Both the position numbers and the translations under genes were made by a program. Below, in pieces: positions 1 through 64,000 of a DNA stretch of 64,000 nt. Location of the stretch: NCBI GenBank assembly GCA_002104905.1, contig MCFE01000183.1, forward strand, positions 62,001 to 126,000, given 5' to 3'. Numbering within the stretch: the first letter of the stretch is position 1; each line of letters opens with the position of its first letter. The DNA is from Basidiobolus meristosporus CBS 931.73. Its lineage: Eukaryota > Fungi > Basidiobolomycota. The notes beneath the pieces were generated by a model. The model saw only the letters and a program-made list of their open reading frames with translations. It had not been told where the DNA came from and did no database searches.

Positions 1-700
1 GTATATGGAGCATTTCAAGCAGAATGAGCCTCTTGAAATAATAGAGAGCTTTGAAACAATTGGCAAGATATCACAAATTATCTGCTACCAGAGTACTTCT
101 CATAGGCTCCAGTCAATATCAATATGCATATGCAACAATACAAATGTAAGGACTGGATGTACTGGACATATATTTAATCAAGTGGCCTTCTGAAGCCATC
201 TTTACCAAGAAAGCATTGGAAGTATTGGGAGTTGTATTTTGACATTGTTGGAATATAAATCCAGAAGCACATCACCAATGCCAACTTGACACATCTACAG
301 CTTTTATGCCAGGAGTTTGTAACAGGATTTGAGCAGCTATACTACAAGCATAAAGCTGAATGTCTAGATCTCTGCTGCTACTGTTTGTATTCTTCACTCC
401 ATCTTGCTTGGTGTATGGAAAACATTGGGCCTTGCCTCACCTTTTGGGAGTTTCCTATGGGGCAGATGTTTGTGGTGATAGGAAGACAAGTCAAGTTGCA
501 TGTACTACCACATCCTTATCTTATTGTAACTATTACCTTCAAGTCTGTCATGGATGTAATGAGCTGGCACATGGAGGACAGCTTGAAAGCATTGGAGAAT
601 ACTGAGGACAGATGTGCACATGGAGACACCTCTGCCTTTGGCATACAGAAGCTAAGCAGCCCCAATGCATGGGTAATCAGTTAAGTAATATAAAGGTGGG
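1..700 (+). mobile_element. Degenerate CACTA/EnSpm-type transposase fragment (C-terminal part, truncated by window edge)
   Basis: One frame with in-frame stops reads ...YKCKDWMYW...LLKPSLPRKHWKYW...FVTGFEQLYY...SSLHLAWCMENIGPCLTFWEFPMGQM, matching the fungal CACTA pattern FV..FE.LYY / LLHL...I...GP...W.FPMER. Confidence 0.75.
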
Positions 701-859
701 GTGGGTGCAACAAGTAACCAACTTTTATTAGGACAGCTCTACTAAAGTATACTGGGCTTCTCCTGGTTAGCAGCCAATTTCTACACTACTCAATACACAA
801 TTTGCACAAACAAGAGCCAGAGTACACCTATCAGGGTGGCTAAAATTCTGCAGGGTGAA

Positions 860-2690
860 GGAACTTAGTAGATAAATACCTAGAAGTTCTTGGCAGGTAT
901 TCAGGTGGTATTTATGGCAAAAGTGGTGGTAATCCAGCATATGTTGGCAAGTTGTATATGTTACCAGCAATACAATGCATATGGCAACTTTGCAAGTATC
1001 ACACTAAAAAGCCATAAAGTTGAGGTTATAGAAGTGTGTCAATTACAGTGGGTGGGCATATATGTAAAAGTTAGTACGCTGTAGTGGGATGACAGTGACA
1101 TCCACTGACAGATGTGCTCATTCCCTTATTTCTACTTCCCTATATCTCTACTACACTTATTTTAGTTTTATCCCATTTGTCTTACCCAATCAGTACTATC
1201 CCATAAGCCAGTTGACTATCACACCTGCTTACCTTATTGCATAAGTTACCCCTCACTTTACATAAGATTACTAGCTATAAGTGGTTCTATATTAGGCAAG
1301 TACCCGCACCAGTACCCATGTCACCATCCCTACCATTTCCATACCATATATGGTATCCCTATGTTACACAGGTCTCAGAATACAGATTCCTGATTGGTTG
1401 GATGTGCTGTGCCACTTAGAACCTTCTGGCACCTACTTAGAGCATTCTTAGGTCATTCTGATGTCATTAAGATTTCTATAGATATCTGGAACCATCTAGA
1501 ATACCATGATTAGTAATCACTTAGCCAGTGAGAAAAGTATATAAGGGAGGCTATCCCTCAACAATAAATCATCATCCCTTTTATCAATATACCAACTTGT
1601 TGATTAGTGTGATCACTGCTACCTGCTGCTACCTGAACTTCCAGCCCCAGACCACAGGACACTCCCAGGAAACTGTGCTGACAGCCAACTGACCTTGGAG
1701 GCACTACTTGTGAGGAATACTTAGAGTAGGTATCATTTATTATATTTGATTCTTTCCGAAGTATGTTCTTGTACAGGCAAAGATACTTTTCTGTCTTTGT
1801 AACTATTGACCACAGCTGCATTCTTATCAAGTCCCTGCTGGTGGAGTTTGCAGTTGTTTTAACTTTGGAAGCTTTAGTAAATTGTCATCTCAAAGGACGC
1901 TGAACCCAGCACATACTTTTGCTAAGATGCCAACTAAATTGGGGATTGTAGCTCAATAGTTTTCCCTTGACAAGCTTGTGGCTTTATTCCCCATCACATT
2001 AGATTAGAGACAGAACTCAAGTATTCCTAGCAAGCTTTTGCCAGAGGTTATTGCACCCAGTGAACACCCCACACACAAAACACTTGAGAAGTGTTGGACA
2101 TATCTCTCCTTTGGACTTATACACCACCACAATGCAGGAGGCCAAATTTTTTTTTGACTTAAACTATTTGTGAAATACCCAAGGTAGTATTGAGTAAGCA
2201 AATACAGAAGGGTGATTTTACAGTGGAATATGTGAATGGTGCAAGGGGAGCTAGAAAAAGAAAATACCTTTTGGTAAAATGGCATGGTAGCATTATGCAA
2301 AGCTATCAGTAGGCCACTGTACTGCAGTGATAATGCCTGCAGAGGTAGCAATGAGGCCCTCATAGCACTGTCAAGTTTGATGCCATATAAGGCAATTGGA
2401 TGAATTGGCCAGCTAGGTCTACTTGCATAAATGAAGCACACACTAAGACTGTTTAAATGCCATGTAATGCTTGTTGAAAGACTGCTAAAACACTGTCAAG
2501 CATTTTACTTTATTTGGCAGTAAAATCAGTAAAATACCAATATAATCCCATCATACAATCATTTTGAGAGTCAATAAATCCAAGCTATCAGCTTGAGGAT
2601 GGACTTGTTGTGGGATCCTGATGACTGATCTGGGTTGGATCCATCTGTGGGACCAAATTATCTTTCATAGGGACATTACACAGTATTTGA
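860..2690 (+). mobile_element. Degenerate DNA-transposon copy 1 (probable MULE/Mutator transposase), split by a solo LTR
   Basis: 860-1079 plus 2132-2690 align by eye with 2760-3510. WQLCKYHTKK at ~985-1010 resembles the MULE CxxH motif, followed by a LKLFV.Y...Y.VSK...ILxW segment. Many stops. Confidence 0.4.
1080..2131. mobile_element. Solo LTR, 1052 bp (probably Ty3/gypsy-class)
   Basis: Termini TGTAGTGG...CCACCACA (7/8 inverted match). 4-bp TSD ACGC (1076-1079) / ATGC (2132-2135), a CpG->TpG difference. Removing it restores colinearity with the uninterrupted paralog at ~2962-3000. TATA-like TATAAG near 1540. Confidence 0.7.
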
Positions 2691-2759
2691 GACCCAAAGT
2701 TCTTCTGACAAGCTCCATCCATAAGCCAGAGCACATCTAAAAGCAGGACTAGAATCTAG

Positions 2760-3510
2760 CAGGGAGAAGGAATACATTGGCAAAGTACTGAAAAGTGTTC
2801 ATGAGATATTCATGGCAAAAGTGGTGGCAACTAAGCATACATGTGCATTATGCATATGTTAGCAGCAATGCAAGGTATACGCCAGCTTTGCAAGTATCAC
2901 ATTGAAAAGCTGTAAGGTTGAGGTGATAGAAGTGTGTCAGTTACAGCAGGTATGTGTGTTTGTAGAGGTTAGTGAGCAGAAAGTCATAGTTTTTTGACTA
3001 AAACTATATGTGGAATACAAAAGATAGTAGTGGGTAAGCAAATAAATGGGGTGATTCTACACTGGGATATATGAATGGCACAAGGGGAGGTAGCAATAGG
3101 AAATACCACTTGGTAAGCTGGTATGCTAGCATTATACTGCAATGGCTTTATGCTGCCAAACTGCTATTATAATGCCAACAGATATCTGCATCAAGGCTGT
3201 CAGAATACCATCAAATTTTTTACATATATGCTAATTAGATTTACTGGCTGGTTGGGTATGCTCAAACAAGTGTAGGCCCATATAGAACTGTAAGAATGCC
3301 ACCAAAATCCGGTCAAATTACTGCTTTAGCACTGTTAAGTTTATCTACCTATTGAGCAGTAGATTCAGCAAAGCACTGTTGTAATCCTGTCAGAGACTGT
3401 AGAGAGGGTCATTAATTCCAAGCTGCAGGCATCAAAAAGGCCTTATTGCAGGATCTTGATTGTTGATCTGGATTGGATCCAAATGTGGGACCAAATTATT
3501 TTTCATTGGT
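2760..3510 (+). mobile_element. Degenerate DNA-transposon copy 2 (probable MULE/Mutator transposase)
   Basis: Direct diverged repeat of 860-1079/2132-2690; RQLCKYHIEK at ~2880-2910. Confidence 0.4.
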
Positions 3511-3529
3511 GGCTCATTGCCCACAAATC

Positions 3530-3769
3530 ATATGGAATTCTGATTAAATTTCTTGTTGGGTTTATTTGGAATATTTTCACAAAACTTTCATGTGTCCATA
3601 ATGTGAATTTTGCAAAGTGCTGCAATTGGCCCCAAACTTGGCACACATGTTTGTTGGACCTTCCTAAACATACTCCATGTGCTTGTTTTACCAATACCAT
3701 GTAAAAGTAGTGTTGGCACTTTCACATCCTAGGAATCATTAAGTGTAAACTGCTGTATGAGTCTTGTCC
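3530..3769 (+). repeat. Diverged partial copia LTR
   Basis: Similar to the central and 3' part of the 349-bp LTR family (ttcttgttgggtttatttggaatattttcac...aatcattaagtg). Confidence 0.5.
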
Positions 3770-5462
3770 TGCTGCAAGAGTCTTGGAGATATTGGAAGTG
3801 ATTGGGAATACAAGTAGATTGTGTGGTTTTTACTTAAAGATATAGTAGACTTGTTCTGTTGGATAGTGCCACATTGAGCCATGAGTGCCAAATAATGCCA
3901 TAGTGTGCCAGGGATGCCAAGTCAGCCTATACTTGGTCACAGAGTGTGAAACATAGCTCTGCATCTTCATGTAAAGCAGCCCCTGTGTTTCACCCATTGT
4001 ACTGGAGAAAATCCAATTTTTGACCTTTTTTTTGGATCAATGTTGTGTATGATGTGTAAGAGCACAGAAGGATTGAAGACATGCATCTGGTACTCAATAC
4101 CCATAGAACTTTGAGTCTAGCTCCTGTAGCTTGTATCATGTCACAAAAATGAATGGCACTATCTTGGTCCACTAGTACTATCTAGCATTATAAGTGCTTT
4201 GTATGGGTCTTACTTTAGGGCTAATATTTAAATATAGTGCCTGATAATACCGGTTGAACTAGATAGTGCCATTCATTTTGTCAAATGATACAAGCTACAG
4301 GAGCAAGACTCAGAGTTCTATAGGTATTGAGTACCAGATGCATATCTTCAATCCTTCTGTGCTCTTACACATCATGCACAATATTGATCCAAAAAAAAGG
4401 TCAAAAAATGGATTTTCTCCAGTAAAATGGGTGAAACACAGGGGCTGCTTTGCATGAAAATGCAGGGCTATGTTTCACACTCTGTGGCTAAGCTTAGGTC
4501 TGTTATGACTCTCTAGCATGCAATGGCACTATTTGGCACACATGGCTCAATGTCACACTATCCAACAGAACAAGTCTATTGAATGTAAAACCAGTATTTA
4601 TACTTTTACATGGTCTTGGCATAACAAACGTATAGGATAGGCTCAGGAAGGTCCTAACAACATGTGTGCAAAGATTGGGGCTGCTTGGACAACTTATCTG
4701 ATTTTCATGCTCTGGGCACCTGATATTTTGGTAAAAATATTTCAGGTAAATACCAGCAAGGATTTTGGTCAGTATTCTCCAGAATTTGAAGGTAATGATC
4801 TAAGTGACTAAGTTAGGTGAATACTTAGCTGGAACCACAAATATTTACAACACTCCCACTCAACTCAATGTTCATACTGACTAGTCCTAATTTTGACTTA
4901 AGATATTCAAATTTGTCTCCGGCTAGTGGTTTGGTCAATATGTCTGCAATCATTTCCTCTGTAAAACAGTAAGCTAAGTTAATTAAGTTGCTCTCTATTG
5001 CTTCATGTGAGATATGACATCTATTACCTATGTGCTTAGCACAACATGAAAAATTGGATTCCTACCTAGTTGTATACATCCTTGATTTTCCTGAAATAAA
5101 GTAATAGCATTTTTTGTCATAAGCCTAAATTGTTGGAAAGCTTCCTTAACCACATTGCTTTTTTTGCAGCTTCACAAGCTGCCATATACTCTGCTTCTGT
5201 GGTGGATGGTGCTACATTTGGTTGCTTTCTTGAACTCCATGAAATTGCTCCTTTACATTAAAGAAAGGTAAATCCTGTGGTGGATCATCTGTGTTCTAAA
5301 TTTTGTCCCCAATCAGCATCAGAGTATCACACAAGATCCTGTTCTGAGTTTTTATAAGTGTATCTTAAGCATATATCAGCAGTTTCTTTTAGGTATCTAA
5401 AAATCCGCTTAAATGCTGCAATATGTCAGATCCATAGTTCTGATTATGCTGGATGACAACTC
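3770..5462 (-). mobile_element. 3' remnant of Ty1/copia element (RT end/RNase H, PPT, 3' LTR interrupted by a foldback element)
   Basis: LTR pieces 3770-3844 and 4579-4852 sum to ~349 bp. PPT (minus GAGTGGGAG) at ~4853-4861. 4870-5462 aligns to the RNase H/RT region of the 14333-17104 ORF but carries stops. Confidence 0.8.
3845..4578. mobile_element. Non-autonomous foldback/long-TIR element, ~734 bp
   Basis: Inverted arms ~3846-4164 and ~4261-4578 (ends TAGACTTG / CAAGTCTA), ~96-bp spacer, inserted in a copia LTR whose halves rejoin on removal. Confidence 0.85.
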
Positions 5463-5481
5463 ACATATCAGTAGTTGCTTT

Positions 5482-5827
5482 TGTTGTAAAAATTTGTATT
5501 CCACCTAAATATTCACCTAACTTAGTTGCTTGGATTACTACCTTCAAGCCCTAGAGAATACTGACCAAATTCCTTGTCAGGACTTACTAGGAATACTTTC
5601 ACCAAAATACCAGATACCCAGAACATGAAAATTCCTATAGTTGTCCAAACAGCCCCACACTTTGCACTCATGTTCTTGCAACCTTCCCTAACCTATTTAA
5701 TGTGTTTGTTATGCCAAGACCATGTCAAAGTCAAATACTACTTTACATTTAATAAGTCATAAAGTGAGAAACACATAATCTACTTGTCCTCCAAAATCAC
5801 TTTGATATCTCCAAAACTCTTACAACA
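5482..5827 (+). repeat. 5' LTR of plus-strand copia
   Basis: TGTTG...CAACA, 346 bp, followed immediately by the PBS. Confidence 0.9.
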
Positions 5828-5840
5828 GGCTATGAGCCTC
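5828..5840 (+). promoter_or_regulatory. Primer-binding site (mutated GGTTATGAGCC type)
   Basis: GGCTATGAGCCTC directly after the LTR. Confidence 0.75.
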
Positions 5841-8800
5841 AAGCTGTTACTCTCCACAATGCCAACTACTGTTATTACTGGACTTTTTCCCTCCACTGAA
5901 AAGTTAGATGGATCTAACTACCAAGTATGGAAGGTGAAGATGAAGATGCTGCTACAAGAAAGAGGCCTTTGGGATATTGTCATGGGAGTAGAATGCCCTC
6001 CTAAAAGCATGGGAGAGGAAGCCTTAAAGTATCAGATGAATGACTAAAGTGCCATTAACTGCATTTGCCTTAATGTCAAAGACAAATTTCAAATTCAACG
6101 CTCAAGAGCAAAAGCAGCAAAGAATGCCTGGAAGGCATTAAAAGACACCTACCAGTCAAGTTCAGCTGCTAAGAAAATGTATCTGAGACAAAAACTCCTT
6201 ACTACAAAGATGCAGCCAGGAGAAGAAATGAAAAATCTAATTAACTGAAGTACCCTGCTGGTGGATGAGATGGAATCTGTTGGCATACCAACCACTGATG
6301 AGGATGTGATAGTTATCACCCTGAATAGCCTAATAGAAATGTTTCAGGGCCCTGTATCAGCCCTAGAGTCCAGAAATTGAGATTTGACCTTAATTTGCGT
6401 ATTTGGAAGCCTCCTGGATGAAGAATCTAGAAAATCAAGTGCCAATAAGAAGGAAGATAAAGATGCTTTAATAAGTAATAATAACCAACAAAGGAGGTAC
6501 CCAAGACCCTACAAAGGCAACAGCAACTTCTTTTACAACTACTGCAAATGGAAAGGACACACATCTGGCCAGTGCTTGAAAAAGAGAGATAATCAGCAAA
6601 AGAAGCCTGAAAATGGAAATGCTGCAACAACTGAAGATAGACTATTCAAATTTGCACTAAATATGACCACAAACAAGGATTCTGAGATGTTGAATATCAA
6701 CTCTGGAGTTTCTCATCACTTTACACCCCAAAAAGAACTTTTCACATAATATCAAGAAATTCCAATTGAGAAGGTTTTCATGCGTGACAATAGAACACTT
6801 GATGCAGTGGGAGAAGGAACTATCCCAGTAAACCTTAGAAGCAGTGAAGCAAGCTATACACTGACTTTTAAAGAAGTACTCCATGTACCAGAAATAGCCA
6901 AAAATTACTATCTTTAAGCAAGGCCATAGTGGAGCAACTCAATTTAAGCCTTGACAAATCTATATGCAGGATCACTGATCAAAATGGTGCCCATTTTGCT
7001 TTGGGTATCAGAGATCAAAATCTATACAAGTTGACTTATATTCCATCATATTTGGAAGCCAATTTAAGTCACTTAAATGAAAATCACCAATGCTTTGGCA
7101 CAGGAGATTTGGGCACATCAATTTTGATTATTTGCGCAAAATGATCAAAGATCAGCTAATTTCTGGAGTAAAATTGCTCCCCTAGCTAATTTGGAGCACT
7201 GTGATGCATGCATATATGGTAAACAAGCCAGGCAACTGTTCAAGAGCTCTGGGTTATTCAAAACTAAGAAAAATTAGATCTAATTCACTCAGATCTGTGA
7301 GGACTTATGCACAATTTATACCTGGGCAAGATGAAGTATTTAATCACTGTTATTGATCATTACACAATATGCATGCGGGTCTACTCCATGGAGAGAGAGG
7401 AAGAAGCTCTGTCTGAGTTTGGTAGTTTAAAGCCATGATGGAGAGGGAAACTGGTGAAAAAACCAAGAAAATACTCTCTGACAACAGTGGAAAATATACC
7501 TCATAACTCTTTAGCTGCTTCTGCAAAATTCATGGGATAAAGCAAGACACTACTGTACCATACTCCCCACAGCAAAATGGAGTAGCAGAACAAGCAAACA
7601 GATCAATAATTGATATGGCACAATCTTTGATCCATGATCAAAACTATCCAACAATTTTTGGGCAGAATCAGTTGCCACAGCTGTACACCTTAAAAAAGGA
7701 GTTATAACAGAATACTTTGTGATTCTACTCCATTTGAACCATGGTAAATATACAGACCAAGTGCAGAACATCTGAGAATATTTGGGTGTACAGCCTATGC
7801 CAAGAAGCTACCTGGAAATCAGTCAAATTTTGAGCCAAAAATTGTAAAATGCATATTTTTGGGCTACTACAATCAGAGTAAAGCATACAGACTCTACAAT
7901 ACCAAAGCAAAGAAGCTAATCATGTCCATGGATGTGTTGTTTGATGAGAATTTAAAATTCTCCTAAAAAATGACATCAGATGATGACAAAAATCTGATCT
8001 CAAGTGCCCAATGGTCAGGATTTAATCAGAGCAAAACAATGAAATTTTTTCACTTCAGAGGACTCTACAACCATGGTTCAGCCTGAATCAGCACCCAGCA
8101 ATATCCTAGAAGGGATCATTCTAGTATCAAATGCCCAGAGATCCAATTGGACAAGAAATAGCCCAAATTACTATAGCAACGAGGGTGCAAACTTAGCCTA
8201 AGCCTGTTTAGTCCATATTGATGAGCCCTGACTGTAAAAGAGGCCATAAATAGCTTTCAGACAAAGCTTTGGAGATCTGCAATGACTGAGGTATATCAGG
8301 CCCTGATGGAAAATCAAACTGGGGACCTAGTCAAATTACCAATCAGCCAAAAATCAATTGGATGCAGATGGGTCTTTAAGAGATAATGCAAGACTGATGG
8401 TACAATTGAAAGATAGAAAGCAAGACTTGTGGCCTAAGAATACTATCAAGAAAAAGGACTGGACAACACTGAGACCTTTGCACTGGTAGCGGAGTTTAAT
8501 TCCATCAGATTAATATTAGCTATTGCAGCCAAATACAAGTTTTTTATACATCAAGTGGATGTAAAAGCTGCATTTTTGAATGGACAACTTGATGAGGATG
8601 TGTGTATGAGCTAGCCAGATAGGTTTGTTGACCAAGATAACCCCCATCTGGTCTGCAAGCTTAAAAAGTCTCTATATGGTCTCAAACAATCACCAAGAGC
8701 CTAGAATTGCAATAAAGCTTTATATTTGAAATCTGTGAGTTTCAAAAGGAGTAATGCTGACCATAGTATATACTATAAGCCAGATAGAGCAAATCCAGCT

Positions 8801-9792
8801 CTACTAACTCTATATGAGGATGATCTTATTATAGCTGCCAACATTTGAAGAGACAAAATCCAGCCTATCTAAGGAGTTCAAAATGTCTGATCTAGGAGAA
8901 CTCAGTTACTACTTAGGGATTAAGCTCTTCATAGACAGAACTACCCAGACTATAACCCTAATTCAATCCAAGTATGTTCAAGATATACTAAAGAAGTACC
9001 AAATGGAAGACTGTAAACTGGCAGCTACCCCAATGGAGACAAACCTTAACTTGGTCAAAACTCAACCAAATCAAGCAAGCTTGGTGTCATCCAAAAGGCC
9101 TGGCTTTCCTTGTCAATTATTAGTGAGCAATCTGATGTAGATCATGCTTGGAGCATGTCAAGATATCTCATATTCAGTGGGAGTTGTCAGCCAGCATAAT
9201 CAGAACTATGGATCTGATCATATTGCAGCAGTTAAGCAGATTTTTAGATACCTAAAAGGAACTGCTGATATCTGCTTAAGATATACTTATAAGGATTCAG
9301 AACAGGATCTTGTGGGATACTCTGATGCTGAGTGGGGACAAAATTTGGAAGACAGAAGATCCACCACATGACATACCTTTGTTTACTGTAGGAGAGCAAT
9401 TTCATGGAATTCAAGAAAGCAACCAACCATAGCACTTTCTACCACAGAGTCAGAGTATATGGCAGCCTGTGAAGCTACAAAAGAAGCAATGTGCTTAACA
9501 AAGCTTTTTACAGAATTGGACCTATGTCAAAAAATACCTATTACATTATTTCAAGATAATCAAGGATGTATACATATAGGTAGAAATCCAACTTTTCATG
9601 CTGGAACTAAGCACATAGATATTAGACATCATATCATATGGAAGCTATAGAGAATAACTTAGTTAGCTTAGTTTACTGTCCTTCAGGTGAAATGATTGCC
9701 GACATATTTACCAAACCATTAGCTAGAGACAAGTTTGAATGTCTTAGGTCAAAATTAGGACTAGTCAGTATGAACATTTAGCTGTGTGGGAA

Positions 9793-10141
9793 TGTTGTAG
9801 AAATTTGTAGTTCCACCTAAATATTCAACTAACATAGTCACTTAGATCATTACCTTCAAATCCTAGAGAATACTAACCAAATTCTTTGTTGGGATTTACT
9901 TGGAATATTTTCACCAAAACACCAGGTACCCATAACATGAAAATTCTCAATATTGTCCAAACAGCCCCAAACTTTGCGCACATGTTCTTGGGACCTTCCT
10001 TAGCACATTCTACATGTTTGTTATGCCATGACCATGTAAAAATATTAATACTATTGTTACATTCAATCAATCATTAAGTGAAACCACAAAATCTACTTGT
10101 CCTCCCAGATCACTTCCAATATCTCCCAGACTCTTACAACA
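9793..10141 (+). repeat. 3' LTR of plus-strand copia
   Basis: TGTTG...CAACA, 349 bp, preceded by purine tract GTGTGGGAA and the RNase H end. Confidence 0.9.
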
Positions 10142-13100
10142 CCTTTTAGATATCTAAAAATCTGCTTAACTGCTGCATTATGATCAGATCCATAGCTTGG
10201 ATTAAGCTGGCTGACAACTCCCACTGAATATGAGATATCTGGACATGTTCCAAGTATGCTGTACATCATACCACTAATCATAGACTGATAAGGAAAGTCA
10301 GGGCTTTCAGATGACACCAAGCTCTCTTGACTTGGTTGAGTTTTGGCCAAGTTAAGGTTTGTCTCCATTGGGGTAGCTGCCGGTTTACAGTCTTCCATTT
10401 GGTACTACTTAAGTATATCTTGAATATACTTGGATTGGCTCAGGGTATAGTCTAAATACTTTTGTATATGGAGAACTTTGTCCCTAAGTAGTAACTGAGT
10501 TCTCATTGATTGGGCATCTTGAAATCTCTAGATAGGCTGGAATTAGTCTCTTTGAATGTTTCAGGTTATTGGTAGCTATAATAAGATCATCCACATATAG
10601 GGCTAATAGGGCTGTATTTGCTCCATCTGGCTCTTAGTATACACTATAGTCAGCATTATTCCTTTTGAAACTCAAAGATTCCAAATAAGAAACTATTTGC
10701 CATTCCAGGCTTTTAGTAATTGTTGAGTCCATATAAAGACTTTTTAAGCTTGTAGTCCAAATGGAGGTTATCTTGGTCAGCAAACCCATCAGGCTGGCTC
10801 ATATACATGCCCTCATTAAGTTCTCCATTGAAAAATGGAGTTTTAACATTCATATGATGTTAAAAAACTTATATTTGGCTGCAGTAACCAATGTTAATCT
10901 GATGGTATTAAGCTTGGCTCCCAGTGCAACGGTCTCAGTGTAGTCAAGTCCTTTTTTGTAAGAGTATCTTTTGGCCACAAGTTGTGCTTTGTATCTTTCA
11001 ATTGTACCATCATCCTTGTATTTTGTCTTGAAGACCCATCTGCATCCAATTGATTTTTGGTTGATTGGTAATATGACTAAGTCCTAACTTTGATTTTCCA
11101 TCAGGGCCTGATATTCCTCAGTCATTGCAGATCTTCAAGACTTTGTCTGAGGGCTATTTAGGGCCTCTTTTACAGTCTGGGGCTCATCAATATGGATTGA
11201 GTAGGCATAGGCTAAGTTTGTACCCTCATAGATATATTAATTTGGGCTATTTCTTGTCTGCTTGGATCTCTGGGCATTTGACACAAGTGTGACCACTACT
11301 GGGATATTCTAGGGCACTGCTTCAGGCTGAAGCATGGTTGTAGAGTTCCCTGGAGTGATAAAATTGCATTGCTTTGCTCTGATTCAATCCTGATCATTGG
11401 TGCACTTGAGATCAGATTTTCATCATCTTTTGATGTCATTCTTTGTAGCAATCTGAGTTGGCATCAAACAACACATCCCTGGACTTGATCAGCTTCTTTG
11501 CTTTTGTATTGTAGAGTCTCTATACTTGACTCTCATTGTAGTAGCCCAAAAATATGCATTTTACACTTTCTGGCTCAAATTTTAACTGATTTACAGGCAG
11601 TTTCTTGGCATATGCTGTACACGCAAATACTCTTAGATATTCTGCACTTGGACTGTATCCATACCATGATTCAGATGGAGTAGAATCACAAAGTGTTCTG
11701 TTATAACTCCTATTTTTAAGGTATACAGCAGTGGCTACTGATTCCACCCAAAAATCATAGGATAATTTTTGATCATGAATCATAGATCTTGCCATATCAA
11801 TTATTGGTCTGCTTGCACATTTGGCTACTCCATTTTGCTGTGGGGAGTATGGTACAGTAGTGTCTTGCTTTATCCCATGAATTTTGCAGAAGTGGATGAA
11901 CAGTTTTGAGGCATATTCTCCACCATTGTCAGAGGGTATTTTCTTGATTTTTTCACCAGTTTCTCTCTCCACTATGACTTTAAACTCCCTGAGCTTGTAC
12001 AGAGTTGCTTGCTTTCTCTCCATGGAGTAGACCCACATGTATATTGTATAATCATCAATAAGAGTGAGTAAATACTTCATTCTACTCAAGTACAAATTTT
12101 GCATAGGTCCAAACAGATCTGAGTGAGTTAGATCTATGTTTTTCTTGGTTTTAATTAGCCCAGAGCTCTCAAACAGTGGTCTGGCTTGTTTCCCATATAT
12201 GCAGGCTTCACAGTGCTCCAAATTAGCTGGGGGATCAATTTTTACTCCAGAAATTAGCTGATCTCTGACCATTTTGCACAAACAATCAAGATTGATGTGT
12301 TCAAATCTCCTGTGCCAAAGCATTGGTGTTTCCTCATTCAAGTTACTTATATTGGCTTCCAGATATGATGGAAAATAAGTCAACTTATACAGATTCTGAT
12401 CTCTGATACCTAAAGCAATAGGAGCACCATTTTGATCAGTGATCCTGCATCCAGAATTGTCAAGCTGAAACTGAGTCCTTCTGCAATGGCCTTGCTTACA
12501 GATAGTAAGTTCTTGGCTATTTCTGGTACATAGAGTACTTCTTAAAAGGTCAGTGTATGGCTTCCTTCACTGCTTCTTAGGTTTACTTGGATAGTTCCTT
12601 CTCCCACTGCATCAAGTGTTCTATTGTCACTCATGAAAACCTTCTTAATTGGAATTTCTTGATATTGTGTAAAAAGTTCTTTTTGGTGTGTAAAGTGTTG
12701 AGATACTCCAGAGTCATTATACAACATCTCAGAATCCTTGTTTGTGGTCATATTTAGTGCAGATATGAATAGTCTATCTTGAGTTGTTGCAAAATTTCCA
12801 TATTCAGCCTTTTTTGCTGACTATCTCTCTTTTCAGGCACTGGTCTGATGGGTGTCCTTTCCATTTGCAGTTGTTGCAAAACAGGTTGCTATTACCTTTA
12901 AGAGGTCTTGGGTATCTCCTCTGTTGGTTATCATGGCTTGTTAAAGCATTTTCTTCTTCCTTCTTATTGGCACTTGATTTACTAAATTCTTCATCCAGGA
13001 GCCTTCCATATACATAATTTATGGTTTAATCTTCAGTTCTGGACTCTAAGGCTGATACAAGACCCTGAAATGTGTCTGTCAGGCTATTCAGGGCGGTTAC

Positions 13101-13570
13101 TATCACATCCTCATCAGTAGTTGGTATGCCCACGGATTCCATCTCATCCACCAGCAGGGTAACTCTATTGAGTAGATTTTCATTTCTTCTCCTGGCAGCA
13201 TCTTTGTAGTAAGGAATTTTCAACTAAGATACATTTTCTTGGCAGCTGAACATGATTGTTAGGTGTCCTCTAATGCCTTCCAGGCATTCTTTGCCGTTTT
13301 TGCTCTTGAGCATTGAATTAGCAATTTGTCCTTGACATTAAGGCAAATGCAGTTAAAGGCACTTTGTTCTTTCTTCTGGTACTTTAAGGCTTCCTCTCCC
13401 ACATATTTAGGAGGGCATTCTTCTCCCATGACAATATTGAAAAGGCCTCTTTCTTGTAGCAGCATCTTCATCTTCACCTTCCACACTTGGTAGTTAAATC
13501 CATCCAACTTTTCAGCAGAGGGAAAAGTTTCAGTAATAGCAGTAGTAGACATTGCAGAGAGTGACAGCTT

Positions 13571-13583
13571 GGGGCTCATAACC
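13571..13583 (-). promoter_or_regulatory. Primer-binding site GGTTATGAGCCCC
   Basis: Plus strand ggggctcataacc abutting the LTR at 13584. Confidence 0.85.
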
Positions 13584-13932
13584 TGATGTAAGAGTCTTGG
13601 AGATATTGACAGCAATTGGAAGAACAAGTGGATTATGTGACTTTCACTTCAAAATTTAATGAATGTAAAAGTAGTAATTATACTTTTACATGGTCTTGGC
13701 ATAGCAAGCACATAGAGTAAATTTAGGAAGGTCCTAAGAGCATGTGTGCAAAATTTGGGGCTGTTTGGACAACTTTGAGAATTTTCATGATCTGGGTATC
13801 TGATATTTTGGTGAAAATATTCCAAGTAAATGCCAACATGGATTTTGGTCAGTATTCTCTAGGATTTGAAGGGAATGATCTAACTGACTAAGCTAGGTGA
13901 ATATATATGTGGATTTACAAATTTTTACAACA
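13584..13932 (-). repeat. 5' LTR of copia A
   Basis: 349 bp, plus strand TGATG...CAACA, near-identical to 18305-18653. Confidence 0.9.
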
Positions 13933-13972
13933 AAAACCACATAATCTACCAGTTATCTAAATCACTTCTAAT

Positions 13973-14321
13973 TGTTGTAAGAGTCTTGGAGATATTGGAA
14001 GTGATTGGGAGGACAAGTAGATTATGTGGTTTTCACTTAATGATTTATTGAATGTAAAAGTGGTATTTATACTTTTACCGGGTCTTGGCATTACAAACAC
14101 GTAGAATAGACTAAAGAAGGTCCCAAGAACATGTGTGCAAAGTTTGGGGCTGTTTGGACAACTTTGAGAATTTTCATGTTCTGGGTACCTGGTATTTTGG
14201 TGAAAATATTCCAAGTAAATCCTGACAATGAATTTGGTCAGTATTCTCTAGGATTTGAAGGTGATGATCTAAGTGACTAAGTTAGGTGAATATTTAGGTG
14301 GAAATACAAATTTTTACAACA
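13973..14321 (-). repeat. 3' LTR of copia B
   Basis: 349 bp, plus strand TGTTG...CAACA, PPT (minus GAGTGGGAG) at ~14322-14330. Sequence variant differs from the 13584/18305 LTRs. Confidence 0.9.
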
Positions 14322-14332
14322 CTCCCACTCAG

Positions 14333-17104
14333 CTAAATGTTCATACTGACTAGTCCTAATTTTGACCTAAGATATTCAAACTTGTCTCTAGCTAAAGGTT
14401 TGGTAAATATGTCTGCAATCATTTCATCTGTAGAACAGTAAACTAAGCTAACTAAGTTATTCTCTATAGCTTCACGTATGAAATGATGTCTAATATCTAT
14501 GTGCTTGGTTCTAGCATGAAAAGTTGGATTTCTACCTAATTGTATACATCCTTGATTATCTTGAAATAAAGTAATAGGCGTTTTTTGACATAGGCCTAAA
14601 TCTGCAAAGAGCTTTCTTAACCACATTGCTTCTTTTGTAGCTTCACAGGCTGCCATATACTCTGCCTCTGTAGTAGAAAGTGCTACGGTTGGTTGCTTTT
14701 TTGAATTCCATGAAATTGCTCCTTTACAGTAAAGAAAGGTGTATCCTGTGGTGGATCTTATGTCTTCCAAATTTCGTCCCCAATCAGCATTAGAGTATCC
14801 CACAAGATCCTGTTCTGAATCCTTATAAGTGTATCTTAAGCAGATATCAGCAGTTCCTTTTAGGTATCTAAAAATCCGCTTAACTGCTGCAATATGATCA
14901 GATCCATAATTCTGATTATGTTGGCTGACAACTCCCACTGAATATGAGATATCTGGACGTGTTCCAAGCATGATATACATCAGACTGTCGACCATAGATT
15001 GATAAGGAAAGTCAGGGCTTTCAGATGGCACCAAGCTCTCTTGATTTGGTTGAGTTTTGACCAAGTTAAGGTTTGTCTCCATTGGGGTAGCTGCCAGTTT
15101 ACAGTCTTCCATTTGGTACTTCTTTAGTATATCTTGAATATACTTGGATTGGCTTAGGGTGATAGTCTGGGTACTTCTGTCTATGGAGAACTTAATCCCT
15201 AAGTAGTAACTAAGTTCTCCTAAATCAGACATCTTGAACTCCTTAGATAGGCTGGATTTAGTTTCTTCCAATGTTTCTAGGTTATTGGTGGCTATAATAA
15301 GATCATCCACATATAGAGCTAATAGAACTGGATTTGCTCTATCTGGCTTATAGTATATACTATAGTCAGCATTACTCCTTTTGAAACTTAAAGATTCCAA
15401 ATAAGAATCTATCTTGCAATTCCAGGCTCTTGGTGATTGTTTGAGACCATATAGTGACTTTTTAAGCTTGCAGACCAAATGGGGGTTATCTTGGTCAACA
15501 AACCCATCAGGCTGGTCCATATACACATCCTCATCAAGTTCTCCATTCAAAAATGCAGCTTTTACATCCATTTGATGAATAAAAAACTTATATTTGGCTG
15601 CAATAGCCAATATTAATCTGATGGAATTAAACTTGGCTACCGGTGCAAAGGTCTCAGTATAGTCAAGTCCTTTTGTTTGAGAGTATCCTTTGGCTACAAG
15701 TCTTGCTTTGTATCTTTCAATTGTACCATCAGCCTTGTACTTTGTCTTGAAGACCCATCTGCATCCAATTGATTTTTGGTTGATTGGTAATTTGACTAAG
15801 TCCCAAGTTTGATTTTCCATCAGTCCCTGATATTCCTCAGTCATTGCAGATCTCCAAAACTTTGTCTGAGGGCTATTTAGGGCCTCTTTTACAGTCTGGG
15901 GTTCATCAATATGGACTGAATAGGCATAGGCTAAGTTTGTACCCTCATTAATATAGTAATTTGGGCTATTTCTTTTCCGATTTGATCTCTGGGCATTTGA
16001 TACTGGAATGATCACTTCTGGGATATTCCTGGGCACTGATTCTGGCTGAACCACGGTTGTAGAGTCCTCTGGAGTGAAAAAATTTTCATTGTTTTGCTCT
16101 GATTCAATCCTGACAATTGGTGGACTTGAGATCAAATTTTTGTCATCATCTGATGTCATTTTTTGTGAAAATTTTGAATTTTCATCAAACAACACATCCC
16201 TGGACTTGATCAGCTTCTTTGCTTCAGTATTGTAGAGTCTGTATGCCTTACTCTCATTGCAGTAGCCCAAAAATATGCATTTTACACTTTTTGGCTCCAA
16301 TTTTGACTGATTTCCGGCCAGTTTTTTGGCATATGCTGTACACCCAAATATTCTTAGATGTTCTGCACTTGGTCTGTATCCATACCATGCTTCAAATGGA
16401 ATAGAATCACAAAGTATTCTGTTATAGCTCCTATTTTTAAGGTATACAGCAGTGGCAACTGATTCCACCCAAAAATCATAGGATAATTTTTGATCATGGA
16501 TCATAGATCTTGCCATATCAATTATTGGTCTGCTTGCACATTCTGCTACTCCATTTTGCTGTGGGGAGTATGGTACAGTAGTGTCTTGCTTTATCCCATG
16601 AATTTTGCAGAAGTGGATGAACAGTTTTGAGGCATATTCTCCACCATTGTCAGAGGGTATTTTCTTGATTTTTTCACCAGTTTCTCTCTCCACCATGACT
16701 TTAAACTCCCTGAGCTTGTACAGAGCTGCTTGCTTTCTCTCCATGGAGTAGACCCACACATATATTGTATAAGCATCAATAAGAGTGAGTAAATACTTCA
16801 TTCTACTCAAGTACAAATTTTGCATAGGTCCAAACAGATCTGAGTGAATTAGATCTATGTTTTTCTTGGTTTTAATTAGCCCAGAGCTCTCAAACAGTGG
16901 TCTGGCTTGTTTCCCATATATGCAGGCTTCACAGTGCTCCAAATTAGCTGGGGGATCAATTTTTACTCCAGAAATTAGCTGATCTCTGACCATTTTGCAC
17001 AAACTATCAAGATTGATGTGTTCAAATCTCCTGTGCCAAAGCATTGGTGTTTCCTTATTCAAGTTACTTATATTGGCTTCCAGATATGATGGAAAATAAG
17101 TCAA
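14333..17104 (-). CDS. Open copia pol frame (GAG-pre-integrase, integrase, RT, RNase H), 923 codons; no in-frame initiator because of an upstream frameshift
   Basis: LWHRRFEH...C..C, IHSDLFGP, SDNGGEY, RYKARLVAKGY, QMDVKAAFLNG, LYVDDL, ADIFTKPL. Confidence 0.9.
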   Translation of the reverse strand: MTYFPSYLEANISNLNKETPMLWHRRFEHINLDSLCKMVRDQLISGVKIDPPANLEHCEACIYGKQARPLFESSGLIKTKKNIDLIHSDLFGPMQNLYLSRMKYLLTLIDAYTIYVWVYSMERKQAALYKLREFKVMVERETGEKIKKIPSDNGGEYASKLFIHFCKIHGIKQDTTVPYSPQQNGVAECASRPIIDMARSMIHDQKLSYDFWVESVATAVYLKNRSYNRILCDSIPFEAWYGYRPSAEHLRIFGCTAYAKKLAGNQSKLEPKSVKCIFLGYCNESKAYRLYNTEAKKLIKSRDVLFDENSKFSQKMTSDDDKNLISSPPIVRIESEQNNENFFTPEDSTTVVQPESVPRNIPEVIIPVSNAQRSNRKRNSPNYYINEGTNLAYAYSVHIDEPQTVKEALNSPQTKFWRSAMTEEYQGLMENQTWDLVKLPINQKSIGCRWVFKTKYKADGTIERYKARLVAKGYSQTKGLDYTETFAPVAKFNSIRLILAIAAKYKFFIHQMDVKAAFLNGELDEDVYMDQPDGFVDQDNPHLVCKLKKSLYGLKQSPRAWNCKIDSYLESLSFKRSNADYSIYYKPDRANPVLLALYVDDLIIATNNLETLEETKSSLSKEFKMSDLGELSYYLGIKFSIDRSTQTITLSQSKYIQDILKKYQMEDCKLAATPMETNLNLVKTQPNQESLVPSESPDFPYQSMVDSLMYIMLGTRPDISYSVGVVSQHNQNYGSDHIAAVKRIFRYLKGTADICLRYTYKDSEQDLVGYSNADWGRNLEDIRSTTGYTFLYCKGAISWNSKKQPTVALSTTEAEYMAACEATKEAMWLRKLFADLGLCQKTPITLFQDNQGCIQLGRNPTFHARTKHIDIRHHFIREAIENNLVSLVYCSTDEMIADIFTKPLARDKFEYLRSKLGLVSMNI

Positions 17105-18291
17105 CTTATACAGATTCTGATCTCTGATACCTAAAGCAATAGGAGCACCATTTTGATCAGTGATCCTGCATGCAGAATTGTCAAGTTGAAACTGAGTCCT
17201 TCTGCAATGGCCTTACTTACAGATAGTAAGTTCTTGGCTATTTCTGGTACATAGAGTACTTCTTTAAAGGTCAGTGTATGGCTTCCTTCACTGCTTCTTA
17301 GGTTTACTTGGATAGTTCCTTCTCCCATGGCATCAAGTGTTCTATTGTCACTCATGAAAACCTTCTTAATTGGAATTTCTTGATATTGTGTAAAAAGTTC
17401 TTTTTGGTGTGTAAAGTGTTGAGATACTCCAGAGTCATTATACAACATCTCAGAATCCTTGTTTGTGGTCATATTTAGTGCAGATATGAATAGTCTATCT
17501 TGAGTTGTTGCAACATTTCCATATTCAGCCTTTTTTGCTGACTATCTCTCTTTTCAAGCACTGGTCTGATGGGTGTCCTTACCATTTGCAGTAGTTGCAA
17601 AACAGGTTGCTATTACCTTTAAGAGGTCTTGGGTATCTCCTCTGTTGGTTATCATGGCTTGTTAAAGCATTTTGTTCTTCCTTCTTATTGGCACTTGATT
17701 TACTAAATTCTTCATCCAGGAGCCTTCCATATACATAATTTATGGTTTGATCTTCAGTTCTGGACTCTAAGGCTGATATAAGGCCCTGAAATGTGTCTGT
17801 CAGGCTATTCAGGGTGGTTACTAGCACATCCTCATCAGTAGTTGGTATGCCCATGGATTCCATCTCATCCACCAGCAGGGTAATTCTATTGAGTAGATTT
17901 TCATTTCTTCTCCTGGCAGCATCTTTGTAGTAAAGAATTTTCAACTAAGATACATTTTCTTGGCAGCTGAACATGATTGTTAGGTGTCCTCTAATGCCTT
18001 CCAGGCATTCTTTGCTGTTTTTGCTCTTGAGCATTGAATTAGAAATTTGTCTTTGGCATTAAGGCAAATGCAGTTAAAGGCACTTTGTTCTTTCTTCTGG
18101 TACTTTAAGGCTTCCTCTTCCACATATTTAGGAGGGCATTCTTCTCCCATGACAATATTGAAAAGGCCTCTTTCTTGTAGCCGCATCTTCATTTTCACCT
18201 TCTACACTTGGTAGTTAAATCCATCCAACTTTTCAGCAGAGGGAAAAGTTTTGGTAATAGCAGTAGTAGACATTGCAGAGAGTGCCAGCTT

Positions 18292-18304
18292 GGGGCTCAT
18301 AACC
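18292..18304 (-). promoter_or_regulatory. Primer-binding site GGTTATGAGCCCC
   Basis: Plus strand ggggctcataacc abutting the LTR at 18305. Confidence 0.85.
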
Positions 18305-18653
18305 TGATGTAAGAGTCTGGGAGATATTGACAGCAATTGGAAGAACAAGTAGATTATGTGGCTTTCACTTCAAAATTTAATGAATGTAAAAGTAGTAATT
18401 ATACTTTTACACGGTCTTGGCATAGCAAGCACATAGAATAAATTTAGGAAGGTCCTAAGAGCATGTGTGCAAGATTTGGGGCTGTTTGGACAACTTTGAG
18501 AATTTCCATGATCTGGGTATCTGATATTTTGGTGAAAATATTCCAAGTAAATGCCAACATGGATTTTGGTCAGTATTCTCTAGGATTTGAAGGGAATGAT
18601 CTAACTGACTAAGCTAGGTGAATATATATGTGGAATTACAAATTTTTACAACA
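18305..18653 (-). repeat. 5' LTR of copia B
   Basis: 349 bp, near-identical to 13584-13932 at an offset of 4721 bp. Confidence 0.9.
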
Positions 18654-18967
18654 AAAACCACATAATCTACTAGTTATCTCAATCACTTCTAATATCTCCT
18701 GACTTTTACAACAGAATATGCTCAGGAAAGCTCCAAGAACATGTGTGCAGCATGCGGGGCAGTTTGAACAATTTTAAGATTTTTCATATCCTGGACACCA
18801 GATGTTTTGGGGAAATATTCTAAGTATAGAAACACTTTAAGGGCAGAAGTGCTGTAAGTATTCAGCTTACATGTAAACCACCCATAGGTCTTTAGATTCT
18901 ATTTAGCTTATTGCCAAGGGATGAAGTTCTCCAAATCACTTCCAATACTCCCTAGAATCTTGCAACA
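18654..18967. repeat. Patchwork of copia LTR fragments
   Basis: 18654-18713 is the last 60 bp of a plus LTR (ends TTACAACA); ~18714-18830 is a diverged minus LTR core; ~18925-18967 is the 3' end of a second LTR subfamily (CTTGCAACA). Confidence 0.65.
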
Positions 18968-20244
18968 GCACCACCACAAGACCATACTGAAAAGGTACAA
19001 ATACCATCAGAAAATCCGCCTCAAGTCCAGTTTTGAAATTTTAGATAGGGGGGCTACCGGGAACTTTCCCATACCATCCTTACCATTAGTTCACCGACTC
19101 CCCTCAAGAATTTCCATGTCCGATCAAGATGACAATAGCAGAGCATCAAGCAGTCTTCTAGTACTCCGCATCCCTCGCGACTGCCAAAAGCTATGATGGA
19201 AGAGGCACTCGCAGCACTGCATCTGCAAGGGTGGGTGTGGAATGCAAAGCTAAAGACTTTGAAGAATGGCGCCAGAGCAACAAGTTGTTAGGACAACCTC
19301 GAAAATACTGGAGGGTTTTGGGAGGTTGAAAGGAGAGTGGCTGTATGGGGTTTAGCATGAATATTTTGAAGCCAATTTTCAGACCAACCAACCGATCATG
19401 GGCTTTGGTAAAAAGAATCCAAGGGATGGGGATTTATGGGGTAGCTGGCTAATGGTCAGCACCGATTTAGTCGATTGAGTGGATTTTAGCGTAAACCAGA
19501 TCAAGGGATACGGGGTTTTGATTTACTTAATTGTTTACTTATACTGCGGGTCCCTAGATTCTTCCGAACCAGACCGTCATGGCCACATATTCTTGATTGA
19601 ATCTTGGCTTAGTTCGGCAACAAGACCCCAAGTACATCTACATGGGGGCCACAACAATGGATACCAACGCCTCCGTTGAGAAAATCCATCCAGGAGAGTG
19701 GCACGGCCCTATCTGTTGGTCGCCACCCCTTGAACTCAGTCCAGATGCAGGGCCATTGCGACGTATCCCAGACAGTCGCATCTCATGCTAGATTCCTCTC
19801 TCAGCCATCCTTGTCGCCCACCATCTCTGCCCCGACAAGCCCCAGGCAATGCAAGTTCGATTAAGGTTAGACGTTTAGATCAACCCGATTCCTATTTGAA
19901 CCAGCAGGATGCAAAACTCCCTGACTCAGGATGCTCGAATCACACTACGCAATCCACGGGACTTGTTGTGTAAATAACTCCATCCACCAATCATCTGGAC
20001 TGCGGGGGGAAATCCGATGCAGGATCAGAAAAACAATTCCGACCACTACAACGTTCGCGGTCACATCTACATCAGTATCCACTTGTTTACTCGAGGCTCC
20101 ATTGTCAACAATTCGAAGGGGCAGTAAATTTTATCTCGATAGAGAGCAGCCTCGATTCCGTACCTTTGCTATCACCCGGTTGACTCTGCGGGAAACCACT
20201 GTTACTTGTGCTTTTGCTCCGGGGGAACTCTTCTCGACGTATCT

Positions 20245-22447
20245 ATGGACACGCCCCCGCTAACCGACGCCTACTCCTTCTCTTCCCTCCCCTCCTTGAG
20301 GTTTGTGCAACTCCTCAACCCTGTTGTTGGCAACTACTAACCTAGACCATCGTTCCCCAACACTTTAGCATGGAGCAACCTAAAAACCTCCCAGAACAGC
20401 TCTACTTGCGAACTGGCCCACCCACCACCGCCAGGGAGAGGAAGGTGGCCAAAACCGAGCCGGTAACCTCGCCGTTCAAAACCATCCGAAGAATCTCCTC
20501 TTTCACGATTCCCAGATCGAAGCCCCCACCGAAGCCTGTCCTGGCCGGAACTCACGGCACCAACAATTGCCCAGCCATACCTACCCCAGACAACTACAGG
20601 AAGCGCTCGCTACCCCTTGACGCCCGAGGGCTCGCCCGAGATGGCCAGCTTGGCTACAGCGGCCTAGGGCTTACAGAAAAGAAAAGCCGACTTGCCGGCA
20701 GTGTTGAGTTTCATCTTACTTCGGTTGTAGAAGACAACAGTCATGTGCTGGACCAGAATCTCAACATCACCCACGTGTCCATGAACAAAATCCTCCCCCA
20801 ACGCCCGAGCACGGTGACGCCTACTGGGCCCTCCACCAACACATCACCCATCATTATCTCCTCACAAACTCCGTCCCCGGAATGCAAAAGGCCCAAGTCC
20901 CTGAGCACTCTCAATGGGCTTAGGTTTACCCTGATGGACGCTTTCAAGAGAATCCAGTCGAGCTACAAGCCGGTGATCAAACAGACGCCCCTCAATCCTC
21001 GCACCGTCACCATCACCGGATCCCCACGGATGATTTGTTCCCGAGGCTCCCTCGTCATCGGAAGTAGCGAGAACTTCCTTCGGGTGACCCCGAGCAAGAA
21101 GCCCCTTCTTCCGGAGAGACAACCCACCCCTCAATTCGGGGTGTCCAGATTCCGGGTGGGAAGGCAGCTTGACCGACCCCATGGGGCCCGCCACAGGAGC
21201 TCTGCCGTCCCCTTTAGCTGCACCAAATGTCAGAAGAAGTACAAGACCTCCCGTGGCTACAAGAACCATCGATGCTCCCGCAAGACGGAGGACATGGTGG
21301 ACTGCGTCTGTGGACGCGACCGTTCGGACATCGGGACGATGATCTTCTGCGACATGTGCCGTAACTGGCTTCATCTCAAGTGCCTAGGCATCACCGAGGA
21401 TAATCTTCCGGAGCAGTATTTTTGCCCCAAGTGTGCCACTGCCGCACACGGGAAAAGCATCACCAGAGCTCCCGGCGCATCCAAAAAGCCATCGACCATG
21501 TCGGCCCTGGCGCCGTACCTGCTGCCATCCGACTTGACGACCGAGGATCCCCATGACCTGTACCAGAACACGCTACAACCCACCCATGGAGATTTGGCCA
21601 CCGATCCGTTCGACTCGGATGGTGAGCTTCCGGCGTTTGACGATACGGATGGGGTGGACCTGAGTTCCGGGACCGGGCAATACCCGTCGCTTCTATTCGA
21701 GAACGACGACGACATGTATATGCTGTTCTCGGATGTCCCGCCCTACGACGGCACAGACGCCCTATCGAGTGAGGTGAACGGGTTCGTGTCCGAGCCGTGC
21801 CTCGACTACGATGACACCTACCGAGTATGTGGCCATGTTCATTTCAATCGCGACCCCTGTACTAACCCATTCGCAGCAATTCGCATCTAAACCACAAACT
21901 GTGTACGATCAGGTCAGTCAATCGAACTCCATGTACAGCCTCAGCTCGATGGTAAGTAGGGGGAGGGATCGTTGTTCTCTGGCCCGTATCCGGTATTCAT
22001 CGAACTTCTTTAGGCAGCGGAGTTCATGTCTGATCCGTTCTCCGACATTCCTCAGTCGGACGATCCGCTTTCCAGCCACCAGATGTTCGAGACACCCGCG
22101 ATAGCCAGGTAAGGCGTTCGTGGCTGATACCCATCTGCATCACCCAACTAACGTTCCGTCGAAACACCAGTGCGCCCAACTTCTCCATCCCTCACAGCGA
22201 AGACCCTCAAACCCTCTTCGACTTCAACAGCGAGGACCCGAATCAGCTGTTCTCCTTCACCGACTCGTGCACGGACTTCTCAATGCTTCCGAGTGCGATC
22301 TCAGAAACCCTCGAATGGCCTGCGGATCCATTCAACATGGAATCAGTGTTTGGAGGTAGGTCCTTAGTCCAGTGTTACGTAGATTCGTCAGTGCACCCGC
22401 TAATCATCGTTTGTACAGATGTGATAGACGCGGACTACGTATCTTAG
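20245..22447 (+). CDS. PHD-finger protein with an upstream C2H2-like motif and an acidic C-terminal tail (multi-exon)
   Basis: CTKCQKKYKTSRGYKNHRC followed by PHD CVCGRDRSDIGTMIFCDMCRNWLHLKC...YFCPKC. In-phase introns after ~21823, 21951, ~22108 and ~22355 extend the frame to TAG at 22445-22447. The start at 20245 is inferred via intron 20301-20368; the alternative start is 20370. Confidence 0.75.
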
Positions 22448-22921
22448 TTGGCCGCTCACCCTCCAAAAACGATCTTTATTACCCAGCTACACCATCGGAC
22501 TGGCTCCGTATTGGGTCTGTACAGATACTCTCCACCATTCCATCCGTCCCTCCCTGAATCCAGCCACTCAACTCTGAGTACTATTGGCGAACGGGGCAAC
22601 TTGTAAGATAGCAACATCCCGGAGCGGGGTTGCCATGAAATACTATGTTTGTGTATATAGCCATATGAACGACCACCTCGAAAACCTTCCCTTCTCTACC
22701 TATTTATTACCCCACGCGGCACCCGCTACTCAAATCAAAACCGAATAAATGAACCCCCCCCCCCCACACACACACACGTTTTAGAGCCATTTGGTGTCTA
22801 CGCAATGAACAACGACAAGAAGCAACCCTTTTGTGCAGACGTGGATCCAAGGAAAAGCAGTGCGTTTATTATGCTTACGATCCAATGGGGGTTATGTACA
22901 AGGGCTTGTCCTTGTTGCCGT

Positions 22922-24225
22922 TTATACCTTCTGCTCTAGAGCATACTCCACAAACTAGCGAGGATGAGGTTAAGGTGAATCGGTACATCAGGTGACAACA
23001 TTTGGGCAAACTTACTTCGTCGATGAGAACTGGCCAAGCGCCTATGGAAAGCAAACGGGGATGAGTAAGGGCAGTGGGTATTTGGGGATTGGTGTACGGA
23101 CCTTCCATGTCGTGGCCACTGAAGTCGTTCGGGCAACTCTTGATGAAATCTAGAAACTATGACCACAGTTCAAAGGGGGGTTCTCGCAATGTAGGTCAAA
23201 TCCCGATACCAACCAGGTTCCACGTATCTCTGGAGATGGCCTTTCCATGCTTCTCCTGTAAGAATTGAATCCAGACATCGAGATGGGTATATTTTCCTTC
23301 GAGAAGGAGCTGCCACAGCAGAATGGCGATATCGAGTGCTATAGAACCCTCGTGCATTAGTGATGTGCAGGTCAATTCGAGTCATTCAAACCCCGTTACG
23401 TACGCAGACTCTTCTGGTTCTCGCTTCTACTGAATTTAAAGGTGAATTGATAGATCTGCTTGAATTTCTCCTCATCGTTCAGCTCCTCCCTCAGCGCAGG
23501 AAGGACGCTCTTCATCTTTTCCAAATTGTCGCACCTAGATGGGTCCCGGGTTATCTTCGGTCTCTCGCATGTGAGGAAGTACACTATCAGTTACCCCAGA
23601 GCTGCCCAACCGTCAACGAAGCCCTTTCTCTTGAACTCGCACATCCGTTCGGCGCCCAGGTGCCACGCCACTACCAACATCACCACATCGGTAGGATCTA
23701 CCTCGAGATCGTTGCATAACTTCTCTGTTCCTTCCACCAGAATGGCGTCTTCGTCGGGATCTTTTGGACCAAAGGGGATGGAAGGCAGTTAAAGTACGAC
23801 TCGCTTTACGTCAGTGTGGAACTCACGACGAAACAAACAACCCACCTTTATACCCCTCAAACACATCGCTGAGCTCTTGGTAGTTTATGGGGACGGAGTG
23901 ATGAGCCCCGTTGTCCTTGGAAGAGAAAGAATGGCCGAAATACCCATCGACGGCAAGCTGAACATTCCAGTTAAAGGCTTCGAGGGTCTCACGAGCAACC
24001 CTCTCACTGTTCGCCGAAAGAACCCGGAGAAAGAATGAATGAGTGTGTGGGTGGGTGAAAGGGAGAGCTGGTTCTGCTCTAGGTTACCTGGTATTCGTGA
24101 ACCCAACAAAGGTCTTTATCTTCTCGCTTTGCTGTGCTCTTCTGGTAAAATTCTACATGGGAGCAGGGGTTGGTAATGGTGGTGGGGATGGCGCCAATGG
24201 ACAGGGTAACAAATGAACCTACCAT
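22922..24225 (-). CDS. DCN1: DCN1-like NEDD8 E3 co-ligase (UBA-like + PONY domain)
   Basis: Spliced product M|NFTRRAQQSEKIKTFVGFTNTS|ERVARETLEAFNWNVQLAVDGYF...DPDEDAILVEGTEKLCNDLEVDPTDVVMLVVAWHL...KAISRDTWNL|FLDF...AWPVLIDE|FVEY; GT-AG introns in phase. Confidence 0.93.
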
Positions 24226-24719
24226 CACTATACGCGTGTGTCAACAGTGAAACGTGGACCTACGTTGAAGAGTGAAAAGTACTAGAAAGTTCACTATTTC
24301 TTGGATATCTTTGGAATTGATTTGATCTCGGTGAACCAAGGATCCTAGGCCATCGACTAATGAGATCCCCCTCTCTGCATCGACAGTGTGCCTTTCTTAA
24401 TTCATCCAGGAATGGTGCGGATCCGCATCCGGGGAATAAAATGAGGGAAATCCTCATCAGAAATATCGGAATTCGCTCCAGCGTCAGATCGCTTGGTCAG
24501 CGCCGCTGTGATTGGCCGTGGGTGCCAGCTCGAAATGAACAAAATTCACCGCGTAGCAGCGGGAGAACGGTCTTTTCTGTCGGTTGTCATCCTTCAGTAC
24601 TACGGTTAGTTCGAGTGGGTTTGAGGTCGCCGGAGATGGCGACATCGGACTGTTTCCGTTTCCATCCATCCACGGATGTGTGCTAACTTTCGTTGGTTCT
24701 TTCTCAGGGGAAACAGAAC

Positions 24720-25443
24720 ATGGCTCTTCCTGCTGAAATCACTGCCGAGGCTCAAGGCATCCAACTTTTCAACAAGTGGTCCTATGAAGACCTCGAGATC
24801 AAGGACATCTCCTTGACCGACTACCTCCAAATCAGAGCTCCTGTCTACTTGCCCCACACCGCCGGTAGATATGCTACCAAGAAGTTCAGAAAGGCCCAAG
24901 TACGTAGGTCGAATTGCTTGGGGCTGCGTGGATGATACTAACCGTTTGTGCTTTGCTAGTGCCCCATCGTTGAACGCCTCACCAACTCTCTTATGATGCA
25001 CGGCCGTAACAACGGAAAGAAGCTCATGGCTGTCCGTATCGTCAAGCACGCTTTCGAGATCATCAACCTTCTTACCGATCAAAACCCTCTTCAAGTCCTC
25101 ATTGATGCCATCATCAACTCCGGACCCCGCGAAGACTCCACCCGCATCGGTAGCTCTGGTACTGTTCGTAGACAAGCCGTTGATGTTTCTCCCTTGAGAA
25201 GAGTCAACCAAGCCATCCACCTTTTGACCACTGGTACTCGTGAGTCTGCCTTCAGAAATGTCAAGACCATTGCTGAATGCTTGGCTGATGAGCTCATCAA
25301 CGCCGCCAAGGGCTCCTCCAACAGTTACGCCATCAAGAAGAAGGACGAATTGGAGCGTGTCGCCAAGAGTAAGTCCCATCCCATGGTCCATGGACCGAGC
25401 AGCGACTGTGTACTAACCGATTTCCTCTTCAGGCAACCGTTAA
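24720..25443 (+). CDS. RPS5: 40S ribosomal protein uS7/S5
   Basis: Exons 24720-24899, 24960-25368, 25433-25443; KFRKAQ|[28 protein letters not shown]...[11 protein letters not shown]. Confidence 0.98.
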
Positions 25444-25618
25444 TTCTTGCGCCACCTTTTCGAGTTACTTGCTCATACTTTACACCGTCTTTGGATGAAG
25501 TAGAGCGTTATTTGACTCGGCATCACTTTAATAAACTCCTAAAAACCATACGGTCAGGCGTGTTTGTGGAGCGTTCGTCGCATTTGTAAAGAATGGATTT
25601 ATTGCTTTTGCACTGTGC

Positions 25619-28600
25619 TCATTTCTGGTTCAAAACTGAATAGCCTCTAGGCCCGTTGAGTCTTGATTGGGGCCTGGACTGGATTAGGGTGCGCGATGAT
25701 GCTGCTTGGGAGGTGCGGTTGGAGGGAGAGGAGTAGAACTGGTAGGGTGCAGTCCAGGAGGGTGCCCGATGATACAGCTGCCCGTGCATTGGACTGGGTG
25801 TGGAGTAGCGTGCATTTGGATGCGGCATATGTCCGAATTGATGGTAGCTGTAGGATGGGATGGAATAGACGGGGTTCATGCCAAATGAACGCGAGGCCTG
25901 TACCCGTGGGATATATGTCTGGCGTGCCTGGTGGTGAGGTTGATATCCAAGCGGGGAGACGGAGAGCGGCATAGAGTAATGGGAGAACTGTGGATGATAC
26001 AGGTCCATGGGATCGCTCATTGGTGGTATCGCGGTGGAGACGAATGTAGGGGCCCCGGTGCTGCCATTCTGATATGGACGAGGGCCACAGAGCTGGCTAT
26101 AGCGAAGCTTGCCTTGGTCGGTCATGTGGTCGCCCTCGCTGTGGTGTCTTTTCTGAAGCGACTTGTATTTGCTTGAGCCATCCAGCTCGCGGGCTTGATT
26201 CGGCATATAACGATGAGTGGGTTCGGCTGTGTATCTTATTGGCTCAACCACGACATCCTCGATGATCTCGTTCTCGTTGATTACGCTGAGCTCTCTACTC
26301 AGATTTGGTCCGTCGAGTCTGCCGTGCTTATAGTAGTGTGCATCGGAACCTGGTCTCAGAGTCTCAACCTCGTCGCTCGTGGAGCCACGTTTCTCAGTGC
26401 TCCATTCGTGCCAATGCTTGGTTGGGATATCGCCGGGGTCGAACTGCTCTACGTCTCTGCCGTGTTCGTCGCCACTGCTCAGACCGTCTATCTTTCTCGT
26501 GGTTCCCCAAGAGAAATCGTCGAAATGCCAGAACGCATATATGGGAAGGACAAAATTCCATATCGGCATGGCCAATATAAACACCACCATCCAGAGAACA
26601 TACCCCATCTTTCTGGTGGTCACGGCGATTAGTAGGCTCTGGAGGAAGAATACGATGCACATGAACAGTAGTGGCAGCCAGACATCGGCCCCAGTGAATG
26701 CAGCCAGGATCAGAAAGCAGAAGAAGACAAACGAGGCCGGCATGATGACCGTTCCGACTAGCTCCAGGAGGATCACGAACTGCATGGAGCAGCAAAAAAT
26801 CCCACATAGTTGTGGAACCAGGATCAGCTCCAGTAGATTGTGGATGGTGGAGTTGATCCAACGTCGACGCTGGCTCAGAAGCACTCGGAATTCATCTGGA
26901 ACCACCGTCTTGCAGATGGCTTTTGGCACGTATATCATCTTCCGCTTGGGAAAGGTACGGATCATCAGGGTCGTGAGGTAACGATCCTCTCCTAATAACA
27001 ACAGGTTTTTCTGGTGAAGCGTGGAGACATGGTTGGAGGAATACAGTGCCACGATCTCTGGATTGGCAAGCACCGGCACTGAGTAATCGCTACACTTCGG
27101 TGCCTTGATTCGATACATGCAAAAGCAGCCAGGTAGGCAGGTGACTCCACCAAATATCGATTCGAAAGCCTTCCCCAGATGATGCGAGATGTAGTACTCG
27201 TACACCTTGAATCGGGAATTGGTAGCTGTTAAGGACTGTCTGCGTAAAGAGCATGTAGACGCGTACTGTACCTGAATCATGGTCACCCAAGTTTGTTTCT
27301 TGTTTGCTACTTTGGTCTCTCCACAAAGCCCCATCACATTCGAATCTCGTTCCATCGCAGCCACCATCCGGCTGACACTGTCCTCCTCAACCAGAGTATC
27401 CGCATCTACCATCAGGACCATCTCGAATTGATCAGGTGTGAAACTCATCAGAATCCTGACTTTCTCGAACAATTCGTACTCTAGTGGATTCATCTTCTCA
27501 TTCAGACATATCTTGCTTAACCATCGCATCAGGATCAACTGCGAATCTCTCTTTCCGCGGTTTCCGGCCCTAGAAGTGGTTCTTTCGTTCGGGGTTCCGC
27601 ACTTGACCACCACCAATATTGGCACCCGATGCTCCTGGCAGCGGTAGAAGCCAGTGTACACCTGTGCCATGTTATGCTGTCGGGCACCGTCTCCTACCGC
27701 AATATAGGAAGCAGGCTCGGGAATTGCCGCGGCCGAGTCTAGCGGCTCTATGATGTCCAAAACGATGTTGGGAGTAGATTTGTCGTTCCCAGAGCCTATG
27801 ATATCCCCGTCGCATATCACGAAGAGCAGCTTGCTTTCATCCTCGTAACTGGTCAAGGCCAGCGAGTCCAAAGTCGTCCGTATCGAGTGTTCTCCCTCGG
27901 AGTAGCACGTGACAAGCAGGATAATGGGCTTGATTGGATCGGAGGGATTGGCCTTCTTTGAGATCTTCCCTAGCTTTTTGGACAAAAACCAGTCGAAGGC
28001 CACTGCCGAGGCAAATTTGATTAAGATGATACCCACGAGGATAACGCTGGACACCACAATCAGCAGGTTGGAGGCGAAGCAGCCGGTACTTGACCCCTCC
28101 ACCATCCCAACCATCAGCTGGTCTTCGAAGCAGGGAATCATGTTTTTCAAACCACGATCTCTCATGATGTCTCTGGTGGCGTCTCTTCCTATCAGCTTCA
28201 ACAACTTCGAGGTGAACTGGGCATCTCCCAGATAGGTTTCGTTATTGTACAGGTAAAGTTCGAGAGAGAAAACCTTGTCGTTGTACACGAATAGCTTTCT
28301 CTCTTTCTCCTGGATGGACTCCCAGGAGAAGGCGACGAAGTTCTGTATACTTAGGGACTCCAAGGTTTTTCGGGAGATCGGACTATTGTGGCAATGGTAG
28401 CGCTTGTCCATCCCTTCGAACGCACAACTAGGTCTCAGTGGCCACTTCCGGCACTTGGAGGCAAACTTGTCAATCGGAAAGAACTCACTAATATCATGCC
28501 CCAACAAGGGGTTGATCACCGAGGCCAGATCTTCGTCTTGGAAAGGAAGGATGGGCCTGTGGTAGCCAAAGCGGAAGTAGTCTCTGACATTATAGAGCCT

Positions 28601-30365
28601 GCCCCGAACGATCATAAGCTGCATTCCTTTGCCCTCAAACCCATATTTGTGGGCCACATCCTCGGCAAAGATGGGCGGGCTCTGGCGACAAACGACCGCT
28701 GAAAAGGTGAAAGTTAGGAAGCCAAAGAAGGCGGAGATCAGCAGAATTATTATACATAGGGAGACTTTTTCTCTCCAAGCTTGGCGCACATCCGAGTCGG
28801 TCAACTTCCCGCAATCAGCCAAACAGTGGTTTACACAGCAGCAGGTTAGAAGCTTCGAGGCAATCTCCCAGAGCCTTCTAGAATCGGACGGCTCCTCCTG
28901 GCTTCCCGCTATAGAAGGGTTGGTCATCATGCGGGGATGTGGCGGTGATCGCCGACGTTGAAACTCCGGCTCAATCAGTGGCTGGTGATTGTCGTACGAG
29001 GAACGCGATTGTCGCCGGTCAAGCTTGATTTGGAAGGGAGACTTGACATTCCAGCCGGACTTCTCGTTGGAGAAGCTTTCCCACTGGCTTTGCTCCCAGG
29101 AGCTCTCGTCCAAAGATTTGATGGATCTCGTAAAAGTTGACGTCGCAGGCCTTTGGTCGGCGATATGGAATTCGGATGACGCCTGTTTCCCGGAGCCTAG
29201 CCGGTAATTGTGGGATCTGATGTATTTGGTAGACAAGTTGGATCCCCGTGAGCTTCGGTGGCCGGTGAGAGTGATAGAGGAGACCGGGGAGCTCCTCGCG
29301 GTGCTAGGCTGCTCACTAATCGTGCTTGGGAACGGAGACAGAGTCGAGCTTCCAAGCTCTCTCGATAAGATTCGCGACTTCGGGCGAACGCTGAAGGGGA
29401 TTGGTGCGGGGATGGTAGGCCTTTTGCTGGGTACATTGGGGATTTCACAGTCGGCCAAGATCCGCACAATTGCCAAGCGGCTAGCATCCCGAGCCAGATC
29501 CTCTGCATTCTTGCCGTTATCGGTGGTAAGTGTGACGTCTGCGCCGTATTCCACGAGCTTTTGCACGACTGAAACCTTGCCTGCATGGGCCGCCAGCATC
29601 AGAGCTGACCAGCCGAACTAAGAAGTGGCAAATGTTAGGTGGTGCTAACCCCGATGGCCCAATCAGACACGAAGCACAAACCTTGTCCACACAGTCCACC
29701 TCGGCCCCCCGCTCCAGGAGCGCCTCCACCGTATCTTCGTAGCCCTCAAAGCTCGCGAAGCTTAAAGCGGTTTTCTGGGTGATGTCCCGATGATTGATGT
29801 TTGCATGGCCGATGCCCACTAAGAAGCAGCACAGCGACGCGTGGCCGTTGTAGGCGGCAATGATCAGCGGAGTGCTCAGCTCCTGGATAGAAACGGTAGA
29901 TTAGCCCCCTACCATCGGCCCCAACTAGTAGAAATACAACCTTACCCTGTTCTCAGCATCAGCATTGGCGCCGGCTTTGATCAACTGTTCGGCGGCCTCG
30001 CTAGCACCCGCCGCACAAGCTTTGTACAACGCAGTATTTCCTTCATTGTCTTTCTTGGAGATAGAATAAGTGAGCTGCATCCAGGGCATGGGGTTGTTAC
30101 ACGTCTAGAAGAAAACCAAACCTCTTAGCTCCAAGTCAACAGTGGGGTGGCTCGCAAGGAACTTCAACACCTTGATCCGATTTCGGAAAGCTGCCACCAT
30201 GAGAGGAGCACGACCATCCTCATCACGGATGTAGTTCAGGTCAAACTGCTTTTGGTTAAATATCTCACAAACTCTATCTACATCGTCTTGATTTATTGCC
30301 TGGAAGAACTCCACCACTGGGTCCGAAGAGGGGGAAATGCTATACCATGTCGGTATGCGGGACAT
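25619..30365 (-). CDS. Division-2 (class IV-like) chitin synthase with ~6 N-terminal ankyrin repeats, ~1493 aa
   Basis: Exons 30365-30122, 30049-29946, 29882-29682, 29617-27272, 27205-25619 (phases 1,0,0,0; total 4482 nt). Motifs GNRGKRDSQ, MVDADT, LGEDRYLT, QRRRW; cytochrome-b5-like segment (VRGRLYNV); TM helices; no myosin motor. Confidence 0.92.
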
Positions 30366-31329
30366 GGGAAAACTCAAACCAAAGGATAAATAGGGTTGGT
30401 TTTTATAAATATACAGCCTAGGATGGCAATGGTGGTATCAAATGAAATGTCCATAGAGGAGCGACGCTTATTTATGGCCCGCTTGGAAGCTCGCCATGAA
30501 GTGCGGAACTTTGCGATACAATGGCCTCGGGTTGGAAAGTAAACTCCGGCGCCCGAGTTCCACTGGAGCTGTATGGCAGGGCATGGTAAACGATCATTCG
30601 GCCCGGAATAAATGAATCCCCTCCGTGTCCTGGGTGCATATGTTGTAATTTGTCTTGAATGCGAGATGAAGGAAATTTCCCTGGGCATTTGATTGCAGCG
30701 GAGATCGCTACTTCGAAGGGAGCATCGATGTGTGCATGCCGACGCCGCCGCCATACAATGGTTTGTCGGTGTCGAGCTAGCATTGGTCTGAGGCGTCTGG
30801 TAGAACAGACTGCGCCCATTGCTACGAGACATCAGGCTGTGGAAAACATGGCAGGGATACGCGGCTGCATCGGACACTTCAAGGACCATTCCTATTCCAG
30901 ACCTCACTGATGAGCGCACTTATCAACCACGCATCAACCACTGTGATAGCAGCGATGAGCAGTAATGCGTACATATTGTTGAAATAGAAATCATCAGTAG
31001 CAATTTTGTCTAAATTATTAATGTTGTGGATGCTTCGTAGCACCAATTTTGGGCCTCGTATTAGACCTCAATGGATCGAAGAGATCAAATGGCTACGGCC
31101 TGGTTACTGCGAGAACTTCGATTCGATTTAATTAAAACCAGTCAGCCTTGGACTTATTTGGAAAGCCATCTGAAGAATTTAACTCTGTGGAAAGGTTCTT
31201 CGCTGATTCGATATAAACGGTTGACCAGCTCCTTGGTAGGTGGAAGCTCCACTTGGTTAGACCGGCGATTACCACACACTTGTAGCCGCACAGCGTACTC
31301 CACAACTCACTCTGAAATACCTCTCCAAC

Positions 31330-32185
31330 ATGCACTGTGCTGGCTCAGCTTTTGGAGATGCCGAAACACTCATTGGTACGTATTTTCTTGACCAAGCCCT
31401 TATAAGCCGGCTAATAGCTGAGTTATGTCTCTGTAGATGCAGCGGAATATGTTGTCGACAGGGTCTGGCGTCCCTTCAACTCAGTCTCAGATTCAAATCG
31501 CTTGGATTTGCGAGAATTTGTCCGAGAAACGGTCAACGCTTCGCAAACAGCCCATTCAACAACGATCCTCTCACTCTATTATATGTACAAGCTGCGCGGA
31601 GCTGTCCATAAGATGATGTTCGGCCGAGAGTATACACCGTTAGAGGCCAGCGGCTGGAAGGGGATGCACAATATCACGTCCCCATTTGACGAAGATGGAT
31701 TTGAGCAACAGGCTTCATTGGAACCCAATGCCCAGCAGCGGCTGTACTTCGCAAAGAATACTTTTGTTGGCGCACTGATAGTGGCCTCGAAATACCATCA
31801 AGAAAACAACCCTTTCAATATGGATTGGGCGCGTTACACAAGCTCCACTTTGGCACAGGTCAACGATTTGGAAATGGAATTTCTTGACTGCATCCAGTAT
31901 GATCTTCACGTGTCCAAGGAGGAATATGAGCTATGGACCGTCGAGCTCTGGCGAGAGGTCCAAGAGGCCGTGCGCAGTAAATGGAGGGCTCACAAGCGCG
32001 CCTCTACTGGGAAGGCAAAGTCATCAGCGAGGCACCATCATCATGTGAGCAATCCTTACACAAGTAGCCTCCGCTTCGACTCTAGAAGGCATGACCAACA
32101 CGCCTCCAGCAACGAGGAACGTGAGCTCATTATCCCGATCGAACGAGCGGTTTCTGCTCAAATCAGGCACTTTGTCAGGGACTAG
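31330..32185 (+). CDS. Pho85-type (Pcl/Clg1-like) cyclin; 5' end uncertain
   Basis: Exon 31330-31375, intron 31376-31436, then FVRETV..SQT..STTILSLYYMYKL...FVGALIVASKY...N..WARY.....VNDLEMEFL..IQYDLHV (cyclin box). Confidence 0.8.
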
Positions 32186-32489
32186 GCTGGGGCCGACACC
32201 CCACGGAGCTGGACTGCACCCTCTTCTCTGTACACATACGATTGTCTGCTCCACTGTACTCTTGTATATACATGTTTGAAATAAATGCTGAATGGAGATT
32301 CTCGTCGGTTTGATTCTGATTTTTAGTAATGCCAAATCCCACCATCTTGTATTTGTAAGCCAAGATCAATCTCTGGTGAGAAATGATCAATGCTGATAAT
32401 CATGTGTCACATGACGATGCGCAACATGTGTGGTTCGTTTGGTCTCCCCTTCGCTCATTGTCCTCTACTCTGAGGAGTGCTACTTCCCA

Positions 32490-33714
32490 ATGACTTCTAC
32501 ACAGCCCACTCCCAGTGAACCATCGGAACCAAGATTCGACCACAATCGTGTTCGCATACCTATGAAGCTATCTCTCCCTCCTGGTGCTCAACCTGACATC
32601 ATTAGAGCCAACCAGAAGGATGTTTATTATGAGAAAGTGCTGGAAGAGAAAGTGGTCGGGGTGTTTCAAGACTGGTTAGGAACAAGAAGACAATTGCAGT
32701 ACCAAAACGAGCTCAACCTGGCTTCAAAATTGGTATACCTGTCGCTGACCACGTTGTTGGGCTCACAAACGTTAGGGGAGGAGTATTGTGATATCTTGCA
32801 AGTGACCACAGAAGCAGGAACATACCCAAGTCTTATACGGCGTGCATTGCTGGTGTTCCTGAATGTCTGTGCACCCTACCTGGCAGCGAGAGGCCTCACA
32901 AGCCTAAGGAAAACAAGCCGCCAACGGCAACTTATCAATGGTAATCTCTTCCTTATCTATTGCTCGGGGCTCATGTTAAAGTTCGGAAATTGCTAGCCGC
33001 GAAAACAGAAGAACAAGGTCTGAAGCCCAGAGTGCAGAAATGGCTTACTGAGCACTCAGCTAAGCTTCAGACGTTCTTCACCACCTACGTACGCTCAACG
33101 CATATGGCTATCTTTTATTTCTTTGGAGCGTATTATCATTTCTCCAAAAGATTCACTGGGATACGTTATGTAAGCGATATTTCACACCTCAATGGAGCCA
33201 GTCGGTACTTACGCAGCTCCCTTTAGATCTTCACTCGGAAGCTACGCAAAGGCGAGGAGCGTGTTGGTTACGAGATTCTTGGTGTGTTGATCGTCATACA
33301 ACTGTTGGTTAAAGGATTCCTCTCTTATCGTCAAAGCCTCAACAATACACCAAAGGAAGAGGTGGAGGAGGAGGCAGATACCGATTTGTAAGTAGATGTT
33401 GGATCGACCCCGAGCAGAGCTTGTCTGACCTTGGCCAAATCAACAGAAACTACTCGATGGATGTGGAATCTTCCGCACAATCGTGCACACTTTGTCTGTC
33501 GCCACGCAAGGATACAACGGCAACTCCATGCGGGCATCTTTTCTGCTGGACATGCATCTGCGAATGGTGTCGAAACAAGGTAAGCAACGGGGCGATCTGC
33601 CATTCATTTGCCTACGCTTATCAACAGCTAATTGAAATGATCACTCAGCCGGAATGCCCACTCTGCAGACAACCAGCCACCTCATCTAAGCTTCTGTTGG
33701 TTCAAAATTATTAA
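32490..33714 (+). CDS. PEX10: Peroxin-10, peroxisomal RING E3 ligase
   Basis: AQPDIIRANQKDVYY, QTLGEEYCDI, YYHFSKRFTGIRY, and C-terminal RING CTLC...TPCGHLFCWTCI.EWC..K|PECPLCRQ; several in-phase introns. Confidence 0.95.
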
Positions 33715-33932
33715 ATCTTATCGCATTCATCAATAAACTTTCCTTGATTAATTTTATTCACCCTCAAACCAACCACCATTGACTAGAGTCGACAGAAAAC
33801 GAAAATTTCTAGGTGGAGATTTCTGACCCCAAAATTGAGCGGCAAAAATCTTGCTGGTTTTATTAATTGAAGTAAAGGACTTCGCCTTGAGACCTGACTT
33901 GACGAAGACCCCAGACTTTTCGAAGTTTCACC

Positions 33933-34395
33933 ATGTTTCAACTACTTAGCAGACCATTCGGCTTGTTGGCTGGCTTCCGTCAACCTGTTCAGAGAAATGT
34001 CACCGGGCTCCAGTCGTTGGCTGGCCACCTGTCCAGGTAATTTGAGTTTCCTCCATGACCGCCTCGCCGTGCAAACGAGACTAACTCCTATTTGCATTCG
34101 CCCCGAACCAGTCGTTTCGCCCGACCCTCCAACGCCTTGAAGTGAGTTACTGCAGCTACGGAAGCGAGTTCTTGAGATCCTTTACTAAACCGAGCTCTAC
34201 CCCATTAGTGTTCCTTCCGGACTCCGAGTCAATGGTATGGAGCAGATCCGATGCGTCACCTACGGAAACGAATACCAGCCAAGCAATCTGGTTCGCAAGA
34301 GACGCCACGGCTTCCTGGCCAGAATCCGCACCAAGTCCGGTCGCAGAATTCTCAACCGGAGAAAGCTCAAGGGACGTAAATACCTGTCCCACTGA
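33933..34395 (+). CDS. MRPL34: Mitochondrial ribosomal protein bL34m (3 exons; missed by the ORF track)
   Basis: [17 protein letters not shown]... presequence-like N-terminus; last exon [46 protein letters not shown]. Confidence 0.93.
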
Positions 34396-34732
34396 GCGGC
34401 TCCAGCCCGAAACCTTCGTGCCCTTCATCAATCGACCTTTCTTTGTTCCTCCCCTAGAACTGAACCACCCATCTGCATTTTGTGAACAGCTTCTTTTCTC
34501 TCCATTGAAATAAACCACCTTTCAAATGAACCGACTGGCTGTCCCCCAACCAACATACCACTGGCTATTAATACAGCAGCACTTCAAACATAGCAAACAA
34601 GGCCCCTCTGACATCATGGAGGACGGTCACGTCATTGGCGAGATGCGGTTATTTTAATCTACCAAGGTCGCTGACTCAGCCTCGACGGATATAAAACCCA
34701 GTGGACGTTGTCATGGTGAATGGAACCAAACT

Positions 34733-36417
34733 ATGCTCCGAAACTACTTGTGTCTAGCTCAGATTCTGATCGGCTTGCCATCCATGGTGTGGGGCCGAAA
34801 CGTAGGGAACTTGGCCACGGACGGTACGTATAGGGGGGAGCTGCTCATGTCGAACATGTCTCATCCGCGGGGAATCACCTTTGACCCCGCGGGGTCCTTG
34901 CTTGTGGTGTGCGTCGAGTCGCAAGAGGTAGTGGCGCTTCGGGAGGATGCCTCGGGGGCGTTTTCCAAATATACCATCATCAACCAAACCAACCTCCCCG
35001 CGCAGTTCACCTTGAATCATGGCATAGCGTACTTCCAGGACCACCTCTATCTATCCAACGACACTACAGCCTACCGGTGGCCTTATGGCGCTGGCCAGCT
35101 CACTCTCGCCACGAATACCCCGCAGAGGGTGATACGGAACATCGACGGTGGTGGGAACCATTTCACCCGCACGCTACTGATCCGAGAGTCCGACGGAAGG
35201 CTGTTCATCAATGTCGGAAGTTCTGGAAATGTGGACCCAAACTCCAATCGGGCGAAGGTCAGGTAGGTTGCCGGTTCTCTTCCGCAGACGCGTGGTTAAT
35301 CGGGTCTTGTTCCAGGTACTTCGATCTCGGGGCGAGTGGTGATTCTTGGTTGCCAGGGAATCCAGATGGATTTGATTTTCAGGCCGGTGCGGTTCTTGCC
35401 GATGGTGTGAGAAATGAATGTGGCCTTGGCCTCGATCGGCACGAGAATGTGTGGGGGGTCGAGAATGGTTCGGATCAGCTGATCCGCTCGGATCTAGGCG
35501 GAGATATCCATGAGTGGAATCCAGCCGAAGAGATGAACTTCTTCGGTGGCAACAGGACCAACCCCGCGACAAACGTTTCTTTCGGCTGGCCATATTGCTG
35601 GTAAGGAGCTGTTCTGACCCTAGCCTCTGTCTATGTGGAGACGAAGTGACCTCTCTTACCAGGACTGACTACAACCTGACCATATACGATCCTCAGATCA
35701 CAGAGAGAGGTTGGTCATGAACTCACATTCTTGGCGGCTGGCCAACTAACATCAACCACACTTTGTAGGCAATCAGTGGGCTTGGCCAGATTTCATGAAC
35801 AATGGGTAGACCTCCCTCGTCATACCTGCCTACTTCGCTTTCGCTAAGCGCTGTTCCATGTAGGCTAATTTCCGATACCTGGTGCCGAAACTCGACAAAC
35901 AATATGCCCCCGGCCTTGGCTATGCAGGCCCACAGGTGAAGTACCTCCAGCACTGCACCGTCACCAACAGCCAATGTACTAATACTATAGCTTTAGCGCT
36001 CCTCTGGACATTAAATTTTTCGATGGGAGCGGATGCGGTGTTGCCGGGGGATTTAGCTGCAGTCATGCTTGGGATGCCTTTATCTCCTTTCATGGGTCCT
36101 GGAACAGGGATCGGCCAAACGGACGTAAAATCGTCCGTGTTCCTATTGATCCCGTAACTGGAAAACCCGTTGGAGGAATCTCTGGTCAGGTGTTCGATGT
36201 GTGGGGGGAATTGGACCCCGGCAATTGTCAAGACACATGCTTTCGGCCGGTTGGGCTTGCTTTTGATCGTAAAGGACACCTCTATGTTAGCTCAGATAGC
36301 TCCAACGAGATCTGGCGTATCAGTCTAGAAAACGACGCGAGCTTGAGGTCAGCATCCGTTTTATTGGTACGGGCCGTCGCACTTCTCACCCTTGGTTGCT
36401 CCTCGCTAATTCATTGA
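34733..36417 (+). CDS. Secreted PQQ-type glucose/sorbosone dehydrogenase-like beta-propeller (AA12-like), with a hydrophobic C-terminal tail
   Basis: Signal peptide; HPRGI, LNHGI, GNHFTRTLLI, GVRNECGL, WGVENGSD, DIHEWNPAEEMN, FGWPYCW, RPVGLAFD..G.LYVSSD; multi-exon. Confidence 0.8.
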
Positions 36418-36547
36418 TCAAATTTGTAGTGAATTCATTCCGTCAATAAACCCAGAAATTCCAACCAGACTCAATAAATAGGTGTCCAGCACATTTAATC
36501 AATTAATTACACACGAAAGTTCCGGTCGCATATCTTCAGCACTCGTC

Positions 36548-38956
36548 CTAACCAAACATTATTCTCAAATACAGATACACGAGGCAACCCAAAAACTTAA
36601 AGGCAGATAAGCCGGCCATGGACCAAAAGATGAAGTCCAGGTAGGGTCTAGAGCTGACATAGTCCCCAGCAATGCTGTGAATCCACCCGTTGACAACTTC
36701 CGACTGGAACGCTAGGATCAGTACCACATTGCTGAACATCCAAGTAAGCACCGTACGTGTACGGAACAGCCGGTAGTAGTCTTCGCGTTTGGTAGCCGCA
36801 TCGGTTTGTTGCTTCTCCGGCTCGGGCTTCACTTGGAGGTCGGAGAGCAAGTCGGCGTAGAGCGCATTGACATCCTGTTTCTCGGTGGGCACCTCGACGG
36901 TCGCTACCTCGACTCCCTTCTTGTTGGTAAGGGAGGTGACATTTCCGAGATTGGCCGACGCATTGTTGTCACCTTTGGTGCCCCAGGAGACATCGTGCGT
37001 GTTGCAGAAAGCGTACACCATAAGGATGCACACGTAGGATGGGAAAATGAACATGTACTGTACGAAGGAGGTGAACATGTGCCACGGCTCGAAGTACAAA
37101 AACGACGAGAGGAAGTACAGCCCGTACGTGGAGGCCACCGCAATAAAGATGTTGACCGTCTCTTTGGTGAAGGGCTGTTTCAGTAGGTTGTTGTACACGT
37201 CGGGATTGCTGAAGTAGACCGTTAGGTTAAATCCGATGGTATACAGCATAATGGCCATCACGAAAGCAAACAGATAGACGCAGAGGAGGTAGATGATCTT
37301 GGAGCCTTGCGGACGGTTCCCAAGAGAAAGGACGAACTGCACAATAATCCCCAACAGGAAGATCTCTCGAACAATGGAGTAGACATACTTCGATTTATGG
37401 AAGAACGGGTCTGGGCCATCGTTATCGTCGGAGGAATTCTGTTGACCCATGAAGTAGAAGGTAAGATAGAAATTACCCAGCGCGAACCAGGAGAAGAATA
37501 AATTAATGACGTTATAAATAAACTGGATCATAAACAGTCCCTTGCGAAAGAGGCCATGGTTCGTTCTCCATATCTGGAACCAATGGGCCGTGGCAAAGAA
37601 GGCAGCGAACAAAGAGCCATTCAACCATCGACGACGTTGAGAAATGAACTCGGGCCAATTATCCGGTACGTCGGTCTCTGCCTTGGCCGATTTCACGTAT
37701 TTGAGAACCCATTTGCTGTTCTTCTTGGCGCACAGTTCAAAGCAGAGAATACGATCTTCCGCCAGATACATGTTGGCTTCAAAGATACCCCCAGTGGCAT
37801 CCGCTCCATGCATCGTCTCTCCCTTGAAGTAGGACGCGAGAGGACCAATTCCGGGGGCAGTGTTCTTTAAAGCCGCGTATCTGTATGCGGAGAACGCACC
37901 GGGAAGAACACTGATGTATCCAAACACACTCTCCAACGGCTTATCCAGGATGTTGCTCATTTTGTACTCGAAATTTTGCGCAGCAACCAACGGGTTCCAA
38001 AGGTTGGAGCAGCCGGTGCCCAGCTCCACGCAGATCTCACCGCACGCGCCACCTACGCTTGGATTCCTGTCGAATGCCTTCCACAGGTGGTAGATCGAGG
38101 TGCCACTGGGACGTGTTCCGACATCCAGCAAGATACACACGTTGGGATTCAGCAGCGGAGCAAAAGCGTTGAAAAACCAGCGATGGGAGTTCAGCTTTTT
38201 GGCATTCTTCTCCTTCAAACAGAAAACCATTTGGATGGGCACGAAGTCCTGCTCAGCAATCGAGTGCACCCTCATATCACTGTCGAGATAAAGCTGGGAG
38301 GTGTATTCGTAGATGTGCGCGGTGACACCCTTCCCGTTGACGGTGCTTTGCGCTATGCCGTCCTGATACACGCCCATGGCGCCTAAAACCTTGAGCACCC
38401 GAGGATGCACCTTGGTACGGCCGTCTGCGACCACACAAACAACACATTTCTTCCACCCCTCATTCCCCCAAACCTTGGACTTGGAACGGTTGCATAGATG
38501 GCGGATATTCTTGATTACACCGGTGAAGGTTTTGACAAAGAGCTGCTCATCTTCGTTGTACATGGTCATCACGATAAACAGCTCCGTGGTGCGGCCAAAC
38601 ATTGCTGGACGCAGGGTGTATCTATTCTGTAAAAAGTCGTTTGGATCACAGGTAGCCGCGGTATACCGCATGGTTTCAAACTCTTCTCCCCTGTTAGGGG
38701 CTTTCTCCAGGATTTTGTCGGCAATTGGACACTCGATGACCAGGTTTCCAGAGATCAGCTCTATATGCCGGATACTCTTACGGCGATCCTCGATGTATTG
38801 TCTGTATCTTCGGGAGCCTGGGGGAGGGGCCACATTCGCGTTGTAAAGCTCTTCTATATGCCCCGGCGCCGGATCTCTGAAAGGATCCTCGGTCGGGTGT
38901 TCGTAGTTATCATAGGCTAACGGATGGTTGGAGTAAGGCTGGCGATAGTTACTCAT
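36548..38956 (-). CDS. Division-1 (class I/II/III) chitin synthase, intronless, 802 aa
   Basis: First ATG at 38956; [68 protein letters not shown]. Confidence 0.95.
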
Positions 38957-41149
38957 TTGGAGGGAAGGAGTGGAAGCCAATGTCTTTCAAAGACCTGATG
39001 TGGCGAGTGGATTAGGCGAGGATGAAGGGTTTTAGGGCACTCTGGGGTAGCTTATAGTGTCTGGTTTGGGTGCGGAGTTTATATGTTGATTCGACTGTTT
39101 AAAGGAACACTGATTTAAATGGTGTCACATCACCCTGCCACAAATTAACGCAAGCCCACTAATCTCTTTGCACTTGTGAAATCAAATCACAATTGTAGAA
39201 GTGGTTTCGAGCTAATTTCCGAGCACCCAATGCTTGAGAACGAGCATGTAGTGTGGTATTGTAATCTCCATATTGGCGATGAATTCCCAAATTAGGCGAG
39301 TGGTTTACCTGCATTTGGAAATCCCATGACAGCTCCATATTCCCTTAGAGTGATACGTATTTTTGACAACGGGTAGTTGCTGTTTGTGCGCGAACTGACG
39401 TAGAAGGCGTGCACCTTCGCCACTTATGCCCAGCTTTGCTCTTTTACGTCCAAGTTATGTGAGGCTGGCATTGATCGACCTGTGCAGGAATTGTAATCGG
39501 AAGCGATACATTGCGCCGGTTGGAGTGATTGATCCCACTTACGCAGCATCAATCAGGTGCGATGAATCAAGGCGATGTCTCGTGCTGGCAAGCGAGTGCA
39601 AACAGCCAATTGTCCTGTCTGTGGCTATGCATTGGAAGCACCCGCACTGTTCAATCTTGCAAGTTTACATACACTGTGTCTATTTTCACTGCGCTCGCGG
39701 CATGCGTGCAGAGGCACTGGCGCACGAATTTAAAAATACACGGATCTTCCAAATGTACCCGTCGTCCTGTGTTCCATTTCGAAACGACGGTCGTCGAGTT
39801 CATCCGCAACCGATTTCAGTGGTTAGGGATTGGTGGGCAGTTCGAAAATAGATCCCCTAAAAATAACCATGGCTTGGATAGCCGCCCCTATACACCAATC
39901 ACATCTACAGGAGTGATTAGTGATTGCATCCAAAATGGCCTATTTTTAGATTGGGTCGCGGACTATACCAAGGGAAGTTAGCCTCTGGCATGTTGGGTCG
40001 TCGATATTTCTGCTCACCAGACTAACCCTCATAATGCCAGAGTTGGATTATCCAAGGAGCCCAATCGCACCCCCGACAAGCCCAATGGAACGGCGTTTAA
40101 CGTCCAATAGTCCACCTTGTGTCAGAAATTCTCCTCGCTGTCTGTTTTCATTATACTCCAGCGACAATAGGGATCGCAGAAAATCGACCTAAGCGATCAA
40201 CCTACAATCTGGATGCCATCCCTTGGCGTGGTAACAATATGAGCCTTAGGGAAGACCGTGACCAAGTAGGACTAGCTGAGATCCACACCCACGTGAGTGA
40301 TCATGTTTGCTCTTGGCCCACCTGATGCTCAAATGGTCATTCATCGAAACTTATTAATCCACAGATGCTTAATGCAGTCTTATCGGCGACTCTCTTGCAC
40401 CTAATGTAGGCGGCGTCCAGCGAATCATCTGGCCTTGATCGTGTGATAAATCGGATGAATGAGGGTTTGGGACGGCAGCCCTCAAATGAGAGGGTTTCAT
40501 TTGCCAGGGCCAGTCGTACATCCGCACTTAATCCGCGAAGTAATGGCTCAGCATATGTCGGAGTTGATTGTACGGGGATCAGCAGAAGTGATCCGTTTTA
40601 GAGTGGTCTATATGGCATCCACTTAATGTCTATCCGATATCACACTAATGCTTCTGCATACACAGGAAACAGGGGCTATGCTATGTGCCAAATCCCAATA
40701 ATATTGACTTCCAAATAGAAACCTGTTCCACTCTAGAATCACTGATATGATATCTATAATAACTGGTTGATTCAAATAAATAATGGCATCAAGGGCTGAG
40801 TGGATTAAGGCCACTCCCCGATTTCTAATCCTGACATCTTGAACTAATCTAGTAGTTCATATGATACCATAATTGGTCAGCAGATCATCAGAATAGATAG
40901 AATGGAGACTGTATTCCTACCGGTTTGTGCTTCATTATTAAAATAAAAACAAGAAAAAAAAGCGCGGGCCTCGTGACTCTCCTTACCTGCTATATAACGC
41001 TCAAGACGCCTACGTTGTGCACTAAAATCCCACTCACGAATTCTCTCCCAGGGAATCTTGAAGAAGGCCGTTTTCACAAAAGCCGTTCCAACAGAATTTC
41101 CTTCGAGACTAGTCTTGAAATTCCCCAGATAGCATTTTCAACTATTGCT

Positions 41150-41704
41150 ATGTCTTGCACTGTTCTCCCCTCTAAACAGATTGCCGATTATAAGCCTCTT
41201 CCTGACCCACTCATCAGTAAGTGAGGACTCCATGCTAAGCTTCACACCCATGTCCTAACAATATCAACTTTAGATTTCACCACCGAGTTCTTGTGTGGGA
41301 TTTTAAACTGCAAGCAGAGGCCACTGCGCCAAACCCAAATGCCAGAACTGCTACTCTTCGTCACTCGGGTAGCAGAACGCTCACGCATAAGCATCTTTAC
41401 CGGAGTTATCGCGCTGATTTATCTGTATCGACTGAAAGCGAGGCTTCCTGCCAAGGCGCAGGGGGAATACGGCACATCACATAGACTGTTTCTCGCCAGC
41501 ATACTGGTCGCATCGAAATATCTTTATGGCCCCGAAGGACTAAGCAATCGTACCATGGCCGAGGTATCTGGCGTTTTCAATTCGACTGAAGTAAGCAGGA
41601 TGGAAGAGGAGTTTCTGAAGTTGCTTGACTACAGAGTTTGGGTCAACGATCAGGAGCTCCGACTATTCCTGGAGGAGCACAAATCCGAGCTGTACTTGAT
41701 TTAA
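41150..41704 (+). CDS. Small Pho85-type (Pcl1/Pcl2-like) cyclin
   Basis: Exon 41150-41216, intron 41217-41273, exon 41274-41704; IALIYLYRLK..LP..AQG...T.HRLFLASILVASKYL...N..MA..SGVF...EV.RME.EFL.LLDY. Confidence 0.85.
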
Positions 41705-42718
41705 ACTAACCAAATCGACCATAACCCCTTACCTTGTTAATATCCTTAATCGCCAGAATCTGGTAGTTTTGAGAGGAGATGTCTGACCCCATATTGCTGC
41801 TGATAATCGAGTAGACATTCCTAGCGAGTATTGTACAATAAGTTTATGACCAACCACGGTTTCTCTGACTATCCCCCACCCCCTACAGGCGCGCTTCCCT
41901 TTATTCCTGGCTTACTTTTTGTTCATATTATGTATCAAAATCATGTTGCATTTTGCGACCTCCCAGCTTGTAATGATTTATCCCCTAACTAGACTCTACC
42001 TACTCCTTTATCTCCTATAACGCACTATCCGTTTTGTGTTGTGTATTGTCTATCCTGTACTTCTACTGTTTCATATAAATGACCATCATATCAATCTATT
42101 TTTAAAGTGCGAGGATGCTAGTATTTCTGCTCTGGGGTAAAAGTTTGGTGGCTGCGTCCTTTTAGGATGCGTGTGGTTATGCGAACCAACAAGGACCGAC
42201 ATGATTCTCTTGAAATCATACCCATACACATGTTGTCCTTGTTCCATTGCGGCAATGGGAGACCAGCAAATGTGCTATCACCCATGCTGCACGGACACCT
42301 TCATGGTAAGGACATGAATGGTCATGATGGCTCCTAATCATACCATATGGAAGTATCCAGTGCAAACGCTGCCAAGGCATTATTTAATCTTCGGCTAGCG
42401 CTGCGATTTTTGCTATTTTCATTCAAATCAGACTAAATAAGCATTGATTGTGTTTCATCTTATCAAACAGTTGATCAGTAATTGTTTGCATAAGTCTGCC
42501 ACATTTGTTGTTCTGCGGTTGTAATTTCGATTAATCATTGAATAGAAATGGTTGGTCAGCTCGTGTGATCTTGTTTTGATGACATGCATGAGATTATTGT
42601 TATGATTTAAACCCTCAGAGTCATGTGATTAAAGACAGTCATTCCAAGCATTTTCCATGCGGCTTTAAAGGTCAATTTACTGACTGTCCTGCTATAGTTT
42701 GTTCACAACTACGTAAAG

Positions 42719-45257
42719 ATGTTCCTCTTCGATTCACTTAGCAAACTTATTTGGAAAAGCCCAGATGGCTCCGATCTAATTACCCTTCCTTCCGGTCAAT
42801 TCTTTTTACTTCGACCCGACTCTCATAGAAAGAGCCGAGAGTGCATGTAAAAGCCATTTCTTTGTTGTTCAATTGTCAGTATCAACTTTCTGACTTTTTT
42901 AATTCTGTTTAGCTTTAAAGACAGTCAAGCTGTAATTAGACGAACTGGGACAGAGTACCAGTACCAATTGGTTGTATCTCGAGTATACGAGGAAGGCGAA
43001 GAAGAACTTGAAGAAGACAATCTCAGTAGGCATTTGACTTGATTATTTTTTCGTATGTATAAGCTATATTAAGTGCTTGATTGCTCTACTTTTCTGTAAT
43101 ACCAGATGAGGAAGAGTATAGTTTTCTTGTAGATCAACATCTGCATTTCTATCACACCGAGTATGAGGGCTCGCCTTCATTTTTATGGTCGGATCTAGAA
43201 AATGTAAGCCGCATTATCGACAATTTTCTCTCAAACAAGTGTGTCCCTGACTAATTTTACTATTTATTCTCCTTTTGCAGGAGGGCCAATATTTCGAGTT
43301 CGTTGCCGAAGAGCGAGTCGATCCAGACAGATTAGAAGCTTTCCAATTGACAGTATTCGAATGTATGTACGAGCGTAAATATAGAAAGCCACACTCTGAA
43401 GCCAGCAATGAAGAGTTGAAGCAATTCATTTACGAGTAAGTAGATGCACGCATCAAATCAACTCCCTCTTCGATAGATTCCCATTAACCATTTTTCATTG
43501 ATTTCAGTCCTGAAGTAAGCGAAAAGGCTGAGCCCTCCTCGCCCACTGTTGTGGCTCAAAAGCAACCATCTGCGCCATCCACCCCCGTGCGTCAAGTGAG
43601 CCAGGAAAAGTCTCCTGCCTATATTTCTGCTCCTGACGGAAATAACGTGGCTGTAGTTAAGGGAGAACTATACCTCTTCAGCATCAATCATAACACCTTT
43701 CTATTGCAAACATCCGACGCAGTTGCTAATTTGATCGAGGTCAATCAGTATGAATATTGGCTTAGTGTCGAGGGTGATGGCAGGCCATATATTTCACAAC
43801 CTATTGGCTCTGATATGAACCCTGTTTTCAGCAATGAGCATCACTCCTTTATTTGGTGTTACACCGACGATAACGGCTATGTTTACTCTTGGTCCTTGAA
43901 GTTCACCGATGCACAAGAAGAACAGATATTCATTGAATCGTTTGGTAGATGCATGTATGAAACGTTAAACCAACAGAATTTCAGCAAAGTTAAAAGCGAT
44001 GACCAAAAATACATCACCGAGGCATACCAAGAGGATGTCGAGATGGCCGATGCCTTTTCCGAGTCTGATGAAGAGAGCAGTAGATCCGAAGACGAGGATG
44101 AAGAAGAAGAGGAGGAGGAAGAAGAGGAAGAAGTGGAAGTGAGATCTACATCTGCAGGCAAAGGCATCGATTCCAATAGCCAGCTTGCTGTTGGATACAA
44201 GCATGATCGTTCTTTTGTCGTTCGTGGAGACAAAATTGGTGTTTTCAAGCACACTGATGACGATCAACTCGAGTTCTCTACCACTATCAACAATGTTTCC
44301 ACTCCCAATGGAAAGAAATTTGCTCCATCCAAGGTCATGCTACATGAGGAGGATTCTTCAATGGTTTTGATGGATCCTAAAGAAAACCACTCCCTTTACA
44401 AGATGGATTTGGAGTACGGCAAGGTAGTGGAAGAGTGGCCAGTTCACGAATTTATTCAATGCAGTAACATCATGCCGGACACCAAATTCGCCCAATTAAC
44501 ACCGCAAAAAACATTGGTTGGTATGAGCCACAACGCCGTCTACAGAGTGGATCCCCGTTTACCACACTACAAGATGGTTGATTCACAACTTAAACAATAC
44601 GTGACCAAGAACGACTTCAGCTGCGCCACCACCACGGAGAATGGTCAGATTGCCGTTGCAAGTAACAAGGGAGATATTCGCTTGTTCAACAAACTGGGCA
44701 TCAATGCAAAAACCGCATTACCTCCTCTTGGTGACCCCATTATTGGTATTGATGTTACCGCTAGTGGCCGTTTCATTGTAGCCACCTGTAAAACCTATCT
44801 GTTGTTGATTGACACCATGATCAAATCGGCAAGTACACCTACTTATGGCTTTGAAAAGAGTTTCCCAAAGAACGAAAAGCCAGTCCCTAAACGTCTCCAG
44901 TTAAAGCCTGAACATGTCGCTTACATGAATGAACCAGTGTCATTTACCCCAGCCAAGTTCAATACTAGCGAGGGAGAGGATGAAAGAACCATCGTAACCA
45001 GTACTGGACCATACGTCATCACCTGGAACTTCCGTAAGGTGAAGCAAGGCAAACTGGACGACTATCAAATCAAGCGCTACACAGATACCGTTGTTGCCGA
45101 CAACTTCAAATTCGGCGAAGATCGTAACATTGTTGTCGCGCTGCCGAACGATGTTACTATGGTGAACAAGAAAACCCTGAAATCCCCGGTCAAGGTTCTT
45201 CAAACCCCAACCCGTAAACTCCGGTCCAGGTCGGACATTGTGAATTCGCCGTATTAG
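42719..45257 (+). CDS. VID27: Vacuolar import and degradation protein 27
   Basis: MFLFDSLSKLIW...LPSGQFFLLRP...I|FKDSQAVIRRTGTEYQYQLVVSRVYEEGEEEL; PH-like domain; acidic linker; LAVGYKHDRSFVVRGDKIGVFKH beta-propeller; four in-phase introns. Confidence 0.94.
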
Positions 45258-45889
45258 GGGTGGGCTGGGTTGAGCCTGAACGCCATACCACCACCAGAGC
45301 TTTTTGATTTTCCAGATATTGAATTCCTGTGAGCTCGGTTCTGCACATCTTTGTTCCTCCCCCTTACCCCTCCCCCCCCCACGAATCTTTTCTAGCTGTT
45401 TATAAAATTGGAAAATCTCTTCTACATAAAAGCAACTCAATGAAAATATCATGTGCGCAGGTAGTGTCCGGAGGGTTGGGGACGGTCGTGTAAAAGCAGC
45501 CGAGCACTAAGGCCAGGGTCGATGACACGCGATTAATGATCTTGGGCGACCTGGGGCTCTGGCCTTGGATGACCTGCATACAAGGAGACATTGGATTATA
45601 GGAAGCTCTCCATGATATACTCTGCTTGTAGCATTCTTCGGATGAGTAAGAGGTGGAGCTCACATGTCAGGCAGAGATCAAGGATGCCGGTGTTGTATGG
45701 AACACAGCTTTTATCAACATGTTGTCAGGCATACCAAAATTCCTTGTTGATTGGCTACCATTGCTGCTATGAGCGTTCTAGAGGTGATTCAGTCGGTTGA
45801 CTGTTGAATCGAGGCCATTTGGCATTCATTCATCGGTTGTAGCCTTTACAACTGACTAAAATTTGGACCGATGACCAGTAGATTCAACA

Positions 45890-46390
45890 ATGCCACAAGA
45901 ATTCTATCGCCAAACGACTGCTGATGAGGGGACTTCACACTTTACGGGGAGATCAAAGGCAAGACTAATAATCACGGGTGTGGCTTGGGTTGGGCTTGGA
46001 GCCGAGGCCGCACGAGTGATAGCCCAACATGGCACTGGGTCGGTGATTATTGCGGGTAGGCGTGAGTCGGCGCTTCAAGACATCATCAACAAAATCATGG
46101 AAGAAACACACAGCACCTTGGAAAAGTTGCCGAGTATATTCTGTACGAAGTCCTGCTTCTCGTGCTGCGTGTGGTCGATGCCCAATCACAATATTTCATC
46201 CATACTAGCTCTCGTTGGAACGGATGCCCAATCATTATATTAGACCGTGCCATTATACTAACTGAGTGCTCAACTCCTGCTCGTATCGCAATCGCTTCCA
46301 AGACCAAAGGACCTCTGATCCTTGAAAAGATTGGCCCTTCTACGAGAACGATGCGTACATCCCGAGTAGACCCCTCTTCGGGGGGATTTA
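45890..46390 (+). pseudogene. Truncated short-chain dehydrogenase (WWOX/retinol-dehydrogenase-like) remnant
   Basis: TTADE...LIITGVAWVGLGAEAARVIAQHG...VIIAGR Rossmann start. Homology is lost after ~80 codons and no YxxxK is seen. Confidence 0.7.
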
Positions 46391-47296
46391 TTGGTCATTA
46401 TACAATGAAGAGATGGCTTTCTGAGTTGAGTTTGCTAATAGGGTTGCCGTGTCTCTTCCTTTCATATTTCATGTAACTCTTATCGCTACACACTGGTTTC
46501 AAAATCATTTGTGATCTGACACTGAAATCGAGTCCAGCCACGTGTCCGTAATCACCAAAGATTCATTCATCCTAGATTTGCAGTTTAATTGGCCCCCAAT
46601 GGCCATCTAAATCGCCAAGTTCCAGTCAAAGTACCTATAAAAACCCGAGAAATGTGGTACATCAGTAGTAGGTCAGGCTGAAGATCCTTTCTCGTTTTAG
46701 TTCTGCGAAGAACAGCTGGATCAACAATATTGGGTGCACTAGAGAGCGTAAATGATCCTTCTACTACACAAAGGGTGTTCAGGATTTGATGGCCGCCATG
46801 AGCGACTGCTCTAGTCTACGTTGTCACATTCCCTGCCCTGATTAAACTCTTCACTTGCCGATCTACGAATCGGCGTTACAACCACCACATGAATACTACT
46901 CCCCGATGTGGAGGTTTATCCGTAATCACCTACAGTACTCTAATGACTGACATTGTAGACGTAAATAGCCTCAGTTATCTTGATCTATGTGGCAATGCAG
47001 GTGATTTTCATGTCGAAATCTGGTTCGCATCCAGTTCATCACCTTGTTGAATCGATTTAGGTTGGGTCGATCCTAGCAACAGGGATACATTACTGAGCGC
47101 TAAAGCTACAGAACTGTATACAGAGTTACCATAGCACCCGTTGTGATTCCTGTTCATATTCTAATAGCTTAATTTCCACCATTCAAGGAAATATCAACTG
47201 AGCGTAAAGCATCCAAGAAGCCTTTCATTTAGCCATTTCTGAAATGTAAGTGATGCTCACCTCTTGGACCGGGAACGGAATAGGACAAACAAGCCT

Positions 47297-47304
47297 TATA
47301 AATA
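47297..47304 (+). promoter_or_regulatory. TATA box of the LPMO gene
   Basis: TATAAATA about 40 bp upstream of the ATG at 47345. Confidence 0.5.
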
Positions 47305-47344
47305 CACCAAGTTCATTGCCTGAAAAGTAATTCTAAGCAAGACA

Positions 47345-48223
47345 ATGTTCTCTAACCTCTTGCAAGCAACTCTTTGTCTACTTGGTCTGGTGACGTTGAC
47401 CGTCGCTCATATGGAGATGGTACAGCCACCACCACGCCGCTCACGGTATAACCCCACATGGACAGGAACTCCGGACTACAACATGGTGAATCCATTAGGC
47501 ATCTACCCATGCAAAGGCTATGAACAAGGAGGAGTTATTCAGACCGTGAAGGCTGGTAGCTCCATCCAAGTGAAAATCGGTGGCGGTGCCATCCATGGAG
47601 GAGGACATTGCCAGTTCGCTATTTCGTACGATAAAGGCAAGACCTTTGTCGTACTTGAAACCGTCTATAACAACTGTCTCATTGCAAGCACTCAATATTC
47701 CGTGAATATTCCTAGCACTGCTGGTTCCAGTAAAAACGTAGTCTTTGCCTGGACATGGATCAACAAGATCGGTAATCGCGAATACTACATGAACTGCGCT
47801 GATTTGGAGCTTCAGGGGACTGCCAATGGCTACATCACTGGGCCAAAGCTGTTGGTTGCAAATCTCCCCGGCTATCCTACTATTCCCGAGTTTCCTGGTG
47901 ATGGGCCAAATGATGGCCGAGATTTGCTTGCTGCTCGGCCAATTGTAACCATTCGTCCAGAAAATGATGGCTCTATTCCCACATCCAGTGCATCCCCAAC
48001 CAAAACTACTAGCTCAGTCACTAGTCTTCCTACTACAACAGCCGCCCCCACTTCTGCACCAGGAGCTGGCGTTTGTAAAGACATTCCTGCTTGGAGTGCT
48101 GGAGTTGGCTATAATGGCTCTCAAAAGGTAACTTACAAGGGCCACCTCTGGCAAGCCAGATGGTGGAATCAAAATGAGTCCCCAGATACTAGTAGTGTCT
48201 GGACAGATTTGGGTGCTTGTTGA
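47345..48223 (+). CDS. AA11-type lytic polysaccharide monooxygenase + S/T/P linker + CBM5/12 chitin-binding module, intronless
   Basis: Signal peptide ending VA, then mature His1 (HMEMVQPPP); AIHGGGHCQ; FAWTWINKIGNREYYMNCAD; C-terminal AWSAGVGY...KVTYKGHLWQARWW. Confidence 0.9.
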   Translation: MFSNLLQATLCLLGLVTLTVAHMEMVQPPPRRSRYNPTWTGTPDYNMVNPLGIYPCKGYEQGGVIQTVKAGSSIQVKIGGGAIHGGGHCQFAISYDKGKTFVVLETVYNNCLIASTQYSVNIPSTAGSSKNVVFAWTWINKIGNREYYMNCADLELQGTANGYITGPKLLVANLPGYPTIPEFPGDGPNDGRDLLAARPIVTIRPENDGSIPTSSASPTKTTSSVTSLPTTTAAPTSAPGAGVCKDIPAWSAGVGYNGSQKVTYKGHLWQARWWNQNESPDTSSVWTDLGAC

Positions 48224-49105
48224 CTGTGAAGTAATAAAGTTGCTTCAATCTTATATTACGTGTCCCCGATTTGATTTCTAGGCAGCGGGTGCCTACCCTG
48301 TCCATCGAGACACAGTTCCATGATAGAGTGCTATATGTCATAGAAATATCAATCCTTCCGCTTGGTAAAATGAGCTATTTGACAAGCAAGACGCCCTGTT
48401 CAGCGATAAGAATGATCACCATGCATAAGCCAGATTAGAGCTCGATCCGATGTATACGGCTTGTGGCAGTAGATCGTTTCTTCAAGAAGTATCAGTGTAG
48501 ATTCCTAAATATTCTGTCGTACTGGAATATGATTCTGATTCATGTGTGCATTATTTGTTAGTTGAGTTTTTCCTTCTATATGGCCTTGTTCATTTCCATT
48601 GCCTATCTGATATCCTTCAGTGGTGTCTGGAATATTCCCGAAGCAGTGTATTAGTAGTAGTTTCACTGTGGTAGGGGTAACAGGCGTGCTTCGTATTTGT
48701 AGCTAGCAAATACGAATTTGACAACAGCTGCCCAGAGGGTATTCAGCATGGGTATCACTAGTACAAATCTCGAATTTATTCAATTTGAGGACTGGAGAAG
48801 TCTAACATCATTTCATAGAACAAGTATCGCCGACATGAAATCCGACATGAAATCCTTGTAGCTATAACTGTTGCGTCCATGCTACTTACAAAGGCTTATG
48901 CAATGAGCAATGCCGATCCAATTGCCGGCGTTTCCTTGACTTGCATTAGCATCAAGACGGTATGAACAACACTTGCTGATTAGATACTAAATACACCAAC
49001 AGCTTTGTACCAAAAGCACCTCGAGCGATACGGTTGAGATCCATAGAATGGGGGTAGTGTACGTGGGCAACATAAACTTTGATAATCGAGATTTATTTCA
49101 GAGTG

Positions 49106-49511
49106 CTATGCCAAATTCTGATGGTATTTAACCCATATGAATGCCAGCAAAGCAGAGCAAAGCGATGGACAGGATATCTTATTGCTCATATTGGCACTGT
49201 GGCTGGTGGTGCCTACTCTTCTCCCGGCATGATGGCCATCATCATCACCATCATCGCTGATATGGCAACCACCGCCATCTTCGAAAATTTCGACAGGCTT
49301 GTAATTCGGATCGGAGTTTAACAGATTCATAACTAGATAAAAAATTCGGTTGGTTTATGTTCGTAATAGAGTGCAACCAGGTAAACCCATTTTTACCTGG
49401 ATTTCTATCCTGACTGGCCTTGATATCGGTAGATGGTATCGCATCAGCCCGTGAGACAATAGTCACACTTGCTAATAGAAGCACAATAAATAAGAGTCTG
49501 GTCATAACCAT
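49106..49511 (-). CDS. Orphan small secreted, possibly GPI/TM-anchored protein (2 exons, ~113 aa)
   Basis: Signal peptide MVMTRLLFIVLLLASVTIVSRADA; 64-nt GT-AG intron 49396-49333 joins the ORFs in phase (NP|VMNLL); DDGDDDGHH patch; hydrophobic tail. Confidence 0.65.
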
Positions 49512-50577
49512 AACATTAGCAGGCGTTTGCCAGTTAAATAGTTAATCTGAGAATTTCTTCACCCATTTGGTTGGCACCCTTTGGTAACGCTATTTCACCA
49601 CATTCTCTTACCCATTAGTCTCACCATTTTACCGCATGCTCTTGACTTGATTTGGTCGAAATCCACCACATGCTCTAAACTGTATATGGCTGAAATCCAC
49701 CACGTGCGTATCTGACTGATTCTTCTCGGAATGTCCCGTTGCCTTGATACGCGTTTGTTCTCATACAAAGTGTTTTACGTAAGCCAACTACAATAAGAAC
49801 TTCCTATGGGAATTGGAGCTGGCAAGCTGGTGGAAATATAGCATGTGGCTGCGCACAGCCCCGGTTCAGCTTCAGAACAATCCACGAAACTCGCATGTCC
49901 CAAAGAAGCACATCAAATAGATAAAAATGCAAATCGGGATCAAGAGGGAGCTGTTTCCGAGGGCCAATGCTTGCTCAAAATGCATACAGCGCCTGATCTA
50001 TCAAAGAAAAGCTATTTGACAAATAGAAATTGATTGCATTGAAGTTTCCATCTGCCGAGTGTGACCTACCAGGGAAAGCCGGGAGAACATCCCGAGAGTT
50101 GATATCTTTATGATGGATCCTCTTGCGGTCTTGAGCTTATCCGGAACACCGTTCTTGCTTTTCTGTCCTGGTTGTGATTATGCAAGCAGCTCAGGAGCAC
50201 ACCAATTATCATGCCTGACTAGGCCAAATGACTCCAGATAGAACCGGGAAACTGTTATGAAATCGTGCCTGCGACTGTTGAACCGCAACTGAATCTTGCT
50301 AAGGTGTTATTGCTATATGCTGCAGCAGTGTTGTCACGTAGTTTCACGCCTTGCACGCTACGTAGATTGATAACTTCAAGAGGTATAAAGTCGGGTCGAA
50401 GGGCAGTCAAGAATATCTCGTTAGGTATATTGTTTGGATATGTTCCTAAACCTGGTTATCACCCTTTTCTCTTATTTGCTGTGACAGAACTCCCAATATA
50501 TTCCAGAGTTGGCTATCTCCAATTTCTCACTTATTTACTGACTCCAATGCTGAATGTTGATTGGTTATTTTCCTTGA

Positions 50578-51624
<1,047 letters not shown>

Positions 51625-51760
51625 ATCACAAAATGTATTTAATAATGTACACTATTTATATGTCAGTGATAATTTTATGTAGTCCTTAGCCTTAGATTTT
51701 AGAATAAACAAACGTCTTGAGATGTGGGCGCTACTTTGATGCATATTAACAGGTTAAAAG

Positions 51761-52101
51761 TGTTGTAAGAGTTTTGGAGATATTGGAAGTGATTGGGAGA
51801 ACAAGTAGGTTATGTGGCTTTCACTTTATGATTTATCGAATGTAATAGTAGCATCTATATTTGTACATGGTATTGGCAAAAAAACACATCAAATATGTTT
51901 GGGAAGGTCCCAAGAACATGTGTGCAAAGTTGTTTAGGCAACTTACTGAAATTTCATGCTCAGGGTACCTGATGTTTTGGCAAAAATATTCCAAGTAAAT
52001 CTCAACAAGAAATTTGCTCAGAATTCTCTAAGAATTGTAGGTAATAATCTAAGTAACTAAGCTAGGTGAGCAGTTAGGTGCAATTACAAATATTTTCAAC
52101 A
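51761..52101 (-). repeat. Copia LTR (family of 13973-14321), no TSD
   Basis: Plus strand TGTTGTAAGAG...TTCAACA, 341 bp; flanks AAAAG/AGATG do not match. Confidence 0.85.
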
Positions 52102-54430
52102 AGATGTAAAGAAGGCAGTCACACACCTACCTTCAAAGTAGTACTCTATGTACCAGAAATAGCTAAGAATCTATTATCTGTAAGCAAGACCACAGCAGAA
52201 GGACTCAGCTTTGGTGTTGACAACTATGAATGCTGGATTACCAATAAAATGGTGCCCATATTGCATTGGGTATCAGAGATCAGAGCCTATGCAAATTGAC
52301 TCATATTCCATCACATCTAGAAGCCAACATAAGTAACTTATATGAAGTAATACATATGCTTTGGCATAGCATGTGGTAATTATTAAGTTGCCACCTAAAT
52401 ATGCATGCCAACTTAGTCACATAGATCTTATTCTTTGATTAGCCTTCTGTCCTGACCAAATCTCTTGTTGGGATTTACTTAGAGTATTTTCACCAAATTA
52501 TCAGGTACCCAGATTATGATCTTTCTCAGAGTTGTCCAAAAGCCCCCAGACTTTGCACACATATTCTTGGGACCTTTCTTAACAAACTCTACACATTTTT
52601 TTGCTCTACTTTATCAAAAGTATAAATACCATACTTTTGATCAACAAATCTACAAGTTAGTAACATGTAGTCCTCTAGTTCTCCACATCACTTCCAAAAC
52701 ACCTCAGAATATTGCAATATTGCAGACTGAGACAAATCAACTTTGAATATTTGCATAAAACAATCAAAAGTCATCTGATTTCTTGAGTAAAAACTGATCC
52801 CCCAGTTAATTTGGGGTACTGTGAAGCCTGCATATATGAGAAATAAGCCTGAAAGCCATTCAAGAGCTTTAGGTCAATCAAAACCCAGAAAAAACTAGGT
52901 TTAACTCACTCAGATCTGTGTGCACCCATGCAAAATCTCTCCTTAGGTGAATTGATGTATTTAAGTACAATTATTGATGATTATACAAGATACACAGAGA
53001 TCTACATCTGATAAAGAATGGAAGAAGCTGCACCTAGGTTCAGGGAGATCAAAGCCATGGTGGAGAGAAGAACTGGTTAGAAATCAGGGAAATACACTCT
53101 GGCAATGGTGGAGGATAGATCTTAAGACTCTTCATCCACTTCTCAAAAGTTCATAGGATAAAGCAAGAGACTGCTGTGCCATACTCCCTGCAGCAAAATG
53201 AAGCTTCAAAATGTGCAAGCAGATCAACACTATATAGCAAGATCCATGATTCAGGATCAAATAATATCATATTATTTTTGAGCAGAATCAGTTGCTTTTG
53301 CTCTATATCTTAGAAATAAGAGTTACAGCAAAATACTTTGGGATTCCATACCACTTGAGGCATAGGATGAGTACAACTAAGTGCAGAGCACCCAAGAATA
53401 TTTGGTTACACAGCATATGCCAAGCAATTGTCTGGAACTCAGTCAAAATTTGAGCCAAAAATCCAGTTGCCTATTTGTGGGCTACTGCAATGAAGGTATG
53501 GCCTATAGACTCTAAAATATCAAAGCAAAGATGCTGAGCAAGTCTGGGTTGAGCTGTTTGATGTAAGCTTAAAATCATCATACAAAATGGCATTAGATCA
53601 GGACAAAAACTCATCTCAAGACCACCAGTAGTCAGGATTGAATCAGAGCAAAGCAATCAAAATCTTTTACTCCAGAGGACTCTTCATCCATAGTTTAGCC
53701 TGAATTAGTGCCCTGGAATATCTAAAAGAGAACATTCCACTATTACAAGGTAGAAGATCCAACTGTACTAGAAATAGCCCAAATCATTATATCAATAAGG
53801 TCACAAACTCATCCTATGCCTATTCAGTCATTATTAATGAGCCCTAGTCAGTAAAAGAGGCGCTCATTAGTCCTTAGACAAAGTTTTGGAGATCTGCAAT
53901 GACTGAGGAATATTAGGCCCCAATGGAAAACCAAACTGAGGAATTGCTCAAATTACCAATCAATCAAAAATTAATTAGAGGCAGATGGGTCTTTACAACA
54001 AAATATCAGGTTGATGGTACAGTTGAAAGATACAAAGCATGCCTTGGGCCAAAGGATACTCTCAGACAGAAGGACTGTACTACTCTGAAACCTTTGCTTT
54101 GATAGCCAAGTTCAATTCAATTAGACAAATATTGGCTATTGCAGGCAAATATAAGTTTGTATTAATCAAATAGATGTAAAGACTGTGATTTTGAGCAGCA
54201 AGCTTGATAAGGACATGTACATGGACTAACCTGTTTGGTTTGCTGACCAGGATAACCCCAATTGGTCTGCAAGCTTAATGTCTCTAAATGGTCTCACGCA
54301 ATTACCAAGAGCTTGGAGTTGCAAGACAAACTCCTATCTGGAATCCCTGAGTTTCCAAAGAAGTATGGCTGACTACAGTATCTACTATGAGTCAGATGGA
54401 GCAAGTCCAGCTCTATTAGCTCTATGTGTG
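52102..54430 (+). mobile_element. Heavily degenerate, doubly truncated Ty1/copia internal region (PR-IN-RT)
   Basis: EGSHTPTFKVVLYVPEIAKNLLSVSK; integrase and RT remnants up to LALCV (LALYVD homolog); many stops. Confidence 0.85.
52372..52719 (+). repeat. Solo LTR of a second copia subfamily, 348 bp
   Basis: TGTGG...GCAATA; 5-bp TSD TAGCA/TTGCA; splits the host LWH..R motif; similar to the reverse complement of 58723-59070. Confidence 0.8.
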
Positions 54431-54508
54431 TATACTAATACTGTGAGATTTCTTCAACAAGTGGTGGTTGGATGATGAAATATAAATTAATGGCAACGAT
54501 ATAATTTC

Positions 54509-54850
54509 TGTTGCTTATATGGTTGCATCTTACTCTTTACCTAATTTAAGCACTTAGGTCACAGCTGGCAAACCTTACCGCATTGTACCTATATTCTTTA
54601 TTGGGATGTATTTGGAAGAATTTGCCTGAATATTGGGTACCTAGGATATGGAAATCTCAAGGTTGGCAAATGAGCCAGAGTATTGCACACAAGCTCTTGG
54701 GACCTTCACAGACATACTATACAAGTTTGTTTTTACCAAGATCATGCAAGGTACATAGACCCCTTTTATATTTTGTATATCACTTAGTGAGAGCCACAAG
54801 TTCCACCTAGTCTCCCAATAACTTTTAGTATCTTCAAAACTCAAGCAGCA
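54509..54850 (+). repeat. Strongly diverged copia-family LTR
   Basis: TGTTG start; core cacaagctcttgggaccttc...ccaagatcatg; length ~342 bp. Confidence 0.5.
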
Positions 54851-57144
54851 ATATTCAAGGTATCCAATATAGATGAGCTAGAGAATACTGCTCTATACAT
54901 TTGATTATTGTTGGTGTTAGCATGACTTAGTGCCTATCTGTGGTGTAGATGCATAACAGATGGGTGTCTATTAAGCTCAATTTCAATAAGCATTTAGAGC
55001 ATAGCAACATGACATTAAGTGATCAGGAAGATCATAATCCATTACTAAAGTGGGTATATTAATCAGAATCTGCATAAGATTGACCAATGGTGCATAAAAG
55101 TACATGTAAAGTAATAGCCTATTTAGCTTCAGACTTGACTATGCAAGATCATAACCCACCCATTATTGCTACACTCACTATTAAACAGTCAGATCCCCAA
55201 AAACTCCTGGCTTACCTGAATAAAATATATTTGTCAATCAACTTTACTTAAAATTGGCTTATCAGCCTTCTTGGCCATCAGAACCTAAGATTTTGGCTTT
55301 ATTTTGAGATTTTAAATCAAGTTCTATGCCTAGATTATTTTATTCATAGCAAGGTGAGGTAAGCATTTTTTGGTAATTGTTATGTAGTTAGCAAGCAGCC
55401 ATAATGATGGTACAATTAGCCATTGCCTTGTAAAATGCCTTTGGCTTCGCTGATGTAATATGCTCATTTCCCATTTGTTATTTATCCATGAGTAAACCAA
55501 GTGTGGTTAATCACCCCATTTATGTTGTACAGCAACTATGTTGTTACAAACAATAACTGGGATGGTAATTTCAGGATCACCACATTAAAATTCGAGGTTG
55601 TAGTAAACGCAATGGTGTAAACTCGGATGGCTAAGAGTAAATACAGAGATCAGATCCAATCAGCAATTGCACCAATTGGGAAAGGGTGTGCTGGAAACAA
55701 TATGAATGTATATTGGCAAACAGATTGGATTGTTAACCTTTATGTCCTTGCTCAAGCATATCAGCAACACTCCGGCATGGGTTATTAGTGCTGCAAACTA
55801 CTATGCTAAGGCACAAGGAAAGACACCTTTCGGTATCTACCAGGCCAATGAAATGCTGTTTATGGAGATTTGAACGTAGAATTATTTCATTAGCTTGCCA
55901 CTTTGGTATGGCTCTGGCACCTTACGATGTAATTAGTGGCGGGAATTTCCAAACCAAAGGTGCAACAGATGAGCGTAGAAAGAGAGGATGGTGGCTAACG
56001 AGTGTGATCTTGGCTCAGTAGGGTACGACTTGATGAGGTGGGGGCAGACCATGAAAATGAGTCAGTGACAGCTATTGTACTCGCTTATGTAAGTACCAAA
56101 GCAACAAGCGTATATTCCGCTGACTCGAGGAAGAAAAGTAGAGCACCTCCACAATAATACTCGAGCGTTAAACTGACAATCGAGTTTTTGGAAAATGTCA
56201 AGTCAAAGGAGTTGGGCTTTCGGAACAACTACTTTGGCGTTGATCCCAGAATCACTGGGCTCACTACAGCGATTTCACCTCTAGCAACTTCTTAAGCCAA
56301 TTGCCCGTGCATAGACACTTGAGTCTCATATAAACATACAGTTTTTCATTGCATTCAGGAAATCTTTTCTATAGCTGTTATACTTGACTACAGTTGGTCG
56401 AAGGTATATTTTTTCATTCTGGCACTCCACATATTCATTTCCCACAAGCAGCTGTGTTGTGGAGCAAGGTAAATCCGTATAGAAAAGTATCGGGAGATCA
56501 AACGCACCAACCAACATACCTCAAGGCTCTTGGGATATCGTTTTCCCATTCTTCTCTCAGGGCAACGCCACGGAGCCATCGAGAGCGCAAATTGGATAAA
56601 TATTGGCAAGTATATATCCGGAGCAATATTGGCAGCAGCAGATCACACAGCAGCATTGATTGAGCCAGGAAATGTCAGCACAAATAACCATACTAAGCTG
56701 TGTTATTGGGAGAGTTGGAAGTTGACGCAGAGCACGGCCCGGGTTACTTCATCTTTATTTGCCAAGACCGTCTGATTAGGAATTCTATTGATAAATCATG
56801 CCAAGACCACCTAGTTGGGAATTCCTTTGATATTCCTCCAGTCGCGTTATGAGAATCGTGGAAAAGTGTTTCGGTTACTTGTCTCCACAATACAAGACAG
56901 TCACCATAATTAAGCAGGTGCAAGGAACACTACTCCTTACCAGCCATCAACGCGACCGTAGAAAAATCCGGAACAGCCTAATAGTTACGTAGTACCCCTG
57001 CTAAAGCAATATTTCAAATCAAAGTCTCCTATCAGAAGGCTAGATCCCTCCAGTAGATATTGCTCTGCCTCGATGTTAAATAGGCCTTGGTGCTCGCAAA
57101 ACATCTCTACGATAGTCTCAAGCTCACTTTAACGCACAATCACA

Positions 57145-58509
57145 ATGACATTGCCGGCAGAACTTGACATCTTGGGACAGCACCCTATGCTTAGAATGAT
57201 GTACACCAATTTAAGCTATATCTTCGCCCTAGACGACAGTCCAAACCAGTCTGCCACAGACTCTGTCGTTCAGTCCCTTACGAATGGTCTACAGCGTTTG
57301 TCTGAGAGCTTTCCATGGATAGCGGGACAAGTCGGTAGCACAGGGGCCGACCAGGGTGGTTCCACAGCATTCAAAATCATACCATTCGAATCAATGCCTC
57401 CGCTTCAGACAGCGCACAGGCCAGATCTTTCGATTAAGACCTTCATTGAATCGAATTGGTCGATGCAGATGCTCGATCCAGACGTGTTTGCGCCGCGCTT
57501 GAGCCCCCTCGGTCAAGCCCCTAAGCCGTCTGATCCGGCGCCAGTATTTCTCCTACGGGCGACATTCATCACCGGCGCCGTCGTACTAACGTTTGCGGCA
57601 AACCACAGCGCCATGGATATGACGGGACAGACTATGATGATACGGCTTCTGAGCAGAGCCTGCCATAGTATCCAATTCACCGAAGAAGAGCTGCGTTTGG
57701 GGAATAGGGAAATAGGGTGCAAAATTGCCTTATTTGAAGACAGGGGGGATCAGGAGCTTAAGGCAGAGATAGCCAGTCAACTAAGCAGGAAGACAGCGGA
57801 GACAGAAATCCCCAAGGTGAATGATCCCCAAGAACCGGCCAAGCTTACTTGGGCATATTTCCAGGCAGATATGTCGTCGCTAGCCGCCATTAAAGCGAAA
57901 GCGACTGAATCGAACCCTAGTTCCAGTTTCGTATCCACAGACGATGCGCTCACCGCATTGATTTGGCAAGCAATCAGTCGTGCGCGTCGCTCTCGTCTCG
58001 GCGTATCCACAAGGCTGTTATTAGCGAGAGCAGTAGATGTGAGAAAGTCGATGGGCATTTCCGAAAGGTATCCGGGTATGATGCAGAACATGGCGTTTAA
58101 CAACTTGACTATTGAAGAGGTTTTAGAGATGCCTCTTGGTGCCGTCGCAGCTCAATTACGAAATAAGCTGGACCCTAACAACCTTGGACATGCAATGCGG
58201 GTAATCATGACCCTGATGAGCCGTCACCCGCACGAGTCGCCTATTTTACCCTATCTCAAGCCATCTCACGATGTCATGATCACCTCTTGGGCGAAGATGG
58301 ACTGCTACAGTGACGACTTTGACTTAGGGCTAGGTAAGCCAGAGATTGTACTACGCCCGCGGTTGCCACCTGTTGGCGAGGGATGGGTCAATTTAATGCC
58401 CAAGTCAGAGAAGAGGGGTATTATATTTGGTGTTTGTTTGCGGGAGGCAGATATGATGCTTTTCAAGGCTGATGAGCAGCTTAGGGAGTGTGTTGATTGT
58501 ATTGCCTAA
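57145..58509 (+). CDS. TRI101/AYT1-like BAHD-type O-acetyltransferase, intronless, 454 aa
   Basis: ELDILGQ, PWIAGQV, HxxxD as NHSAMDMTGQ, FVSTDDALTALIW, RAVDVR..MG....YPGMMQNM, SWAK, DFDLGLGKPE; colinear with recalled Fusarium TRI101. Confidence 0.9.
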   Translation: MTLPAELDILGQHPMLRMMYTNLSYIFALDDSPNQSATDSVVQSLTNGLQRLSESFPWIAGQVGSTGADQGGSTAFKIIPFESMPPLQTAHRPDLSIKTFIESNWSMQMLDPDVFAPRLSPLGQAPKPSDPAPVFLLRATFITGAVVLTFAANHSAMDMTGQTMMIRLLSRACHSIQFTEEELRLGNREIGCKIALFEDRGDQELKAEIASQLSRKTAETEIPKVNDPQEPAKLTWAYFQADMSSLAAIKAKATESNPSSSFVSTDDALTALIWQAISRARRSRLGVSTRLLLARAVDVRKSMGISERYPGMMQNMAFNNLTIEEVLEMPLGAVAAQLRNKLDPNNLGHAMRVIMTLMSRHPHESPILPYLKPSHDVMITSWAKMDCYSDDFDLGLGKPEIVLRPRLPPVGEGWVNLMPKSEKRGIIFGVCLREADMMLFKADEQLRECVDCIA

Positions 58510-58681
58510 ATTAGCCAGGTTGGTTGAATGCTAATATACTTGCCACAAGTCTAGCACATACAAATAAAAAGCCAGCTTGTATTTATTTTCTACTCATATA
58601 TCCGCTTAAATATATTGAACTGAGAATAGCAAATCAGGTAGTTTGCGCTGACTGAAAAGGAAGGTGCACTGATCTACATAG

Positions 58682-59354
58682 TGTTGTAAGAGTTTCGGAC
58701 AATAAGTAGATTATATGGTTTTTGTTGCAATATTCCGAGGAGTATTGGAAGTGATGTGGAGAACTAGAGGATTACATGTTATTCACTTGTAGATTTGTTG
58801 ATCAAAAGTATAGTATTGTTACTTTTGATAAAGTAAGGCAAACAAACGTGTAGAGTTTGTTAAGAAAGGTCCCAAGAATATGTGTGCAAAGTTTGGGGTC
58901 TTTTGGGCAACTTTGAGAAAGATCATAATCTGGATACCTGATAATTTGGGGAAAATACTCTAAGTAAATCCCAACAAAAGATTTGGTCAGGACAGAAGGC
59001 TAATCAAAGAATAGGATCTATGTGACTAAGTTGGCATGAGTATTTAGGTGGCAACTTAATAATGACAACACTTAGATCATTACCTTCAAATCCTAGAGAA
59101 CACTGACCAAACTCCTTGTTGGGATTTACTTATAATATTTACCCAGAACATAAAAATTAGATAAGTTGTCCAAACAGCCCCAAACTTTGCACACATGTTC
59201 TTAGGACCTTCCTAAACCTATTTTACATGCTTGTTATGCCAAGATCATGTAAAAGTATAAATACCACTTTTACATTCAATGAATCACTAAGTGAAAATCA
59301 CAGAATCTACTTGTCCTCCCAATCCCTTCCAATATCTCCAAGACTCTTACAACA
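58682..59354. repeat. Composite of three copia LTR pieces
   Basis: 58682-58722 is a shortened family-1 LTR 3' end (minus); 58723-59070 is a complete 348-bp subfamily-2 LTR (minus); 59071-59354 is a 5'-truncated family-1 LTR (plus) ending CTTACAACA. Confidence 0.82.
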
Positions 59355-59559
59355 CCATTACACCCAAATACTTATATTAACTCAATCACTTAAGTCATAG
59401 TACATAAGCATTATTATTTTTGGACCAGATTCATAGATGTGTTTTTACTTAAAGTGCTTTTATCCTAGTGTCTGGCTCTCAGGGAATAATATCACTTACC
59501 AATAACTCAGATAGCAAAGAATTATGTATATAGTTGAAAGCTTTCATCAGCTGAGTATT

Positions 59560-60330
59560 GGCACTAGCTAATAGAGATAGACGGTCATAGTCACTGCAAT
59601 ATAAACATACAGTTTAGTAGAGCCAGACTCAATTGAAGAGGAGGGAATTGCCACAACACAAGTTTGCCAGTATCATAAAGATCTATGAGAAGCAAAATAG
59701 TGCATGTAATATATTGGTAGGTATACACAACAGCCAAGAAATTATTAGAATTGCTTATGTAAAGAGCTGTGCCACACAGTCTGTTCCTCTGCCAACCAAG
59801 TTCTGGGAGAAAGCTTACTTAAAGAATGTTTACTAGCTATTTTCCAAATAAATTTATGAGTCCAGGTAGCTACTGGTCGAGTGATAGAGTGCCAATGCTG
59901 CTCTACAGGTGAGTTCTATTCCATTTGAGGTATGCCAGTTTACTATGCAAGTTTATTGATAATGGTAATATTGTTAGGCAGCGCTGGACAAATGGGGCAT
60001 GGCTTGGTGAAGTATGAGGCTGTAGAGGTATTAGTAGCCACAGCGTTGTTTAACCTATTGAACATTAGTCGCATTGAAAAAAAGGTCAGCGTAGCATTTG
60101 GCATATTGATCATAAACCTTGATCCAGTTCTGAACGCATTCTGTGAATATTCTATCATCTGGCACATCAGAAAGATCTTCATTCATGTGAACATGCAGAT
60201 CTTTTTCTTCCATCAAGAGACAGTATTCTGCTGCGAATTTTAGGTGCACTCGAGTGCAATCAGTGGCTCGTAGTTCTCCAGCACATAAGAGATCGCCTTT
60301 ACTACCTTCTGTGGTTCTTGGGAGCATCGA
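59560..60330 (-). mobile_element. Possible degenerate DNA-transposase remnant (hAT-like C-terminus?)
   Basis: CpG-poor, stop-riddled; VAIPSSSIE resembles the hAT dimerisation LAIPASS..ER motif. Weak. Confidence 0.25.
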
Positions 60331-60440
60331 ATTAGAATCTTACTTACAAGCGTGTTAGTCGCTGACTTGTCGCAACGCGGTGCCGTACACGCGGTGTTAA
60401 GGAGTGGTGAAAATTGGTCAGCATTGCTTAGTTCATAGTT

Positions 60441-60629
60441 CTACCAACCTATGGAGGCGACTGGTGACCAGATTTGACTGAGCGGTAAACATGGCTCATT
60501 ATCAGTTACAATAGAGAGTAATGATTGCCTACGGGTGGCCGACAGCTGGCCGAGATCATTGTCTACAGGTGCGGCGTCGGCAACCAAAAGAGTAGAGGCA
60601 ATCACAGCAGATACACGTGAGGATTTCAT
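60441..60629 (-). CDS. Small ORF with signal peptide (62 aa); peptide precursor or truncated secreted-protein gene
   Basis: ATG start; MKSSRVSAVIASTLLVADA|APVD...ATRR|QSLL...; no recognisable family. Confidence 0.35.
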   Translation of the reverse strand: MKSSRVSAVIASTLLVADAAPVDNDLGQLSATRRQSLLSIVTDNEPCLPLSQIWSPVASIGW

Positions 60630-60976
60630 TGTGACCCAAGAATCAAAGGCTTGGCAAGAAAATACCTGAGGGATTGTAATTTATTGTATTAAGGTAAATA
60701 ATATCGCAATTGCAAGACATAACCGTTTGATTATAGCTTGTGCTATATAGTTAAGATGAAAGCAAAAGTATACTGGTAAGAACACACAGATATCTATTGC
60801 TCTTGAGATATTATTAACAATACTGAACAACACTCCACTAGCTACAAAGTCTGCGCGAAGCTCTTTGCGTGTTGCAAAAATGTACGAGATTTCTTGGAAA
60901 TTCATTGGTCAGATATCTTAATATAGGTGATAGCATCTATCCTTGTGTTTATTTCAACTACATTCGATGTTTTCTC

Positions 60977-62425
60977 CTAGTGCAAGGGAATGCTTCGGGC
61001 AAATTGGAAAACATTTTTGGGATCGTATTTGTTCTTGATATGAACTAGTCTATCGAAGTTATCCCCATAGTAGATCTTCTTCCAGTCCTTTTCGTCGTTG
61101 TCAACGTAGTTTTGGTAGCCTTGGGGGAAGTCTGGATGAAGCGTATTATAAATTTCATGAAGCCAAGGAAGACGTGTAGCATTGAAGACTCCGATTTGGA
61201 TGCTAGAAATGGTATTGCGGTGGACAAAGGAGGTGGCATGGGTCGAGTGTCTGCCAACTTGCCCTCCTTGCATATCAAACATGATGAAGGCCTGATTGTC
61301 AACCGATTTCATAATGTCATAGACTTTGTCGGCCACTTCTTTGGTCACCGGCTTCACCAAATAACCTGATTTAGCCTTGAAATAGCTCTTGACTGATCTC
61401 CGTTGGGTTTTGGCCAAATCATCAACCGCCATATGGGGTCCGTTGGTAGCAAAATATAGGAACGATTCGGGTAAAGTCATCTTTTGGTTAGTAATCAGCG
61501 AGGTCTTGGGGAGTTTCTCGATAATTTCTTGGAACAATTGTTTTTGCTTCGTTGGATTGCCTGTTAAGATGGTTCCCGATACTCGAATTGCTCCGCCAGG
61601 TAAGATATGGAAAATTCCAGTAACTTCCCTGGGTGGGTTACTAGCAAACCATTCTTGAACCCCAATAAGCACGTCACTGAAGTTCCCTGCGCTAGTAGGA
61701 TACGTGAGTGAGAAGACTGGGAACTTGTTAGGTGCGTGGAAATAACGGAATTGGAACTTTGTCACAATGCCGTACGAGCTATGGCCTGCACCCAATAGAG
61801 CCCAGAACAAGTCTTTGTTCTTCTTTTTACTAGCAACAACAACATCCCCGGTAGCGGTAACCACCTCCATGGACTCTACTCTATCCAGCATTAGTCCATG
61901 AAGACGACTGTACAAACCATAGCCACCACCTAGGGTATGCCCACCAACTCCGATCTCTGGCTCGCTACCATGTGGGAGACCCACATTACGCTCTTTCCAC
62001 AAGAAGTGCAAGAGCCTGCCTACCAATTGGCCAGCCTCAACCGAAACAGTACGATTGTTATCATCGAATTTGGTTTCGTGCATGTTGACCAAATCAACGA
62101 CCATCTTGCCATCTTCACCTCCAAGTCCATAGCCCTCATAATCATGACCGCCGCTGCGAGCGACCACCTTCAGGTTGGTTTTGCTGGCACATCTCACTGC
62201 AAGCGCTACATCGTGAGTGCTTGTAGGGCGTACGATAACGGCTGGAGAAACCTCGGAGAGTCTGTCATTCCAGTTGAATCTTGCCTGGTCGTATCCGGTG
62301 TGTCCAGGAAGGAATACCTTATGGTGAATCTTATGCAAGCATCGGGCAATATCAGCGGAAAGTAGCGATGTGGCCAGACTGCCGGAAGCGGAGAGAAAAA
62401 GGAGCAAAGCGCTAGCTGCTTTCAT
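60977..62425 (-). CDS. Secreted FAD-linked oxidoreductase, berberine-bridge-enzyme/AA7-like, intronless, 482 aa
   Basis: First ATG at 62425 (MKAASALLLFL...); P.VIVRP, ARSGGHDYEG, IGVGGHTLGGGYG, DLFWALLGAG, C-terminal YQNYVD...YYGDNFDRLVHIKNKYDPKNVF. Confidence 0.92.
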   Translation of the reverse strand: MKAASALLLFLSASGSLATSLLSADIARCLHKIHHKVFLPGHTGYDQARFNWNDRLSEVSPAVIVRPTSTHDVALAVRCASKTNLKVVARSGGHDYEGYGLGGEDGKMVVDLVNMHETKFDDNNRTVSVEAGQLVGRLLHFLWKERNVGLPHGSEPEIGVGGHTLGGGYGLYSRLHGLMLDRVESMEVVTATGDVVVASKKKNKDLFWALLGAGHSSYGIVTKFQFRYFHAPNKFPVFSLTYPTSAGNFSDVLIGVQEWFASNPPREVTGIFHILPGGAIRVSGTILTGNPTKQKQLFQEIIEKLPKTSLITNQKMTLPESFLYFATNGPHMAVDDLAKTQRRSVKSYFKAKSGYLVKPVTKEVADKVYDIMKSVDNQAFIMFDMQGGQVGRHSTHATSFVHRNTISSIQIGVFNATRLPWLHEIYNTLHPDFPQGYQNYVDNDEKDWKKIYYGDNFDRLVHIKNKYDPKNVFQFARSIPLH

Positions 62426-64000
62426 GTTGAATTCAGAGTCAGATCGGCTTGATGACTTGTCTTCATACCAGCCGCTCAAGCCGCCGCTTTTATATGCAAC
62501 ATGGACTTGGAAGGGTATTAGGAAAGCTTTACCGATACTGTAGAGCAGTATCTTCCACCCTCCCCCAAATCAAAGAATATTACCATAAAAGGTATACAGA
62601 AGTACATAGTTACCAGGATCGCCATCACAAATCTCCGACTACCAAACATCTACAAGAGATCGTGCCAAATGGGGTGGTTGGCGTATGCCAAAATTTACCA
62701 CGCTTTCCACACCATATCGCTCCGACAGTGACCATTCTCATACCTATAAAGTACTGTTGACCAGGCTGGGAGAAGCCGATTTCTATTTGTCGTGGGTAGA
62801 AAAAGATGTCATCTAGAACTGGGCAACTTCCGAATTAGCTCCTATACAGAAGAGAACAGGTTCATATATTGGGCTCTAGCCTGGACCATTCTATTATTGC
62901 TAAGGAAGTTACGGGTCGCTTGGTTGAAAGTTCCGGTTGAATCGGGTGCAGTAAAAACTTTGAAACTTTTCGCATTGCTCAAAGAGTGCTAAAGGTTGCG
63001 TGGTTATCTGTTGTTATCCCGACCAACATAAACTGCTTTTTACTGCTGACCTTGATATTTATCATGTCAGATCGAGTTACCCTGCAGGAACATAGCATAA
63101 CAAATATTTGTTATCCGTGAGTACCTTTTACAAATCTTAATGTGGGAGAGCATGCAATGACTCTCAGGCGGCTATTTTCGGGGTTATGGACTGAGATTAT
63201 TTGGCAGTGAATAGCACAAAACCAAACCCGGCAAAATGAAGCATGGTCGCTTTTACCATATTTATCAGCGCAGTAAGATCAGGCGTATACCAAATTTATT
63301 ACACGCGCTCAAGTAGCATACCTTGAAAATATGGCTACTTGTATTGCATTGGCAAAATAGGCAGTTGAATTTGGGCTCTTCTTAGACGCCTTAAATCCCG
63401 ACCTCTCCTTGTGATTAGTAGCTAGCGCTGACAAATATGTTATTATTCTGAGGATAGTAACCTCTATGAAAAATAACCATGATGATCCCATCAAAAGACT
63501 GTCACAAAACTTAAATCCTGCAACTAAGCAGTATTGATGCCATTGTGATACCATGCAAAGAGCATTAAAAAGTTGCACCTCAGATTTCTCAAAAACTTGG
63601 TCAAAATCTTTCATCACAACAATCCATAAGTTACTGTTGTTTGGTTCTCTGCCAATTCTCTCACTTTCTGATCATGGGCACTCAATCACCTCCTACATTT
63701 GTGTACATTCATTGGCTATTGCCTCTTTTTCACACTTCTTACTTCCTGACTCAACCAATGCTCTTACTTTTCATGCATACAAATTGGTTTATTTCTGTTA
63801 TATCTTCCATTGTAACTCAATTACCAGCTGTACTGACCCATGTAAGTCCCTATACCAATGTTAACATTAAGCCTAACCTTGCACTCTATGAGTAATTCCA
63901 TTAAAATCCTCCATTCAATAAGTGTTTCTGCTGCCCAGCAACTATATGCGGGTGGCTGAACCAGAATCCGCAGAAGACAACCATCATCAAGGAGTGAGGT

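Follow-up and report, generated by a model that had tools for sequence, protein, structure and literature searches.

The window, that is, the whole 64,000-nt stretch of Basidiobolus meristosporus DNA analyzed here, contains on its minus strand a gene (30365..25619) that consists of five exons and four short GT-AG introns (Table 1). Its spliced product of 1493 amino acids (aa) combines an N-terminal array of ankyrin repeats with a chitin synthase (CHS) and is referred to here as Ank-CHS. The earlier note on this DNA had placed the last ankyrin repeat in the same uninterrupted frame as the enzyme, and this was confirmed: a 1326-aa open reading frame (ORF) (25619..29599, minus strand) opens in the middle of an ankyrin repeat (MLAAHAGKVSVVQKLVEYGADVT...) and is free of stop codons across the entire enzyme. 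The three short upstream GT-AG introns (phases 1, 0, and 0) by which the note had added further repeats were also borne out. Translation of each of the three upstream exons matched ankyrin families (Pfam Ank, Ank_2, and Ank_4; best E value, 7e-13). Retention of introns 1 to 3 in the ORF is ruled out by in-frame stops (introns 1 and 2) and by a frameshift (intron 3). Intron 4 is in frame and stop-free, so that an ORF scan cannot reveal it; it is also spliced out in the public gene model P0002, and joining across it creates the sequence QVYEY (QXXEY motif). Once this intron was removed as well, the product reached exactly the 1493 aa given in the note. The splicing pattern and the start ATG at position 30365 are predictions from comparative evidence.

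Table 1. Predicted features of the Ank-CHS gene (positions in the window)
Feature	Position	Strand	Description
Exon 1	30122..30365	-	244 nt; start codon at 30365; capping ankyrin repeat and repeat 2 (MSRIPTWY...DGRAPLMVAA...VDLELR); Pfam Ank_2/Ank_4
Intron 1	30050..30121	-	72 nt, phase 1, GTTTGG...AAAG; in-frame stop inside
Exon 2	29946..30049	-	104 nt; ankyrin repeat 3 (DNEGNTALYKACAAG...); Pfam Ank family match
Intron 2	29883..29945	-	63 nt, phase 0, GTAAGG...CCAG; CTAAT branch site
Exon 3	29682..29882	-	201 nt; ankyrin repeats 4 and 5 (ELSTPLIIAAYNGH..., QKTALSFASFEGY...); Pfam Ank, E = 7e-13
Intron 3	29618..29681	-	64 nt, phase 0, GTTTGT...TTAG; CTAAC branch site; retention gives a frameshift
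Exon 4	27272..29617	-	782 codons, aa 184-965; ankyrin repeats 6-7, linker, TM1, CHS4, TM2, first part of GT2 with GKRDSQ and DADT
Ankyrin repeats 6-7	about 29438-29617	-	in exon 4
S/P/R-rich linker, predicted disordered	about 28847-29437	-	in exon 4
TM1	about 28685-28774	-	in exon 4; aa 465-494 (hydropathy)
CHS4 domain	about 28106-28336	-	in exon 4
TM2	about 27980-28093	-	in exon 4; aa 692-729 (hydropathy)
Intron 4	27206..27271	-	66 nt, in frame, no stops; splits the catalytic QXXEY motif (MIQ|VYEYY)
Exon 5	25619..27205	-	remaining catalytic domain (EDRYLT, QRRRW), C-terminal TMs, SWG, tail; stop codon 25619-25621
C-terminal TM bundle	about 26528-26845	-	in exon 5

From the N to the C terminus, the product comprises seven ankyrin repeats, a linker of ~180 to 200 aa with predicted disorder, TM1, a CHS4 domain, TM2, the Chitin_synth_2 domain, further TMs, and a low-complexity tail of about 300 aa encoded by exon 5. 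Chitin_synth_2 (PF03142) was matched well above the Pfam gathering score (746 bits versus a cutoff of 27; E = 2.5e-224). The catalytic motifs named in the earlier note were all located in the spliced product, namely, GKRDSQ (aa 871), DADT (aa 921), which is the donor-binding DXD-type motif, EDRYLT (aa 1038), in which EDRXL appears as EDRYL, and QRRRW (aa 1077), corresponding to QXRRW, and all of the catalytic motifs are intact. The region described there as cytochrome b5-like is indeed a domain, but its Pfam name here is CHS4 (b5-like, PF22997; E = 1.6e-13) and not Cyt-b5 (PF00173), which was significant in some relatives only. Neither the myosin head (PF00063) nor DEK_C (PF08766) was matched in the product with Pfam. 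The enzyme is very probably a division-2 GT2 chitin synthase of the superclass-IV type, with a seven-repeat ankyrin solenoid as its true N terminus.

The B. meristosporus product is collinear with the annotated Basidiobolus ranarum ortholog (P0001) over residues 1 to 1490 (78% identity), and all four introns are found in B. ranarum at identical positions and phases. The exons are 71% to 78% identical at the nucleotide level and contain no indels (exon 1, of the same length in both species, is 78% identical), whereas the introns are 56% to 61% identical and vary in length, introns 1 and 2 being 98 and 57 nt long, respectively, in B. ranarum. In addition, intron 1 is matched in position and phase by an intron of Syncephalis fuscata, and Blastocladiella has one at a position equivalent to that of intron 2, before ..TPL.

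A hydropathy scan detected exactly two hydrophobic segments between the ankyrin and GT2 domains. The AlphaFold2 (AF2) model of an ortholog likewise contains TM1 and TM2, together with seven helix pairs (pLDDT >90) and a linker (residues 243 to 425; pLDDT <50). The GT2 domain must face the cytosol because its substrate, UDP-GlcNAc, is used there, and with two spans upstream, this parity argument suggests that the ankyrin array is also cytosolic and that the solenoid hangs on the long linker. A disordered linker would suit a tethered adaptor as well as an autoinhibitory or oligomerizing module. The array is located N-terminally, two TMs ahead of the catalytic domain, at the place that the myosin motor occupies in class V/VII enzymes, as the earlier note had proposed.

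Class V/VII CHSs also belong to division 2 and also have a large cytosolic N-terminal module that is followed by TM1, a b5-like domain, and the catalytic domain; their myosin module is believed to control delivery and site specificity (PMC5122149). In Ank-CHS, however, the module is an ankyrin solenoid and not a motor, and the catalytic domains of the two kinds of enzyme lie on different branches. Oomycete chitin synthases carry an N-terminal MIT domain and thus resemble Ank-CHS in having a small cytosolic interaction or trafficking domain fused to the CHS N terminus, but the domain is unrelated, the lineage is a different one, and the similarity of the catalytic domain is only distant (E, about 1e-9); PsChs1 (7wjm) is a solved relative. 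In the TRPA/TRPV/NOMPC channels and the Akr1/zDHHC17 palmitoyltransferases, cytosolic N-terminal ankyrin arrays precede the first TM and offer partners or the cytoskeleton a surface for docking or tethering. These proteins have no homology with Ank-CHS outside the repeats, however, and the likeness is one of analogy only.

Most likely, the ankyrin solenoid is a flexibly tethered cytosolic protein-protein interaction module that would recruit a conserved partner to Ank-CHS, such as an adaptor for trafficking, a landmark at the cortex or on the cytoskeleton, or an activator, and the recruited partner would control the place or the time of delivery or activation of the synthase. Such a role would resemble that of the myosin motor in class V/VII enzymes or that of Chs4/Skt5 and the exomer, which act in trans for yeast Chs3. 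We give such a role of the module in targeting or regulation an even chance. Two residue pairs, GW in repeat 6 and GK in repeat 7, do not vary in a 15-sequence alignment and occupy positions that in ankyrin domains usually point into the binding groove, but these conserved residues are compatible with binding in cis and in trans alike. The solenoid might instead act in cis, as an autoinhibitory lid or as a dimerization or oligomerization module, rather than by recruiting a targeting factor in trans. The long flexible linker would let it fold back on the cytosolic GT2 domain; moreover, the Chs3 N terminus has been implicated in oligomerization, and the division-1 and oomycete CHSs with solved structures are dimeric. 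We consider action in cis unlikely, although it deserves to be kept in mind beside recruitment in trans.

The ankyrin regions of the two Basidiobolus species are 82% identical (pN, 0.09), and the linker and the tail are 61% and 56% identical, respectively; these are raw proportions and not dN/dS values, the synonymous sites being saturated (pS, about 0.8). The ankyrin part is under purifying selection. The strength of this selection and the retention of the region across three phyla argue against the possibility that the gene is as modeled but that its main product starts internally and lacks the repeats, with the ankyrin isoform being minor or stage specific. Such a product, which an internal promoter might yield, would agree with the public B. 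meristosporus JGI model P0002 (979 aa), which begins at an internal Met 514 residues downstream and has no ankyrins, and with the annotation of several clade members (P0283, P0285, P0287, and P0289) without Ank. However, a start 3' of TM1 would delete a conserved membrane span, and the clade members without Ank are mostly short or partial models, so that an internal start appears improbable as the main one.

TM1 is likewise missing from P0002, as is the QAWREK region, which is conserved among the division-2 relatives compared, and the model is therefore judged to be truncated. Its lack of ankyrins might otherwise have suggested that the ankyrin exons form a separate upstream gene and that the fusion is an artifact of gene-model merging. 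The Ank-CHS fusion is real, however, and holds independently of splice-site prediction. Ankyrin repeats 6 and 7 share a stop-free exon with the enzyme; in Blastocladiella, the exon layout of which was read from tblastn blocks, repeats 3 to 7 lie together with most of the enzyme in a single exon (aa 101 to about 946); and in an Entomophthora relative (P0284), the whole protein is encoded by one intronless 1671-codon ORF that is present on two independent contigs (L004 and L005). With the identical domain order found in >25 species in addition, a separate upstream gene is scarcely conceivable. Nor is it credible that the array is a decaying, functionless leftover of domain shuffling, considering its high identity and low pN against saturated synonymous sites, the folding of all seven repeats with high confidence in the AF2 model, and its retention in both paralogs of Basidiobolus and of Glomeromycotina.

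Phylogenetic trees of the CHSs were constructed on the basis of the non-ankyrin part only. In the first tree, all 19 Ank rows formed one clade (SH-aLRT, 96), the branching of which tracks the species phylogeny. In a larger tree, the Ank clade contained 35 rows (SH-aLRT, 93), canonical class IV was separate (99), and the myosin CHSs were outside; a branch with an SH-aLRT of 100% joins the Ank clade and canonical class IV against the myosin CHSs. With its catalytic domain on a different branch and no PF00063, Ank-CHS is not a class V/VII enzyme. The Ank-CHS clade is also outside the clade with the class IV enzymes of Calycina, Dendrothele, and Rhodotorula, and Ank-CHS is thus distinct from canonical class IV (IVa-type, Chs3 orthologs), an enzyme of which B. 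meristosporus has in addition to Ank-CHS. The clade is old and largely vertically inherited, and it extends over Blastocladiomycota, Zoopagomycota, and part of Mucoromycota. Taken jointly, the Ank-CHS architecture and the clade are close to certain.

Class IV CHSs (superclass IV; Goncalves et al. 2016, PMC5122149), such as Saccharomyces cerevisiae Chs3, share with Ank-CHS the Chitin_synth_2 domain with QXXEY, EDRXL, and QXRRW, the CHS4/b5-like domain between two N-terminal TMs, and the lack of a myosin motor and DEK_C, and the two group together in the tree. However, Ank-CHS has the seven-repeat ankyrin domain and the long linker before TM1, and the canonical class IV enzymes that occur in the same species lie outside its clade. 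A further likeness is that the Syncephalis ortholog adjoins a gene for Chs7, which represents the family of Chs3-specific endoplasmic reticulum chaperones.

Members of the Ank-CHS clade were found in Blastocladiomycota, Zoopagomycota, Glomeromycotina, Endogone, and Calcarisporiella, and the architecture is visible as automatic Pfam matches in the public proteomes of >25 species. Two copies are present in Basidiobolus and in Glomeromycotina (arbuscular mycorrhizal fungi). No Ank-CHS was observed in Dikarya, Mortierella, Coemansia, or chytrids. Class IVc is confined to Mucorales (Goncalves et al. 2016, PMC5122149), and no Mucorales protein was present among the clade-level matches. A HMMER profile of the N-terminal 720 residues, run against 1.84 billion representatives, was swamped by giant multi-ankyrin proteins that sum repeat scores, and the only clade members returned were P0016, P0039, P0007, and P0030, a result that does not bear on the distribution of the architecture. 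An ESM Atlas feature search with residues 1 to 720 returned generic ankyrin clusters only (scores, <0.9).

The CHS classification papers and reviews that could be searched do not mention ankyrin, and the architecture was not found described in them. The proposal in the earlier note that this is an undescribed CHS subclass is supported. On a tree free of ankyrin sequence, the enzymes constitute a separate clade next to canonical class IV, which justifies the term "a CHS subclass," and the architecture is undescribed in the searchable literature; it is not unique to this genome, however, and the domain matches are already in databases.

Nearly all of the accepted CHS classification and cell biology derives from Dikarya and a small number of Mucorales. 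Chitin synthases have a central role in fungal morphogenesis and serve as targets for antifungals, and Basidiobolus is a cause of human basidiobolomycosis. The conserved ankyrin-CHS subclass spans arbuscular mycorrhizal fungi, insect-killing Entomophthorales, Basidiobolus, and Blastocladiomycota, a distribution that points to a targeting or regulatory mechanism absent from model systems. Tentatively, and with somewhat less than even confidence, we propose that Ank-CHS is an ancient, unnamed class of fungal CHS that was present in the common ancestor of Blastocladiomycota and terrestrial fungi, was lost in Dikarya, and is kept in two copies in arbuscular mycorrhizal fungi and Basidiobolus. Its solenoid would bind a conserved partner in the cytosol by which chitin synthesis is positioned or gated and would represent a third targeting solution beside myosin motors and the trans-acting Chs4/exomer. 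If so, the loss in Dikarya would mean that work on model fungi never met Ank-CHS. Used as bait, the ankyrin domain (aa 1 to 245) could provide a handle on the machinery by which coenocytic early-diverging fungi place their chitin. Poor gene models may partly account for the architecture having gone unnoticed; in the Ank-CHS clade, public models are frequently truncated or bear a wrong name, such as "ATP-dependent RNA helicase."

The gene in the window encodes a genuine superclass-IV chitin synthase variant, ancient and well conserved, with N-terminal ankyrin repeats (Ank-CHS), an architecture that is not unique to the B. meristosporus genome. Its large ORF (25619..29599 on the minus strand, 1326 aa) begins partway through an ankyrin repeat and extends across a complete chitin synthase, with Pfam matches to Chitin_synth_2 (E=2.5e-224) and the b5-like domain CHS4 (PF22997; E=1.6e-13). 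Ank families were matched in Pfam by all three short ORF pieces that precede it, in agreement with the earlier note, which had assigned these pieces to the same repeat array. A gene model was built from the sequence reading and from comparison with the Basidiobolus ranarum ortholog P0001 (1515 aa). The spliced product has the 1493 aa proposed earlier and aligns end to end with P0001 (78% identity). Intron 4 falls within the catalytic QXXEY motif, between MIQ and VYEYY; because this intron is in frame and stop-free, the enzyme seems uninterrupted in an ORF scan, which inserts 22 spurious residues. The public B. meristosporus model K493DRAFT_283022 (P0002, 979 aa), which is 98% identical to the large ORF, starts at an internal Met (MQLMIVRG) and lacks the ankyrins, the linker, the first transmembrane span (TM1), and the conserved QAWREK region and is therefore a truncated annotation of the window gene.

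Exons and introns of the window Ank-CHS gene, its neighbors, and the two contig copies of the intronless P0284 ORF
Feature	Position	Strand	Remark
Ribosomal protein S5/uS7 gene	24693-25589	+	with introns; convergent, ~30 nt from Ank-CHS stop codon
Ank-CHS exon 5	27205-25619	-	stop at 25619-25621
Ank-CHS intron 4	27271-27206	-	66 nt
Ank-CHS exon 4	29617-27272	-
Ank-CHS intron 3	29681-29618	-	64 nt, phase 0
Ank-CHS exon 3	29882-29682	-
Ank-CHS intron 2	29945-29883	-	63 nt, phase 0
Ank-CHS exon 2	30049-29946	-
Ank-CHS intron 1	30121-30050	-	72 nt, phase 1
Ank-CHS exon 1	30365-30122	-	start codon at 30365
Cyclin-like gene	31502-32185	+	head to head with Ank-CHS
Pex2/12, TrAA12			further upstream of Ank-CHS
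Division-1 chitin synthase (Chitin_synth_1N/1)	36548-38980	-	~6 kb upstream of Ank-CHS
Cyclin-like ORF	41291-41704	+	near division-1 chitin synthase
P0284 ORF	L004 1630-6645		JGI metagenome 3300042649 contig
P0284 ORF	L005 1054-6069		independent Logan contig, run SRR14710900

Ankyrin repeats 6 and 7 (FGWSALMLAAHAGK...DNGKNAEDLA...) share an exon with the enzyme, as had been noticed for the last repeat, and the upstream repeats are necessary because a lone one and a half repeats would not fold. The B. ranarum locus (L001) has all four introns at identical codon positions and in identical phases but with other lengths (98, 57, 62, and 61 nt), which supports the three upstream introns and their phases. 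Between the two species, exons 1 to 3 are equal in length and 72-78% identical in nucleotide sequence, and the introns, of variable length, are 56-61% identical. The position and phase of intron 1 recur in Syncephalis fuscata and the position of intron 2 recurs in Blastocladiella emersonii, in which a single exon covers residues 101 to ~946, that is, repeats 3-7, the linker, both transmembrane spans, CHS4, and most of the catalytic domain (GT2). P0284, placed on the tree as an Entomophthora relative, is encoded without introns by one ORF of 1671 codons, which occurs on contigs from metagenome 3300042649 and, independently, from SRR14710900. The alternative that the upstream ankyrin exons form a separate mRNA, with the synthase starting downstream, is contradicted by the shared exon of the window gene, by the Blastocladiella exon, and by P0284. 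With the exon sharing, the intron conservation, and these two cases, the fusion rests on no splice prediction, and the comparative sequence case for a real fusion is strong.

For the B. ranarum ortholog, AF2 modelling of residues 1-720 on a 15-sequence alignment gave seven helix pairs (residues 16-239, pLDDT >90), which we read as seven predicted ankyrin repeats, caps included. The following segment (residues 243-425) had a pLDDT of <50 and corresponds to the linker, which is S/P/R-rich in the window protein. After it come an amphipathic pre-TM region, TM1 (457-492), an alpha/beta region including CHS4, and TM2 (692-719). A hydropathy scan of the window protein likewise gave two spans before GT2 (465-494 and 692-729) and a C-terminal hydrophobic bundle (1086-1191). 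Since two spans separate the ankyrin solenoid from GT2, which must face the cytosol, parity would place the solenoid in the cytosol and the CHS4 region on the extracytosolic side.

Between the two Basidiobolus species, amino acid identity and pN were 82% and 0.09 in the ankyrin region, 61% and 0.23 in the linker, 92% and 0.05 in the core enzyme, and 56% and 0.25 in the C-terminal tail, with synonymous sites saturated (pS ~0.8). The ankyrin domain is thus under constraint almost equal to that of the enzyme. D182, G185, and W186 (DxxGW, repeat 6) and K219 (GK, last repeat) are among the invariant ankyrin-region columns in the 15 sequences, which represent three phyla. From ankyrin and DARPin design, we take the residue following that Gly to face the binding groove, and by this analogy the invariant residues would fit a conserved ligand.

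The earlier note had suggested looking in fungal proteomes for Ank with Chitin_synth_2. Word-indexed searches identified proteins with Ank, CHS4, and Chitin_synth_2 (Ank-CHS) in B. ranarum (two paralogs), Entomophthora muscae, S. fuscata, B. emersonii, Paraphysoderma (a truncated model still starting inside an ankyrin repeat), Endogone sp., Calcarisporiella thermophila, and Glomeromycotina (Rhizophagus irregularis, Glomus, Funneliformis, Gigaspora, Dentiscutata, Cetraspora, Racocetra, Diversispora, Acaulospora, Entrophospora, Ambispora, Geosiphon, and Paraglomus), several of which have two paralogs. In the same word-indexed searches, which set only a lower bound on the distribution, Ank-CHS was not found in Dikarya, Mucorales, Mortierella, Coemansia, or chytrids. 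When only TM1-CHS4-TM2 was used as the query, the best 40 matches scored at least 261 bits and the subsequent ones at most 246 bits. The former are Ank-CHS proteins or short or partial models, and all those put on the tree fall in the Ank-CHS clade; the latter are class IV enzymes that lack Ank, from chytrids, Allomyces, Coemansia, Mortierella, and Dikarya and also from the same early-diverging species.

Trees (quick search, SH-aLRT support only) were constructed from the QAWREK-to-SWG region, with the ankyrin part excluded. In the first tree, 19 of 19 Ank rows formed one clade (SH-aLRT 96), the internal order of which matches the species phylogeny. In a 63-row tree rooted on myosin chitin synthases, the Ank-CHS clade comprised 35 rows (SH-aLRT 93) with Rozella as its sister (SH-aLRT 92), and canonical class IV, with the sequences from Ascomycota and Basidiomycota and two further enzymes of B. 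meristosporus, formed a separate clade (SH-aLRT 99). Five rows inside the Ank-CHS clade are Ank-less: one partial model, two of ~800-850 aa, and two that look full length, P0287 (Ambispora gerdemannii, 1534 aa, 867 aa before CHS4) and P0289 (Syncephalis plumigaleata, 1151 aa, 338 aa before CHS4), neither with an Ank match. The last two may result from wrong merging or a wrong start in the gene model, or their ankyrin domain may truly have been replaced or lost. Most of the five are probably annotation artefacts, since the public model of the window gene is itself truncated, and true losses may be among them.

The suggestion of an undescribed subclass is supported by this separate clade beside canonical class IV and by the literature, in which we found no description. 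Within 8.1 million PMC papers and bioRxiv, no paper with "chitin synthase" in its title ties "ankyrin" to the enzyme; the sole title match, on the Plasmodiophora genome, refers to ankyrins just as effectors. Searches of PMC and bioRxiv combining the architecture with taxon names also found nothing. "Ankyrin" or an "Ank" domain is absent from Pacheco-Arjona 2014, Li 2016, Goncalves 2016, a 2025 review, and a 2026 chytrid chitin synthase paper, and a 2022 survey of how protein families expanded in early-diverging fungi treats both families separately. Goncalves et al. (PMC5122149) included no early-diverging fungi other than three Mucorales, Allomyces, and two chytrids and described division 2 with only b5-like, myosin, and DEK_C domains. 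The earlier view that Ank-CHS is uncatalogued therefore stands for papers in PMC and bioRxiv but not for databases, where the architecture is already visible as precomputed Pfam matches. The NCBI records of P0001, P0005, P0007, P0282, P0305, and P0355 are named "ATP-dependent RNA helicase," which is plainly wrong for Ank-CHS and looks like a propagated naming error; members are therefore hidden from text searches. Misnamed chitin synthases of early-diverging fungi include Ank-CHS members. A class IV gene reported from Glomus versiforme in 1999 could be a member of the clade.

The window gene encodes an intact class-IV-type synthase preceded by a constrained, well-folded ankyrin domain and a long linker predicted to be disordered. 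We only infer its function, for which the ankyrin domain would be a cytosolic tethered protein-binding module. In yeast, oligomerisation of Chs3, its exit from the ER, and its sorting by exomer/AP-1 are controlled by its cytosolic N-terminus, and Chs7, Chs4/Skt5, and Chs5/6 are needed as trans-acting factors for its activity and placement. The delivery of class V/VII enzymes is influenced by the myosin motor fused to them. Read most simply, Ank-CHS would carry a built-in adaptor, the ankyrin domain, for an equivalent step. At the S. fuscata locus L003, Ank-CHS (3001-7470) is head to head with a homolog of Chs7 (PF12271, 1-801), from the family to which the dedicated chaperone for ER export of yeast Chs3 belongs, and this adjacency fits Chs3-like handling. 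The main functional rival to the adaptor reading is a role of the ankyrin domain in cis, in autoinhibition or oligomerisation.

In L001, a division-1 chitin synthase, TrAA12, Pex2/12, and a 258-aa gene without a Pfam match are located upstream of Ank-CHS, and a ribosomal S7-family gene (RPS5) lies downstream. These genes match those around Ank-CHS in the window, and the ribosomal protein gene has the same convergent arrangement. Both synthase genes in the window have a cyclin-like ORF nearby on the opposite strand.
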